A DNA stretch of 64,000 bases from Nitrososphaeria archaeon (GTDB taxonomy: Archaea; Thermoproteota; Nitrososphaeria; Geothermarchaeales; JDFR-13): contig JALWXN010000004.1 in the NCBI GenBank assembly GCA_027078545.1, positions 1,078,611 through 1,142,610 on the forward strand, in the 5' to 3' direction. The translations under genes and the position numbers were made by a program. Below are positions 1-64,000 of this stretch, piece by piece (position 1 is the stretch's first letter; every line of letters begins with the position of its first letter). The notes beneath the pieces were generated by a model. It had not been told where the DNA came from, did not search any database, and saw nothing but the letters and a program-made list of their open reading frames with translations.

Positions 1-1
1 C

Positions 2-679
2 GGGGCTGAGAGGATAGAGATCGACTACCCAACAACGGGGATAATGGGCGACGTATTCGAGCTGGGAAGCCTACTCCTATTCCACACACTAGTCAGGATG
101 AGGTATGAAGGCGTGGATAGCCATAGATCCATACTAGACACCTACATATCAAGGATAAGGGAGCTGATAGAGGAGCACGTGGAGTCGGAGGAGTATTCAA
201 GGGTCCTCGACATACTCGAGAGGAGGAGCAACGTCTTCATAGGGGGTAGGGGAAGCGCCTACGAAGTAGCTACCATGCTAGTCATCAGGCTGAACCACAT
301 CAAATACGCTATCGGCGACCATGTATACAGGGCCAGGGGCTCAAACACGCCTAGGCCGAGGAAGGGGGACCTAGGCATACTCATATCATGCAGCGGCGAG
401 ACACCAGCAGTGATAAAATGGGCGGAGGACTTCACAAGGATAGGGATAGACATATTCTCCATAATAGGTAGGAGAGGCTCCACACTGGAGAGATATACAA
501 AGTACTGCATAGTCCTAACCGAGTGTGAGGGCTACAGGATGGGGATCCCCAGGGACTTCTACCTATACGCATCCTTCCTACTAAGCCCACTACCCATAAA
601 GCTGATAACCAGGCTAAAGGAGAGGGGGCTAGTCCTCCCCGAGTCGATACTGAAGTACTACCACAGCATCATGGAGTAG
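2..679 (+). CDS. SIS-domain sugar isomerase-like protein (HxlB/PHI-like), 5'-truncated by window edge
   Basis: Frame is open from the window start (GAERIEIDYPTTGIMGDVFE...); SIS motifs IGGRGSA and LISCSGET. Confidence 0.65.
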   Translation, partial: GAERIEIDYPTTGIMGDVFELGSLLLFHTLVRMRYEGVDSHRSILDTYISRIRELIEEHVESEEYSRVLDILERRSNVFIGGRGSAYEVATMLVIRLNHIKYAIGDHVYRARGSNTPRPRKGDLGILISCSGETPAVIKWAEDFTRIGIDIFSIIGRRGSTLERYTKYCIVLTECEGYRMGIPRDFYLYASFLLSPLPIKLITRLKERGLVLPESILKYYHSIME

Positions 680-683
680 CTGG

Positions 684-1220
684 CTAGACCTTCACGACGT
701 TATGCATATGCTTGATCAGGGCCTCAGTCCTCCTCCTATGCATAGGGTCATACGCAACGAAGATCGGCGCCTCCTCCCCGCCGAGGAACGTATTCCCGAT
801 GAAGGTCTTGGCCTTCCTCAGATACCTGAGGAAGTTATCCAGCTCGCTCCCGAGGAGGTATATATAGAGGTCATTAACCACGAGTATATCCCTATCAGAG
901 CTCATAAAGTCGTTGAAGAACTCCTCCGCAACCCTGACATTCTTCTCGAAGACTCTATTCATCGCGGAGGGATCAGACGAGATGTTCGGGACCTGGATCT
1001 CCCTCGAATACCTATAGATAGCGTTCTTAAATCCATAGATGAACTTAGAGAGCCTCATCCCAACCCCCTTGGACTGTGGGGCCAGGTCGATGATGTATAT
1101 CCTGTCGTCCAGCCCCCTCCGGATAAGCTCCCTCACAATCTCGGAGGTATACTTAGTCCTCCCACGCCCCGAGTCCGACAGGATGATCGTGTATCGATCG
1201 AGGAGCAGATCCACATTCAT
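684..1220 (-). CDS. Small P-loop NTPase-fold protein with degenerate Walker A
   Basis: IILSDSGRGRT (Walker A-like), IIDLAP, LVVND (Walker B-like); start taken at MNVDLL. Confidence 0.55.
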   Translation of the reverse strand: MNVDLLLDRYTIILSDSGRGRTKYTSEIVRELIRRGLDDRIYIIDLAPQSKGVGMRLSKFIYGFKNAIYRYSREIQVPNISSDPSAMNRVFEKNVRVAEEFFNDFMSSDRDILVVNDLYIYLLGSELDNFLRYLRKAKTFIGNTFLGGEEAPIFVAYDPMHRRRTEALIKHMHNVVKV

Positions 1221-1344
1221 CTCTATAACATATGAAAATATGTTTCTACGAAAATAAGGTTGGGCCCCCAAAGCGGCCTAGAGATAGGCCCCAAGATATA
1301 GTTGCCATGCCTATCCATTGATTATCCAGGCGGTGTAGGAGGGG

Positions 1345-1971
1345 ATGCTGAGCCAGCTGGTGGACTATATTGTTGATAGGATTGTGGAGCTGGACTGGAT
1401 GGCGGTGGCACTGGGAGTCCTTATAGAGACGATAATAGTCCCGATACCAAGCCCATTAATACCCATGGCCGCAGGCTTCGCCCTACTAAGCAGGGCCGAG
1501 GGCATAGGCTTCATAGCAACACTATTCATAAAGATCGGGCTGGTAGGGGCGGCCACAGCCACCCTGGCAAACCTACCCTTCTACTACATCGGGCTGAAGG
1601 GTGGGGAGCCCGTCATGAGGAGGATGTCCCGCTGGATAGGTGTGGACGAGGAGGAGATCGAGAAGGCCGTGAAGCTTATCGGTGGTGGGAGGCCTACACA
1701 CCTCATCATCTATAGGGCCCTACCCATAATGCCCCTCTCCCTAGTCTCACTAGCCACCGGTGCGCTACGGAGGAGTACGAGGGAGTTCACCCTATACACC
1801 TTCACCGGCTGCCTACCGAGATACGTATTCCTAGGATACCTGGGATGGGTGATGCAGGACCTCTACATGGAGATGGCAGACCTACTCGACAGCCTAGAGA
1901 CAGCCACGATAGTCTTAATAATCCTAGCCGCCGGAACATATATTCTCGTGAAGAGGCTCCTGAGGAGGTGA
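1345..1971 (+). CDS. DedA/VTT family membrane protein
   Basis: ETIIVPIPSPLI, AG, YYIG, RALP motifs; hydrophobic; GGAGGGG RBS upstream. Confidence 0.85.
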   Translation: MLSQLVDYIVDRIVELDWMAVALGVLIETIIVPIPSPLIPMAAGFALLSRAEGIGFIATLFIKIGLVGAATATLANLPFYYIGLKGGEPVMRRMSRWIGVDEEEIEKAVKLIGGGRPTHLIIYRALPIMPLSLVSLATGALRRSTREFTLYTFTGCLPRYVFLGYLGWVMQDLYMEMADLLDSLETATIVLIILAAGTYILVKRLLRR

Positions 1972-1977
1972 AGACGT

Positions 1978-2193
1978 ATGGAGAAGCCCAGCCCAATAGT
2001 CTATAAACCCGGAACAGGCGGATTGAAGACCAGGAAGGGGAGGGGATTCTCCCTAGGCGAGCTTAGAGAGGCCGGTATAGACCTAAACACGGCCAAGAAG
2101 CTGGGGATATACGTTGATATGAGGAGGAAGAGCATCCATAAAGAGAATGTGGAGGCTCTGAAGAAGTACCTCGAGGAGCTCAAGAGACAATAG
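1978..2193 (+). CDS. rpl13e: 50S ribosomal protein L13e
   Basis: [15 protein letters not shown]...[11 protein letters not shown]...ENV signature. Confidence 0.92.
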
Positions 2194-3331
2194 CCTTGGC
2201 GAGCTTAAATGCTACTCCGGGAGCCTTCAACAACCTCCTCACAACACCCATCACATCCTCCCCATTAGCAATCTTCACAATGTCGTCCGGCTCCAAGACA
2301 TCCGCCAGCTTATTCAGCTCCTCGTCAGACAGCTTCTCCAGGAAGCGCATAGCCTTCAAGCTATAACGTATCTTCTTACCCCACGGATCCTCATACCTCT
2401 CCACCCAGCGGGCTAGGGACGCCTCACTAGTATCCCCCTCGAGGACAGCGTCGGCAGCAGTCTCACCAGCCACGAGGCCCGCCACACCCGATGGATGCAT
2501 ACCAGCACCCGTCAGGGGCATGACGGTACCAGCTGCGTCGCCTACAAGTATAAAGCCGTCGCCATAGGGCTTACTGATCATCCCACCTATCGGGACCGGC
2601 GCACCCCTATAGTCGATCACCTGGGCACCCCCGAGCCAGTCACTATGCTCCTTCACAAACTTATCTAGGTAATACTTCGCACTCCCACCCCTGACGCCCA
2701 CACCTACCTCGGCCACCTTATCACTCTTGGGGAAGATCCATGCATAGCCCCTTGGAGCCACCTCGCTCCCAAGGTAGAAATACGCTATGTCGGGCTCATC
2801 CAGCCTAACATTAGCCATGAGGTAGATAAGCGTCGGTATAGGCTCACTCTTCTCCCTGACACCCAGCGACTTAGCCACTACGCTGTGGTAGCCATCAGCA
2901 CCTATAACCACCTTCGCCGTATAGACACCATACTTAGTCTTAACCTTCATCACACCATCCACACGGGAGACCGCCTCGACAGGCTCCCTCACCCGTATAT
3001 GGGCCCCATTCTCGGCAGCCTTCAGGGCGAGCTCCTGCAGATACATCGTCTTGTTGATCGAGTACGTCTCGGCGAAGCCTATATCGATATACTTCCCGTT
3101 CGGGGCATATACCCTGGGGATAACCTTATGCAGGACTATATAGGGCTTCGGATCAATACCCAGGTCCTTGAAAGTACCTATACTCGTAGCCTCTCCACAG
3201 GGCTTCTTAGCCATGATAGTCTCGTTCTTCTCTATAAGGAGGGTCTTAACACCCTTCTCAGCAGCCTTCATAGCAGCAGGGATACCAGCTGGCCCAGCAC
3301 CGACAACGATGACGTCATAATCGGTGGACAT
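2180..3331 (-). CDS. Geranylgeranyl reductase-family FAD oxidoreductase
   Basis: [28 protein letters not shown] motifs. Confidence 0.85.
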
Positions 3332-3409
3332 AGTATTGATTTTCCCACTACCCAGTATTTTAAGGGGGGAATATTCAGCCCAGCCCCTTACATATACATC
3401 CTAATACGT

Positions 3410-5782
3410 CTAGCCACCCACCGAGCCAGAGTTCTCAACAACCTGGAGCCTAGACACCTCACCCTCCCTATAAACCTCCACAACACTCTTAAAGACATCT
3501 GACACCCGGATCTCGAAGTCATGGGTTATGACTATCACCTGGCTAAGGAGTCCATTATTGATCAGCTCCTCGATCGTCTCCAAGACAGCATTCTTCTTCT
3601 CCCTATCCAGATGTGGGAATGCCTCGTCGAAGACCATGAAGTCGAGTGTGTAGGACTTCCCACCCAGCTGGGAGATCAGGCTCCCAAGCCCCAGTCTAAA
3701 GGCTAGGCCGAGGACAGTGACCTCACCCCCACTCAACGTGTTTATCTCCCTCTTCCTATTCCCCTCTAAGACCTCGATCTTCACACCATGCTCAGTAGTC
3801 CTTAGATTAATCCTGAATAGGCTCGACATTCCCTCTAGGAAGATGTTTATCATCCGCTCAAGGCTGGGCACGACAACGTTGTTGACGAAATAGTTGGGGA
3901 ATCCCCTCTCAGCAAATACCTTGTCCAACACCTCCAGGACCTCTATCTCCGAAGTTACTTCCTCGAACCTCCTCCTCTTCTCGACATACTCGCCATACTT
4001 TTTGCGCATCTCATCCACGTCTTTAAGCCTCTCACTAAGAACCCCCATCTCTCTCTGAAGCTCAGCCATCTTCTCCTCAAGACTTTTGATATTATTCTTA
4101 ATCTCTCTAATCCTCGACCTCCCCTCCTCGATCAGCTTTCCCAGCCCATCTAGCATATCATCCGTGAGGCCGAGTTCATCCATCTTTTTATCCAATGTCT
4201 CCTTGAGGCTCTCCAGCCTACCCATCTCTTTCCCAAGGTGTCCCAACACCTTCCTAGCCCTCTTAGCCCTAGAGAGCCTCTCCACCAACCCATTCCTAAA
4301 GCTCGTGAGATCCCTATGCAGAGTGGGGCTGATCATGATCCCCAGCCTATCAGCCTCCTTAACAAGCCTCTCCAAGAGTGTCTTTGAAAGCTCTCCAGGC
4401 CTCTCTATCAACCCATCAATATCTACCACACCTATTTCCGAGAGGATGTCTCCATACCCATCCTTGATCGACTTTATACTATTGCCATACTCCCCCTCCT
4501 TATTGCTGATCGTCTTTTCCAGATTCCTCGCGGTCTTCAGCCTCTTATTCAGGGCCTCATATGTATCTTTAAGCCTTGGGATCCTCTCGTCGAGCTCCTT
4601 TATCTGCTCCATATAGCTATTTATCAAGCTCTCCCTATGCTCCTCAGTTAGCTCCGACCCGCATACTGGACACTTATCACCAGCCTTCCTAAGCTCCTCC
4701 ACCCCCTTCTCCAACTGCCTCTTGATAGCCTTCATGGCCGAGATATTCTCTAGGACTTGGGACAGCTCTTCGCTAAGCTCATCTATAGACCTTCCATTAG
4801 TCACTCTTTCCAGTCTCTCCCTAAGCCTCGTCAGCTCATCACGGATCGACTTGGCCCTCTCAATACTCGATACCAGTGAGATATAGTCATCAACCTTCTC
4901 CACCAGCATCTCTATATCCTCAATCAGGGTATCTAACTCGTCCAGCACAATGTCTCTATACTCCTCTGGGAGCTCCCTCCTCCTCCCCTCTATCTGGGTC
5001 TCTAAACTCTTCACATTTCTGTAGAGAGCCTCAACATCGCTCATCTTCCTAATCCTATCTTCTAGGTCACTATTCTCCTCTCTAAGCTCCTCGAGCTGCT
5101 TCTCCACATTCTCCAACTCCTTTTCCTTAGACCTCAGCTCAGCCTTGATGGTCTCCTCATACTCCTTTATGGCTTCAAGGGTTACCTCCTCTATCCCATT
5201 GGCGCGGAACCATCCCTTCAACTCATCTATCTTTCTCTGTAGCTCCTCCCTCTCCTCTCCTAGACTCTTGAGATCCTCTGTAACCCTATCCCTCACCCTG
5301 TTGAAGAAGTTTATGTCCAGGATCTCTATGAGGAGGCCCCTCAACTCTCTCTCCTTCATGTATAGGGGATCCTCGGTCCTACCCTGCCTAACAATATAGG
5401 TCTTTAGGAGCGAATCATAGATATGCCCGGTCAGCTCTTCGAAGCTGGGGGCCTTCCTCGTTGAGCTACCTATAGCCATATTCCCCCTACCATTGTCGAA
5501 GATGTATACCGACCCATCGTCCGAGACCAGCTCTACTACTGCCTTCGCCTCATACTCTCCACCTAGGTGGTATCTACTCGCCAGCCTCTTTACACCCGAC
5601 TCCCTTCCATACGCCTTTCTCATAGCCCCATAGGTGAGGGCGTCTACGAAGAACGTAGTCTTACCCGCCCCGTTATGCCCAAGAACTAGTATCGGCTGGC
5701 CTAGGCCATCGATATCCAGCTCCTCTAAGGTATATAGTCCGAAGTTCTCGACCCGTATCCTACCAAGCCTGAGCTTAGACAC
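3410..5782 (-). CDS. rad50: DNA double-strand break repair ATPase Rad50
   Basis: GHNGAGKTT, Q-loop VRQG, coiled coils with CPVC zinc hook, LSGGE, VFDE...HLD, ITHD. Confidence 0.93.
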   Translation of the reverse strand: MSKLRLGRIRVENFGLYTLEELDIDGLGQPILVLGHNGAGKTTFFVDALTYGAMRKAYGRESGVKRLASRYHLGGEYEAKAVVELVSDDGSVYIFDNGRGNMAIGSSTRKAPSFEELTGHIYDSLLKTYIVRQGRTEDPLYMKERELRGLLIEILDINFFNRVRDRVTEDLKSLGEEREELQRKIDELKGWFRANGIEEVTLEAIKEYEETIKAELRSKEKELENVEKQLEELREENSDLEDRIRKMSDVEALYRNVKSLETQIEGRRRELPEEYRDIVLDELDTLIEDIEMLVEKVDDYISLVSSIERAKSIRDELTRLRERLERVTNGRSIDELSEELSQVLENISAMKAIKRQLEKGVEELRKAGDKCPVCGSELTEEHRESLINSYMEQIKELDERIPRLKDTYEALNKRLKTARNLEKTISNKEGEYGNSIKSIKDGYGDILSEIGVVDIDGLIERPGELSKTLLERLVKEADRLGIMISPTLHRDLTSFRNGLVERLSRAKRARKVLGHLGKEMGRLESLKETLDKKMDELGLTDDMLDGLGKLIEEGRSRIREIKNNIKSLEEKMAELQREMGVLSERLKDVDEMRKKYGEYVEKRRRFEEVTSEIEVLEVLDKVFAERGFPNYFVNNVVVPSLERMINIFLEGMSSLFRINLRTTEHGVKIEVLEGNRKREINTLSGGEVTVLGLAFRLGLGSLISQLGGKSYTLDFMVFDEAFPHLDREKKNAVLETIEELINNGLLSQVIVITHDFEIRVSDVFKSVVEVYREGEVSRLQVVENSGSVGG

Positions 5783-7041
5783 TACCTCCTCCCCTCCTCC
5801 AAATATTTAAGGGCGGCCTCGACCACCCTCCTCCTAAAACCTTCATCCCTATTCCCTAGGAGACCCTCAATATATCTCTTGAGTGCCTCCTCTATACTCT
5901 CGATGGTGGTTTCTCCACTCCTCTCCACTGCCTTGCTACCCATGAATCTCGACCTTATCTTCAGTGCCCAGCCGCCACCCTCTGTCAGGAGGTCCCTAAG
6001 CTCCTTCCTGACCTCGTCTATCCACTCTAGGAGGTCGGGTTTCCAGTAGGATAGGTGTAGACTCACCATTGCTCCCTCCAGCTTATCGATCCCTTTCACC
6101 ACATTATCCACAACCTCTTGTGGGCTGGAGTACTCGTCGAGCTCCATCCTGAAGATGTACATATTCATGGTATCTACTGGTACCTTCTCAACCCTTGGGC
6201 TACCCCCGGTGAGCTCCACGTCTAGGAAGACCTTCTCGTCACCAGCCTCGGAGAATCTTAGCTTGTTCAGACTCCCCGAGTAGTATGCGGGGTACTCACC
6301 AATCCTCTGGGTTACATGGATATGCCCCAGAGCTGCATAGTCAAATTCTCCAAGCCTCAGATCCCTGGTGTATATCTCCGGGATGATCTTGACACCCGGA
6401 TCCATAGCCTCAACCTCCACCTTCCCAAACAGTCTCGTGAATCTCACCCTGTCCACCTGTACATGTCCAAGGAGGATCTTGTACCTCCCCTTGGCACTCC
6501 TGAGCTGGCGCTCCAGGTATTGATAGGTGTCCTTCCTCCAATCCGTGTCTTGATCCTTGTAGGGTACTACGTAGGGGAGGGGTATTATCGAGGCGTCCCC
6601 GTGCTCAATACCGACGAAGTCCTCGCTGTAGAACCTCTCGGGATCCGGATACACGTCGAAGTAGCGTATGTGGTCGGATATCCTCCTGGTGAAGATGGCT
6701 AGGCTTGACCTGGAGACCTCCCTAGTAGCCACGTCATGGTTCCCTGCCACGATATACACATTTATCCTGTTATCGACAGCCCTCTCCAAGAACTCCGCTA
6801 GGCGGCGTTGGTAGATAAGGCTAGTCCTAACATCATCGAAGACATCCCCAGCTATGAGTATAACGTCTATACCCCTCTCCACAGCATAGTCCAACGCCCT
6901 ATCCATGTTTGAGAGTGTCACATCATTTATCCTCCTCATCAAGCCCTCCACGCCACCCTGGATATTAGGGAGTATCTCTACCCCCCTATGGGTGAAGCCC
7001 AGGTGTAGATCCGCCATATGTAGGAACCTCATACCCACCAC
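5782..7041 (-). CDS. mre11: Mre11/SbcD nuclease
   Basis: ADLHLG, AGDVFD, GNHD, LGHIH, YSGSL; 1-nt overlap with rad50. Confidence 0.93.
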   Translation of the reverse strand: MVGMRFLHMADLHLGFTHRGVEILPNIQGGVEGLMRRINDVTLSNMDRALDYAVERGIDVILIAGDVFDDVRTSLIYQRRLAEFLERAVDNRINVYIVAGNHDVATREVSRSSLAIFTRRISDHIRYFDVYPDPERFYSEDFVGIEHGDASIIPLPYVVPYKDQDTDWRKDTYQYLERQLRSAKGRYKILLGHVQVDRVRFTRLFGKVEVEAMDPGVKIIPEIYTRDLRLGEFDYAALGHIHVTQRIGEYPAYYSGSLNKLRFSEAGDEKVFLDVELTGGSPRVEKVPVDTMNMYIFRMELDEYSSPQEVVDNVVKGIDKLEGAMVSLHLSYWKPDLLEWIDEVRKELRDLLTEGGGWALKIRSRFMGSKAVERSGETTIESIEEALKRYIEGLLGNRDEGFRRRVVEAALKYLEEGRR

Positions 7042-8916
7042 CTAAACATCGTCGACCACGAACCTCCTCTCAGACCCCTTCTTCCGCTTGATTACCCACT
7101 CCATCGCGTCATAGACCTTCATATCCCTGTCACTCCCGGGAGGCCTCACAGTGTCTCCACATATGTTTATCGTCTTGAGGACCATTGGGAAGACCGATCT
7201 GATGTTGTGGTAGACCACCCTACCCCTCCCAAGCTTAGCTATCAACTCCCTAAACATCCTCTTATTCTCAAGCCCGGAGATTACGGCGTTAATATCCGAG
7301 TCGTCGGTAAGCTGGAATATGAACATCGCCCAGAGCATGGATATTACGTCACTATCCAGGTCGCCCGGCTTCTGGTCGATAGGTACAACGACGACACCAT
7401 ACTTCCTATACTCCCTGGCCAGGCGCCCGAAGACCGTGCTCTTATCCTTCTCTAGGAATCGGTGGGCCTCCTCAAGATAGATGACCAGCTTATGATACAT
7501 CCCACTAGGCTTTTTAGGAGCCGCCATCAGCTCATCGATCCGATCCATGATCTTCTTGGCGAGGATATTGGCTATACTCATGTATACAACCACATTCCTA
7601 CTATACCTGCCGCCCAAGTCTATCGTGACATGCTCACCCCTATCAACCAGCAGCCCCACAATGTCATCATATAGCTCAGCGTCATCCCATCTAAAGGATA
7701 TTGGTAGACCCCTGAGGTTGTAGATCCTCCTCTTCAGAGCGCCTATCGACTGCCTAAGCCCCGACATATCCCTACCACTCAGTTTACCCTCTAGTTCCTC
7801 CATCAGCTCCACCATGTCTTTTGCCAACTCGCCGGGGGAGGCGCTACGCGGGAGGTCAATAAGATTCTGACGTAGCAGGAGGCGTGCAAGGCTATCTGCA
7901 CTACTCCTGCTGAAGTATAGGAGGGTGAGTGCCCAGTGCTCAGGCTTTATGAGGAGGTCGGGCAGCCCCTCCGACTGTCTAATTTTATTAATATCTTTTA
8001 TTGCCTCCAGTACCTTGGCCCTGTATACCTCGAGGTTATGGATACTCACCTCGGTGGGTGAGAGGGGCTCGAGGATCGTGGCCAAGGTGTCCACGGAGAC
8101 GTCGTATAGGGGGATACGTAGTATACCGTCGCCACCAACCTTATTATACTCGTCCTTGTCTACGCAGTAGATATAGACATACTTCTTACCGTTGACCATC
8201 TTCATCCTGGCTGAGGCTCCCTGGCAAACCTGCTGGTGCCTATCGTCTAGGAGGTAGTATGAATACTCACCCTGTACATCGAAGACCAGTAGTGTAAGCT
8301 TCTCCTCGTGATGTAGATATCCGTGGACATATGCGTTGAGTATCAGTAGGTTCGCGAGATACGTCTTCCCAGTCCCCGCCTTGCCGAAGATGCCGAAGCT
8401 CAGCTGGTGGAGGTCATAGATGTCATCAGCAACGATGACCTCCTCACCCGTGACGAGGTCCAGCATCCCGATGGGGAAATACCTATCGAAGTCAGCCTCA
8501 GGTATGAACCTCCTCGCCAAGGGGCCCTGCTCCATAGGGACTATCGAGCCGTGCTGCGGGATGCTTGAGACCTTGGAGGCCTCCCCCAGAGCAACGTCAT
8601 ACTCGGCTAGGGGGATGACGGAAATACTTGGGGAAGCCACCTCCTCCCTAATATACTCCATATAGGGCTCCTGTAGGGCGGTGCCCTCGAGGATCCTATA
8701 GATCTTCATATGGCTCTCCGGGACACCATATCCAATGTCGAGGACCACGCCTAGGTATAGCTTCTCCCCACCCTCCACAACTATCACCCTATCCTTCTCA
8801 ACCTGCTCCAGCCTAGCCTCTGGCGAGAGGTCAATAACTATACCCTCCGAGATCGAGGCCCCCCTAACCCATCCAAACACCTTCCTAGACACCCATACCC
8901 ACCTCCATGAAGACAC
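7042..8916 (-). CDS. herA: HerA DNA translocase/helicase
   Basis: N-terminal HAS barrel, GKAGTGKT, FDVQGEY, LEEAHRF, REYRKYG, IDQKP. Confidence 0.9.
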   Translation of the reverse strand: MSSWRWVWVSRKVFGWVRGASISEGIVIDLSPEARLEQVEKDRVIVVEGGEKLYLGVVLDIGYGVPESHMKIYRILEGTALQEPYMEYIREEVASPSISVIPLAEYDVALGEASKVSSIPQHGSIVPMEQGPLARRFIPEADFDRYFPIGMLDLVTGEEVIVADDIYDLHQLSFGIFGKAGTGKTYLANLLILNAYVHGYLHHEEKLTLLVFDVQGEYSYYLLDDRHQQVCQGASARMKMVNGKKYVYIYCVDKDEYNKVGGDGILRIPLYDVSVDTLATILEPLSPTEVSIHNLEVYRAKVLEAIKDINKIRQSEGLPDLLIKPEHWALTLLYFSRSSADSLARLLLRQNLIDLPRSASPGELAKDMVELMEELEGKLSGRDMSGLRQSIGALKRRIYNLRGLPISFRWDDAELYDDIVGLLVDRGEHVTIDLGGRYSRNVVVYMSIANILAKKIMDRIDELMAAPKKPSGMYHKLVIYLEEAHRFLEKDKSTVFGRLAREYRKYGVVVVPIDQKPGDLDSDVISMLWAMFIFQLTDDSDINAVISGLENKRMFRELIAKLGRGRVVYHNIRSVFPMVLKTINICGDTVRPPGSDRDMKVYDAMEWVIKRKKGSERRFVVDDV

Positions 8917-9505
8917 GTGTGATAGTCTCGATCACCTTGATATCGTTCCCACTATTCCTGAGGAACTCCTTGTAGAGCTCCGGCAGGGTGAGCCTCCTAC
9001 CCAATACCCTGGATAGGTAGGCCGCCAGGTTCCTAACGAGGATCATATCCCTCAGGTCGAGATACCTGAGGAAGCTTAGGTCGGGCTCCTCACCGAGCAG
9101 CGAGGCGACCTGGTCATCGGGGAGGAGATAGACAGGGTTGTGGGGCTTCACGAAGAGCCTGAAGCTCCTCTGGATATTTCCTGCGCTGTCCACCTCGTAT
9201 ATGGGATGGGTGGTGAAGAGGAACTCGTATAGCCTAGTAGTATCCACATTCATGATGGAGGATCTATTCAGCCTAGGCTGGAACTTACCCGCATACTTCG
9301 GGTCTATCGCCTTGGACCCGGCCACCACTACTACTCCTCCCTCCCCAGTATCTATGTATAGGAAGTTGCCAGGCCTCACCCTGTCCAGCCTATCGGGGAG
9401 GAGGTAGACCACCACATCACTACCCTCCAGCCTATACACCTCACCAACCGCATCCTCAAGGCCTATCCTACCAAGGTCTATACCACCAGTCATAGTATCC
9501 TCCAC
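8885..9505 (-). CDS. Stand-alone HAS-barrel-like protein
   Basis: VGEVYRL...VRPGNFLYI...VVVV...PHNPVYL parallels the HerA N-terminal barrel; no P-loop; overlaps nurA and herA. Confidence 0.6.
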   Translation of the reverse strand: MEDTMTGGIDLGRIGLEDAVGEVYRLEGSDVVVYLLPDRLDRVRPGNFLYIDTGEGGVVVVAGSKAIDPKYAGKFQPRLNRSSIMNVDTTRLYEFLFTTHPIYEVDSAGNIQRSFRLFVKPHNPVYLLPDDQVASLLGEEPDLSFLRYLDLRDMILVRNLAAYLSRVLGRRLTLPELYKEFLRNSGNDIKVIETITRVFMEVGMGV

Positions 9506-10707
9506 CTCTTCCCAATACTCTTACCAGTCATGGAGTATTCGGGGGGCTGGCCCAGGAGGAGCTCCGATAGGATAGACTCGAGGTCAGACCTCTGCCTAGA
9601 ATATATCACGGCTGCATGGTGTGCCTCGGAGAGGAGGTATGGATAGCCACCTCCACGCCTAGCATCTAGATAGACCGAGTTAAACACCCTCTCAAGGCTA
9701 TGGGGATCCCAGTCGAAGTGGTCGGTATACTCAACCATGAATACGTTGGGCATGGGGAGATCCAGGGGCTCTACATGCATATATACAGTTGAGACCCTGT
9801 AGACCCCCTCAATGGGGTCTGACACCACCCGGAAACGGCTGCTCCTACTATTCCTGGGTAGGAGCCGACCCATTATCACCCTATCCCTGTACTCAGGCAC
9901 GTCGGGGCTTATCAGACCAGCCGTCTTTAGACACTTGATTATCGAGCTCCTACCACTATAGTATACACCCACCGGGAGGACCCTACCACCACCCATCTCC
10001 CCAACATCCCTGAATAGCTCGTCATACATCCCGACATACTCCTTCCTAACACTGGCCGAGTACGTCGATGCATAGCCGAGGTTAAAGTTCTCGTCGAACA
10101 TAACCACGGAGAGGTCTAGACCCTCACTCTCCATGATGTCTAGGAGGTACTTCACAAACCTCCTTACGAAGTGGTGCTCCACCTCCTTACTGATAAGCTC
10201 CCTAGGCTTATCATCAAGATCCCTAGGTATCACGAGGTAGGTCAGGTGGTAGGGCTCACCTGGAGACCTATATACATGGCCATCCTTGAAGATGGTGTAT
10301 TGATACCCGATGTTGATGATCATCACGGGGATGGCGAAGTGCCCCCCGGGGACGTGGTAGCTCGCGTCATAGGCTGCTAGAACCATATCACCAACGTTCT
10401 CCAGCGCCGACTCCTCACTGGGCATCGGGTAGTAGGTGAAGGGCTCGAGGGGTTCTACATATGTATACTTCCCCTTAATGCTACATCCATATTTACCCGG
10501 CTCGAGGTACTTGGATATCTCCTCGGCAACCTCATCACCCGGGGTTACATCAATATCCTTAGACAGCTTATCCCTGATCTCCTCGAGATAGAGGCTGATG
10601 ATGCCCGGGTCAAACTCTCCAGGAGCCCAGCCGATCTCTCCAAGCTCATAGACTATATATCCATCCTCCTCACGCCTACTCACGGGGCTCGACACGGCAA
10701 CCACCAT
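9490..10707 (-). CDS. nurA: NurA 5'-3' nuclease
   Basis: AYDAS, VMFD, C-terminal GYPYLLSEAHHAAVI; operon context. Confidence 0.85.
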   Translation of the reverse strand: MVVAVSSPVSRREEDGYIVYELGEIGWAPGEFDPGIISLYLEEIRDKLSKDIDVTPGDEVAEEISKYLEPGKYGCSIKGKYTYVEPLEPFTYYPMPSEESALENVGDMVLAAYDASYHVPGGHFAIPVMIINIGYQYTIFKDGHVYRSPGEPYHLTYLVIPRDLDDKPRELISKEVEHHFVRRFVKYLLDIMESEGLDLSVVMFDENFNLGYASTYSASVRKEYVGMYDELFRDVGEMGGGRVLPVGVYYSGRSSIIKCLKTAGLISPDVPEYRDRVIMGRLLPRNSRSSRFRVVSDPIEGVYRVSTVYMHVEPLDLPMPNVFMVEYTDHFDWDPHSLERVFNSVYLDARRGGGYPYLLSEAHHAAVIYSRQRSDLESILSELLLGQPPEYSMTGKSIGKRWRIL

Positions 10708-10914
10708 CCGGAGTAGCTAGGATTGTGTTTGGGTGCTGCCCCAGACACATTTCCAGTAGCAACTATGCGGGGCGAATTATTTATAGGAGAATTGACGCAC
10801 AGGTGGCTATAGAGCAGCCGGATACTTCTATGTGGGGGGAAATATTTAAAGGAAAATCGACACGTATCCCTAGGTAGCCCCCTTAATTATTACCTATGCC
10901 GAATAGAGTTTCTA

Positions 10915-11697
10915 TTGACCCCCCGGTCCAAGGTGGTGGCATTGGCCAGGACACGGTCATTCAGGAAGGTTCTAGAGACGCCCGAGGGCGTCACCCAGCT
11001 AGCAGTCGTCGGGGACATGGCCGACATCATAGTCGAGCCCCACGACGACGACACCATAGTCCTACACGGCTTCATACTGGGTGGCGACCCACCCCTAATA
11101 GACGTCTCCGAGGGGGAGAAGCAGATAGACATCACGATCAAGAGGGCCAAGGCCGAGAGCAGGCTATACTCACTCAAGATGAAGATGTTCGTCCCCATAG
11201 AGAGGATAACAGAGATGCTCAGCATAACCCTAGAGATAGGCGACGTAAGGATAGACGGCGTCCCAGTCAAGATCCTAAAGATAGACACCTCCAACGGAGA
11301 CGTGATGGTGGGGGGTGTAAACACTGAGCAGGCAAAGCTCTCATGTAGGAATGGAGATGTCATGTTCAGGGGAGGATCCTTCAAGGACGGATACTTCACC
11401 ACGATAAACGGCGACGTGAGGCTAGAGATACTCATGGATAGGGGCTACAGCCTCTACGCCTCCTCGAAGAGGGGTAGGATAAGGATATCCCTACCAGTAA
11501 ACACATCGGCAAAGATCAGGGCCAGGGCACTGAGGGGGAGGGTCATGATAACACCGAAGTCAGCGATAAGGGAGGATGAGGGTGAGGAGGTTAGGACGAT
11601 AGTCTTCGGGGATGGAGACGCGGAGATAAGGCTGGAGACCCTAGACGGCGACATAAGTATAAACCTCTTCGCCACACCCCCCGTGGAGACCGAGTAG
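10915..11697 (+). CDS. DUF4097-family beta-strand repeat protein
   Basis: Repeated T/SxNGDV units (TSNGDV, CRNGDV, TINGDV, TLDGDI). Confidence 0.75.
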   Translation: MTPRSKVVALARTRSFRKVLETPEGVTQLAVVGDMADIIVEPHDDDTIVLHGFILGGDPPLIDVSEGEKQIDITIKRAKAESRLYSLKMKMFVPIERITEMLSITLEIGDVRIDGVPVKILKIDTSNGDVMVGGVNTEQAKLSCRNGDVMFRGGSFKDGYFTTINGDVRLEILMDRGYSLYASSKRGRIRISLPVNTSAKIRARALRGRVMITPKSAIREDEGEEVRTIVFGDGDAEIRLETLDGDISINLFATPPVETE

Positions 11698-11779
11698 ATC
11701 CTCTGGAGCCCCGGAATACTTTCACTACCCATATTTTTAAAGAGCCTCCACAACCCAGTTATTGTAGGAGGGGAAACTA

Positions 11780-12361
11780 GTGGTAAGGAAGTATAGGGTC
11801 TCGGGCTTCACCCTCCACTTCCAAGTCTCCCCGAGGACTGGGCTCCTCGAGAACATAGTCCTAGTCCTAGAGGTTGAGGGCGACCCGAACAAGGTATTGA
11901 AGATGCAGAACATCCCCCTCGAGATAGCCATCGAGCTGGAGAAGTTCGCCACGACAGAGTCCCAGCTAAACATCGAGAACAACGACTTCAGGATGAGTAT
12001 CTTCGACGTCCTGATGGAGATTCCCAACGTTGAGAAGATGCTTAGGCAGAGCGTTAAAGAGATAGTTATAAACAAGCTCCACAAGGATAGGAATGTCTAC
12101 TCCGCGGAGGTCCACCTGGTAGACACATATAGCGGTAAACCCGCGGTTGTCGAGATGATACCGAGCCACGCACTACTCCTCTCGGTCATGGGTAACATAC
12201 CCGTCTACGTCTCCGAAGACCTCCTGATGGACAGGAATAGCGAGCCGACAGGGCCTGAGGACTACTTCAACATGTTCATAGACGACGAGATACTCGACCC
12301 CGACGAGATGGGCTTCTTCGACGACTGGGACGACGAGGACGACGACCTGGAGAACCTATAG
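11780..12361 (+). CDS. Bifunctional nuclease (DUF151)-like protein, divergent, with acidic tail
   Basis: YSAEVHL...EMIPSHALLLS...IPVYVSEDLL corresponds to the DUF151 D-x-RPSDAIALA...PIYV motif. Confidence 0.65.
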   Translation: MVRKYRVSGFTLHFQVSPRTGLLENIVLVLEVEGDPNKVLKMQNIPLEIAIELEKFATTESQLNIENNDFRMSIFDVLMEIPNVEKMLRQSVKEIVINKLHKDRNVYSAEVHLVDTYSGKPAVVEMIPSHALLLSVMGNIPVYVSEDLLMDRNSEPTGPEDYFNMFIDDEILDPDEMGFFDDWDDEDDDLENL

Positions 12362-13144
12362 CGACAATAGGTCCAGCAGCCTCTCCAAGAGGTGGGGTGT
12401 AGAGGCGGAGACAATCTTTATACCATACACCTTGCTGAGCCTGACATCCCTGGAATCATCCTGGGTTATCCATACATGTCCACCCGCCTCCCTAACTATC
12501 AACTGGCTAGCCGCTATATCGAAGACTCTGAGACTTCCCCTAACGTCTACATGGGCATCTAGCCGGCCCTCAGCCACCATACAGTCCTCCAGAGCCGCGC
12601 TCCCGAAATGCCTAGGATAATTCGTGTATCTCAGCAGCTCAAGGGTGGTGGAGACACCGGGGTATTGATGTACGATGGAGATGGATATGAAGGCATCGAT
12701 AGTCTTCAAAGTCCTCGACACCCTTATCTCCCTACCGTCCTTATAGGCTCCCCTCCCCCTGTAGGCTGTGTAGGTCTCCCCCGTGAAGATGTTCCTAACT
12801 ATCCCCGCATAGACACCCTCCATAGAGTCGGACTCTGCTATCGCTAGTGAGACCGCGCTGAAGGGGATACCCCTACTCAGATTACTCGTCCCGTCTATAG
12901 GATCCACCACCAGTATCCAATCCTCATCTGGCTCGTAGTCGTCGAACCACTCCTCACTGATGACCCTCGGCCTAAGCCCCCTATCAAGTAGGAACTCCCT
13001 GAGGGCGGATGCAGATGTATAGTCCATCCTCCTGCCATACTCCTTAGGGTCATCTGGGCCCTGCTCCATATTCCTCAGGACTGCGTCGGACATATATTCA
13101 GATGCCGCCCTGAGTATCTCACTGGCCTCCCTAAAGCTGAGCAT
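12356..13144 (-). CDS. Inositol monophosphatase/FBPase family protein
   Basis: SEE, VDPIDGTSN, GSAAL, FDIAAS. Confidence 0.9.
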   Translation of the reverse strand: MLSFREASEILRAASEYMSDAVLRNMEQGPDDPKEYGRRMDYTSASALREFLLDRGLRPRVISEEWFDDYEPDEDWILVVDPIDGTSNLSRGIPFSAVSLAIAESDSMEGVYAGIVRNIFTGETYTAYRGRGAYKDGREIRVSRTLKTIDAFISISIVHQYPGVSTTLELLRYTNYPRHFGSAALEDCMVAEGRLDAHVDVRGSLRVFDIAASQLIVREAGGHVWITQDDSRDVRLSKVYGIKIVSASTPHLLERLLDLLSL

Positions 13145-14485
13145 CTAGCCCCTAGCCTCCTCATCAGCAATCTTGAGGGCCTCGTCCAGAGCCTCGACAC
13201 CCTTGTCAATATCCTCCTCATTAACGATGAGTGGCGGTGCTATTACGAAGTGGCTTATCCAGTTCATCACCAGGACACCCTGCTCCCTCATCCTCGCGGC
13301 AACCCTATCCGTCATCAGCCTCCTACCCGCCAGCTTATCCTCCCTAGTGTTGAAGGGTTCCTTGGTCTTCCTGTCCCTCACGATCTCCACAGCCCAGAAG
13401 AGGCCTAGCCCCCTCACATCACCTATACTCGGATGCCTATCCATAAGCTCCCTGAGCCTCTTACCCAGGTATTCACCCATACGTCTACTCCTCTCGATCA
13501 GGCCTAGCCTCTTATACTCCTTTATACTAGCCTCTATAGCCGCCATCGTAACAGGGTGGAAGGCGAAGGTATGTCCAACAGCGAAGAAGTGGTCCTCGAA
13601 GAAGCTGGCTACCTCCCGATCCACAGCCGTTATCCCTACAGGCACGTAGCTAGAGGTGGCGCCCTTAGCCGTGGTCATGATATCCGGCTTAACATCCCAG
13701 TTCATATGGGCGAACCACTTCCCTGTACGCCCCCAGCCAGCCATCACCTCGTCGAATATGAGGAGGAGGCCATGCTCATCAGCGATCTCCCTGAGCCTCT
13801 CATAATACCCTGGGGGAGGCACGATCACACCATTGGTCCCAGTCACGGGTTCCATGAAGATAGCCGCCACATTCCCCTCCCTCCTAACCATATAGTCCAC
13901 ATACTCTGCACAGGCTAGGCCACACTCTGGATATGACAGCCCGAAGGGGCATCGGTAGCAGTAGGGATCAGGTGCGAAGACAGTGCCCCTAACATTGGTA
14001 TGGAGCTCCACCGAGACCCTCCTAGGATCACCCGTGAGGGATATCGCCCCAGCCGAGGAGCCGTGGTAAGACTCATACCTAGCTATGACCTTATAGGCCG
14101 GCGCCCTATACATCCTAGCTATCTTCAGGGCATCCTCATTAGCCTCCGCCCCACTGACGGAGACGACGAACTTTGAGAGGTTCTCGGGAACAACCTCTCT
14201 AAGGGCTTTGAGGGCACGGGCCCTGATCTCATGGGCATATGCCGGGCCTAGATATGCGAGGTCGTCCAGCTGCTGCTTAACAGCCTCTATAACATTCCTA
14301 TTCCCATAGCCAAGGTTCACACATACCAGCTGGCTACTGAAGTCTAGGAACCTCCTACCATCCCTAGTGATTAGGTATGCACCCTCACCCGAGACGAACT
14401 CTAGTGGAGGCCTCCAGTCCCTCTGATACCTCCACGTACCAAAGGCAAGCTCATGGTAGATCTTTGACGGGTCACCCGGATCCAT
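13145..14485 (-). CDS. Class III PLP aminotransferase
   Basis: SGAEANE, YHG, MEPVTG, FDEVMAGWGRTG, TAKG, DVRGLGL. Confidence 0.92.
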   Translation of the reverse strand: MDPGDPSKIYHELAFGTWRYQRDWRPPLEFVSGEGAYLITRDGRRFLDFSSQLVCVNLGYGNRNVIEAVKQQLDDLAYLGPAYAHEIRARALKALREVVPENLSKFVVSVSGAEANEDALKIARMYRAPAYKVIARYESYHGSSAGAISLTGDPRRVSVELHTNVRGTVFAPDPYCYRCPFGLSYPECGLACAEYVDYMVRREGNVAAIFMEPVTGTNGVIVPPPGYYERLREIADEHGLLLIFDEVMAGWGRTGKWFAHMNWDVKPDIMTTAKGATSSYVPVGITAVDREVASFFEDHFFAVGHTFAFHPVTMAAIEASIKEYKRLGLIERSRRMGEYLGKRLRELMDRHPSIGDVRGLGLFWAVEIVRDRKTKEPFNTREDKLAGRRLMTDRVAARMREQGVLVMNWISHFVIAPPLIVNEEDIDKGVEALDEALKIADEEARG

Positions 14486-14532
14486 AGATAAATAGTATGG
14501 ATGGCGGGGTGAAATAAGGCTCTAGAAGTACA

Positions 14533-16761
14533 TCACCAGCCCACATTACCAGTAATCTCTATAGGTCCTGGCGAGTAGAGCAGCCCCCTACTCCTGTCGA
14601 GTATCATGGTCTGGTTACCCTCCATATATGGGTTGGTGAAGCGTATCCACATGATCAGGAAGTTGTCAACGGCCCTGTAGCCTAGGACCCTGAAGCTCCA
14701 GACCTCCACCTCAACCGGCTGATACATTGATATTGGGATGTCGTTATAGATCCTTATCCATCCACGGTCACCCGAGACTACGATCCTCATAGACTGGTGC
14801 TCAACATGGCCAGCGGCAGAGAAATAGATCACTCCTATAGCCATCGTAAGGTTGCCATACCAGGATGGCAATGTCTTGCTCAGCCCCCAGTATAGTAGGT
14901 AGCCCCTCTGGAAGGTTCCATAGCTACTCGACACAACTACGAAGAGCTGGTCGATGAACGGGTTAGACTCGTCATATAGATAGCTTAGTGAAAAGTCCAC
15001 ATAGCCGCCCAGCCCCGTCTGGCCCAGAGCCACCAAGGTAGAGGAGTCGTAGAGCGAGACTGGTAGGAGGGGGATGGGGAAGCCCGTCAGGCTGGAGACC
15101 ACCCTCACCCTGAGGGTCCACCTACTGAGTATAGTGCCTCCATTATTCACCGAGGTGAGCTCGTCATAGACCGTTTCATTAAGCACCATCAGGGACGAGG
15201 CCCCCGGCACGTCCCACATCTGCACCCTGTCAAACAGGGATCTATAGACCATCACCTTCGTCCCAGGACTGTTCATCGACCAGTAGACTAGGCTCCATGG
15301 AGAGAGCGTGGTATTCACATCCCTGATATCGGCCCATGAACCCCCAGCATTGTTGAAATAGTCCACCTTAATATTCTGTATACCAGCCGAGGCTAGGAAG
15401 GCCCTCCATATATGGGCCTCCTGGTAAGAGTTAGAGGTGGCACCAAGATACATGTTGTTCAGACCAGCGGCAGTGGCGTTGAAATCGGTGAGCCAGACTA
15501 CCTGAGAGGAGGAGCCAGCACTACTGTATAGGACGATATTAGTGTCGCTAGCCCCCGTGAAGAAGGATCTCGATACGTTTAGGAATAGGCTGCTAAAGTC
15601 CCTTGTATAGGTGGCTAGATTATACCTCTGGGAGGAGACGGCAGTCAACTCCTCAACCTCAGCTATCTGCATAGACGCACCGAAGGTCAGGAACCTTATA
15701 TTGGCATCCCTAGGTCCGGAGAGATATGCACCATCTATCACGGACCTGAAGACAGCCGCAGAGTCGGAGTAGATCTGGATATTCTCAAAGGACGGCGTAG
15801 AGTCCTCATACACAGTCAGGTTGTATACCTCAAGATTAACCTCGGAGTTATGGCTAGCCAGTATCACCAGGTTCCTCCATACATCAGCATCTATCAAGGT
15901 CGTATTCACGATTGATACGTTAAGCCTAGTCGTGAAGTATGCCTCGAAGAAAAGATTATTAAACGTGCTGTCGAAGACAGTCACATTCCTTATGAACACT
16001 TCTGTATAGCTATTGGGGCTATGCGTATTGCCGAAATAGCCGTAGATCCCCTCTATAGCCTGGCCAGAGACATATGAATCCCTGAGCCAGATCGTCCTAT
16101 TATTATCTCCATAATCCCTGATTATAACGCCGTAGTGGGCGGTGAAGACTGTTAGATTAGTCACGTTTACCCAGGAGTATTGTGAGAGGCCAGGTGAGTC
16201 CACCAGCTCAAGCCCCCAGAAACCGCCTCCTAGATAGATGTCTGTGAGCGTTGCGTTGGAGTGGTTAACAAGTATCCTTGCCCTAGATCCAGGCCCATTA
16301 TCAATAACAGAGACGTCCGTCAGCCGAATATCATCGGAGATATTGATGTGTATACCGGGGTACCACCACATGGTGTTCAGGTTTAGCTGGAGCCTCCTAA
16401 GGACTACATCCCTACTACCGTTTATGAATATTGTCTCGAAGGGGGCCGACCTAGTGATCACCAGGTCCCTAAGAACGATGTTCCTAGAAGATAAGATCCT
16501 TACACCCGATGTCGGCTGGAGAATCCATGTATATCCATTCCCATCTATCAGTATCCCTACCTGACCCACAATATTGACAGTGGCCGTCTCCACAATGTTA
16601 GAGCTAAAGAATATGTTGGTACATCCATTGGCCAGGGCAGTAGCCACATCGGGGTAATCAACTGGGACGTTGCAGGAGAGTGCCGCAGCCTCATATCCAT
16701 ACCCAGAAAAGCCTACTAGGAGGAGTAGTGGTAGGAGGAGCCACGCTAGGAGACGCGGCAT
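14533..16761 (-). CDS. Secreted right-handed beta-helix (pectin lyase-like) protein
   Basis: Signal peptide, VPVDYPDVATAL cap motif, Asn-rich beta-strand repeats, many NxS/T sequons. Confidence 0.6.
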   Translation of the reverse strand: MPRLLAWLLLPLLLLVGFSGYGYEAAALSCNVPVDYPDVATALANGCTNIFFSSNIVETATVNIVGQVGILIDGNGYTWILQPTSGVRILSSRNIVLRDLVITRSAPFETIFINGSRDVVLRRLQLNLNTMWWYPGIHINISDDIRLTDVSVIDNGPGSRARILVNHSNATLTDIYLGGGFWGLELVDSPGLSQYSWVNVTNLTVFTAHYGVIIRDYGDNNRTIWLRDSYVSGQAIEGIYGYFGNTHSPNSYTEVFIRNVTVFDSTFNNLFFEAYFTTRLNVSIVNTTLIDADVWRNLVILASHNSEVNLEVYNLTVYEDSTPSFENIQIYSDSAAVFRSVIDGAYLSGPRDANIRFLTFGASMQIAEVEELTAVSSQRYNLATYTRDFSSLFLNVSRSFFTGASDTNIVLYSSAGSSSQVVWLTDFNATAAGLNNMYLGATSNSYQEAHIWRAFLASAGIQNIKVDYFNNAGGSWADIRDVNTTLSPWSLVYWSMNSPGTKVMVYRSLFDRVQMWDVPGASSLMVLNETVYDELTSVNNGGTILSRWTLRVRVVSSLTGFPIPLLPVSLYDSSTLVALGQTGLGGYVDFSLSYLYDESNPFIDQLFVVVSSSYGTFQRGYLLYWGLSKTLPSWYGNLTMAIGVIYFSAAGHVEHQSMRIVVSGDRGWIRIYNDIPISMYQPVEVEVWSFRVLGYRAVDNFLIMWIRFTNPYMEGNQTMILDRSRGLLYSPGPIEITGNVGW

Positions 16762-16913
16762 GGAAATTATACGTTTACCGAAAATATATAAGTTATAAAC
16801 TATATGTCACGACTCGTCGGGTGGAATGCGACGCTTCCTTATAAATTTGTCTAAAGACGTCTCTGGCCCTTAATATATATGGGCGTATATATCGCCCGAG
16901 TCAGAGGTGGTCT

Positions 16914-17873
16914 ATGGAGGCACCATCCAAGATGTCGCTGGCAAGGTATGTAGCTAGGAGGGTATTACAGGCAGTCCCCACGCTCCTAATACTCATAGTA
17001 TTCATGTTCATACTGGTGAGGATACTCCCCGGAGACCCTGCCAGGCTCATAGCCGGGCTGGAGGCAACGGAGGAGGATGTTGAGAGGATTAGGGAGGCCC
17101 TCGGGCTTAACAAACCATTACATGAACAGTTCATAGACTATATGTCCGGCCTACTCAGGGGGGATCTAGGGACATCCATAAAGTATGACCGGCCCGTCCT
17201 AGAGGAGATACTCGCCCGGTTCCCCAAGACCCTTGAGCTGGCTATAGCTGCAGAGCTGATAGCAATAGCGCTGGCAATACCCCTGGGCGTGGTATCCGCT
17301 CTTAAGCCCTACACGAAGACCGGATTACTAGCCACCATCGTCTCCCTGATAGGCTCATCCATGCCCATCTACTGGCTAGGCCTCATGCTAATATACATCT
17401 TCAGCGTCCAACTAAGACTACTACCCTCCTCAGGGACGGGAACATTGGCACATCTCATACTCCCCGCCGTGACCCTCGCAACACTATTGATGGGGAACCT
17501 TGTAAGGATAACGAGGGCCTCGGTCCTCGAGGCGCTTGAGAGCAACTACATAGTGACCGCGAGGTCCAAGGGCCTCAGGGAGGAGGTGGTGGTCTATAGA
17601 CACGCCCTTAGGAACGCCTTGATACCGATAATCACGATAACAGGTCTACAGCTAGGCGCCCTACTAGGCGGGGCTATACTCACAGAGACGGTCTTCGCAT
17701 GGCCCGGCCTGGGCCAGCTACTACTCACGGCCATCAATAGCCGGGACTACCCCCTGATACAGGGGATCATAATCTTCTACGCAGTCATCCTCATAGTCAT
17801 CAACCTCGTGATAGACATTGCCTACGCCTATATAGACCCAAGGGTGAGGGTGTCACTATGGAGCAGCGGGTAG
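16914..17873 (+). CDS. dppB: Dipeptide/oligopeptide ABC permease (DppB-type)
   Basis: PGDPA, GDLGTS, TARSKGL, HALRNA, ETVFAWPGLG. Confidence 0.92.
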   Translation: MEAPSKMSLARYVARRVLQAVPTLLILIVFMFILVRILPGDPARLIAGLEATEEDVERIREALGLNKPLHEQFIDYMSGLLRGDLGTSIKYDRPVLEEILARFPKTLELAIAAELIAIALAIPLGVVSALKPYTKTGLLATIVSLIGSSMPIYWLGLMLIYIFSVQLRLLPSSGTGTLAHLILPAVTLATLLMGNLVRITRASVLEALESNYIVTARSKGLREEVVVYRHALRNALIPIITITGLQLGALLGGAILTETVFAWPGLGQLLLTAINSRDYPLIQGIIIFYAVILIVINLVIDIAYAYIDPRVRVSLWSSG

Positions 17874-18754
17874 AGACTAGGGAGAGGGAGGAGGAGAGGT
17901 CGGGGATCAGGGAGTTATGGAGTAGGTTCAGCGCCAACAAGGCAGCGGTAATATCCCTATACGTCATAATAGGCCTGGGGATAGCCTCGATACTCGCCGA
18001 CTACATAGCCCCATACGACCCATACGCCTTCGACATAGCCCGTAGACTAGAGCCGCCGAGCCTCCAACACCCCTTCGGCCTAGACCACCTCGGGAGAGAC
18101 ATACTGAGCAGGATCATCCACGGAGGGAGATACTCCATGGGTATAGCATACGCCTCAGTCCTCCTAGGAGCAGCAATAGGTGTCCTCCTAGGCGTGGTCT
18201 CAGGCTACTACGGCGGCTGGGTAGACGATGTTATACAGAGGTTCACAGACGCACTCCTATCACTACCCACCCTACTACTCGCCATAGCCCTAGTCACCGT
18301 CCTAGGCCTAGGCCTACAGAGCCTAATACTATCCATCGGGATAAGCACCGTCCCAGTATACATCAGGCTGGCCCGCAGCCTAGCCCTACAGGAGAGGAAT
18401 ATGGACTACGTCGTAGCCGCTAAGATCATGGGGAAGGGCGACGCATACATCATGGCTAGGCATATACTCCCAAACATAGTATCACCCATACTCGTCCAGT
18501 CAACCTACTACATGGGGCTAACCATACTCATAGCATCCGGCCTAGGATTCCTAGGCCTAGGCGTCCAGCCACCAACCCCCGAGTGGGGATCCATGATAGG
18601 CCTAGGGAGGAACTATATCTATGCAGCCCCCCACGTAGTAGCATTCCCCGGGATATTCATACTCATAACGAGCCTCGCCTTCAACATCCTGGGCGACGGG
18701 CTGAGAGACGCCCTAGACCCCAGGATGGCCAAGTATATCAAGAGGGGTGTATAG
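17858..18754 (+). CDS. dppC: Dipeptide/oligopeptide ABC permease (DppC-type)
   Basis: HPFGLDHLGRDILSR, HILPN, PEWG, GDGLRDALDP. Confidence 0.92.
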   Translation: MEQRVETREREEERSGIRELWSRFSANKAAVISLYVIIGLGIASILADYIAPYDPYAFDIARRLEPPSLQHPFGLDHLGRDILSRIIHGGRYSMGIAYASVLLGAAIGVLLGVVSGYYGGWVDDVIQRFTDALLSLPTLLLAIALVTVLGLGLQSLILSIGISTVPVYIRLARSLALQERNMDYVVAAKIMGKGDAYIMARHILPNIVSPILVQSTYYMGLTILIASGLGFLGLGVQPPTPEWGSMIGLGRNYIYAAPHVVAFPGIFILITSLAFNILGDGLRDALDPRMAKYIKRGV

Positions 18755-18756
18755 AG

Positions 18757-19722
18757 ATGCCGCTCCTAGAGGTGAGGAACCTAAAGGTCTACTACGACCT
18801 GCCACAGGGGACTGTAAAGGCCGTCGACGGGGTATCCTTCAGCCTGGAGAAGGGGGAGATACTAGGCGTAGCCGGGGAGAGCGGCTCCGGGAAGAGTACA
18901 CTGGCACACTCAATAATAGGCCTGGTGAAGCCGCCGGGCAGGGTAGTGGATGGAGAGATAATATTCGAGGGGAGGAACCTACTCGAGCTGAGTGAGGAGG
19001 AGCTCCGGGAGATAAGGGGTAGGGAGATAACAATGGTCTTCCAAGACCCAAACACCTATCTAAACCCAGTCCTAAGGATAGGGATACAGGTCGGGGAGGT
19101 CTATGAGGCCCACCTAGGGATAGAGCCTAGGAAGGCTATCGACAAGGTGGTCGACCTACTCAGGAAGGTCAGGCTGACAGACCCTGAGAGGAGGGTGGAG
19201 TCATACCCCCACGAGCTGAGCGGGGGGATGAAGCAGAGGGTCATGATATCCATGGCCATAGCCCTCAAGCCGAAGCTGATAATACTCGACGAACCCACAT
19301 CCGCGCTAGACGTCACCATACAGGCCGAGATAATGGAGCTCCTCATAGAGATGAGGGATGAGCTGGGGGCCGCAATGATCTTCATAAGCCACGACCTGGA
19401 GCTGCTGGGCCAGGTCTCAGACAGACTAATGATAATGTATGGAGGCAGGCTCGTCGAGATAGGGGAGACCGAGGAGATCTTCAGAGACCCCCTACACCCA
19501 TATACAGAGGCCCTCATAAACGCCATCAAATACGTAAGGAAGACGGAGCTCCCAACACTGGAGGGGGAGCCCCCAAGCCTACTAAAACCACCACCCGGCT
19601 GCAGATTCCACCCAAGATGCCCGAAAAGGATGGAGAGGTGCAGCCAGGTCGAGCCGGGCGAATACCTAGTAGGAAGTAGGAGGGTCTCATGCCTACTCTA
19701 CGAGGAGGAGAGTGATGCCTGA
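18757..19722 (+). CDS. dppD: Dipeptide/oligopeptide ABC ATPase (DppD-type)
   Basis: GESGSGKS, LSGGMKQR, LDEPT, HPYT, Cys-rich tail; start taken at MPLLEV. Confidence 0.92.
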   Translation: MPLLEVRNLKVYYDLPQGTVKAVDGVSFSLEKGEILGVAGESGSGKSTLAHSIIGLVKPPGRVVDGEIIFEGRNLLELSEEELREIRGREITMVFQDPNTYLNPVLRIGIQVGEVYEAHLGIEPRKAIDKVVDLLRKVRLTDPERRVESYPHELSGGMKQRVMISMAIALKPKLIILDEPTSALDVTIQAEIMELLIEMRDELGAAMIFISHDLELLGQVSDRLMIMYGGRLVEIGETEEIFRDPLHPYTEALINAIKYVRKTELPTLEGEPPSLLKPPPGCRFHPRCPKRMERCSQVEPGEYLVGSRRVSCLLYEEESDA

Positions 19723-20677
19723 ACCACTCATAAAGGCTGAGAACATAAAGAAGTACTTCCCCGTGAAGAAGGGCCTGATAGGCGGGACCGAGTATGTAAG
19801 GGCGGTCGACGACGTATCCCTAGAGATAGGGGAGAAGACGATAACCGCCCTGGTAGGCGAGTCCGGCTCTGGGAAGACGACGCTCGGCAGGATAATGGCG
19901 GGGATATGGAGACCAACCAGCGGCAGGGTACTCTACCGAGGAATAGACATCCATAGAGACGGGATGAGGAGGGAGGTTAGGCATAGGATACAGATGATCT
20001 TCCAAAACCCAGACTCAAGCCTAAACCCACGTATGAAGATCCTAGACATACTGGGGGAGGCAATAACAGAGGCGGAGCCCGGGATCAAGAAGGACGAGCT
20101 AATAGAGAGGGCCACCAAGCTCCTCGAGGAGGTGAACCTACACCCAGACCACCTATATAAATATCCACATGAACTCAGCGGTGGGGAGAAGCAGAGGGTA
20201 GCAATAGCCAGGGCCATAGCGCTCGAGCCAGAGTTCATAGTGGCTGATGAGCCCGTCTCCGCCCTAGACATATCGATAAGGGCACAGATAATAAACCTAC
20301 TAGCCCGTATACAGAGGGAGCATGGGATAGCGATACTATACATAGCCCACGACCTAAGAACAGTCTGGAACATAAGCGACTACGTAGCGGTCATGTACCT
20401 AGGCAAGATCATGGAGTACGGCCCCACAGAGGAGGTATTCAAGAACACGGGCCACCCATACACGGCTACACTACTCTCTACAGCACCACTCCTACCAGAG
20501 GAGTTCAGGAGGCACAGCCTAAAACCGATCGGTGAGCCACCAAGCCTTATAAACCCGCCGAGAGGTTGCAGGTTCCACACGAGATGCCCACTAGCCAGGG
20601 AGGAGTGTAGAGAGGTGGATATGAGGCTCATAGAGATCGGGAGGGAGCACTACACAGCATGCCCATTCTGGAGATGA
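19712..20677 (+). CDS. dppF: Dipeptide/oligopeptide ABC ATPase (DppF-type)
   Basis: GESGSGKT, LSGGEKQR, ADEPVSALD, HPYT, CRFHTRC. Confidence 0.92.
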   Translation: MMPEPLIKAENIKKYFPVKKGLIGGTEYVRAVDDVSLEIGEKTITALVGESGSGKTTLGRIMAGIWRPTSGRVLYRGIDIHRDGMRREVRHRIQMIFQNPDSSLNPRMKILDILGEAITEAEPGIKKDELIERATKLLEEVNLHPDHLYKYPHELSGGEKQRVAIARAIALEPEFIVADEPVSALDISIRAQIINLLARIQREHGIAILYIAHDLRTVWNISDYVAVMYLGKIMEYGPTEEVFKNTGHPYTATLLSTAPLLPEEFRRHSLKPIGEPPSLINPPRGCRFHTRCPLAREECREVDMRLIEIGREHYTACPFWR

Positions 20678-20811
20678 GTATATACCTGAATAAACAGAAC
20701 CTTTTATATCTAGACAAGGGAGGATAAATATATACGAGGATTCTCTGTATATATCATTATAATCAAATCCTTAAATAGTATATACATCGGAATCTACCTA
20801 GGTGTAGAACC

Positions 20812-22374
20812 TTGAGGCGAAGGGTGGGACTCTCCACCAGGATAGTCGCTATAGCAGTAGTGATAGTGCTGGTGGTGGCCCTAGCAGGATACTTCCTACT
20901 ACAGCAGGAGGCACCAGTGGAGAGGGAGCTCAGGGTAGCGATAGGTATCGACATGGACACGGTAGACCCACATATGCAGACAACGACGCTGGTCTTCAAT
21001 ATTAACAGGCATATCTACGACACACTGGTATGGTTCAACGAGGAGGGCGAGATCATCCCATGGCTAGCCACCGAGTGGAGCATATCAAGAGACGGCCTAG
21101 AATACACCTTCAAGCTTAGGCAGGGCGTGAAGTTCAGCGACGGGACGGAGTTCGACGCCTACGACGTGAAGGCCAACATAGATAGGTGGCTAGACCCCAC
21201 GGTCAAGGTGCCCACAAGGAGCCAGCTAGGACCCGTGAAGGGAGCCGAGGTCATCGATAAGTACACCATCAAGATAATCCTTGAGGATGCATATGCACCC
21301 TTCCTAGCGGCCCTCGCCAACTACCTCATGATCACTAGCCAGGAGGCCATAGAGGAGTATGGTAACCAGTCGATCGACGAGCCGGTAGGGACGGGGCCAT
21401 ATGTACTCAAGAGCTGGGAGAAGGAGTCTGAGATAGTGCTGGAGGCCAACCCCAACTGGTGGGGGCCGGAGCTGAAGATCAAGAAGATAGTCTGGAAGAT
21501 CATCAAGGAGGCCGGGACCAGGGAGTCGGCCCTCCTAGCAGGGGATGTTGATGTAGCCTTCCTGCCACCAGCGGCTGACAAGGAGGCGTTGGAGAACAAC
21601 CCCGACGTGGATATCTACATACCCGTCACCAACAGGATACTCTTCGTAGGAATAATGCCGAGGGGTCCGCTGGAGAACAAGCTTGTGAGGCAGGCCCTGA
21701 ACTACGCTGTTGATAAGGAGGCTATAGTCAACGAGGTCCTCTTCGGCCTAGGGATACCCGCCGACGCACCTATACCGCCACACTTCTTCGGCTACGCCAA
21801 GATGGATCCATATGAGTATGACCCCGACAAGGCTAGGCAGCTCCTAGAGCAGGCAGGGTATGGAGACGGGCTCAGCCTAAAGATGATACATCCCACCGGT
21901 AGGTATCTACAGGATAAGGAGGTGGCCGAGGCTATACAGGCATATCTCAGCAGGGTGGGTATAGACGTCGAGCTGGAGACGATGGACTGGCCATCCTTCG
22001 TACAGAGGCTATTGAAGCCACTGGATGAGGTTGACTACGACCTAGTCCTAGTCGGCTGGGGACCAGGCGTGGCGGATGCACACTTCACACTCTACCCACA
22101 GTTCCACAGCAGCCAGATAATACCCAATGGACTAGGGATAGCTAGGTACAACAATAGTGAGGTCGACCAGCTCCTAGAGAGGGCTATGAGGGAGCTGGAC
22201 GAGGAGACCAGGAAGGATCTATACCGCCAGGCAATAGAGATCATCTGGGAGGACGCTCCATGGATCTTCCTATACACCCAGAGGAACCTACTAGCGGTCA
22301 ATAAGAACGTGAAGGGCGTCTTCATCCACCCAGGAGGAGAGATGTTCTTCTTCTACACCGCCTACTTCGAGTAG
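20812..22374 (+). CDS. dppA: Peptide ABC transporter substrate-binding protein (family 5)
   Basis: N-terminal TM anchor, LATEW...YTFKLRQGVKFSDG, PVGTGPY, VRQALNYAVD. Confidence 0.9.
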   Translation: MRRRVGLSTRIVAIAVVIVLVVALAGYFLLQQEAPVERELRVAIGIDMDTVDPHMQTTTLVFNINRHIYDTLVWFNEEGEIIPWLATEWSISRDGLEYTFKLRQGVKFSDGTEFDAYDVKANIDRWLDPTVKVPTRSQLGPVKGAEVIDKYTIKIILEDAYAPFLAALANYLMITSQEAIEEYGNQSIDEPVGTGPYVLKSWEKESEIVLEANPNWWGPELKIKKIVWKIIKEAGTRESALLAGDVDVAFLPPAADKEALENNPDVDIYIPVTNRILFVGIMPRGPLENKLVRQALNYAVDKEAIVNEVLFGLGIPADAPIPPHFFGYAKMDPYEYDPDKARQLLEQAGYGDGLSLKMIHPTGRYLQDKEVAEAIQAYLSRVGIDVELETMDWPSFVQRLLKPLDEVDYDLVLVGWGPGVADAHFTLYPQFHSSQIIPNGLGIARYNNSEVDQLLERAMRELDEETRKDLYRQAIEIIWEDAPWIFLYTQRNLLAVNKNVKGVFIHPGGEMFFFYTAYFE

Positions 22375-22395
22375 CCTTACCCACCCCTCCCACCT

Positions 22396-23145
22396 TTATA
22401 TCATCCTCCTTAGTAGCCTGTCTATCTCTACAAGGGCCTTCTCCGCACCCGTACCTATCCATACCGATGCGAGCTCGGTGAGCGCGGAGGGCTCTGGGTT
22501 AACCTCTACTATCCCAGCCCCCTTGGCATGGGCCTCCTCCACGAGTGATGCGGCTGGATATACCACTCCACTAGTCCCTATCACGAGGAGTGTATCTGCA
22601 CGGAGAACCTCTGTCAACGCCCGCCTCCAGACCGCCTGGTCGAGAGGCTCGCCGAACCATACAACGTCTGGGCGGAGGAGGCTATAGCAGTTCGGGCATA
22701 TTGGTGGTAGGCTCTCGAGGTCCAGGCTATCTATCTCGCCCCGGTACCAGCACCTCGTACATCTAAACCTGTGTAGGGAGCCGTGGAGCTCTATCACATC
22801 CTCTATACCTACACGTCTAAAGAGGCCGTCCACATTCTGTGTAATCACAGTCTTGACCAGGCCCCTACTCCACCAATCCCGTAGAACGTGGTAGCCTCTG
22901 TGGGGCTTAGCCCTCCTAACCTTCTCCAGCCTGGATAGGTACCACCTCCATACGAGCTCGGGGTTCCTCTGGAATCCCTGTGGAGTGGCCAGATCCTCCA
23001 GGCTATACCTGTCCCATAGGCCGGAGCCACCCCTGAAGACTGGTATACCCGAGTCGGCACTCATCCCGGCGCCTGTGAAGACGACTAGGTATCTCGACCC
23101 GGCTATATACTCAGCCGCCCTAGCTATCTCCTCCATCACCCACAA
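22396..23145 (-). CDS. cobB: Sirtuin NAD-dependent protein deacylase
   Basis: GAGMSADSGIP.FRG, TQNVDGL, ELHG, CxxC...CxxC, RPDVVWFGE, IGTSG. Confidence 0.92.
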   Translation of the reverse strand: MWVMEEIARAAEYIAGSRYLVVFTGAGMSADSGIPVFRGGSGLWDRYSLEDLATPQGFQRNPELVWRWYLSRLEKVRRAKPHRGYHVLRDWWSRGLVKTVITQNVDGLFRRVGIEDVIELHGSLHRFRCTRCWYRGEIDSLDLESLPPICPNCYSLLRPDVVWFGEPLDQAVWRRALTEVLRADTLLVIGTSGVVYPAASLVEEAHAKGAGIVEVNPEPSALTELASVWIGTGAEKALVEIDRLLRRMI

Positions 23146-23983
23146 CCTCTATAGCGTCTATGCTCTCCAGGACAGACTCCTTATCACTCCCCACCAGCAT
23201 AAACTTGTTGGCGTGGTAGAATACTAGGCTCCCCCTCTCCCTAAGCTTCTCCGCCACCTTGTCCAGGCTGATCATGTCCTGATACCTCGATAGCTTGATA
23301 ACGCTGTACTGCTCAGGGTTCCTACTACTCGGCTGGATAATAACCTGCACATCCCCCCGCCTATTCATCACCTCATAGGGAGGGACAGCCCTGTCGAGCA
23401 CCAGTATCTTCACCCCGTTAATAGTCATCTCGACGGCGTTCTCAAGCGCCTCTGCTATCTCCCTCTCCTCCTCAACCCTCTCCCTTAGATAGTTGTAGAA
23501 CCTCCTCCCCAACCACCTCAAAACCTGGTACTCCTCATCCCCAGGTGATATGTACTGGATATTTGCGAACCACCTCGTGTATACCCTCTCGAAGAAGAGT
23601 GTCTCGCTAGGTATCTCCACACCTATCGCCCTATGAAGCCCGAAACGATCCCTCACATCGATAAACCTCATCTCCGGGAGATCCAGGGCATCCACCAGCT
23701 CTGGGAAGTGGTGCTTAACGACTAGTACTAGGCTACATGGGATCTCTATGTCCTGGTGATGGTCAAGTAGGTATGGGGGCTCATACCTCCGCCCGATATC
23801 GAGGTATATAGTCTTATCCTCAAACCCCTCCACACTGATGACACGCTCCACTGGGGCGCCATACTTATATGTAAGTAGGGCTGTACCCAGTAGGTCATCC
23901 ATATGGGCATTCCCACCATGTGTAACTATCTTCCTAACCCTTAGAGACGTCTCCACACTACCCACCACGCAGCCACTACCCAT
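23120..23983 (-). CDS. MYG1-like DHH-superfamily hydrolase
   Basis: VTHGGNAHMDD, LDIG, LDHHQ, FYH motifs. Confidence 0.75.
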   Translation of the reverse strand: MGSGCVVGSVETSLRVRKIVTHGGNAHMDDLLGTALLTYKYGAPVERVISVEGFEDKTIYLDIGRRYEPPYLLDHHQDIEIPCSLVLVVKHHFPELVDALDLPEMRFIDVRDRFGLHRAIGVEIPSETLFFERVYTRWFANIQYISPGDEEYQVLRWLGRRFYNYLRERVEEEREIAEALENAVEMTINGVKILVLDRAVPPYEVMNRRGDVQVIIQPSSRNPEQYSVIKLSRYQDMISLDKVAEKLRERGSLVFYHANKFMLVGSDKESVLESIDAIEVVGDGGDS

Positions 23984-24035
23984 CTAGATAGGGCTGGGAC
24001 ACGATATATCTATCCCCAGCGATATATAGGGATAT

Positions 24036-24581
24036 ATGATTAGGATAGGCTTCGCCGCATACAGCGGCGACCCCACCCACCGGGACATCGAGAACGCCAG
24101 GCAGCTCGTCACGACTCTATACAGGGAGGTCGACTTCAACAGGGTGGCCTTCCTCCTAGGCGGGTACTGGGGCCTCATGAGGGTCTTGGTGGACGAGCTG
24201 TTACAGCACGGCGGGAGGGTGGTCCTCTTCCCCCCACTGGAGCTGGAGAAGCTCGAGTATCCCGAGGGGGCGATAGTTCTACGCCTAGGCCTCTCCATGA
24301 GGGCTAGGAGCATCCCCCTCGTGAGGAGCTCCGACGTATTCATAGTCATGGGTGGTGAGGGGGGCTCGATACTAGAGCTCGTCACCAGCTACGACGAGGG
24401 GATACCCACATACCTACTCACCGAGACGGGACACTCCACCGATAAGATGTCCTTCCTAACACCATACCTCGACAGGAGGAGGACTGTGGAGATCAAGGTC
24501 TTCAACGACCCTGTACAGCTGGCCGAGGACCTGATACAGAACCATCTACAGGGCGTCCTGAGGAGCGGGGCAACTAAGTAG
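24036..24581 (+). CDS. LOG/SLOG family protein
   Basis: GGYWGLM, RSIPLVRSSD, GGEGGSILE. Confidence 0.8.
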   Translation: MIRIGFAAYSGDPTHRDIENARQLVTTLYREVDFNRVAFLLGGYWGLMRVLVDELLQHGGRVVLFPPLELEKLEYPEGAIVLRLGLSMRARSIPLVRSSDVFIVMGGEGGSILELVTSYDEGIPTYLLTETGHSTDKMSFLTPYLDRRRTVEIKVFNDPVQLAEDLIQNHLQGVLRSGATK

Positions 24582-24613
24582 GGTTCCATAGGTAGAAAGG
24601 GGGAGGTGTGGGG

Positions 24614-25573
24614 CTACCTACCCATCCTAATGACTAGGTATGCCACTGGGATGGCTAGGAGAATGATTATCAGGTAGGTCAGCGGAGTATTGACCAATCC
24701 ATCCATCCCCTCCACACCAGTATCAGTACCAACAGCCTCTTCTGTGACCCTCTGGGCTGTGGTGTCCCCCGAGGATTCGGGCGAGGCTTCAGGAGACATC
24801 TCCTTATTGGATATCCACTCCTCATATGGCGAGAGAGGGAGCGGCTCGATCTCTGACTTATTAAAGGCTATGACTAGTGGATAGTCCCCAGGTATCGCCT
24901 CCCTCACATATGCAGCGAAGGCCTTGATATCCTCCATGCTCGGCTGTATATCACCCTGTATAACTATGAGGAGGGTCATCTCCAGCCCGATCCTTATAGA
25001 TGCGTGGAGACCCAGGAAGGTATCGATCTTACCATACCTTGAGAAGATCTCGACCGCCATATCATCTATCCTTTCTATAACGCTATCCTCACCAGGCTGA
25101 GTAGGGCTGAGCACATCCCTTAGATACTCCACAGTCGACATGCTACCAAGCGTCGCATATACCTCCACCCTCTCAACACACCGGGGCAGGCTACTCACAA
25201 CCCGGCCCACCAGATCCTTCTCCAGCCCACCCCATACCACGGAGATCTCCAGCACTCCAGAGCCGTTATTAAAGCTGACTTTCACCGTCCAGGGGAGGCT
25301 ATCTAATATATGCCCCTCGATATCCTCTGGGCTACAGGGACTATCCTCGCCTCCAACCCTAGGAACCATGTATTCATCGGTCAGGCTATAGATATTCTCG
25401 CGGCCAAAGAGGATGTAGACATCACCATCAACATATGTATAGACGTCATAGTCTACAGGCTCATAGATCCTGATAATAACCATATCCTCCTGGGCCCCTA
25501 CAACCTGTGTAGACCACCCGGGGGAGATGAGGAGGAGAGCCATCGATATGAGAAGGAGGAGTAGACTCCTCAT
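24614..25573 (-). CDS. Hypothetical surface protein (signal peptide, C-terminal TM anchor)
   Basis: Hydrophobic N-terminus, S/T/E-rich linker, C-terminal TM helix with basic tail. Confidence 0.6.
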   Translation of the reverse strand: MRSLLLLLISMALLLISPGWSTQVVGAQEDMVIIRIYEPVDYDVYTYVDGDVYILFGRENIYSLTDEYMVPRVGGEDSPCSPEDIEGHILDSLPWTVKVSFNNGSGVLEISVVWGGLEKDLVGRVVSSLPRCVERVEVYATLGSMSTVEYLRDVLSPTQPGEDSVIERIDDMAVEIFSRYGKIDTFLGLHASIRIGLEMTLLIVIQGDIQPSMEDIKAFAAYVREAIPGDYPLVIAFNKSEIEPLPLSPYEEWISNKEMSPEASPESSGDTTAQRVTEEAVGTDTGVEGMDGLVNTPLTYLIIILLAIPVAYLVIRMGR

Positions 25574-25768
25574 ATAATCACCCCCGCTAGGATTGGGCCA
25601 CGGTATTCTCCACTCCCTATCAATAACGGCGTTCTTATATCCCTCTTCAAGACGATCTCCTAATAATTTCTCGCTCCGTAAGGGTATATGTAGATATATA
25701 TATCTGACCCCCTGGAGGGGGGCGGTATAACTATATTCTCTATATTTTGCTTAGGGGCTTGTCGATGG

Positions 25769-26662
25769 CTATTTAAATACTGTCCCCGTCTCCATCGCCC
25801 ATAGTAGGAGGTCGAGCTCTGCTGGGAGCATCCCCAGGTATCTAGCCAGCCATCGGAACCGGGTCTCCAGCTCGATATACCTCCTCCTCGATAGGCTCTT
25901 GGGGTAGCTGTTTATCAGCCTGAGCCGGGCCATCCACCTAAGGATATGCCTGTCTAGTATTGCTAGGTGTAGACCCCTCCCTATGTTCCGGAGGAAGTGG
26001 CTAGCCTCCTTATATCCGAGGCCCTTCACACCCCTGACGAGCATCTCCCTAGCCTCTAGGGGGTCTTCTATGCTGAGTATCTCACCTAGATATCCCTCCA
26101 TGTATAGCCTCCTAGCCCCCACTATGTATTGGGACTTCTTCCTCCAGAATCTACATCCCCTGATCACCCTGCCTATGTCTCCCGGCCCACCGCTGTATAG
26201 TGTTCCTGAGAGGTGGAGCTCCTTCACCTTCTCCCAGCACCTTATGGCGGGGCTCATAGGGGTGAGTAGGCAGAAGACCAGCTCGAGGAATATCCTCTCA
26301 TCCCCACACCTACCCACCTCCCTGAAGCTCTTGATGGCCCTCTCTATATCGCCTCTATACCTCTGATAAGCGTCCCAGACAGCCTCTAGGGAGCCGCCTG
26401 AGACGTAGGTGAAGAGCTTCACCTTGGAGCCGGGCTCCACCACCGTGTCTAGGCCGCTGTCCAGCATCACGTTCCTACCATCGACCAGTATCCCGTAGCC
26501 AACACCCTCCCTCTCCAGCTCCTCCATAAGCCTCTTGAGCCCGGGTATGGATGAGATTATCGTTGATAGGGGCTCCGCATCCTCTATCTCCAGCCTTATA
26601 TAGTCCCTCCCAAGCCTAGTCCTGAAGACGCCGTATAGTAGGATCTCCACCTCCCGGGGCAT
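25769..26662 (-). CDS. ogg: Fusion of ubiquitin-like MoaD/SAMP domain (aa 1-90, ending VSGG) and Ogg2 8-oxoguanine DNA glycosylase/AP lyase
   Basis: LYGVFR...ILVDGRNV...GLDT.V..G..V.LF..VSGG, then ELVFCLLT, RF, GLGYKEASHFLRN, AILDRH and C-terminal K; no stop codon at the junction. Confidence 0.88.
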   Translation of the reverse strand: MPREVEILLYGVFRTRLGRDYIRLEIEDAEPLSTIISSIPGLKRLMEELEREGVGYGILVDGRNVMLDSGLDTVVEPGSKVKLFTYVSGGSLEAVWDAYQRYRGDIERAIKSFREVGRCGDERIFLELVFCLLTPMSPAIRCWEKVKELHLSGTLYSGGPGDIGRVIRGCRFWRKKSQYIVGARRLYMEGYLGEILSIEDPLEAREMLVRGVKGLGYKEASHFLRNIGRGLHLAILDRHILRWMARLRLINSYPKSLSRRRYIELETRFRWLARYLGMLPAELDLLLWAMETGTVFK

Positions 26663-26698
26663 GGCTATCCAGGTTGATAAATAGGTTTGGGTGGGGGT

Positions 26699-28690
26699 CT
26701 ACTCCCCCTTGAACCTCGGCTTCCTCTTCTCCAGGAAGGCCGATACACCCTCTATGAAGTCCTCCGTGGAGAAGGTTAGGCCGAAGAAGCCGGACTCTAT
26801 CGCCTCTCCATGCCATAGATCCGTCTCTAGGCCTAGCTGTATCGAGTATTTAGCCGCTAGGAGCGCGAGTGGAGGCTTCTCAGCTAGTTTGAGGGCGAAG
26901 CTACGGGTATATTCCTCGAGCCTCTCAGGTGGGACCACCTTGTCAACCATCCCCATCTCAAGCGCCTCGTAGGCGTTGTACATATCGCCTGTATAGATCA
27001 CCTCCTTAGCCTTTGACGGCCCTATCAGCCTAGCAAGCCTCTGCGTACCCGCGGCCCCAGGGATTATCCCAAGGTTTATCTCCGGCTGCCCCACAACGGC
27101 TAGTTCACTGGCTATGCGGAAGTCACCAGCCAGGGCCAGCTCCATACCTCCGCCCAGGGCGAAGCCATTTATCATGATTATGACAGGCTTCGTGAAGTAC
27201 TCTATCTTGTTTGTCAGCTCCTGGAAACGCCTTGAGAATATTGCGGCCTTGAAGGGTGTGACACCGACGAAGCTATTGACATCTGCACCGGCGCTGAAGG
27301 CCCTACCCATACCTGTCAGTATCACCACCCTGATATCATCCATCTCCTCGATCCTGTTCAGAGCCTTGGAGAGCTCCTCTAGTAGCTTTGGCGAGAGTGC
27401 GTTGAGCTTGTCCGGCCTATTCAGTATTATCCATGCTAGGGGCTTCTCAAACCTTATTATCAGGGTGTCCATCCGCTCCTCCTCATAGCTTGGATACTTG
27501 TAGAAGCCCTCGCCACTCCTAACGCCTAGGAGGCCCTTACCAACCATCTCCCTCAGAAGCTGATCAGGCTCGAACATCTTCAGGCCTGAGGCGCTGTACA
27601 TATGCTCCAACGCCTTCACCACATTGTCGAGGCCATACTCGTCGCCATACCTCAGTATACCCTTGGGGTAGCCCAGGCCTAGGACCGTGGCCTTATCAAT
27701 ATCATATTTAGACGCGATCCCCTCCCTAACCAGGTATGCAGCCTCGTTCACAGCTGGGGCTATAAGCATCACCGGGTTCAGATCCTCAGCCGCGTCCCTA
27801 GGTATCTCAGGCTTCACATACTTCCCAGGAGATGGGTACTGGTAGAAGCCCTCCCCACTCTTGACGCCATACTTACCCTCCCTATACTTCTCCTCGAAGA
27901 GTCCGCAGCTATATACCTCGGTACCCCTCTCGATCATCGCCTTAGCGACGAGGTAGAAGACGTCTATACCGCTATAGTCGGCCAGCTCGAAGACCCCCAT
28001 CGGGAAGCCAAGCTTATACCTAGCCACGGCGTCGACAGCCTCTATAGAGGCGTTCCCACTCTCAACTAGCCAGCAGGAAGCCGCCATGAGCTTGAGCAGG
28101 ATCCTGTTGACTATGAAGCCTGGGACATCCCTCTTAACAAGGACCGTCTGCTTACCAAACCTCTTCGCTAGGTCCTCGGTGATCTTGACGGTTAGGCTAC
28201 TCGTCTTCTCCCCCCGTATCACCTCGACCAGCGGCATCAATGGGGGTGGGTTGAAGAAGTGCATACCAACAACCTTCTCAGGCCTCTTGGTAGCCTCTGC
28301 AATCTCGCTTATAGGGAGGCTACTCGTATTGGTAGCCAGGACAGCGTGCCCAGGGGCTAGCTCATCAACCTTAGAGAACACCTCCCGCTTAAGCTCGATC
28401 TTCTCAGGTATAGCCTCTATGACGAAGTCGGCATCCCCCACCGCCTCGGCAAGATCCAGCGTTGGGTGTATCCTAGCCATGATAGTATCAACATCCTCCC
28501 TCAACATCCTCTTAGAGACCAGCTTCTCAACACTCCACCTTATCCTCCCCAGAGCATTGTCGAGGAACTCCTGCTTAATATCGTATAGATAGACCTGGTA
28601 CCCCGAGTACGCAGCCACCTCCGCAATCCCATGGCCCATCGTACCCGCTCCGAGGACGGCTATAACCCTTATGTCATCCACGGCCCCCAT
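26699..28690 (-). CDS. 3-hydroxyacyl-CoA dehydrogenase/enoyl-CoA hydratase fusion
   Basis: GAGTMGHG, NTSS, HFFNP, GFIVNR; C-terminal crotonase (FSAGAD, GGGMEL, PEINLG). Confidence 0.93.
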   Translation of the reverse strand: MGAVDDIRVIAVLGAGTMGHGIAEVAAYSGYQVYLYDIKQEFLDNALGRIRWSVEKLVSKRMLREDVDTIMARIHPTLDLAEAVGDADFVIEAIPEKIELKREVFSKVDELAPGHAVLATNTSSLPISEIAEATKRPEKVVGMHFFNPPPLMPLVEVIRGEKTSSLTVKITEDLAKRFGKQTVLVKRDVPGFIVNRILLKLMAASCWLVESGNASIEAVDAVARYKLGFPMGVFELADYSGIDVFYLVAKAMIERGTEVYSCGLFEEKYREGKYGVKSGEGFYQYPSPGKYVKPEIPRDAAEDLNPVMLIAPAVNEAAYLVREGIASKYDIDKATVLGLGYPKGILRYGDEYGLDNVVKALEHMYSASGLKMFEPDQLLREMVGKGLLGVRSGEGFYKYPSYEEERMDTLIIRFEKPLAWIILNRPDKLNALSPKLLEELSKALNRIEEMDDIRVVILTGMGRAFSAGADVNSFVGVTPFKAAIFSRRFQELTNKIEYFTKPVIIMINGFALGGGMELALAGDFRIASELAVVGQPEINLGIIPGAAGTQRLARLIGPSKAKEVIYTGDMYNAYEALEMGMVDKVVPPERLEEYTRSFALKLAEKPPLALLAAKYSIQLGLETDLWHGEAIESGFFGLTFSTEDFIEGVSAFLEKRKPRFKGE

Positions 28691-28700
28691 CTCTACCACC

Positions 28701-29915
28701 CTATAGGCTGAGGACATCTATCCCAAAGCTCTTCTTCAGGAGCTGCCTGATCGTCGTGAGCCTCTGGATATCGTTGGTACCCTCGTAGATCGTGGTGATT
28801 ATAGAGTCCCTCAGGAAGTGCTCCACACCGGTCTCCTTATCAACCCCTACGCCTCCATGGACCTTTATAGCCAGGGCGGAGACCTTCTCAGCCACCTCAG
28901 TGGCATATGTCTTCGCCATCGAGGCGGCGAATACATACTCCTCCCTACCCTGGTCAGCAAGGTTGGCGGCCCAGTATGTGAGGAGCCTAGCCGTCTGGAT
29001 CATGGTAAGCATATCCGCCAGCTTGAAGCTGACTGCCTGGAAGGATATTATCTGTCTCCCGAAGGCCTGCCTCTGAAGACTATAGTTGAAGGCCTTCTCA
29101 AACGCCCCCTGGGCTATACCCACAGCCTGGGCAGCTATACCAACCCTGCTATGGTCATAAGTGGCTAGGAGCATCTTGAAGCCCTCGTTCTCAGGCGGTA
29201 TCAGGTTCTCCTCAGGCACCTCCACATTGTCCAGTATAACCTCGCTGGGATGCTCACCATCGAGGCCCATGACGTCGAACCTACTACCCACCTCCACACC
29301 CGGCCAGTCACGCTCCACGATGAAGAGCGAGATACCCCACCACCTCTTCCTACGCTCCTCAGGCGGCGGGCTTGTCCTAGCCGACACTACGAAGTAGTCC
29401 GCCTTATCCGCACCAGTGATGAAGATCTTCCTACCGTTGATGATGTACTTATCACCCTCCTTACGGGCCGTCGTCTGGATACCGGCCACGTCGCTACCCG
29501 CTGCTGGCTCGGTATTGGCGTGGGCAGCGAACTTCTCACCCCTAGCCACAGGCGGGATATACTTCTTTTTCTGCTCCTCAGTGCCGAAGGTCATCACTGG
29601 GTATGTGAAGAGACCGTTTACGAGGAGGCCTGTACCGAAGGCTGGGAGGACCCTGGAGATCTCCTCCATCAGTATAACGAGGTACATCGAGCCTCCTCCC
29701 TGGCCACCCAGCTCCTCCGGGATCCCTATGCCTGTGAAGCCCATCTCGACAGCCTTCCTATACAGCTCCTCGGGTATGACGCCCTCCTTAACCACCTTAA
29801 CAGCTATCGGCTCTATCTCACGCTCGACGAACTCCCTGACACTAGCCCTGAAAATCTCCAGCTCGTCATCGATCTCGATGGAGTAGTCCTTGACACTGGT
29901 GAAGGGGAACACCAT
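28701..29915 (-). CDS. Acyl-CoA dehydrogenase
   Basis: TEPAAGSD, NGRKIFIT, RQAFG, HGGVG, IYEGTNDIQR; start taken at MVFPF. Confidence 0.93.
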   Translation of the reverse strand: MVFPFTSVKDYSIEIDDELEIFRASVREFVEREIEPIAVKVVKEGVIPEELYRKAVEMGFTGIGIPEELGGQGGGSMYLVILMEEISRVLPAFGTGLLVNGLFTYPVMTFGTEEQKKKYIPPVARGEKFAAHANTEPAAGSDVAGIQTTARKEGDKYIINGRKIFITGADKADYFVVSARTSPPPEERRKRWWGISLFIVERDWPGVEVGSRFDVMGLDGEHPSEVILDNVEVPEENLIPPENEGFKMLLATYDHSRVGIAAQAVGIAQGAFEKAFNYSLQRQAFGRQIISFQAVSFKLADMLTMIQTARLLTYWAANLADQGREEYVFAASMAKTYATEVAEKVSALAIKVHGGVGVDKETGVEHFLRDSIITTIYEGTNDIQRLTTIRQLLKKSFGIDVLSL

Positions 29916-30022
29916 GTCAACCACACTAGTATAATCCCGGTAGGTGTAAAAAATAGGGGGATTATAACTGGCGGAGAGGCTAATGGGGAAGGAAGATATA
30001 AAGTGTTGGGGGGTATGCCCGG

Positions 30023-30589
30023 CTACTCCTCGGCCGGGACCCACTCATAGGTTATATAGTTCTCCGGCTTCCTCCTCACGATCTCCAGCCGCATCTTCAT
30101 ACCTATCCGGAGCTTCGACGGGTCGTCAGCCCTTATCCAAGCCGTGACATTGATCCCCTCAGGGAGCCTGACAATACCGACGATATAGTCGTCGTAGTGG
30201 CTGAAGCTATAGGGCTTCACATTGATCTGTGTATAGGTGAGGAGCTCACCCTCCCTCGAGAGCTCAACCCACTCCATATCACTCTTCCTACACTTGGGGC
30301 AGTCCTTCTGGGGCGGGAAGTAGAGCTCCCCACAGGACCTACACTTGGTGGTGACGAACTTACCATCTATAAGCTTGTCGAAGAACTCCTTGATACCCTC
30401 CACGCTTATGACGAACCGCGTAGTTATCCACCTCTGGTCATACCACTGTAGAGCCCCACTCTTCATGTCTGGGAATGTGGGTAGGCCCAGGCTATCCTTC
30501 ATACTCTCTACGAACTCCTCAAACTCCTTCATCTGCTTATCGAAGAGCTCCCTCTGACTAACCTTCTCCTCCCTACTCATACCACTCAC
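30023..30589 (-). CDS. DUF35 Zn-ribbon/OB-fold acyl-CoA-binding protein
   Basis: CRSCG..YFPP..DCPKC followed by OB fold; 4-nt overlap with the thiolase gene. Confidence 0.88.
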   Translation of the reverse strand: MSGMSREEKVSQRELFDKQMKEFEEFVESMKDSLGLPTFPDMKSGALQWYDQRWITTRFVISVEGIKEFFDKLIDGKFVTTKCRSCGELYFPPQKDCPKCRKSDMEWVELSREGELLTYTQINVKPYSFSHYDDYIVGIVRLPEGINVTAWIRADDPSKLRIGMKMRLEIVRRKPENYITYEWVPAEE

Positions 30590-31779
30590 CTCCCAGGCCT
30601 ATCGAGGGATAGGATCGTGACATATGCATAGTGCCCAGTACCCCCGACGTTATGGGCTATGGCACGGCCCTTCTCTATCGGCGCCTGCCTATCCTTCTCA
30701 ACCCTCTGGAGCAGCTGGTTAGTCAGCTCGGCCACCATGCCCACACCGGTAGCCCCTATGGGGTGTCCCTTCGCCTTTAGGCCACCGCTCAGGTTTACCG
30801 GGATCTTCCCACCTATATAGGTCTCCCCATCCCTAAGCATCTTATGCCCCTCGCCGGGCTTGGCGAAGCGTAGATCCTCATACGCCATAACCTCAGCAAT
30901 TGTGAAGCAGTCATGGACCTCCGCCACGTCGAAGTATTTATACATCTCATACCCATCCAGGATCCCAGCCTGCATATATGCCTGCTCAGCAGCTAGTCGA
31001 GCTGCCCGTAGATATGTGAAGTCATCCCTCTTACTCAGGTTAGCCGTGTCGGAGGCATGCCCAATAGCCTCTATCCAGACAGGGGTGTCTGTAAGCTCCC
31101 TCGCTACCTCGCCACTAGCCAGTATAACCGCTGAGGAGCCATCGGTTATGGGGCTACAGTCGTATAGCTTTAGGGGCCACGCAATGTAGCGGGACGACAT
31201 ACACTTCTCCAGCGTAACCTCCTTCTGGAAATGGGCCTTAGGGTTCCTAGCACCGTAGTAATGGTTCTTCACAGCCGCTAGGCAGAGATCCTCCTCGGTA
31301 GCGCCATACCTATCCATATATGCAGTCGCGTAGAGGGCGTAGTAGCCGGGGAAGGTTAGTCCGAAGTTATGGAACTCCCAGAAATAGTTCCCAGCCCTAC
31401 CTATGAACTCCACCACCGTAGGGGTGGGCGACTCATTCATCTTCTCCAGGCCTATAGCCATCGCTATATCCACAGATCCCGACGCAACCATGTCATAGGC
31501 AAGCTTAACAGCAGCACTCCCAGATGCGCAGGCCGCCTCTACACGGGCCGTACCCTTAGGCGTCAAGCCGGAATACTCACCTATAACGACGGCTGGTAGG
31601 TACTCACTGCTCCAGCCACCCACGCTGCTAACGACGAAGTACTCGATATCCCTCTGCTCCAGCCCAGCATCATCGAGGGCCATCGAGATCGACTCCCAGG
31701 CCAGCTCCCCAATATTCACGTCGCTCCTGACGCCATACCTACTGTGCCCCACACCCACTATCGCGACGTCCCTAGCCAT
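30586..31779 (-). CDS. Archaeal-type thiolase (acetyl-CoA C-acyltransferase)
   Basis: EAACASG, EVHDCF, GGLKAKGHPIGATG, HNVGG. Confidence 0.93.
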   Translation of the reverse strand: MARDVAIVGVGHSRYGVRSDVNIGELAWESISMALDDAGLEQRDIEYFVVSSVGGWSSEYLPAVVIGEYSGLTPKGTARVEAACASGSAAVKLAYDMVASGSVDIAMAIGLEKMNESPTPTVVEFIGRAGNYFWEFHNFGLTFPGYYALYATAYMDRYGATEEDLCLAAVKNHYYGARNPKAHFQKEVTLEKCMSSRYIAWPLKLYDCSPITDGSSAVILASGEVARELTDTPVWIEAIGHASDTANLSKRDDFTYLRAARLAAEQAYMQAGILDGYEMYKYFDVAEVHDCFTIAEVMAYEDLRFAKPGEGHKMLRDGETYIGGKIPVNLSGGLKAKGHPIGATGVGMVAELTNQLLQRVEKDRQAPIEKGRAIAHNVGGTGHYAYVTILSLDRPGR

Positions 31780-31810
31780 AGAGCCACCTCCGTATAATAA
31801 TCAGCCCCCC

Positions 31811-31849
31811 TGAAATATCTTTCAAGGTATTGTCTAGAGAGTCTACACA
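31811..31849. promoter_or_regulatory. Two palindromes in the divergent thiolase/SCP2 promoter
   Basis: TGAAA-tatc-TTTCA (31811-31824) and TGTCTAGA-gag-TCTACACA (31831-31849, 7/8 arm match), next to TTTATAA. Confidence 0.35.
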
Positions 31850-31886
31850 GCCCTTTATAACGTGGAGAGGATGATTTCATAGGTGG

Positions 31887-32237
31887 TTGATCAAGATGGA
31901 CCTAGAGACAGCCCGCCAGAAGTTCATGGAGGTCTATAACAAGGCGCTGGAGAAGATTGGGGACGAGGTGAAGGGGTGGAACAAGGTCTTCCAGTTCGAG
32001 GTAGAGGGGCTACCAGAGTTCTACATAGAGTTTAGCAACGGCGAGGTGAGCATAGTAGAGGGGAGGCATGAGAGGCCACTAGCAACCCTCAAGATGAGCC
32101 AGGAGGTCTTCGAGAAGATACTGAACCTCGAGATGGACCCGATGAGGGCCTTCATGATGGGGAAGATGAAGATCACGGGGAATGTGATAGAGACGGCTAA
32201 CCTCAGGAAGATCTTCGACGTGGTTAGGAAGGGGTAG
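31887..32237 (+). CDS. SCP2 sterol/lipid carrier domain protein
   Basis: MDPMRAFMMGKMKITGN signature. Confidence 0.85.
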   Translation: MIKMDLETARQKFMEVYNKALEKIGDEVKGWNKVFQFEVEGLPEFYIEFSNGEVSIVEGRHERPLATLKMSQEVFEKILNLEMDPMRAFMMGKMKITGNVIETANLRKIFDVVRKG

Positions 32238-32319
32238 ACACCCCATCCATTCTTTATATAAAGCCTAAACCCATCTCCTTAAGCCCGATTAATAACGACT
32301 CATTGGGAATTCTTTTTTA

Positions 32320-34056
32320 ATGACAAGTGAGACCGCGCCCGACAAGGAGGTCTTCGAGAAGTACTACCTCTCGAAGCCCTGGCTCGAGAACTATGAGCCG
32401 GAGACCCCTAGGGAGATAGAGATCCCGGAGAAGCCGCTATACACCATCCTCGACGACAGCTACAACATAGCGAGGGACCATACAGCACTCATCTTCCTAG
32501 GTAGGAGGATAAGCTATGAGGAGCTCCACCAGATGAGCGAGAGGTTCGGCTACATACTCCAGAAGAGGTTCGGCGTGGAGAAGGGGGACAGGGTCGCGCT
32601 ATATCTGCCAAACACCCCCCAGTTCGTCATAGCCTACTACGGAGCCCTTAAGGCAGGGGCTACAGTCACACCGGCATCACCACTATACACGGGGGAGGAG
32701 CTTGCCAGACAGCTCAACGACAGCGGTGCAAAGGTACTGGTCGCTATAGACCTCTTCACCGATAACGTCGAGAAGGCCTTCAAGGACTCCGGGGTGGAGA
32801 AGGTCATATACACGGGGATAGACGACTACCTCCCCGGGCTAAAGGCATTCATATACCGGACATTCATGAAGAAGGTGAAGCCACCGATAGACAATAGGGA
32901 GAGGTTCCAGTTCAAGAAGCTCCTGGAGAGTGAGTCGGGGACAGTGGATAGGCCGGAGATCGAGCCCAAGGAGGACCTGGCCGCACTCATGTATACAGGT
33001 GGGACCACTGGGATACCCAAGGGGGCTATGCTGACCCACTACAACCTCTACTCAAACATCCTACAGATCGATGCATGGCTATTCAGGGGGAGGAAGAAGA
33101 GGGATATATTCGTGGGCCTCCTACCATGGTTCCACATATATGGCCAGACGGCCGTGATGAACTTCGGAATCTTTTCGGCGGGAACGATAATAGTCCTCCC
33201 CAGGCTAGACATCAAGGAGCTCCTCAAATCCATCGAGAAGTATAGGGCCAACGTATTCCACGGAGTCCCAACCCTCTATGCATACCTCATCAACTATAAA
33301 GACATCAAGAAGTACGACCTGACAAGCATAGAGGCATGTATAAGCGGTGCAGCACCACTACCAGTATCAGTGGCGGAGAAGTTCGAGGAGATAACCGGGG
33401 GTAAGCTGAGGGAGGGATACGGGCTCACCGAGACCAGCCCAGTCACCCATGTAAACCCGATATATGGGAAGTATAAGTTCGGCTCGATAGGCCTACCAGT
33501 ACCCAACACGATAGCTGCTATAGCGGATCCCGAGAAGGACGAGTTCCTACCACCCGGGGAGGTGGGCGAGCTAGTAGTCACCGGCCCACAGGTGATGAAG
33601 GGCTACTACAAGAGGGATGATGAGAACCAGAAGGTCTTCTTCGAGAAGTATGGCTATAGATGGTTCAGGACAGGCGACATGGCAAAGATGGATGAGGAGG
33701 GATACTTCTACATAGTCGATAGGAAGAAGGACCTGATCAAGTATAAGGGATACAGCGTCTTCCCAAGGGAGGTCGAGGAGGTACTATATAGGCATGAGGC
33801 GGTGAAGGAGGCCGCCGTGATAGGCGTTCCACACCCAGAGTATGGGGAGCTGGTGAAGGCATTCATAGTCCTGAAGGATGAGTATAAGGGGAAGGTGACC
33901 GCCGAGGACATCATAAACTATGCTAAACAGTACCTAGCACCCTACAAGGTGCCGAAGGAGATAGAGTTTAGGGACGATCTACCCAAGAGCGCCGTGGGGA
34001 AGGTCCTGAGGAGGGTCCTCCGCGAGGAGGAGATGAGGAAGAGGGGACAGGCCTAG
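32320..34056 (+). CDS. fadD: Long-chain fatty acid-CoA ligase
   Basis: YTGGTTGIPKG, EGYGLTE, RTGD, LPKSAVGK. Confidence 0.92.
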   Translation: MTSETAPDKEVFEKYYLSKPWLENYEPETPREIEIPEKPLYTILDDSYNIARDHTALIFLGRRISYEELHQMSERFGYILQKRFGVEKGDRVALYLPNTPQFVIAYYGALKAGATVTPASPLYTGEELARQLNDSGAKVLVAIDLFTDNVEKAFKDSGVEKVIYTGIDDYLPGLKAFIYRTFMKKVKPPIDNRERFQFKKLLESESGTVDRPEIEPKEDLAALMYTGGTTGIPKGAMLTHYNLYSNILQIDAWLFRGRKKRDIFVGLLPWFHIYGQTAVMNFGIFSAGTIIVLPRLDIKELLKSIEKYRANVFHGVPTLYAYLINYKDIKKYDLTSIEACISGAAPLPVSVAEKFEEITGGKLREGYGLTETSPVTHVNPIYGKYKFGSIGLPVPNTIAAIADPEKDEFLPPGEVGELVVTGPQVMKGYYKRDDENQKVFFEKYGYRWFRTGDMAKMDEEGYFYIVDRKKDLIKYKGYSVFPREVEEVLYRHEAVKEAAVIGVPHPEYGELVKAFIVLKDEYKGKVTAEDIINYAKQYLAPYKVPKEIEFRDDLPKSAVGKVLRRVLREEEMRKRGQA

Positions 34057-34142
34057 GCCTAAACCACCCCCACTTTATATACCTCCTACCATTATAGGCA
34101 TAGACAACCCCCTCATTCCAGGGGAGCAGGAGGACATACTAG

Positions 34143-35078
34143 ATGAGGATAGACCTGGGGATAGCGGTCCTACTACTCATCCTAGCCAGCATATCCATAC
34201 CACTCGGCCCCAGGCTCGATGGATGGTGCTACCAGCTACAGGGCTTCGAGCCGGGAGACCTACCCCCGGGATGCAGCGTACTAGTGATAGACTACTCTAG
34301 GGACGGAACCGACCAGGGGATGTACAGCGGCGAGGAGATAGGGAGGCTGGTGGAGGAGGGGGTCGAGGTATATGTATACCTGAGTATAGGGGAGGCGGAG
34401 GACTACCGCTTCTACTGGATGGATGAGTGGAGCACAGACCCACCGCCATGGCTCGACGAGGAGAACCCGGAGTGGCCTGGTAACTACCTAGTGAAGTACT
34501 GGATGCAGGGATGGAGAGAGATCCTCGACCAGTACATATCCAGGATAGTATCCCAAGGCTTCACCGGCGTATACCTAGACAAGGTGGACAGCTACTACAC
34601 ATGGAGCCTCAAGGGCTATGACGTAAACTGGACAGCCCGGGAGATGGCGAGCCTCATAACATGGATACGAGGCAGGCTCCCAAGCCACATGAAGATCATA
34701 CCCCAGAACGGGGTCGACATACTCCTATACATGCCAGACCTGATAGACATTGTAGACGGCTGGGGCCTGGAAGACCTCTTCTACAACGGGCCTGAGCAGC
34801 AAGACCCTGGAGACACGGCCTGGAGGATGAGGTTCGTGGAGGAGCTCCTAGAGGCTGATAAGGATATCTACATAGTCGAGTATCTATATAGTGGGGAGCT
34901 TACAAGGGAGATAGTAGCCCTCCATATAGAGGCCCGGCTGAGGGGGCTACACCCATACGTGGCCCACCAGGACAGGGCCCTAGACGAGATAATAGTTATC
35001 CCCGGGATACAGCCCGAGACCGATCCATACAGCCTGATACATACCGCTATAAAGGCCCTCGGGTGGTGGAATGGGTGA
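34143..35078 (+). CDS. MJ1477/TM1410-type (GH114-like) secreted glycoside hydrolase
   Basis: Signal peptide, VIDYSRDG, YLSIGEAEDYRFYW, GFTGVYLD, PQNG. Confidence 0.82.
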   Translation: MRIDLGIAVLLLILASISIPLGPRLDGWCYQLQGFEPGDLPPGCSVLVIDYSRDGTDQGMYSGEEIGRLVEEGVEVYVYLSIGEAEDYRFYWMDEWSTDPPPWLDEENPEWPGNYLVKYWMQGWREILDQYISRIVSQGFTGVYLDKVDSYYTWSLKGYDVNWTAREMASLITWIRGRLPSHMKIIPQNGVDILLYMPDLIDIVDGWGLEDLFYNGPEQQDPGDTAWRMRFVEELLEADKDIYIVEYLYSGELTREIVALHIEARLRGLHPYVAHQDRALDEIIVIPGIQPETDPYSLIHTAIKALGWWNG

Positions 35079-36801
35079 GAAATACATAGTCGTAGCTGAG
35101 AAGCCATCAGTCGCGAGGGAGCTCCGCAGATTCTTCAAATATATGAAGATAGACGCCCTCACAACATCTACCAGGGGCCACATCTACAACCTAGACTTCC
35201 CAAGCGACATGGGCTGGGGAAAGGTAGAGCCCAAAGAACTCTTCGAACGATACGACAGGATAGTCTATAAGGTGGTAGACAAGAAGACATACTACAACCT
35301 TAAGAAGCTATTCAGGACCGAGAGGAGGAGGATACTGGTCATAGCAACGGACAACGACTCGGAGGGAGAGCTGATAGGCTACGAGATCCTCCGGATATAT
35401 GAAGAGGTGAATGGCAGGCCAGAGAAGTACTACAGGATGAGGTTCAACAGCCTAGACTACAAGGAGCTACGCAGAGCCTGGCTCAAGAAGGAGAGAAGCC
35501 TAAACTGGAGATGGGTCTACAAGGCCCTATTCAGGACATACTTCGACCTCATAACGGGGGCGGCCTTCACACGGATACTCACATACAGCGTGGGGAGGAG
35601 GGGGAACCCCATATCCTGGGGGAGCTGCCAGACACCCACGCTATACTTCGTCGTCGAGAGGGAGAGGCAGAGGAAGGCCTTCAAGAGGGAGAAGTACTAC
35701 TACATAGCCGTGGAGGTGGAGAAGAACGGTGTAAGGGTAACCCTAACCAGCCAACACTTCAAGAAGCAGAGGGAGGCGGAGTACCTAGCCAAGGAGATTG
35801 GGGAGGCGGGCTACATAACAGTCACGAAGTATAGCAAGGAGAGGTTCGGGGAGAGGAGGCCCCTACCCATAGCAACGGACTACCTATTGAGAGACCTTAC
35901 GAGGATCATGAAGATCGACGCGGCGGAGATACTCTCCATAGCGGAGGACCTATACAGCAGGGGATACATATCCTACCCTAGGACGGAGACGGATAGATAC
36001 CCAGCCACATTCGACCACAGCCAGCCATACAAGGCAGTAGCCGAGTCGGAGATAGGCGGGATAGTGGTCTACACCAAGGGATGGCCAAACCCAAAGCCGA
36101 ACCCTAGGCAGGGTAGGAAGGACGACAAGGCCCACCCCCCGATATACCCGGTCAAGCCCTACCCCCGGGACGGTAGTAAGCACTGGACGGTATGGGAATA
36201 TGTCGCGAGGAGATACCTGGCAAACGCCTATGGAGACGATGCCTTCGGCTTCAAACAGTCGGTAGAAGCGGTGTATGGAGACGTGGTATTCACCGGCCAC
36301 GGGAGATACTACGCCTACGAAGGGTTCCACAAGATCTTCCCATACTTCAGGGCGAGGGACAACCCGCTCCCAGAGTTCCAGGTGGGTGAGCGTCTAAAGG
36401 TGCTTAACATAGAGGTGAGGACAGGTAGGACCGAGCCACCCCCACGCCTATCAGAGGCAGACCTACTAAAGATGATGGAGGACCACGGGATAGGTACCGA
36501 CGCCACCAGAGCAATGTATCCGAGGATCATCGTGAAGAGGAGGTATGCATCCAAGAGGGGAGGGCGCTTCACACCCTCGAAGCTAGGTATGAGGTTTATA
36601 GAGTTCCTAGAGGAGATCGATAAGAGGCTGGTAACACCGGAGACGAGGAGATACGTGGAGGAGATGATGCGGCGGATAGAGGAGGGCGAACTATCGATGG
36701 AGCAGGCCCTAGAAAAATCCCTAGAGATCTATAGATCACTATTCGACAAACTGGTGGAGCACAAGGAGGAGATCGATGGACTGGCTGGCGATAAGGGATA
36801 A
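35071..36801 (+). CDS. topA: Type IA DNA topoisomerase (Topo III-like), no C-terminal zinc ribbons
   Basis: AEKPS, ATDNDSEGELIG, SWGSCQTPTL, ISYPRTET (catalytic Tyr), HPPI, GIGTDAT. Confidence 0.92.
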   Translation: MGEKYIVVAEKPSVARELRRFFKYMKIDALTTSTRGHIYNLDFPSDMGWGKVEPKELFERYDRIVYKVVDKKTYYNLKKLFRTERRRILVIATDNDSEGELIGYEILRIYEEVNGRPEKYYRMRFNSLDYKELRRAWLKKERSLNWRWVYKALFRTYFDLITGAAFTRILTYSVGRRGNPISWGSCQTPTLYFVVERERQRKAFKREKYYYIAVEVEKNGVRVTLTSQHFKKQREAEYLAKEIGEAGYITVTKYSKERFGERRPLPIATDYLLRDLTRIMKIDAAEILSIAEDLYSRGYISYPRTETDRYPATFDHSQPYKAVAESEIGGIVVYTKGWPNPKPNPRQGRKDDKAHPPIYPVKPYPRDGSKHWTVWEYVARRYLANAYGDDAFGFKQSVEAVYGDVVFTGHGRYYAYEGFHKIFPYFRARDNPLPEFQVGERLKVLNIEVRTGRTEPPPRLSEADLLKMMEDHGIGTDATRAMYPRIIVKRRYASKRGGRFTPSKLGMRFIEFLEEIDKRLVTPETRRYVEEMMRRIEEGELSMEQALEKSLEIYRSLFDKLVEHKEEIDGLAGDKG

Positions 36802-36807
36802 TCAAGG

Positions 36808-37587
36808 CTAGACACAACCCCCCGACCCACCACCATAGAGCTCCTCGAATAGAGAGTGGCTAACTATCCTCCTAACCCTATACCCATCCCTAAGGAGACT
36901 ATTCAGAGCCTCTACAGAGTCTAGGCTAAGAAGGCCATCAGGACCCTCTACCTCCACAGTCAGGCCGGGCCTATAATCCCTGATACACCTCACAACCCGG
37001 CCATCAACAAGGAAGACCACATCCCTAGGGCGGAGGTTAGCCGCCTCATGGGTAGAAACCACGATAGTCTTCTCCCTACCCTCCCTATTCAACAGCTCCC
37101 CCACGAGGAGCTTACTCGGATAGTCCAGCGATGAGAAGGGCTCGTCGATAAGGTATAGATCGGCAGGCTTAGCTAGACAGGAGAGCAGTATAAACTTCCT
37201 CCTATTACCACTCGACAACATGGAGTAGCTATGCCCCAAGTAGCCATCGAGACCCAGCTCCTCCGCAAGCCTATACCCCTCATCACCCAGATACTCAACC
37301 ACATCCCGAAGAACAGTATGGGGTGGGAACTGTGTATTCTCAAGGCAGAAGGACACCCGCCTCAACACCTCCCGAGAATCACGTATAGGATCCATCCCGA
37401 GAACCCTGACCACCCCCCTAAGAGGCTTAAGGACACCCGTCAATAGATGTATAAGCGTAGTCTTACCACTCCCATTGGGCCCAACAAGTAGGGTAAGCCC
37501 ACTACGTAGATACAGCCACTCGATACTAAGGATGAACCTCCGCCTATACTCAAAGACTAGCCCCTTGATCTCGACAACCCTCTCCAT
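36808..37587 (-). CDS. ABC exporter ATPase
   Basis: GPNGSGKTT, LSSGN, LIDEP, STH. Confidence 0.85.
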   Translation of the reverse strand: MERVVEIKGLVFEYRRRFILSIEWLYLRSGLTLLVGPNGSGKTTLIHLLTGVLKPLRGVVRVLGMDPIRDSREVLRRVSFCLENTQFPPHTVLRDVVEYLGDEGYRLAEELGLDGYLGHSYSMLSSGNRRKFILLSCLAKPADLYLIDEPFSSLDYPSKLLVGELLNREGREKTIVVSTHEAANLRPRDVVFLVDGRVVRCIRDYRPGLTVEVEGPDGLLSLDSVEALNSLLRDGYRVRRIVSHSLFEELYGGGSGGCV

Positions 37588-38045
37588 CCACCCACACCCA
37601 ACAATGAAAGGAGAAGGCCCAGGACGATGAAGACCAGGATATATAGGGACACATCACCATCTATACGCTCAATACCAACCCTGAGACGCTCCCCAGGATC
37701 CAGCAGAGCAGATACCCTATAGAAGTATCCGCTGAGGAAAACCTCCCCTAAGCCATCGACCACGAAGAACTCCCGATCATCATAGATATACACCTCCCCA
37801 TCCCCATACACACTTACCAGATAGTTACCCGGGAAGACAGGGATCCCTATCGACACCATCAAGTATATATTCTCCCTATTAGGGAGAGGATCGAAACCCG
37901 GGACGAGGCCGATAGTCGTATCCACAGCACTTCTATAGACCCCGCTGAGGACCCTAGCCCCCTGCTCCGTATACAGCGTGGTGAGTAGTAGTATACCCAC
38001 CAGCAGAATGGCAAGCCCAATAGATAGGGTTGTGAAACTCCTCAT
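37557..38045 (-). CDS. Hypothetical membrane protein (N- and C-terminal TM helices)
   Basis: Overlaps both neighbours; two hydrophobic segments. Confidence 0.55.
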   Translation of the reverse strand: MRSFTTLSIGLAILLVGILLLTTLYTEQGARVLSGVYRSAVDTTIGLVPGFDPLPNRENIYLMVSIGIPVFPGNYLVSVYGDGEVYIYDDREFFVVDGLGEVFLSGYFYRVSALLDPGERLRVGIERIDGDVSLYILVFIVLGLLLSLLGVGGWRGLSRSRG

Positions 38046-38866
38046 AACGACCGCCCCCGAACAAAGAGGTAGAACCCAATAAGACCAAGCAATAGGTAGA
38101 AGAGGAGTGAGAGGACAACATCCTCTATAGACACTAGCTCGGCATACTCCTCGATAAGGCTGTAGAGGAGGAGGGTATCCGGGCTAAGTAGGGAGAGGGG
38201 ATTCTCCGGGTCTAGAGGCTTTATCAATGTGAAGGGTAGTATGGAGAGCATGGAGATCTCGACACTCCTCGTCACCATGCCCAGGAATAGGCCCAGCAGG
38301 TGATAAGCGATATAGCCTATAGACATTGCTAGGTAGATGTATAGGAGGATTGGGAGGAACGGTGTACCAGCCCTCACATGGTAGACCCCGATCCCCGCAA
38401 CAATGATGGTTATCAGGGCCAGTGCATAGAGGATGGAGGCAGCCATATGTAGAAGCAGAAGCCTACCCCTGGAATATCCGGAGAGGTTCATCAACATGGT
38501 GTAGTGACCCCTGAAAACAGGGTCGTAAACAAAGATATAGGAGATAAGGACCCACATGAAACCGAGGAGTATGAAGACATCGCTATACACGAGATAGGCT
38601 ACCCCAGGAGCCACCCTCTCGAGGAGGATAGACCCATTCACAGCCTCTGAAAGACCCCTACTCAGAGTATCCAGATCCCGTATACTAAGGTTCGCCAGAA
38701 CCTCCTCGAAAACCACGCTAGAACCACCAGTCCTATAACCCCTATAGAACATGTCCAACCTATCGAAGAAACCGTTAACCATCATCAACACTACGAGTGG
38801 GACGAGGAGAACCACTATATAGACGAGATACCTATGAGCTCTAAACTGAAGCTCCACAGTCTTCAT
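38042..38866 (-). CDS. ABC-2-type permease-like membrane protein
   Basis: About 6 TM segments, GYSRGRLLL loop, 4-nt overlaps, cognate ATPase downstream. Confidence 0.65.
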   Translation of the reverse strand: MKTVELQFRAHRYLVYIVVLLVPLVVLMMVNGFFDRLDMFYRGYRTGGSSVVFEEVLANLSIRDLDTLSRGLSEAVNGSILLERVAPGVAYLVYSDVFILLGFMWVLISYIFVYDPVFRGHYTMLMNLSGYSRGRLLLLHMAASILYALALITIIVAGIGVYHVRAGTPFLPILLYIYLAMSIGYIAYHLLGLFLGMVTRSVEISMLSILPFTLIKPLDPENPLSLLSPDTLLLYSLIEEYAELVSIEDVVLSLLFYLLLGLIGFYLFVRGRSL

Positions 38867-39759
38867 AATCCCACCCTCCTAACCATGACCACCAGTGCAA
38901 CGATAGCAGCGAGAAGGATTAGAAATAGAACCCCCTCCATAGACAGCTGTGTGGATGCACACCTCTCGATACAGACCGGCTGACCCAGTATGAAGTCCCT
39001 ATACCTACTCACATACTCATTGGAAATCCCCATGGACAGCGACAGGTATCTCAGTGGGGGAAGATCCATCCCGAGAACCCCTGACACATGGGAAATAAGC
39101 ATACTATACGACTCATAGGGAAGAACGTTGGCCGGCAACAAGACATCCACCTTAAGAGCCAACCTACCCCTAACCTCCGCCTTGTAAAACGCTAGTTTAG
39201 AGGCTGTGTTAAACCCTAGATCATCTACTCCAAGATGGGAGACCGCTAGGCCTTCCTTAACCTGGAGCGGTATAGCCTCGAACCCCATATAACCCACCAT
39301 CTTAACAGGCTTATCGGGATATGCCACCGCATATCCGAGATATTCCAGTCTGGATACCCCATCCAACAGATAGTCGAAGGTTACTGGTATGTCGAAATAG
39401 AATGGGCTGAAGCCTAGGAGCTCATCCCCAGTATAGATATGGTTCTTATAGAGTAGAAGTGAGAACCATAGATCCTTCCCCAGCCCCAGCCCAATTATCC
39501 TGATAGTAAGGTTATGGACATCATTTGGAAGTTTAGAGACCTCCACCACAACTGTCGAGGCTTCGGGAGCCTCGAGGGAATAGAGTACCAACCCGCCATC
39601 AACACCCTCAAAGACCAGGCCAACATCACTAAGAAGAGAATACTCAATGGTAAGAACCCCACCATCCCCATCCACTGAAAAAGGATGGATACCAATAGGC
39701 GGCAAAACCAGGGCTATACCTACTATGACGAACCACATTTTTAGATGAATATACAACAC
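38863..39759 (-). CDS. Hypothetical secreted/membrane-anchored protein
   Basis: Hydrophobic N-terminus and C-terminal TM; 4-nt overlap with the permease. Confidence 0.55.
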   Translation of the reverse strand: MLYIHLKMWFVIVGIALVLPPIGIHPFSVDGDGGVLTIEYSLLSDVGLVFEGVDGGLVLYSLEAPEASTVVVEVSKLPNDVHNLTIRIIGLGLGKDLWFSLLLYKNHIYTGDELLGFSPFYFDIPVTFDYLLDGVSRLEYLGYAVAYPDKPVKMVGYMGFEAIPLQVKEGLAVSHLGVDDLGFNTASKLAFYKAEVRGRLALKVDVLLPANVLPYESYSMLISHVSGVLGMDLPPLRYLSLSMGISNEYVSRYRDFILGQPVCIERCASTQLSMEGVLFLILLAAIVALVVMVRRVGL

Positions 39760-40053
39760 GACCCCCTCTCCACGGTCCCAGTTAAAGGGACGTTGCGAAT
39801 AGATACGGCCCCTCCATTGCCTGGGCCAAACCTTTGCAACGCATGAACCAGACAGGAATATAAGGTGCTAAATACGATCCTATACATCCATAGCCTTGGA
39901 GGTGGATTATCCATCAACATTATAAATATTAATCAAGCCAAGTTGTAAAAAATATTTCCCAATACATTCTAGTGAAATACTAGGCATCAACCTTATCGTA
40001 GGTAAAACACTACCAAGGGGATAAAAAAGTTGGGAAGCCTTGAGATAGCCGAG

Positions 40054-41007
40054 CTAGTAGGTGACCCTTGAGATCTTCACCCTCCTACTTACCTGGTCTA
40101 TCCTTAGCCAGTCCTCGTGGGCTAGGCTCCACCCCATAGCCCCTGCGTTATCCCTAGCCTGCTCCGGCCTCTTCGCACCCGGGATGGGTAGGGTGTTTGG
40201 ATACGCGTCTAGGAGCCATCGTAGAGCCAGCTGTGCAGGCGTCTTCCCATACTTCCCCGAAAGCTCCTCCAACACCTTGACAACCTCATATATCTGCTCC
40301 ATATTCTCCCTTGTGAATAGGGGCTCCCTAGCCCTCACATCCTGGAACTCTGGGAGGTTCTCAGGTGTATACTTACCCGTCAATGCTCCCTTCGCGAGTG
40401 GGCTCCACGGGATGACGGCTAGGTCGTTCTGCAGGGCATAGGGTATCAGCTCTGCCTCGGCCTCCCTCTCCACGAGGTTATACCTGATCTGTATCGAGAC
40501 GATATCGGTCGTTGACAGGCAGTTCCTAGCTGCCTCTACAAGCTCGACCGGGAAGTCGCTCAGACCTATATACCTGATCCTACCCTGTAGGACTAGCTGC
40601 TCAAGGGCACGCATATACTCACATGTGGGTATATTGTGCCAGCAGGGTGGCCAGTGGACCTGCGTAAGGTCGATGACATCGACACCCAGCCTCCTGAGAC
40701 TGTTCTGCGTAGCCTTGAATACATCGTCCCTAGCCAGCATCTCCCCAGGGATCTTGGTAGCTATGAAGACCTCATCCCTTATACCCAGCTCCCTAATCGC
40801 CCTCCCGAGGAACTCCTCACTCTTACCCATGCCATAGACGATAGCCGTGTCGAAGAAGTTTATCCCAGCGTCAAAGGCCGCCTCCACAATCTTCTTCGCA
40901 TCCTCATACTCCGTGACCCCCCAGCTCTCACTGAACTGCCACACGCCCAGGCCTATCCTACTGACCTTCTCACCGGTCCAGCCCAGCTCCATATACTCGG
41001 TAGCCAT
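40054..41007 (-). CDS. Aldo/keto reductase
   Basis: IGLGVWQ, FDTAIVYG, ATK, QVHWP, PWSPLAKG, PIPGAK. Confidence 0.9.
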   Translation of the reverse strand: MATEYMELGWTGEKVSRIGLGVWQFSESWGVTEYEDAKKIVEAAFDAGINFFDTAIVYGMGKSEEFLGRAIRELGIRDEVFIATKIPGEMLARDDVFKATQNSLRRLGVDVIDLTQVHWPPCWHNIPTCEYMRALEQLVLQGRIRYIGLSDFPVELVEAARNCLSTTDIVSIQIRYNLVEREAEAELIPYALQNDLAVIPWSPLAKGALTGKYTPENLPEFQDVRAREPLFTRENMEQIYEVVKVLEELSGKYGKTPAQLALRWLLDAYPNTLPIPGAKRPEQARDNAGAMGWSLAHEDWLRIDQVSRRVKISRVTY

Positions 41008-41115
41008 TACACGACACCTATTCCATTGACTAGCAACAGGATATTTATTAATCGGGCTAGCCACAAACCTGTATATACCACGAGAAATCTATCCATATGC
41101 ACAGAATCTTCAACG

Positions 41116-41415
41116 ATGACGGTAGTAGTGGTCAACCATATAAAGGCTAGGGACAGGGAGAGCTACGACGAGATCATAAAGTTGTTCAGCACCAGGAAGA
41201 GGCTAGTAGACAAGTTCCCCGGCTTCAAAGGATTCAAACTCCTAGCATCACCCGAGGAGATGGAGATTATGGTCATGACGATATGGGAGAGCAGGGAGGA
41301 CTTCAAGAGATGGGTGGAGAGCAGGGAGTTCGAGGAGGGACATAGGAGGACGGGGGAGAGGAGGATAAACGCCGACTCCAGGGGAGTGGTCTACGAGGTC
41401 GTGATGGAGGAGTAG
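41116..41415 (+). CDS. ABM-fold monooxygenase (IsdG-like)
   Basis: VVNHI, FPGFKGF, TIWESREDFKRWVESREF..GH; start taken at MTVVVV within a longer spurious ORF. Confidence 0.8.
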   Translation: MTVVVVNHIKARDRESYDEIIKLFSTRKRLVDKFPGFKGFKLLASPEEMEIMVMTIWESREDFKRWVESREFEEGHRRTGERRINADSRGVVYEVVMEE

Positions 41416-41420
41416 GGGGG

Positions 41421-41909
41421 CTAGCCCCCAATCTCCGCCGCCTTTTTAATAACCTCCTCGTAGTCAGGCTCCACACGTGGATCGTCACTTACCCAGGCAT
41501 ACCTAACTACACCATCCTTATCAAGTATGAAGACCGCCCTCTTAGCCAGCTCCCTAAGTCCGAGTAGCTCCGGGAGGACGACGCCATACTTCCTTATAAC
41601 CTCCTTGTTGAAGTCGCTGAGGAGGGTGAAGTTCAGGTTATACTTCTCCTTGAAGGCCTTCAGGGCGAAGGGCGAGTCGACACTAATCGCAACAACCTCT
41701 GCATTAGCCTTCTCAAGCTCAGCCATCCTATCCCTGAAGGTGCAGAGCTCCTTAGTACACACGCTTGTGAATGCCCCTGGGAAGAAGAGGAGTATCACCG
41801 GCCTACCCTTGGAGAGGAACTCGTCGAGACTCCTCTTGTTCAGCTCGGTATCCAGTAGCTCAAAACCGGGAGCCTTATCCCCAACCTTCACAGCAGCCAT
41901 CGAGGACAC
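41421..41909 (-). CDS. Peroxiredoxin (BCP/PrxQ type)
   Basis: FPGAFTSVCTKELC, ISVD, LLSD, RAVF. Confidence 0.9.
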   Translation of the reverse strand: MSSMAAVKVGDKAPGFELLDTELNKRSLDEFLSKGRPVILLFFPGAFTSVCTKELCTFRDRMAELEKANAEVVAISVDSPFALKAFKEKYNLNFTLLSDFNKEVIRKYGVVLPELLGLRELAKRAVFILDKDGVVRYAWVSDDPRVEPDYEEVIKKAAEIGG

Positions 41910-41965
41910 CTCATAAGATATTCCAAACCCCTCCCCAAATTAATTCAGATGGTTTATACATCGTC

Positions 41966-42451
41966 CTAGTCCTCGATAGTCACGGTATGTAGCCATACAG
42001 CCGCGACGAGGAGTATGGCTAGGGAGAGCTGGGTATGGACCAGCCTGTTCAGAAGCCTGAGATCCCGAGTCCTAACGATCCTCAGGACTATGCCAGAGAT
42101 GATCAGGAGTAGGATGAGGAGGACGGTCAGATACTCTAGTGGACGGGCATAGCTCAGGAATGCATATCCATGTATAACCCCGGCTATGCCAAGCACTATG
42201 TTTGTGCTTATATGGAGGTTTAGGATGGGCTCGAAGGGGAGCCTTAGACGGAACATCTTCCTAGCCCTATTGACAGCGACGAAGACCGTGTTCAGTATTA
42301 GGCCGAGGTTCCAGGAGAGGGAGCCGAGGGACTCAGCACCATCCTCACCAAACAGTCCCCCCTCATCACCATTGGCATGTACAGCCCCACTAGCCAGTAG
42401 GATCACGAGGAGGATGATGTAGACAGCCTCGAGGAGGCGCTCAGTATCCAT
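41966..42451 (-). CDS. Membrane protein with paired intramembrane His (cytochrome b-like)
   Basis: TM helices with LH-x13-H and H-x15-H pairs. Confidence 0.5.
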   Translation of the reverse strand: MDTERLLEAVYIILLVILLASGAVHANGDEGGLFGEDGAESLGSLSWNLGLILNTVFVAVNRARKMFRLRLPFEPILNLHISTNIVLGIAGVIHGYAFLSYARPLEYLTVLLILLLIISGIVLRIVRTRDLRLLNRLVHTQLSLAILLVAAVWLHTVTIED

Positions 42452-42575
42452 GCATCCACCTCCAACTCCACAGGTGCTAAACGTAGTAATATGCATATAG
42501 TTGGAGATAAAACTGGCGGCCTAGGCGATATATCCCTGGGGACTCTATACCCGGTGGATCGATAAGTGGGGACCA

Positions 42576-43760
42576 GTGGTGGAGACGGTTAAGACCATCC
42601 ACAAGATCGGTGATGAGGAGGTAACCATACTCCTGAGCACCTGCTGCCTCAGACTAACATATGGAGAGGAGGTATACGTATTCGACCTCGAGGGCCGGCC
42701 AGTATTCATGTACTTCGACAGGCAGCTCTACGAGAGGGGCTTGTCAGGCGAGATAGTCGCCAAGAAATGGCTATCAGTAACACCCCCGAGGCGCCACCTA
42801 GAGAGGATAAGGGATAGGGACGTGAAGGATAGGATCCTTAGACACAGCTTCGAGAGGGCTAGGTGGATGCTCGAGGAGACTGGCTTCGACCACCCCGACC
42901 CGGTGATCAACCATATCTATAGAGGTGATATACAGAGGCTCCGGAAGGAGGAGGAGCTCTTCAGACGGATATATAGGCCGATCTCCATACTCCCACCGGA
43001 TCAGTACCTGTCACTAGTCTTCCAACCCTTGGAGGGATGCCCATACAATAAGTGCAGCTTCTGCACATTCTACCGGGACAGGGAGTTCAGGTTTAAAGGG
43101 CTGGAGGAGTTTAGGCGGCATGTGGAGGAGGTGGTCGACTTCCTAGGCAGGGGGATATCCATGAGGCATAGGATATTCCTAGCCGACGCCAACACCCTAT
43201 TCGCCGAGACCAGGCTACTCAGGAGCTACATCGAGACCATCCTCGACTACATCCCCAGACAGGAGGTAGAGGGCTTCTACTCCTTCTCCGACTACTTCAC
43301 CGTCTATAAAACAGTAGGGGAGCTAAGGATGCTTAGGGAGCTGGGGTATAGAAGGGTCTACATAGGTCTCGAGACTGGGGATCCCCAGGTTCTACGTATA
43401 CTCTCGAAGCCCGGCCCACCCGAGAGGAGTGTCAAGCTAGTCGAGAGGCTTAAGGAGGCGGGTATATCCGTAGGGGTCATAATACTGATAGGGGCTGGAG
43501 GCCGGGAATACTATAGGCAGCATGTTAAGAACACCGTGAAGATACTTAACTCGATGCCCCTCGATAGGCGGGACATAGTATACTTCTCCAAGCTCAAGGT
43601 TAGGGAGGGCTCCGAGTACCAGAGGATAGCGGAGGAGAGGGGCCTCACCAGCCTAACAGAGGAGGAGATGGATAGGCAGATCGAGGAGATCAAGAATGGG
43701 ATTAGGCATGGGGAGCCCCCTATACAGGCGATCTACGACATCGACGAGACGATATACTAG
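42576..43760 (+). CDS. Radical SAM protein of unknown function
   Basis: ILPPDQY, CPYNKCSFC (Cx4Cx2C variant of the SAM motif), FLADAN, IGLETG. Confidence 0.85.
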   Translation: MVETVKTIHKIGDEEVTILLSTCCLRLTYGEEVYVFDLEGRPVFMYFDRQLYERGLSGEIVAKKWLSVTPPRRHLERIRDRDVKDRILRHSFERARWMLEETGFDHPDPVINHIYRGDIQRLRKEEELFRRIYRPISILPPDQYLSLVFQPLEGCPYNKCSFCTFYRDREFRFKGLEEFRRHVEEVVDFLGRGISMRHRIFLADANTLFAETRLLRSYIETILDYIPRQEVEGFYSFSDYFTVYKTVGELRMLRELGYRRVYIGLETGDPQVLRILSKPGPPERSVKLVERLKEAGISVGVIILIGAGGREYYRQHVKNTVKILNSMPLDRRDIVYFSKLKVREGSEYQRIAEERGLTSLTEEEMDRQIEEIKNGIRHGEPPIQAIYDIDETIY

Positions 43761-43763
43761 GGT

Positions 43764-44552
43764 TCACCCCTCAACAGATCTCAGTGCCGCCAAAACCTCG
43801 TCCAGCCTCTCCCTATATATCTCCTCGGCCAGTCCATACTCCTCAGGCCTGAGTGAGCCGTAGAAATAGTCCTCACCACCCAACACATCTATGAAGCCCT
43901 GGACAACCGCCTCCACCACCTCCTCAAGAGACGCCTCTATCTCCAATGTCCTGAGACTAGTCACCCTATCGAGTAGGGACTCCCTATCCACACCCCTGAT
44001 GACACAGCTCCACTCATCCGGATTAAGATCGATGAGGAGCGTCCCATGCTGTAGGAGGGCATCACCTATACGGTACTGGGCACTGCCAGAGATCTTCCTA
44101 CCCCCGATCAAGACGTCGCTCGACCCCCTCCTGAAGTAGCATAGCGGGGCATCACTAGGGACGTAGGAGCCCGAGATACTCGGCTCGATACCCAGCCTGG
44201 AGAGGGCGCCCAGTATACCCCTGGCTATCTCCACAGCCGATGACGCTACATCCAAGCCATAGAGGGGATGCTGATTGGAGAGGACGACAGAGTAGGTGAC
44301 CTCATAACCCTCCCTATGTAGCAGGGCACCGCCACCAGTAGGGCGCCTAACAGGTGTGAATCCCAGCCTAGATATACAATCGAGGTTAAGAGCTGAGAAG
44401 TCCTGGGACCTACCTATACTCACCCCTGAGGGCCTCCACATATAGACGCGGAGGGTGTCAAAACCAACACTACTCCTAAGCCTTAGAATAGCCTCGTCGA
44501 GAGCCATGTTATAAATAGGATCCCTATAACCATCGACCACGACACGGAGCAT
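43764..44552 (-). CDS. lplA: Lipoate-protein ligase / octanoyltransferase catalytic domain
   Basis: NMALDEA, SIGRSQ, RRPTGGGALLH, KISGSAQ, LQHGT. Confidence 0.88.
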   Translation of the reverse strand: MLRVVVDGYRDPIYNMALDEAILRLRSSVGFDTLRVYMWRPSGVSIGRSQDFSALNLDCISRLGFTPVRRPTGGGALLHREGYEVTYSVVLSNQHPLYGLDVASSAVEIARGILGALSRLGIEPSISGSYVPSDAPLCYFRRGSSDVLIGGRKISGSAQYRIGDALLQHGTLLIDLNPDEWSCVIRGVDRESLLDRVTSLRTLEIEASLEEVVEAVVQGFIDVLGGEDYFYGSLRPEEYGLAEEIYRERLDEVLAALRSVEG

Positions 44553-44728
44553 ACCAGGAATAATGATTAGCCCTTTGGATAGGATATAACGGGGCTACCC
44601 CTGCTCAACAACCTGTTCTCTATATGCCTTACTATATAATCAATCATATCAATTAAGTCTAGGTCATGACTAATCACATTGTGTGTTAACTCATACTCAC
44701 TTTTCATAGCTACGTTTAGGGGCTTTTA

Positions 44729-45583
44729 TCATCCCCAATAATCCATGGACATTGCTTTCTGATAGGCTTCTTTTGCTTTGTAGGATGTCCTTGCCATTGG
44801 GTGGGCCACCACCGCTTTTATTCCGAGGCTGTAGGCTATCTCCTCCAGCTCTCTGAACTCCTCCAGTGTATAGTATTTCTTGACTGGTAGTTGTTTCCTG
44901 CTTGGCCGCATGTATTGTGAGAGTACGAGTATGTCGAGGCCTATCGTGGCTAGGTCTTCCATCGCCTCTATTATCTCGCCCCACTCCTCGCCGAAGCCTA
45001 GTAGTATGGAGGACTTCGTTATGAAGCCCTCCTCCTTGCTCCACCTGAGTATGTCTAGGCTCTGGTCGTAGCCGGCCCTCCTATCCCTTACTATGGGTGT
45101 CAGCCTCCTCACAGTCTCGATGTTATGTGCCAGTACGTCTGGCCCAGCCTCCAGGACGGTGTGGAGATCCCTCCTAGAGCCTTGGAAGTCTGGTATCAAG
45201 ACCTCTATCTTGACCCCTGGGTTGAGCCTCCTAACCATCCTTATAGTCTCCGCTATGTGGCCGGCGCCCCCATCTGGGAGGTCATCCCTATCCACGGAGG
45301 TGATGGTGACATAGTCCAGCCCCATCTCCTTGACTGCCAGTGCAACCCTTAGGGGCTCCTCGGGATCCGGGGGTTCTGGCCGACCCTTCAACACGTAGCA
45401 GAACCTACAGCCCCTCGTACATATGTTTCCCAGGACCATGAAGGTCGCTGTCCCGCTTCCCCAGCACTCCCCAATGTTTGGGCATAGGGCCTCCTCACAT
45501 ACCGTTGCCACCCTGCTGCCCAGGGCTATCCTAGCGGTCTCCTGGAAACGGCCACCTATCCAGGGCCTAAGCCTTATCTTCAG
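44729..45583 (-). CDS. lipA: Lipoyl synthase (probable CTG start at 45583; first canonical start is GTG at 45511)
   Basis: [12 protein letters not shown] (Cx4Cx5C), [26 protein letters not shown]. Confidence 0.92.
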
Positions 45584-45834
45584 GCCGGCGCTATCTCTAG
45601 GAGAAGCTCCCCCGGTGATACCTCATCACCCTCCGAGACATATATCTTCTCGACCCTCCCCTCTACGTCGGACTCGATCGTGAGGACAGCCTTCTCTATC
45701 TCCACATCTACCAGGGGGGTCCCCTTCGAGACCCTGCTCCCAGGCTCGACATATATCTTCACAACCTTGCCGCTCCAGTCAGCCCTCCTCGGCCACAGCT
45801 CCCTCGGTAGGACCACCCTCCTCATCACTACCAC
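45580..45834 (-). CDS. Stand-alone lipoyl-domain protein
   Basis: [29 protein letters not shown] (E-K-A lipoyl-Lys hairpin), GDEV.PG.LL. Confidence 0.85.
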
Positions 45835-46198
45835 CCATCAATATATGCCTCGAGACGTATATGACGTTGGCAGCCGCGACGCTAGATATCAACCCAACTA
45901 TGAGGGGTAGGTAGAGAACCAGCCCGGTGGATAAGAGCCTATCAACTGAGAGGCCTAGGGAGTCGTATAGCAGGGCGAGCCAGAGGAAGGGTGTAACCCC
46001 TGAGAGTGGGGCGGCCAGGATCCAGTCCAGCTCGTCCCGGGAGAGGAGGCCGACTATGGCGCCCCCCAGGATCGGTGGGAGCATGTAGAGTGGATATGCT
46101 GTGGGTAGAGCCATGTATAATAGTGTCGTAACAATTCCTCCAAGCAAGCCGATGCCTATCCTCCGTAGAAGGCTCCTCAGCCACTCGGCTCTAGCCAT
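45779..46198 (-). CDS. Small hypothetical membrane protein
   Basis: About 4 hydrophobic helices; overlaps the acylase and lipoyl genes. Confidence 0.55.
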   Translation of the reverse strand: MARAEWLRSLLRRIGIGLLGGIVTTLLYMALPTAYPLYMLPPILGGAIVGLLSRDELDWILAAPLSGVTPFLWLALLYDSLGLSVDRLLSTGLVLYLPLIVGLISSVAAANVIYVSRHILMGGSDEEGGPTEGAVAEEG

Positions 46199-48624
46199 AG
46201 ACTCCTCACCTCCCTAGGCTCCCTACCAGCGTCTATAGCCTTGAACTCCCTATCGACATATCCCGGTAGGAGGTCTTCATAGTGGGGACTGAAGGGATTA
46301 CCACTATTCCCACCGGGTAGGGCGAAGTACATCTTGACACTACCGTCGAGGGGGTAGATAGCCCTCATAGACTGGCTGGCAGATATCCTGTAGGGCGGGT
46401 CTCCAAAGCCGTGGCCAGAGACGAATACCGTGAATAGGCCTCCCTGGCCAGGGTAGACCCTATAGTTAAGCCACTGGACCACATCGCCGAGGGGATGCCT
46501 GATCTCATACCTTATGACCTCGCCCCATCTGGGGAGCTCGCCATACTCCTCGAGAAGCCTGTCCACAGCCTCCCTAAAGGCGGTTACCAACGCCTCCCTA
46601 GGGTCTAGGACATAGTCTAGGCTGGGCCCACCACCAGCGATATACTCCCTCAGAACCATCTCAGTCCACTCCGCCGAGAAGAAGTTTATCGGGATATCCC
46701 TAAGCACATCGCCCCAGAGCCTCCTATGGAGGTTTATCAATGTCAAGACGTAGACAGAGGCCTCCCTCGAGTCGGGATCCATCTCGTGATCCCACTCGAG
46801 GAGACTGTTATAGGTGGATCTATAGGGCTCTGGGAGCTCATCAGGCCCCAGTATCTCTCCGAAAAGCTCGGTGAAGACCTCCGCTGCGTAAGAGACCCTG
46901 TCCACCTGTATCCTCATAACATCCTCTATGTCTAGGGGCTTCAGACTCTCTATCAGCTGGACTATCCTCTCATACCTATACCTATCCGACCAGCTCCAGC
47001 CCAGGTAGTATGGATAGCTACCAACCACCTTGTTATTAGCCGTGGCTATGTATCCCTCCTCTGGATTCACCGCGTGGGGGATCTCCTCGAAGGGGATATA
47101 GCCAGTCCAGAGCCCCTCACCCCTACTCCCATTGAAGGGTAGGAAGCCATGGTTAACTATCTCTATACCCCTAGCCATACCCAGTGAGACCGGCCTCCTC
47201 AACGGGTACTTACCAGCCGGGTAGTACAGGATGTTCCCCTCCACATCCGCGGCCACCAGGTTCTGGGGAGCTACGTGGAAGTACCTGGCAGCCTCGATGA
47301 GGTCCCATATGCTCCTGGCGAAGTTGTATCTATAGACAGCAACGAGCTCCAGCGTCACGCCTGAGCCGGTCCAGGCCATGGCGTATCTAGCCCCACCATG
47401 CTCCATGAGGGGGCCGAGAACCGTCATGTTCACTGGGTACTCAACCACCCTGTAGCCATCGCCCTCCCTAACCCTGATCTCCTCCACACGCCTCTCCAGG
47501 GGGAGCCACTCACCATTGAATAGATACTCATCCCCACGCCACTTGAAGAAGTAGTAGTCCGTCACGTCAGGCCCCACATTGGTGAAGCCCCAGGCCACAT
47601 ACTGGTTCCTACCTAGAAGTATGACCGGCGTCCCGGGGAGTGTGAAGCCTGTGAGGCTCCACTCATCCCCAATCCTAATCACGACCACATACCATATAGG
47701 GGGTGCGGTCAGGGCTAGGTGTGGATCATTAGCCACTATTGGTCTACCATCCACGGTTAGGCTCCCCGAGACCACCCAGTTGTTCGATCCTATCCCTATT
47801 AGCCCCCTATACTCCTCTAACCAGCTGAGCAGGCCAACTATGCCTGAAGCGTTGTAGCTGGGAGTGTTTGATGAGAGGGTCTCACCACCCACGCCGTCAA
47901 CTCCAAACTCCTCGAGGATCGGTGTATTGAGACGCCTACCGAGGATATCCAGGTCTATAAGTATCTCCAGGCCATACCTATCCACCAGGTCTGCCAGGTA
48001 TAGGTCCTCCATGCTCCAGGAGAGTGACCAGGCCATGAACTTCCCGATGGAGAGGCTGTCCACGGGTGTCCACGGCTCCGGCTCCGCGTCTAGGAGGCGG
48101 TACTCCGTCGGGAGTAGGCCCCTCTCAAGGGCTAGCTCTATATAGCTGTTCACACCCTCGGTATAAGCCTCTAGAACCGAGGCCTCCAACCCATACTCGG
48201 GGGTATCCCTGATATACTCCCAGGTCTCCCTACTAGCTATGTGTAGACCCATCAGGCGGAAACGTTTATCACTCTCCAGCGTAGCCTCACCCAGGAGCTC
48301 GCTCAGCCTCCCCTGTGCAAGCCTCCTCATAAGATCCATCTGGAATAGCCTATCCCTGGCATGGATGAACCCCAATGCCCTGGCAGCGTCGAGCCTATCC
48401 CCTGCGTATATCCAGGGGATCCCCAGCTCGTCATAGAGGATCTCCACGCTACTCCTCAGCCCCCCGACCACAGCCCTATCCAGGGTCTCGCCACCTATGA
48501 AGCTGGTTAGGGGGCCGTTGAGGGGGTTCATTATCCTCTCTAGGAGGGGGGACTGTGTAGGGAGTAGGACTATGAGGATGAGTAATACAGCTGATACTAC
48601 CAGCCTAGGCCTTGCCATCCTCAT
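46177..48624 (-). CDS. Penicillin/AHL acylase family Ntn-hydrolase (S45), membrane-anchored or exported
   Basis: GFIHARDRLFQMD, GSNNW (catalytic Ser), ANDPHL, GNSGNPFSPHY; N-terminal hydrophobic segment. Confidence 0.9.
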   Translation of the reverse strand: MRMARPRLVVSAVLLILIVLLPTQSPLLERIMNPLNGPLTSFIGGETLDRAVVGGLRSSVEILYDELGIPWIYAGDRLDAARALGFIHARDRLFQMDLMRRLAQGRLSELLGEATLESDKRFRLMGLHIASRETWEYIRDTPEYGLEASVLEAYTEGVNSYIELALERGLLPTEYRLLDAEPEPWTPVDSLSIGKFMAWSLSWSMEDLYLADLVDRYGLEILIDLDILGRRLNTPILEEFGVDGVGGETLSSNTPSYNASGIVGLLSWLEEYRGLIGIGSNNWVVSGSLTVDGRPIVANDPHLALTAPPIWYVVVIRIGDEWSLTGFTLPGTPVILLGRNQYVAWGFTNVGPDVTDYYFFKWRGDEYLFNGEWLPLERRVEEIRVREGDGYRVVEYPVNMTVLGPLMEHGGARYAMAWTGSGVTLELVAVYRYNFARSIWDLIEAARYFHVAPQNLVAADVEGNILYYPAGKYPLRRPVSLGMARGIEIVNHGFLPFNGSRGEGLWTGYIPFEEIPHAVNPEEGYIATANNKVVGSYPYYLGWSWSDRYRYERIVQLIESLKPLDIEDVMRIQVDRVSYAAEVFTELFGEILGPDELPEPYRSTYNSLLEWDHEMDPDSREASVYVLTLINLHRRLWGDVLRDIPINFFSAEWTEMVLREYIAGGGPSLDYVLDPREALVTAFREAVDRLLEEYGELPRWGEVIRYEIRHPLGDVVQWLNYRVYPGQGGLFTVFVSGHGFGDPPYRISASQSMRAIYPLDGSVKMYFALPGGNSGNPFSPHYEDLLPGYVDREFKAIDAGREPREVRSLWLEPSG

Positions 48625-50596
48625 CTACGGCAGCCTCCAGCAGCTGGGATATGTCGAGCACCTCCACAGAGTCGTTGGCCTCCGCTAGGAACATGGTCCT
48701 ACAGAATGGGCATGCCGTGCCGATGACCTCTGCACCTGTTTCTCTAGCCTCCATCATCCTCAGCCTACTTATTCGCTCACCCCTCTTCACCTCGTAGAAC
48801 ATCTGCCCGCCACCGGCTCCACAGCAGAAGCTACGCCTACCATTCCTAGGCATCTCTCTGAAGTCACTGGTTATGCTCCGGATCACCTCCCTAGGCTCCT
48901 CCAAGACACCGTTCCACCGGCCTAGGTAGCAGGGATCGTGGAAGGTTATCGACCTATCCCTCCTCTTAGGCCTGAGCCTGCCCTCCCTCAGGAGCTGGCT
49001 GAGGAGCTGTGTATGGTGGACGACGTCTAGGCTGAGGCCATACCTCTTATACTCATGCTTGAAGACTGTGTAGCCATGGGGACAGTTCACAAGGAGCTTC
49101 TTAAACCTATACCTGGAGAAGCCCTCGATATTCATCCTGACAATCTCTACATACATCAGCTCGTCCCCGATCCTCTTCGCCGGCTCGCCACAGCAGGTCT
49201 CGTCAGGCATTATAGCGACATCCACACCCGCCTTTCTCAGGAGGCTTAGGAGGCTCTTAGCGATCTCCCTATTAGCAGGTTCATAGACGGTCTGGCAGCC
49301 GACCCAGAAGAGGTATTCATACTCCCCACCCTCCTCTGCTATGGGGACACCGGTCTCCCTACTCAGCTCCTCTATAACCTTTGCCCTCTCCATCGGGTCG
49401 TAGCCCATGGGGTTCCCATACCTCATCAGGTTATACGAGACGTTGAGGGCGTCCTCAGGAACCTCCTCACCCTTCGAGACAAGGCCACGCCTAATATCGA
49501 TGATCGTCTCCACGTGGTGGATAAGCATGGGGCAGGCGTCTACACAGGCGCCACACGTAACGCAGGACCAGAGTATATCCGGCTCGATCTTCTCGGGGAC
49601 AAGCTCACCTTCATAGCCCTCCCGGGCTAGGTCTCTAAGGGCGAGTATGAGGTGCATCGGGCTGAGAGGCTTCCCACTAGCCGTTGCTGGACATACATCG
49701 GTACACCTAGAACACTCTATACAGGCGTCGAGATCCATCCTCTCCTTCCAGTTGAGGTCGGATATGGATAGTACACCTATATACCCCTTCTCCTCAGCCT
49801 CGGCCTCGGGATCCTCGGGCCCAGGTATCTCAGCAGGGTGCCTCTCACGGGCATAGGCATAGTTGAATATCCCGCCGAAGACTATGTGCCCCAGCTTGGT
49901 ATAGGGTATCAGGGCCACGGATAGCTGGGCCAGGACCATGTGGAATACCCATAGCCCCCTATAGAGGCCGACCAGGTCTAGGCCTAGGCCCTCCAGCGAT
50001 GATGCCAGGGCAACACCTATAAAGTCGTATAGACCTATCCACCCCAATCTATAGCTCAGCGTAGCTATAGAGTCGAGGAGGAAGCCTGTGAAGAGTATTA
50101 CCAGGAGGGTTATCAGGAGTAGGTAGTCGGAGGGCCTATCAGGGAGGTAGGGGCTCTTAAAACCACCCCTACGTAGTAGGAGGCCTATAAGACCGATAAT
50201 CGCAATGAGGCCCCCAATATTCATGAAGAACTTGAAGACCAGGTATGTATCCCCCACGAGGAACCTAGTACCGAAGAACCGGAGGGTTATGTCATACTCC
50301 AGCGCCCTTAGAACAGTGCCTATGAAGAGTATTATGAAGCCGTAGAAGACGAGTACATGCATCCCGCCGGTGCTAGGCTTCCGGACAACCCTCCTCTGGA
50401 GCAGTCCATACACAACAATGTTTCTAAGGGCCCGTCCAGGACTCGGGAGTGGGGGTGGGAAGGTGCCGAACCAGGAGACCACCCTCCTATACAGGCCGTA
50501 GAGGAATATCGCGGCGCTTATAACAAGCGTGATGTATACCAGTGCCTCGATATCCTCAACGAATAGGAAGTGCTCAATACCCGGCTCCTCAACCAT
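48605..50596 (-). CDS. Membrane Fe-S oxidoreductase, FadF/EMO (HdrD/GlpC CCG) type
   Basis: Cytochrome b-like TM N-terminus, CIECSRCTDVCP, CVTCGACVDACP, two CCG domains. Confidence 0.88.
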   Translation of the reverse strand: MVEEPGIEHFLFVEDIEALVYITLVISAAIFLYGLYRRVVSWFGTFPPPLPSPGRALRNIVVYGLLQRRVVRKPSTGGMHVLVFYGFIILFIGTVLRALEYDITLRFFGTRFLVGDTYLVFKFFMNIGGLIAIIGLIGLLLRRGGFKSPYLPDRPSDYLLLITLLVILFTGFLLDSIATLSYRLGWIGLYDFIGVALASSLEGLGLDLVGLYRGLWVFHMVLAQLSVALIPYTKLGHIVFGGIFNYAYARERHPAEIPGPEDPEAEAEEKGYIGVLSISDLNWKERMDLDACIECSRCTDVCPATASGKPLSPMHLILALRDLAREGYEGELVPEKIEPDILWSCVTCGACVDACPMLIHHVETIIDIRRGLVSKGEEVPEDALNVSYNLMRYGNPMGYDPMERAKVIEELSRETGVPIAEEGGEYEYLFWVGCQTVYEPANREIAKSLLSLLRKAGVDVAIMPDETCCGEPAKRIGDELMYVEIVRMNIEGFSRYRFKKLLVNCPHGYTVFKHEYKRYGLSLDVVHHTQLLSQLLREGRLRPKRRDRSITFHDPCYLGRWNGVLEEPREVIRSITSDFREMPRNGRRSFCCGAGGGQMFYEVKRGERISRLRMMEARETGAEVIGTACPFCRTMFLAEANDSVEVLDISQLLEAAVDEDGKA

Positions 50597-50637
50597 TATA
50601 GGAATGAATTAGCCGGGTAATGGTATAAAGGGGTGGT

Positions 50638-51513
50638 TTAAACCCCCCTAAGCTCCCTAACCTTACGGGTGAGTATCGGGAGTATCTGGTAGAGATCGCC
50701 GACTATGCCATAGTCCGTATACTCGAAGATCGGGGCATTCTTATCCTTGTTGATCGCCACTATCACCTTGACGTCGTTAGCAGCCATGATGTGCTGCGGA
50801 GCCCCAGAGATACCGACCGCTATATAAAGCTTACCCCTAAGCTTCTTACCACTGATCCCGATCCACCTATCCTCATCCAGCCACTTATAGTCAGCCGCTA
50901 TTGGGCGGGAGCAGCCCACCTCGCCGCCCAAGGCCTCGGCCAGCTCAAACGCCAACTTCAAGTCATCCTTCTCCTTGAAGCCCCTACCGACACCCACCAC
51001 TATCTCAGCGGACTCTATATCCACGCCTGTCCTACTCTTCTCACTCCTACTGACGACCTCGGTAGAGGGCTTCTCACCAAGCTCCACAACCTCTGGGGGG
51101 CCTAGGGAGAGCTGGCCACTAAACTTGCCAGGAGCTATGGTCAGGACGGCTGGTGGGGATAGGCTATACTTGGCAGTCCCCCTGCCGGAGAGTATGTTCC
51201 TAGTCACTGTCATGTCCTCAAGCCCGGTGACCTCCGTAACTATAGGTAGATCCCTAGACCCCGCCAGGTAGGATACCGCCTCCAAGACCTTCCTAGTATG
51301 TATACCCACCACAAGATCCGGCTCCCCAACCTGACCCACTATCCTGGCCAGTAGGTCTCCATATATATCTCCAACCCTATAGACCTTGGAGAAGTTCCCA
51401 CCCGGCGAGTCACTGGTTACCAGTATCGCCTCCTCCACATTACCAAGCCTGGATATGAAGCCCTCCAGGTCGCCATAATACTTCCCACTGTTTGATACGG
51501 CCAACACCCTCAT
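50638..51513 (-). CDS. etfA: Electron transfer flavoprotein alpha subunit
   Basis: GVGRG, GCSRP, IGISG, GISGAPQH, AINKD. Confidence 0.92.
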   Translation of the reverse strand: MRVLAVSNSGKYYGDLEGFISRLGNVEEAILVTSDSPGGNFSKVYRVGDIYGDLLARIVGQVGEPDLVVGIHTRKVLEAVSYLAGSRDLPIVTEVTGLEDMTVTRNILSGRGTAKYSLSPPAVLTIAPGKFSGQLSLGPPEVVELGEKPSTEVVSRSEKSRTGVDIESAEIVVGVGRGFKEKDDLKLAFELAEALGGEVGCSRPIAADYKWLDEDRWIGISGKKLRGKLYIAVGISGAPQHIMAANDVKVIVAINKDKNAPIFEYTDYGIVGDLYQILPILTRKVRELRGV

Positions 51514-52301
51514 CTCTTCAACACCCCCTCCTCGACGAGGTATGATACCAGCTTATCAACAAGCTCCTCAGGGGAGCCATCCTCGAGGATAACCCTCTTC
51601 CTCTTAACAGTGACGAGGCGATAGTCACTATACTTGGGGAGCATTGGGCTAAGGCCCAGCTCCGATAGGGTCGTCTTGACGAGAGGTTTCCTAAAAGCCT
51701 TCCTTATCTGTAGGAGTGTGGGGAGCCTAGGACTATTTATCTCACCAGTCACGCTGACGACGGCTGGGAGGCTTGCCCTAACAGTCTCTATATAGTCCTC
51801 CACATCCCTCTCCACCACTATGCCGCCGTCAGATACCTTCAACGACCTAGCGAATGTGACCACCGAGTAGCCCAGCGTAGCGGCGAGGTATGGAGCTATA
51901 GATGAGGAGGTCATATCAGTCGAGGCCTCACCCGTAATCACCAAGCTGGGGGAGCCATACTTCCTGATCAGGCTCGCCAGCACCTTAGCTGTAAATCTCG
52001 GCTCACTCCCCGAGACCGTGGGGTCTACAACCACGTAGGCCTCGTCACCACCCAGCGCCAGGGCCTCTCTAATAACGTTCTCAAAGTCCTTCTCCTTCCT
52101 ATCGGCCGGCCACCATGTTAGGAAGGAGTATATGATTACACGTCCACGTGTGGAGTCGGCTATCCTCCTAGCCTCATAGACAGCGTTCCTATCATACTCG
52201 CTGATCACTAGCGGTATATTCTCCACAGCCACAGACCCGTCGGGATTACTCCTCAAAACGTTTAGGTCTAGGGCCGCCTTCACAGCAACCCCTACATCCA
52301 T
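51510..52301 (-). CDS. etfB: Electron transfer flavoprotein beta subunit
   Basis: SEYDRNAVYEA, ALALG.D, GEASTD, INSPRLP. Confidence 0.9.
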   Translation of the reverse strand: MDVGVAVKAALDLNVLRSNPDGSVAVENIPLVISEYDRNAVYEARRIADSTRGRVIIYSFLTWWPADRKEKDFENVIREALALGGDEAYVVVDPTVSGSEPRFTAKVLASLIRKYGSPSLVITGEASTDMTSSSIAPYLAATLGYSVVTFARSLKVSDGGIVVERDVEDYIETVRASLPAVVSVTGEINSPRLPTLLQIRKAFRKPLVKTTLSELGLSPMLPKYSDYRLVTVKRKRVILEDGSPEELVDKLVSYLVEEGVLKR

Positions 52302-52368
52302 TGCTATTCACCGGTCAAGCCGAATTATACCCCCAGCCACGACTTAAATAGTTGGTATAGACCCTACA

Positions 52369-53460
52369 CTACCCCGAGAAGAACTCCTTGATAGCCTCCA
52401 CAACGGGGTAGACAAACCTCATCTGGGCAGTATAGCCCATATGCCCAATCCTGATAGCCCTTATACCGGCGAACAAGGCGGTGGAGATCATGTATCCATA
52501 CTTCTCAAGGACATACTTCTCAACCTCAGCCGGGTCGGGCTCAGACCAGAAGACAGAGACCGTGGGCGACCTAGCCCCCTCAACAGGAAGCGGCTCAAGT
52601 CCATCCAACTCCAAGAGCTCTCTATAGACGTAGTCCGACACCTCCCTATGCCTCTTCTCCACCTTGTCCAGGCCCTCCCCAAGCACTAATTCCGCTGCTG
52701 TTATGAAGCCTAGTATAGCGTTTGTAGGGATGGTTGTGGGATACGGATGGAAGGGCCACTTCTCACGATACTCTATCCACGTCTTCAAGTCGTTGGAGAA
52801 CCCCCTATACCCACTCCTAGAGACGATCCTATCCACCGCCTTCTCGCTGAGGAATATCGGTGTGACACCCATCACAGAGCCGAGGGCCTTACTGGAATAC
52901 CCTATACAGACGTCTATCCCAAGCCTATCAACACCGATCTCCATAGCCCCGTAGCTGGAGACGGAGTCAACGATGAATAGCGTCTTCTCAGGGATAACCT
53001 CAGAGAGGCCCTTGAGATCCTCGAGGACACCGGTGGAGGTCTCGCTATGGACAACTATGACCGCGTCGAAATCCATGCTCCTAAGCAGTGTCGAGACCTC
53101 ATCTAGGTCGACACGCATACCAGGCTTCTCAGGCACGACGTGGTGGGCCTCATAGCCATATATCAGGGCGATCTCCTTAAACCTACGGACGAAGAACCCG
53201 TCGTTTATGAGGAGGACCCTCTTACCAGCCAGGCTGTTGAGGACAGCCTCCATCGAGGCCGAGGCCGAGCCGTAGAAGGGGATCACCACACCCTCCCCGC
53301 CGAACAGTTTCGAGGCATACTCCAGGAACCTGTTATATATCTCGAGCCACTGCTCACCATAGTGTTTAAACAGCCTCGCGGAGGAGGCCTGTAGAGCCTC
53401 GGGATACGGCTCAGACGGCCCCGGCGTCATCTGGATAGGGTGTCGCCAGTGCCGTATCAT
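52369..53460 (-). CDS. Class V PLP aminotransferase (serine-pyruvate/alanine-glyoxylate type)
   Basis: MTPGP, HSETSTG, VDSVSS, SSKAL, RIGHMG. Confidence 0.88.
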   Translation of the reverse strand: MIRHWRHPIQMTPGPSEPYPEALQASSARLFKHYGEQWLEIYNRFLEYASKLFGGEGVVIPFYGSASASMEAVLNSLAGKRVLLINDGFFVRRFKEIALIYGYEAHHVVPEKPGMRVDLDEVSTLLRSMDFDAVIVVHSETSTGVLEDLKGLSEVIPEKTLFIVDSVSSYGAMEIGVDRLGIDVCIGYSSKALGSVMGVTPIFLSEKAVDRIVSRSGYRGFSNDLKTWIEYREKWPFHPYPTTIPTNAILGFITAAELVLGEGLDKVEKRHREVSDYVYRELLELDGLEPLPVEGARSPTVSVFWSEPDPAEVEKYVLEKYGYMISTALFAGIRAIRIGHMGYTAQMRFVYPVVEAIKEFFSG

Positions 53461-53491
53461 GGATATAGTGTAATGGATAGACCCTAATAAC

Positions 53492-53815
53492 TCAGTCTAC
53501 ACCTATTCTTGGCACAGCCTCGCCAGAGATGTAGGCAGCCACCCTCCCGCCTACTAGTATGTATAGGCCCTCACCCATGTATCGAGACATCTCTTTAGGC
53601 GGGCTATCCACCACATATAGACAGTCATCACAAGGCTCCTCCACAACCTTGAAGGCCTCACCCAGGAACTCTAGCGCCTCGCTGGGTAGCCCAGCCTCCA
53701 CAAATATCTTTGAGGGGCCTCCCCTCCACATAGAGAGTAGGCGTACCCACTCAAGAAGGTCCCGATCCATCCGGCTAAGTACTAATACCCACCTCTCCAA
53801 TATGGACACCCACAT
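53492..53815 (-). CDS. Hypothetical protein
   Basis: Fills the gap co-directionally with the downstream operon; no recognised motif. Confidence 0.5.
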   Translation of the reverse strand: MWVSILERWVLVLSRMDRDLLEWVRLLSMWRGGPSKIFVEAGLPSEALEFLGEAFKVVEEPCDDCLYVVDSPPKEMSRYMGEGLYILVGGRVAAYISGEAVPRIGVD

Positions 53816-53848
53816 TTACAGGTATGGAGCGGGAATAATATTGATGAT

Positions 53849-54688
53849 ATGAGGGATAAGAAGGAGATTGGAAGGACGGGTGAGAAGGTCTCATCCATAG
53901 GGCTTGGCACATGGAACATCATAAACTACGACGCCGCTATGGAGGCCTTCCTCTACGCCTATGAGAAGGGGATAGACAATATAGACACGGCCGAGATGTA
54001 TGGAGACGGGAGGGCCGAGGAGTTTGTAGGCGAGTTCCTACGCCGGGTCGGGAGGGACAACATATTCGTGACCACCAAGATCATGCCTCAGAACCTGGTC
54101 TCCAGGGACAGGGCAATAGCCTCGGCAGAGAAGAGCCTTAGACGCCTAGGGATAGACACCGTCGACCTGATACTCCTACACTGGTCAGAGCCACACCTAA
54201 GCCTGGAGAACCAGATAAAGAATCTCGAGAGGCTCGCCGAGAAGGGATATACACGCTACATAGGCGTGAGCAACCTAGGTGTGGAGGAGCTGGGGATAGC
54301 TCAGGAGGCTACCTCCAGACACGAGATCGTGGTAGACCAGGTCAGGTACAGCGTCTATGATAGGAGGGTGGAGAGGAGGCTGATCCCCTACACCCTTGAG
54401 AGGGGGATAACCATACAGGCATACTCACCCATAGAGAGGGGAGCAATAATAGGCGACCCAGTACTCAGGAGGATAGGGGAGAAGTATGGCAAGACCGAGG
54501 TCGAGGTAGCGCTAAACTACCTAATAACAAATCCAAACGTCATAGCCATACCAAAGACGGAGAAGAAGGAGCGGATAGACCTCTTCATAGGCGCTATGGG
54601 GTGGAGACTGGCTAGGGAGGATATAGAGGAGATCAGGCGCAGGGTGGAGTCGAGATACTCGATAGAGGACCTCGAGGGTGAGAGCTAG
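53849..54688 (+). CDS. Aldo/keto reductase
   Basis: IGLGTW, IDTAEMYG, LLHW, IGVSN, AYSP, IPKT. Confidence 0.9.
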   Translation: MRDKKEIGRTGEKVSSIGLGTWNIINYDAAMEAFLYAYEKGIDNIDTAEMYGDGRAEEFVGEFLRRVGRDNIFVTTKIMPQNLVSRDRAIASAEKSLRRLGIDTVDLILLHWSEPHLSLENQIKNLERLAEKGYTRYIGVSNLGVEELGIAQEATSRHEIVVDQVRYSVYDRRVERRLIPYTLERGITIQAYSPIERGAIIGDPVLRRIGEKYGKTEVEVALNYLITNPNVIAIPKTEKKERIDLFIGAMGWRLAREDIEEIRRRVESRYSIEDLEGES

Positions 54689-54750
54689 GTCTAGAAAATA
54701 TATATTGTCTAGCCCCAATGTTTATACCATTAATACGTCTAAAGCATTAA

Positions 54751-55170
54751 GTGGTGGTGGCCATGACGAAGCTATCCATCATAATGTTCTCCGGAACCCC
54801 CGACAAGCTCATGCCAGTGGGGGTACTGGCATCCACCGCAGCCGCACTGGGCTATGAGGTCGAGATCTTCGCCACCTTCTGGGGCCTAATGGCCCTTAAG
54901 AAGGACGCCCCCCAGATACCAGTTTCACAGGACTATGGCCCTATGGGAGAGATGCTGATGAAGATCATGGAGGAGAAGAAGATGCCTAGCTGGCTAGACC
55001 TGCTACGCCAGGCAAAGGAGATGGGCAACGTAAAGGTATATGCATGTGCCCAGACCTTCGACCTACTAGGCCTGAAGAAGGAGGACCTCGTAGACGTGGT
55101 CGACGACGTTATAGGGGCTATGGAGTACCTCGAGAGGAGTAAGGACGCCGACATAACACTATTCATATAG
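54751..55170 (+). CDS. DsrE/DsrF-family sulfur carrier
   Basis: [22 protein letters not shown]-terminus. Confidence 0.85.
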
Positions 55171-55183
55171 CCCCATAGACATT

Positions 55184-55441
55184 TTGATGGAGGTGGTTAG
55201 GATGTCCGAGGTCAAGCCCGACATAGTGGTCGACGCCAGGGGGAGCTACTGCCCAGGCCCCCTCATGGAGCTGATAAAGACCATCAAGAAGGCCGAGGTA
55301 GGCCAGGTAATAGCCGTCTACTCCAGCGACTCCGGGAGTAAGAAGGATATCCCCCTATGGGTGGAGAAGGCTGGCCACGAGCTAATAGCAGTCATCGATA
55401 GGGACGGATACACAGAGTTCCTAGTCAGGAAGAAGAAGTAG
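55184..55441 (+). CDS. tusA: TusA-family sulfurtransferase
   Basis: [18 protein letters not shown]. Confidence 0.9.
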
Positions 55442-55465
55442 GTAAAAAATAGGGGGTTAAGCCCC

Positions 55466-55945
55466 CTACCCACCCTCCTCTTTATCCCTCTCACCATCCT
55501 CGGGATAGGCATACCTACCGATCAGCTTTAGATAGGCTATGGCCACAGCCAAGCCACGCCTAACATCCTCATCCCTAAGGAGCCTCATAAGGCTGAGCAG
55601 CCCCGTAACCCTGGTCCTCTTGATCTCCTCCTCCAGCTCCATAGGGTGATCAGCAATCGCCGAGACAAGCCTCTCAACAGAGGGGGACTTCGTCTTGGCT
55701 AGGAGCTCCATGGCGGAGCCGCCTAGGCTGGAGAAGCTCGAGACCATCTCGTCACTAAGGATCGCCTTCAACGTCTCACCCAGGTAGCCGAGGCCCACCA
55801 GGGTCTCCAGGGCCCCAGACTCCACAAGCGGCTTTATAGATTCTAGGACGTCGTTCAACACCTTGAGATTCTCAACGAGCCTCTCAACCTCCTTCCTAGC
55901 CTCCTCACTCCCAATTATCTCCTCAAACCCATCCTTCTCCTTCAT
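55466..55945 (-). CDS. DUF1641-family protein
   Basis: VTGLLSLMRLLRDEDVRRGL...LKLIG; 4-nt overlap with sqr. Confidence 0.8.
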   Translation of the reverse strand: MKEKDGFEEIIGSEEARKEVERLVENLKVLNDVLESIKPLVESGALETLVGLGYLGETLKAILSDEMVSSFSSLGGSAMELLAKTKSPSVERLVSAIADHPMELEEEIKRTRVTGLLSLMRLLRDEDVRRGLAVAIAYLKLIGRYAYPEDGERDKEEGG

Positions 55946-57111
55946 AGAACCACCCCCGTCAATATACTCTTAGCAGTTATGTTCCAGTAGAGCTTGTTGT
56001 AGGCCAGCTTTAGCCAGTAATATATGAATGAGGGCGGGACGATCGGAGGCGGGTTCTCATAGTCGAATACGAGGACCGTGGCCTTCCCAATTCCCGTCAG
56101 GACGAAGCACATAGTCTTCCCATTATACTTACTAGTGGGCTCATAACCCTCGATCTCATCCATGATCCTCTTAGAGACCACCTCGGCCTCGAAGTCGGCT
56201 ACAGACCCGGCCTTCGATACCGGTAGGTTCGTGGCGTCACCAATGGCATATGCATCGTCATAGCCCACTATGTTCAGGGTATACTTATCCACATTGATCC
56301 AGCCATCCTCATCACCAATACCCGACTCCCTAACCACATCAGCCCCCCTATGTGGAGGCACTATGATGGCCAGGTCATACTCCAGCTCCTCACCCTCCAG
56401 TGAGACTAGGCGCTTCCTCTCCACATCTACATGATCCAGGTTGAACATGAGGCTATAGTTTATCCCCTTCCTCTCCATCTCCTGGGCCAGGAGCTCCGCG
56501 ACACCCTCGATAGGGAAGACCCTGGGGAGTGGATAGAAATAGGTCAGCTCAACCTTATCCCATATACCCCTCCTCGCGAAGTAGTCCCTAAGGATGAGGG
56601 TCATCTCTATAGGGGCTGGTGGACACCTATACGGTATACTACTTATACCCACCACCACCTTACCACCCTCGAAGTCGGCCAGGGCCCTTTTAAGCCTCCT
56701 AGTAGCATCGAAGCTATAGAAGTGATACGTATCCTCCAGCCCCTCGACACCACTGGGGTCTAGGGTCGCACCGGTAGATACGACTAGATAGTCATAGCTG
56801 AGCCTATCACCACTCCCAAGCTCCACAGCCCTATCGTCAAGGTCTATCCTTACAGCCCTATCCCTTATCCACTTAACCCCCTCCGGGACGAGGCTTGAGA
56901 AGGGGGCGTATGCCTCCCGCTCATCCATCACGTTGACGGGTATGAGTAGGAAGGCCGGCTGGTAATAATGCCTCTCACTAGGGTTCACGACAACTATCTC
57001 GACCTCTCCAGACTTGATCCTATCCCTAAGCCCATGGGCCAGCTTATTCATCATTATGGAGCCGCCGGTACCTCCTCCCAGTATGACTATCCGCTTCATC
57101 TCGCTAAGCAT
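55942..57111 (-). CDS. sqr: Sulfide:quinone oxidoreductase (type III-like)
   Basis: GGGTGG, HYYQP, YRCPPAP, VPPH, IGDAT, SKAG, MCF. Confidence 0.82.
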   Translation of the reverse strand: MLSEMKRIVILGGGTGGSIMMNKLAHGLRDRIKSGEVEIVVVNPSERHYYQPAFLLIPVNVMDEREAYAPFSSLVPEGVKWIRDRAVRIDLDDRAVELGSGDRLSYDYLVVSTGATLDPSGVEGLEDTYHFYSFDATRRLKRALADFEGGKVVVGISSIPYRCPPAPIEMTLILRDYFARRGIWDKVELTYFYPLPRVFPIEGVAELLAQEMERKGINYSLMFNLDHVDVERKRLVSLEGEELEYDLAIIVPPHRGADVVRESGIGDEDGWINVDKYTLNIVGYDDAYAIGDATNLPVSKAGSVADFEAEVVSKRIMDEIEGYEPTSKYNGKTMCFVLTGIGKATVLVFDYENPPPIVPPSFIYYWLKLAYNKLYWNITAKSILTGVVL

Positions 57112-57180
57112 ATATACAGACTATAGTTTAACCTTTGTGTATATACACGACATATACGATATACCGGGGGGTTATATCGC

Positions 57181-57249
57181 ATGGGGTCGTCTAGAAGCCA
57201 CTCATCAACCCCCAACGGGTCAGGCTATCTAGCCCCACTCATCCCCCAT
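57181..57249 (-). ncRNA. Candidate C/D box guide sRNA (degenerate C and D boxes)
   Basis: Minus strand: AUGGGG stem, GGAUGA, 15-nt guide, CUGA, spacer, UUGAUGA, 11-nt guide, ACGA, CCCCAU stem. Confidence 0.5.
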
Positions 57250-57268
57250 ATAGATATCCCCACCACCC

Positions 57269-57287
57269 GGGATAAACGGTTTATCCC
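57269..57287. promoter_or_regulatory. 19-bp palindrome upstream of the ADH-family gene (putative operator)
   Basis: GGGATAAAC-G-GTTTATCCC, ending 23 nt before the ATG at 57311. Confidence 0.4.
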
Positions 57288-57310
57288 ATGCATAGGGGAA
57301 TATTCTTGGT

Positions 57311-58309
57311 ATGAAGGCGGTAGTCCTAAGGGAGATCGGTGGCTCGCCGAGCATAGAGGATGTAGAGCCTGGTGAGCTTCGGGAGGGATGGGTCAGGCTA
57401 AAAGTGGTTAGAAGCGCCCTCTGCTACCGAGACCTACTCACGATCAAGGGGTTCTTCCCACAGGCGAAGACCCCCCTAATACTGGGACACGAATTCACCG
57501 GTGAGGTGGTCGATAGTAGGAGCGCGAGATTCAACCCGGGCGACAGGGTCGTGGCACTTCCCTACACCTACTGCGGCAGGTGTGAATACTGCCTAACCGG
57601 GAGGGAGAACCTATGCAGGAGTAGGGAGTGGTATGGGGAGCACCTAAACGGCTCCCACGCCCAGTATATAGACGTGAGGGAGGAGTCCCTAGTACCCATA
57701 GAGGGAGACATCGACCCGAACTACGCCTCAATAGCCAGCTGCGTAGTCGGGATGGTTATAAACGGGCTGTGGCAGGTGGGCGGAGTAGAGGAGGGGGACA
57801 AGGTACTCGTGACAGGTGCCTCGGGAGGGGTCGGTATCCACGCCCTACAGGTGGCCAAGGCCTTCGGGGCAGAGACGATAGCCATAACGAGGAGTGAGGA
57901 GAAGGCCAGGTTCATAGAGACCGTGAAGCCCGACCACATACTAGTAGGTGACGACTGGCATAAGGAGGCTAAGAGGCTCGGCGGTGCAGACATAGTGATA
58001 GAGACCGTGGGCGAGCCAACCTTCCAGAAGAGTCTGAGGAGCCTCAAATGGGGAGGCAGGATGGTGGTGATAGGGAATGTCAATGTGAAGCCGGTTGAGC
58101 TCCAGCTAGGCCTGATAATACTTAGGCAGAACATGATAGCGGGAGACCTCAGCAGCACCAAGAAATCACTATACAAGGCGCTACAGCTCTACAGGAAGGG
58201 ACTAGTAAGAGCTGTTGGCACCGAGATGCCGCTAGACAGGATCGGAGAGGCACTAGAGAAGATGGAGAAGGGGTTGAGTAGGGGGAGGATATTCCTAGTG
58301 CCACCCTGA
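57311..58309 (+). CDS. Zn-dependent MDR oxidoreductase, acryloyl-CoA reductase-like
   Basis: ALCYRDLL, LGHE, CGRCEYC..C, VTGASGGVGIHALQVAKA. Confidence 0.85.
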   Translation: MKAVVLREIGGSPSIEDVEPGELREGWVRLKVVRSALCYRDLLTIKGFFPQAKTPLILGHEFTGEVVDSRSARFNPGDRVVALPYTYCGRCEYCLTGRENLCRSREWYGEHLNGSHAQYIDVREESLVPIEGDIDPNYASIASCVVGMVINGLWQVGGVEEGDKVLVTGASGGVGIHALQVAKAFGAETIAITRSEEKARFIETVKPDHILVGDDWHKEAKRLGGADIVIETVGEPTFQKSLRSLKWGGRMVVIGNVNVKPVELQLGLIILRQNMIAGDLSSTKKSLYKALQLYRKGLVRAVGTEMPLDRIGEALEKMEKGLSRGRIFLVPP

Positions 58310-58313
58310 CTAG

Positions 58314-58378
58314 TGGGGCTCGGGTTAAAGGAATATCATCATGGACTCAGCCTGCCCATCGAGATACTCATCGCCCCA
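58314..58378 (-). ncRNA. C/D box guide sRNA
   Basis: Minus strand: UGGGGC stem, GCGAUGA (C), 17-nt guide, CUGA (D'), GUCC, AUGAUGA (C'), UAUUCCUUUAAC, CCGA (D), GCCCCA stem. Confidence 0.75.
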
Positions 58379-58420
58379 GACATGGTATTCCACAGAGCCA
58401 TGTAAAAACCTTTACACCGG

Positions 58421-58491
58421 ATGGGGGCTCAGGTGAGAGGTGGGTCATCAACAGGCCTCAGAGAGGCGTCTACAGCCATCATAGCCCCCAT
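58421..58491 (-). ncRNA. C/D box guide sRNA
   Basis: Minus strand: AUGGGGGC stem, AUGAUGG (C), CUGUAGACGCCUCU, CUGA (D'), GGCCUG, UUGAUGA (C'), CCCACCUCUCAC, CUGA (D), GCCCCCAU stem. Confidence 0.8.
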
Positions 58492-58551
58492 TCAAAAAGG
58501 GATGTGAACCCGACAAGTTAAGGGTTTACAGTGGTGTAAAGAGGGTTTACA

Positions 58552-59457
58552 TCACCTATAGAGGACACACCTCACCAGCCTATCCCCAGAGCGGTAGAGA
58601 GGAATATCAGCCTCACACTCGCCACTAGCGTGGGGACACTCAGGGATATAGGGGCAGCGCCCCCAGTCATAGAGCTTGGGGAGCCCCTCAGAGACATAGA
58701 TAGCGTCCACCACATCAGTGGTATCATCACCTCCAAGCTCCCTCTCCACATAGGGGTGGAGAGGCTTCACACCCAGGTCGGATCCCCCGGACTCCACTAT
58801 CCTCCCCCTATACAGGACGTGCTTCCTATCACCCAGCTCCCTGAAGAGGTGTGGATCACTAGTCGTGTATAGGATGCCTATGCCATACTCACCAGCCAAT
58901 AGGCGTATAAGCCTAGCCACAACACCCCTGAGTGGGTAGTGGATAAGCCCAGTAGGATTCTCGAGAAGCATGTAGGAGGGGCTAGCCATCAACCCGCTAG
59001 AGACATAGATCACATATAGCTGGTGGAGAGGAATACTATAGACACGCCTATCCAACACCTCCTCAGATATCCCCAGCTCCCCCCACAGCCTAGACAGGAC
59101 TCCCAATCCATCCCTAGCCCCAAACTCCCCGGCGAGCCACTCGAGATAGGACCTGACAGTCATGCCTGCAGGTACGCTACGCGAGACATCCATGAAGTAG
59201 GTCTGGACACGCCTCCTAAGCCTATTAAGACCCCTCTTATCCCCATAGTCAATCCTCTCCCCATCTACGAGAACCTCCCCCGACGACGGCTCGACCAGGC
59301 CGGTTATACTCCTTATGAGGTAGTACTTACCGCTATGCCTATCCCCATATACAGCTACAACCTCACCCCTATCTACCGAGAGGTCTATAGAGTCGAGTAT
59401 CCTGACACTCGTCTCCTTATACCTGTAGACTAGGCTAAGCCCACGGATCTCCAGCAT
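58552..59457 (-). CDS. Degenerate oligopeptide-type ABC ATPase homolog
   Basis: GDRHSGKY, LLENP, YTTSD, HPY and C-terminal CPY..EC....EC...VRC. Confidence 0.7.
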   Translation of the reverse strand: MLEIRGLSLVYRYKETSVRILDSIDLSVDRGEVVAVYGDRHSGKYYLIRSITGLVEPSSGEVLVDGERIDYGDKRGLNRLRRRVQTYFMDVSRSVPAGMTVRSYLEWLAGEFGARDGLGVLSRLWGELGISEEVLDRRVYSIPLHQLYVIYVSSGLMASPSYMLLENPTGLIHYPLRGVVARLIRLLAGEYGIGILYTTSDPHLFRELGDRKHVLYRGRIVESGGSDLGVKPLHPYVERELGGDDTTDVVDAIYVSEGLPKLYDWGRCPYIPECPHASGECEADIPLYRSGDRLVRCVLYR

Positions 59458-59485
59458 TATCCTTCCAAGCCATATTTGTAGATGA

Positions 59486-60259
59486 CTAGCCTATTAACCC
59501 GGAGACATACTCCCTAGTCCTCTCATCCCTAGGATTGTTGAAGACCTCCTCGGCGGGGCCATACTCTATAACCCTACCCACGTTATCCTCGTCGGGCATC
59601 ACGACCAGGAGGTAGTCGGCTATCCTACGCGCCTGGCTAAGGCTATGCGTCACAATCACGACCGTCATGGAGCCCTTGAGACCAAGGAGGACATCCTCAA
59701 CCTTCCTGGTGGATCTAGGGTCTAGGTAGGAGGTGGGCTCATCCAGGAGGAGGACGTCGGGCTTGATGGCGAGGGTCCTGGCTAGGCAGAGCCTCTGCTG
59801 CTGCCCAGTGGAGAGGTTATAGGCGTCATCATCCAATCGATCCCTAACCTCATCCCAGAGAGCCGCCTGCCTAAGAGCCTCCTCCACCCTCTCCCTGATA
59901 ACCCCCTCATCATCCACGCCGTTTATCCTCAGCCCGAAGGCCACGTTCTCATATATGCTTGTGGGGAATACTACTGGCTTTTGGAAGACCATCCCTATCC
60001 TCGTCCTCAGGTAGTATACGTTGACCCTCCCGGAGTAGATATCCACCCCCCGGTAGTAGACCCTACCCTCGACCCTAGCCCCGGGTATGAGGTCGTTAAG
60101 CCTGTTCAGACTCCTCAGGAGGGAGCTCTTACCAGTGCCCGACGGCCCAATTACAGCGGTTATGCTCCCCTCATATATCTCTATGTTCACATCGTCCAGT
60201 ATCCTCCTATCCCCATAGTAGACCCTTAGGCCCTCTGTCTTGATGATGGGTGTACCCAC
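59486..60259 (-). CDS. pstB: Phosphate ABC transporter ATPase
   Basis: GPSGTGKS, GMVFQKP, LSTGQQQRLCLAR, LDEPTS. Confidence 0.93.
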   Translation of the reverse strand: MGTPIIKTEGLRVYYGDRRILDDVNIEIYEGSITAVIGPSGTGKSSLLRSLNRLNDLIPGARVEGRVYYRGVDIYSGRVNVYYLRTRIGMVFQKPVVFPTSIYENVAFGLRINGVDDEGVIRERVEEALRQAALWDEVRDRLDDDAYNLSTGQQQRLCLARTLAIKPDVLLLDEPTSYLDPRSTRKVEDVLLGLKGSMTVVIVTHSLSQARRIADYLLVVMPDEDNVGRVIEYGPAEEVFNNPRDERTREYVSGLIG

Positions 60260-60265
60260 GGCCCA

Positions 60266-61105
60266 CTACACCTCCCTAATCCTACGCCCACCCGAATATC
60301 TCATGTAGAGGGCTATGGAGGAGATCCCTATGTAGAGGAGGAGCAGGACGATTATCGCTGAGGAGGCTAGCCCTATATAGACCTCCTGGGGCCTCATAAC
60401 CCAGTTAAAGATCACGAGTGGGAGAACCGTGAACTCATCCAGAAGGCTTATAGGTATACTCCTTGTGAAGAGAACCCCGCTGATAACAAGTATGGGTGCA
60501 GCCTCCCCGATGGCTCTGGCGATAGCCAAGACGGTGCCCGTCAAGGCCCTTGGGAGAGCCATGGGTAGGACGACATGGGTAACCACCTCGAGCCGGGAGG
60601 CCCCCAGGGAGTATGTGGCCAGTCTAAGGGAGTCTGGTATGGAGCGTATAGCCTCGACCGTAGCCACAGTGACTAGGGGGAGTATCAGGAAGGCGAGTGT
60701 GACAGCTCCAGTTAATACGCTCCTACCCAGGCCGAGGCCGATACCTATCACAGCTAGCCCCACTATCCCATAGACCACGGAGGGCACCCCAGCCAGCATA
60801 TCGACGATGAAGTAGAAGACCTCCCTGACCCGCTCATCCCCGACGAACTCTGTGAGGTAGATCGATATCCCGAGGCCTAGGAGGAAGGATATGATCGTGG
60901 CCAGCCCCGTCACATATATCGAGCCTACTAGGGCAGGGAGTATACCGGTCTCCTCAGGCCTACCCGAGGGGAGGCCCAGGACAAAGTCTAGGCTCAGCCC
61001 TGGTAGCCCGTCCCAGAGAATCATTGATAGGAGGGTGAAGAGTACCAGTAGCGGCGTCACCAGGGCCATCGCCGCCAACATCCTCATCAGGGAGTCCCTA
61101 TCCAT
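60266..61105 (-). CDS. pstA: Phosphate ABC permease PstA
   Basis: GILPALVGS, LAGVPSVVYG, ARAIGEAAP. Confidence 0.92.
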   Translation of the reverse strand: MDRDSLMRMLAAMALVTPLLVLFTLLSMILWDGLPGLSLDFVLGLPSGRPEETGILPALVGSIYVTGLATIISFLLGLGISIYLTEFVGDERVREVFYFIVDMLAGVPSVVYGIVGLAVIGIGLGLGRSVLTGAVTLAFLILPLVTVATVEAIRSIPDSLRLATYSLGASRLEVVTHVVLPMALPRALTGTVLAIARAIGEAAPILVISGVLFTRSIPISLLDEFTVLPLVIFNWVMRPQEVYIGLASSAIIVLLLLYIGISSIALYMRYSGGRRIREV

Positions 61106-61108
61106 AGC

Positions 61109-62026
61109 CTACACCCGTGAGACACGCATGGAGAAGCGCCTCGATATGTAGAGGCCTATAAGGTTCATCAGCATAACCATCAGTAGGAGGTAGAGGCCAA
61201 CAGCGAAGAGGCTGTAGAACTCTATCGTGCCATAGGGTGCATCACCCATAGCTACCTGAGCAATATACCCGGTCAAGGTCTGGATAGACTCGAATATGTT
61301 TAGGGTGAGCACAGGCCTCGAGCCGGCAGCTATAGCGACGATCATGGTCTCCCCGAAGGCCCGTGCAAGTCCCAGGATATATGCAGCCACGATACCCGGG
61401 AGAGCGGCTCTCAGGACAACCCTAGTCACCACCTGATGCTTCTTGGCCCCCAGTGCATAGGCCGACAGCCTCAGGGAGTCGGGGACACTATACATAGCGT
61501 CCTCGCTGAGAGACGAGATTATAGGGGTTATCATAAGCCCCATAACCAGGCCTGCGGAGAAGGCGTTATACACCTCTATATCCGGTATCAACGCCCTGAG
61601 CATAGGGGTCACATAATTCACGGCCAGGAACCCATATACCACGGTAGGCACACCAGCCAGGAGCTCCAGCATAGGCTTGGCAACAGCCCTCACTCTCTCA
61701 CTTGAATACTCCGCCAAGTAGATCGCCGACCCAATACCCAGGACACCAGCAACGGATATGGCAACCATAGAGGTGACTATGGTCCCCCAGACGAGGGGGA
61801 GCACGCCGAAGGACTTATCCCTGAATAGCACCGTCCATCTAGTGCCGAATAGGAATTCCAGGGGATCCACCCTCGAGAAGAAGGGTATGGACTCCACTAC
61901 CAGGACCGCTATTATCGAGGCGAGGGCCAGGCCAGCCAGTATCGTCAGGCCCAATGGGACTAGCCTGAATATCCTCTCCCTCCAAACCTTCCTCTCAAAG
62001 AGCTCCTCAGATAGGCTCATCGCCAA
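61109..62026 (-). CDS. pstC: Phosphate ABC permease PstC
   Basis: FGVLPL, ELLAGVPTVVYG, RAFGETM. Confidence 0.92.
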   Translation of the reverse strand: MAMSLSEELFERKVWRERIFRLVPLGLTILAGLALASIIAVLVVESIPFFSRVDPLEFLFGTRWTVLFRDKSFGVLPLVWGTIVTSMVAISVAGVLGIGSAIYLAEYSSERVRAVAKPMLELLAGVPTVVYGFLAVNYVTPMLRALIPDIEVYNAFSAGLVMGLMITPIISSLSEDAMYSVPDSLRLSAYALGAKKHQVVTRVVLRAALPGIVAAYILGLARAFGETMIVAIAAGSRPVLTLNIFESIQTLTGYIAQVAMGDAPYGTIEFYSLFAVGLYLLLMVMLMNLIGLYISRRFSMRVSRV

Positions 62027-63062
62027 CCTCTATCGACGGCGCCCAGTACATGGCCAGCTCATATAGGCCGCGGTATATCCCCTCACGTATCATCGCCGAG
62101 GCCGCCCCATAATAGGCCTGGGGGAGAGGTGCATACCCAACCTCGAGAGCAGCCTCATAGGCATGCTCAAGATAGAAGGCGACGAACTCCTTAAGTACGG
62201 GGTCGCTATCCAGCCTGTCAAGATTCACATAGAGGTATAGGAGCCTGCTAAGGGGGTACTCGAACCTCTGAACCTTCTCCAGAGTAGGCTCTACAGGGCC
62301 GGAGCCGGCATCTATGGGGACAGCCCTAACCCTATCCATATTCTCCAGGTAGTAGGCCAGGCCGAAGTATCCAAGGCCGTAGGGGTCATTCTCCACACCC
62401 CTTAGGATGACGTTGTCATCCTCAGTAGCTATGTAGTCAGTCCTCGACACACCCGGCTCCCCGAAGAGATACTCGGTGAAGAAGTCGAAGGTACCGCTGT
62501 CTGGCCCGGGGCCATATAGGTTTATAGGCTTATCAGGCCATCCAGGCCTTATATCGCTCCACCTCTCCACCCCCGAGTCTGGAGACCATATCATGCGGAG
62601 CTCCTCCAGAGTGAGGCTGTCAACCCATGTATTACTAGGGTTGACGATCACCACCACACCGTCGATCGCTATCGGGATCTCGACATACCTAACACCATTC
62701 ATCTCAGCCTGCCTAGCCTCTACCTCCTTAATCTCCCTAGACGCGTCGTTGATATCCGTCTCACCCGTCACGAAGCGCTTGAACCCCCCACCAGTACCGG
62801 ATACACCTACGTAGACCGAGACGGATGGATACCTCTCCATGAACAGGGTAGCTATATACTCGGTTATCGGGTATACGGTGGAGGACCCGTCGATCCTAAT
62901 CACTCCAGAGAGCCTAGGGGCATCACCATCAAGACTATCCAGGGTGACACCCCCTCCACGGACAATATCGTATATCGTGGCCCCCAGGGAGAATCCTAGG
63001 AATAGGGTTGCAACCACCAGGAAGGCCATGAGCCTAGCCATACCTATCCCACTATTCATCAC
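62007..63062 (-). CDS. pstS: Phosphate-binding protein PstS
   Basis: DGSSTVYP, SGTGGGF, DASR, SGTFDFF, YPLSR. Confidence 0.93.
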   Translation of the reverse strand: MMNSGIGMARLMAFLVVATLFLGFSLGATIYDIVRGGGVTLDSLDGDAPRLSGVIRIDGSSTVYPITEYIATLFMERYPSVSVYVGVSGTGGGFKRFVTGETDINDASREIKEVEARQAEMNGVRYVEIPIAIDGVVVIVNPSNTWVDSLTLEELRMIWSPDSGVERWSDIRPGWPDKPINLYGPGPDSGTFDFFTEYLFGEPGVSRTDYIATEDDNVILRGVENDPYGLGYFGLAYYLENMDRVRAVPIDAGSGPVEPTLEKVQRFEYPLSRLLYLYVNLDRLDSDPVLKEFVAFYLEHAYEAALEVGYAPLPQAYYGAASAMIREGIYRGLYELAMYWAPSIEVGDEPI

Positions 63063-63083
63063 TAAAGGGTTTTACAGGTGGGG

Positions 63084-63137
63084 AGGGGTATATACCCCTT
63101 GAATGAATTATATAGAGGCATCTATAACCTATATAGA
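63084..63137. promoter_or_regulatory. Divergent pstS/phoU promoter with a palindrome and phased TATATA(C/G) repeats
   Basis: Perfect palindrome AGGGGTATATACCCCT (63084-63099); TATATAS at 63089, 63109 and 63130. Confidence 0.45.
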
Positions 63138-63144
63138 TAGTGAA

Positions 63145-64000
63145 ATGTCTATAGAGAAGACAGAGGTAAGAAAGATACAGCTGGTCGGTGGATCGACCTA
63201 TATAGCGTCACTCCCAAAGGAATGGGTGGAGAGGAACGGTCTTAGTAGGGGCAGCCCAATACACATGGTTGTTAGGCGTGACGAGATAGTTATCAGGCCT
63301 AGGCCCAGGAGAGAAGCCTCGAGGAGGAGCGTGATACGCCTACCAGGGGACACAGACATTAAGATGCTTGAGAGGATAGTGCTGTCCCACTACCTGGCTG
63401 GTAGCGACGTCATCTACGTCTACCTAGGGGAGAGGCAGGAGTATAGGATGGCGATCAGGAGGCTGATAAAGAAGAAGATGATAGGCTTTGAAGTCTTTGA
63501 CGAGGGTATGGACTACATAGAGCTTAGATCCTTCATAAGAGAGGGGGACATAGACCTCGGGATGGCCCTGGACAGGATGTTCAAGATAGCCAGGATAAAC
63601 ATGGGAACGGTCCCAGACATGGTTAGACGTCTAGACAGGGCGATAGCCAGAACCGTGACGGAGAACGATGACGATATGGACAGGTTCTACCTATACAGCA
63701 TAAGACTGATCAGACGTGGGGAGAGCGGGAGGGTCGGCGAGCTCGTGACGGAGGCCATGATAAGCAAGACATTGGAGAGGATCATGGACCACATAGCGAG
63801 GATAGCCTACACCGTACTGGCATACGAGGGGGAGAAGAGCGAGACATTGGAGGAGCTATCCAGCCTAGCCTACATGGCGGGGGAGATACTCAGCTACTCA
63901 GAGCACTCCTACAGGACGATGGATATAGAGAAGGCCAACGAGACCATCTCAGCCGGGAAGAGGCTGATAGCCAGGATAGAGGCCACGGCCAAGAAGCTCC
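63145..64000 (+). CDS. phoU: AbrB-PhoU phosphate uptake regulator (3'-truncated; not in the ORF track)
   Basis: Translated by hand: MSIEKTEVRKIQLVGGSTYIASLPKEWV... with later DDDMDRFY and LERIMDH; divergent from pstS. Confidence 0.88.
   Translation, partial: MSIEKTEVRKIQLVGGSTYIASLPKEWVERNGLSRGSPIHMVVRRDEIVIRPRPRREASRRSVIRLPGDTDIKMLERIVLSHYLAGSDVIYVYLGERQEYRMAIRRLIKKKMIGFEVFDEGMDYIELRSFIREGDIDLGMALDRMFKIARINMGTVPDMVRRLDRAIARTVTENDDDMDRFYLYSIRLIRRGESGRVGELVTEAMISKTLERIMDHIARIAYTVLAYEGEKSETLEELSSLAYMAGEILSYSEHSYRTMDIEKANETISAGKRLIARIEATAKKL

Follow-up and report, generated by a model that had tools for sequence, protein, structure and literature searches.

The 64,000-nucleotide stretch analysed here (the window; positions are counted from its first letter) carries, on its reverse strand, a gene in which an apparent ubiquitin-like (Ubl) domain is joined, through an internal Gly-Gly, to an 8-oxoguanine DNA glycosylase/AP lyase of the Ogg2 family (Table 1). 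According to an earlier, sequence-only reading, one frame runs through the Gly-Gly into the Ogg domain, and the start of the Ogg half is free of Met. Both statements are borne out: the frame is open over 297 amino acids and includes the two Gly codons (26398-26393), and M136 is the first Met that follows the Gly-Gly. The in-frame alternative starts nearest to the junction are GTG codons at V81 and V116, the former being GTT in a sister genome. No start near the junction is conserved, and we therefore rejected the idea that Ogg is translated on its own from within the gene.

Table 1. Features of the Ubl-Ogg2 locus in window coordinates
Feature	Position	Strand	Basis
Ubl-Ogg2 fusion gene, complete	25769..26662	-	Single open frame, 297 aa; homologs along full length
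MoaD/SAMP-type beta-grasp (Ubl) domain, putative, residues 1-90	26393..26662	-	Profiles, structure model and alignments; dN/dS 0.27-0.30 when fused
Gly89-Gly90, internal; predicted JAMM cut site after Gly90	26393..26398	-	S88-G89-G90 invariance, 11 fused sequences
Ogg2-family 8-oxoguanine DNA glycosylase/AP lyase domain, residues 91-297	25769..26392	-	PF22175, PRK01229, Foldseek
Catalytic Lys218, HhH motif	26009..26011	-	Alignment: Gln in DNA-complex structure 3knt, Lys in 3fhf; invariant among homologs
Catalytic Asp237	25952..25954	-	Invariant in 13 sequences; aligned to MjOgg
C-terminal Lys297, Ogg2-typical	25772..25774	-	Alignment; Arg in one homolog (P0005)
3-hydroxyacyl-CoA dehydrogenase/enoyl-CoA hydratase, context gene	26699..28717	-	Last gene of beta-oxidation run

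Contigs from four other sequencing runs (two studies) span the junction with zero indels, and one of these contigs carries a synonymous change in the Gly90 codon. A 95% identical copy is present in a Ca. Geothermarchaeota archaeon; the runs named in this comparison are hydrothermal vent metagenomes. All source material is metagenomic, and a stop codon could, in principle, have been lost by an assembly or sequencing error in a single MAG; this explanation is refuted to the point of being negligible by six near-identical full-length proteins from separate assemblies (all in one 90% cluster), the four bridging runs and five further divergent fused lineages. The fusion is thus confirmed as real, in one genus of Ca. 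Geothermarchaeota.

The Ogg half matches PF22175 with 161.5 bits (Pfam cut-off, 27; E 2e-47) and the NCBIfam N-glycosylase/DNA lyase model PRK01229 with 190.1 bits (cut-off, 183). Foldseek aligns it to 3knt with a target TM of 0.90, and the solved Ogg2 structures show about 35-37% identity and rmsd of 2.0-2.7 A. The catalytic Lys, the Asp and the C-terminal Lys, previously reported as retained, indeed align to those of Methanocaldococcus jannaschii MjOgg (K218, D237 and K297). By profile and catalytic residues, the domain appears to be an intact Ogg2-family glycosylase/AP lyase, with the fold, catalytic Lys/Asp and C-terminal Lys common to MjOgg (3fhf/3knt), T. maritima Tm1821 (3n0u) and S. 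solfataricus SsOgg (3fhg). Unlike these proteins, the fusion carries an additional N-terminal Ubl, and the Ogg proteins of the genus form a single clade (100/100), apart from those of the other genera of the order. A search for AGOG produced no match, and neither did the controls of that search.

The N-terminal domain (residues ~1-90) scores 21.6 bits against the Pfam ThiS model, or 24.4 bits in the genome search, with a cut-off of 22.5; the moaD_arch and SAMP1 models reach E~2e-4, far under their cut-offs. In the AlphaFold model of the fusion (mean pLDDT, 88.6, with ~76-94 across residues 1-80; pTM 0.67), the domain shows the beta-grasp order of elements and matches solved SAMP and MoaD structures with E of 1e-3 to 8e-3 (2m19, 2l52, 3po0 and 1vjk), namely, H. 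volcanii SAMP1 and HVO_2177, M. acetivorans SAMP1 and P. furiosus MoaD. By sequence, the Ubl half is closest in the PDB to 1v8c, a MoaD-related protein of T. thermophilus (E 1e-6). The closest stand-alone relatives consist of 88-90 residues and end in AGG or GGG, and a feature search of the Atlas gave ThiS clusters only (0.76-0.77), which is a lead only. The profile scores are thus close to or under the cut-offs, but the model and the terminal Gly-Gly point to a divergent Ubl of the MoaD/SAMP type. Of the originally proposed MoaD/SAMP/Urm1 assignment, the likeness to MoaD and SAMP1/3 holds, and that to Urm1 does not, with no Urm1 model matched. In the model, the last Ubl strand ends at residue 85 and the first Ogg helix begins at 92; the tail between them is unstructured, with lower pLDDT.

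This tail is strongly conserved. S88-G89-G90 is invariant in 11 fused sequences and in all Gly-Gly-bearing copies, with Ubl identity of 31-56% across the five fused lineages that carry SGG and 29-66% between lineages when all Gly-Gly-bearing copies are included; the third positions of both Gly codons vary among homologs. In the clade that comprises this protein, P0003 and P0004, the last seven Ubl residues are invariant (compared with 33% invariance elsewhere), and the residues after the Gly-Gly differ; the rough chance of such invariance for the exposed VSGG alone is 0.012. This is the pattern expected of a cut site that matters on the Ubl side. The Ubl is under purifying selection, fused (dN/dS 0.27 and 0.30) as well as split (0.23), although weaker than that on Ogg (0.07-0.16; paired Ubl and Ogg values, 0.27 vs 0.07 and 0.30 vs 0.16). 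In the only fusion that lacks the Gly-Gly (P0010, a single case), the Ubl is decayed, with 20-27% identity, one deletion and a very long branch. The encoded Gly-Gly is free in no ortholog seen, fused or split, so that this Ubl paralog would always need trimming if it is activated. A 128-aa protein (P0135), in which this Ubl, with an internal deletion, is joined via Gly-Gly to the start of Ogg and then to unrelated sequence, probably represents one more fused lineage, in a misassembled or broken form.

In two full-length protein searches (the best 120 matches listed from the top 8000 candidates scored), six clusters among the matches listed are fused, and nothing else contains both halves. Outside the genus, no Ubl-Ogg fusion is found among the matches listed in the full-length, Ubl-region and representative searches, the latter two adding one fragment, and metagenome contigs queried with the N-terminal 130 residues gave no match. 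Within the genus, the locus occurs in several states. Five divergent fused lineages keep the SGG (the cluster of this protein, P0003, P0004, P0005/P0128 and P0006; their junctions come in four lengths), and one (P0010) has lost it. Two lineages are split. In the first, P0007-P0009, the Ubl ends in Gly-Gly-Ile-stop, one base ahead of a TTG-started ogg; in the second (L145, a 652-base contig), it ends in Gly-Gly plus seven residues and overlaps an ATG-started ogg. In P0011 and P0013, Ogg stands alone. Where the flanks suffice, the position is constant, downstream of a beta-oxidation run that ends in the hydroxyacyl-CoA dehydrogenase/hydratase gene. By contrast, the Ubl profile finds no Ubl in the available flanks of 86 other Ogg loci (79 unrelated and 7 from the other genera of the order). 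Neither a stop codon or indel after the Gly-Gly, nor separate genes in all relatives, nor general loss of the Gly-Gly is seen, yet split, Ogg-only and, in one case, Gly-Gly-less fused forms do occur among the relatives. The pairing thus appears to be labile and confined to one genus.

The fused/split junction has certainly switched state several times. In the dehydrogenase tree, this genome, G002, P0003 and P0004, all fused, form a clade (100/99); the split forms have the fused P0128/G001 as their sister group (99/97), the junction lengths differing by one base. Counted by hand on the trees, a fused ancestor requires about 4 changes and a split ancestor about 6. The L145 junction resembles GG-stop-T-ATG minus the stop, and TTG starts are common to split genes and genes for Ogg alone, so that stops lost repeatedly would explain the junction sequences equally well; the Ubl tree is uninformative on the direction of change, that is, on whether the ancestor was fused or split.

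Several features of the surroundings deserve mention in their own right. Downstream of the fusion, in this genome (G000) and in G002 only, a gene for a 319-aa protein is inserted (window 24614-25573, reverse strand); it has no Pfam or NCBIfam match, and its hydrophobic termini and Ser/Thr/Glu-rich stretch make it look like a secreted, membrane-anchored protein. A SLOG cluster-4 gene, a MYG1-type exonuclease and Sir2 (window 22396-24581) form a conserved block downstream of ogg at most loci of the genus. On contig C75 of G013, a genome of another genus, a dehydrogenase and an Ogg (L013/L130) near-identical to the P0013 lineage are found beside the genome's own copies, probably, as a result of bin contamination.

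The sequence-only reading had raised the possibility that a JAMM protease cuts the fusion and had called for a search for JAMM and UbaA genes. Both are present: the genome contains a full-length UbaA/ThiF E1 gene and, in the C4:427292 region, a single JAMM1 with the Glu, HxH, Ser and Asp residues, metal ligands included, intact (E 1e-22 to PfJAMM1). The JAMM1 loop after HxH is one residue shorter than that of PfJAMM1, a trait common across the family. A search for JAMM gave matches in each of the 5 genus genomes and in 14 of the 17 in the order. An E2 search of the genome gave no match, its controls likewise remaining without a match.

Six Ubl domains are encoded in this genome, and the Gly-Gly is masked in three of these: the fusion, the MoaD beside moaE and ThiS-NcsA/TtuA. 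The MoaD gene upstream of moaE (L035, G000 C4:646122-646358, forward strand) has lost the stop codon after the Gly-Gly and so carries a 15-residue tail; the G002 MoaD (L162) has an unrelated 21-residue tail, and those of G001 and G003 end in Gly-Gly-stop. ThiS is fused in frame, through its Gly-Gly, to the tRNA thiolase NcsA/TtuA (L039, G000 C4:637119-637277, reverse strand; L173 in G002), whereas in G001 and G003, ThiS and NcsA/TtuA are separate genes and the Gly-Gly of ThiS is free. Thus, this lineage apparently tolerates stop loss after Gly-Gly even on sulfur carriers, as expected if JAMM1 trims them. Two SAMPs linked to aldehyde oxidoreductase (AOR) with a free Gly-Gly are also present, so that processing of the masked MoaD and ThiS is not strictly required. 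A free-Gly-Gly SAMP that converges on an aldehyde oxidoreductase gene is directly preceded by a conserved beta-grasp protein that has a hydrophobic tail in place of Gly-Gly (L038, G000 C4:449790-450014, forward strand; also in G002 and G003). Elsewhere, in another genus of the family (G007), a Ubl is fused via an internal Gly-Gly to what, by eye, is a MoaC-like part (L017:1498-2211), and a Ubl that precedes a radical-SAM-like gene has a 6-residue tail after the Gly-Gly in G005 (L016:1510-1803) but a free Gly-Gly in its ortholog from G011 (L018:1507-1782).

On balance, we favor, as probable, the reading of the gene product as a linear precursor that JAMM1 cuts into a free Ubl and an ordinary Ogg; the support is indirect and comes from the conserved Gly-Gly tail, the presence of JAMM1 and UbaA and the two other masked Ubls. 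Under this scenario, the single JAMM1 zinc protease of the genome would cut the translated precursor after Gly90, releasing a MoaD/SAMP-type Ubl with a free Gly-Gly that UbaA may adenylate and that would serve as a protein modifier or sulfur carrier; the other product would be an ordinary Ogg2 beginning at its first helix. Since MoaD, ThiS and the two AOR-linked paralogs seem sufficient for the known tasks in sulfur relay, protein modification is our preferred guess for the role of the freed Ubl. The Ubl and ogg genes would have become neighbours in the ancestor of the genus, and the junction would later have been fused, split or stripped of the Ubl. We propose that it switched states because JAMM1 makes the sequence after the Gly-Gly nearly irrelevant.

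Cleavage of this kind has precedents. HvJAMM1 cuts a linear SAMP1-MoaE fusion exactly after the Gly, in vitro and in vivo (PMC4443979), and DrJAMM cuts the natural MoaD-MoaE (PMC8832034). The Gly-Gly was needed for the in vivo detection of HvJAMM1 cleavage of linear fusions (PMC4443979); an opposing statement, that it is not required for cleavage by HvJAMM1, is attributed to Hepowit 2012 in PMC8832034. A complex prediction for JAMM1 and residues 1-120 scored 0.58, compared with 0.00 for the best control (contact agreement, 82% or more; partner pLDDT, 76 or more). Of 78 solved pairs, 51 came up to the mark used, as did 2 of 108 mismatches; those that did so with 0.60 or less comprise only 5 solved pairs but every one of the 4 passing mismatches. 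The prediction lends weak support to cleavage, and it may simply reflect a like complex, 5lda, that has already been solved. The Ubl tail here is TYVSGG instead of PPVSGG, which may matter for JAMM specificity, and in the clade of this protein, P0003 and P0004, the Ogg helix 1-2 residues past the Gly-Gly might hinder the protease. Retention of the Gly-Gly in recently fused lineages could also be a relic.

The main competing explanation is that the fusion stays whole, the Ubl being harmless or mildly stabilizing and the Gly-Gly a flexible linker or a relic. Such an uncut passenger would be in line with the two lineages in which Ogg stands without a Ubl at the same locus, with the loss of the Gly-Gly in one fusion, with the 2-4 times faster evolution of the Ubl compared to Ogg (by dN/dS) and with the tight junction in the model. 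It is harder to reconcile with a Ubl that keeps its Gly-Gly under purifying selection even when separate from Ogg, with the seven invariant tail residues next to variable ones and with the decay of the Gly-Gly-less copy; hence, we consider it unlikely, if the most serious of the alternatives.

Less probable still is an encoded degradation tag, whereby a Ubl not removed by JAMM1 would send Ogg to the proteasome or Cdc48, and the activity of the protease would set the amount of the glycosylase. In vitro, GFP with Urm1 fused to its N-terminus is directed to the 20S proteasome and PAN of S. acidocaldarius (PMC4569737), and the genome encodes 20S subunits and two Cdc48 genes. However, split and Ogg-only states exist at the same locus in close relatives, so that a stable Ubl-Ogg linkage is not what we find, and Ogg does not seem to need the tag; no Ubl lies in the available flanks of the 86 Ogg loci from elsewhere, whether unrelated or in the other genera of the order. 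Besides, the same stop loss in MoaD and ThiS points to general tolerance, and in H. volcanii, SAMP2 escapes co-degradation and is recycled (PMC4895103). The related suggestion of the sequence-only reading, a genetically encoded 'pre-sampylated' glycosylase, is weakened by the split and Ogg-only relatives and the Gly-Gly-less fusion. Indeed, we put at similarly long odds a natural 'pre-sampylated' repair enzyme for which JAMM1 cleavage, supplying a dedicated SAMP paralog, competes with Ubl-directed removal by the proteasome or Cdc48. If true, one protease would set Ogg levels and gate the precursors of MoaD and ThiS-NcsA, and oxidative DNA repair would be coupled with sulfur relay; the lability of the pairing and its restriction to one genus weaken both this option and a special link to DNA repair.

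We find it quite improbable that the Ubl stays on, or rebinds, Ogg as a functional module that either brings it to a repair or nuclease complex able to bind Ubl or controls how active it is. Within one clade, the fusion is old, and a SAMP1- and Cdc48a-associated RecJ3/4-aRNase J complex of H. volcanii is reported to act in DNA-damage survival (PMC10470531). The existence of split and Ogg-only forms counts here too, and the pTM of the model, with high local pLDDT and a low-confidence linker, fits no fixed packing. Furthermore, the Gly-Gly would be unnecessary for such a role, yet its loss coincides with decay. Altogether, an accidental joining of genes that is tolerated seems to describe the pairing better than a new form of DNA-repair control, and on present evidence no new system of this kind is revealed.

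Eukaryotic ubiquitin is made as fusions to ribosomal proteins and is freed by a protease that cuts after the Gly-Gly. A ubiquitin precursor of Caldiarchaeum is reported to be processed by CsRpn11 (PMC6043591). In both cases, the modifier is made as a precursor, as proposed for the Ubl-Ogg fusion, the Ubl of which, however, is of the MoaD/SAMP type rather than ubiquitin. The closest parallels are the linear Ubl-MoaE fusions, that is, the engineered H. volcanii SAMP1-MoaE (PMC4443979) and D. radiodurans DR2607 (PMC8832034), which share with the present case an N-terminal MoaD/SAMP beta-grasp, an internal VSGG-type tail, an in-frame enzyme partner and a JAMM in the genome; M. tuberculosis MoaX is a further fusion of this kind (PMC4326299, as cited in PMC8832034). 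Unlike in Ubl-MoaE and MoaX, the Ubl here is joined to Ogg2 and not to its own catalytic partner; the two halves have no evident pathway in common, and cleavage is a prediction. Ubl-MoaE, Ubl-Cgi121 and Ubl-E1 are among the catalogued archaeal Ubl fusions (Makarova and Koonin 2010, PMC2948915), and, as in those and in 1v8c, a lineage-restricted Ubl is found here on an unrelated information-processing protein; in contrast to that catalogue, the main text of which does not mention a glycosylase, the Ubl-Ogg fusion is labile within one genus. We found no published Ubl-glycosylase fusion in literature that included few subscription papers, and the main texts of two urmylation papers make no mention of a glycosylase. 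The claim of an undescribed architecture therefore stands for the exact domain combination, whereas the mechanism is already familiar from MoaD-MoaE fusions.

If the precursor reading is correct, natural linear archaeal Ubl precursors would extend from sulfur-relay partners to an unrelated housekeeping enzyme, in the same layout as eukaryotic ubiquitin-ribosomal fusions. With a locus that is fused, split, tailed, Gly-Gly-less or Ubl-less depending on the lineage, and with a genome in which three Ubls are masked, the genus offers a natural test of whether JAMM allows stops after Gly-Gly to be lost cheaply, a possible route to polyprotein-encoded modifiers. The question of whether a SAMP at the N-terminus is a degron could also be put to this fusion, which occurs in nature and is not an engineered substrate.

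The search matches also include other fusions of Ogg2, namely, with PF01986 (DUF123; ~340 aa; several clusters, P0040, P0171 and P0210) and, in one 351-aa protein (P0032), with PF13596.
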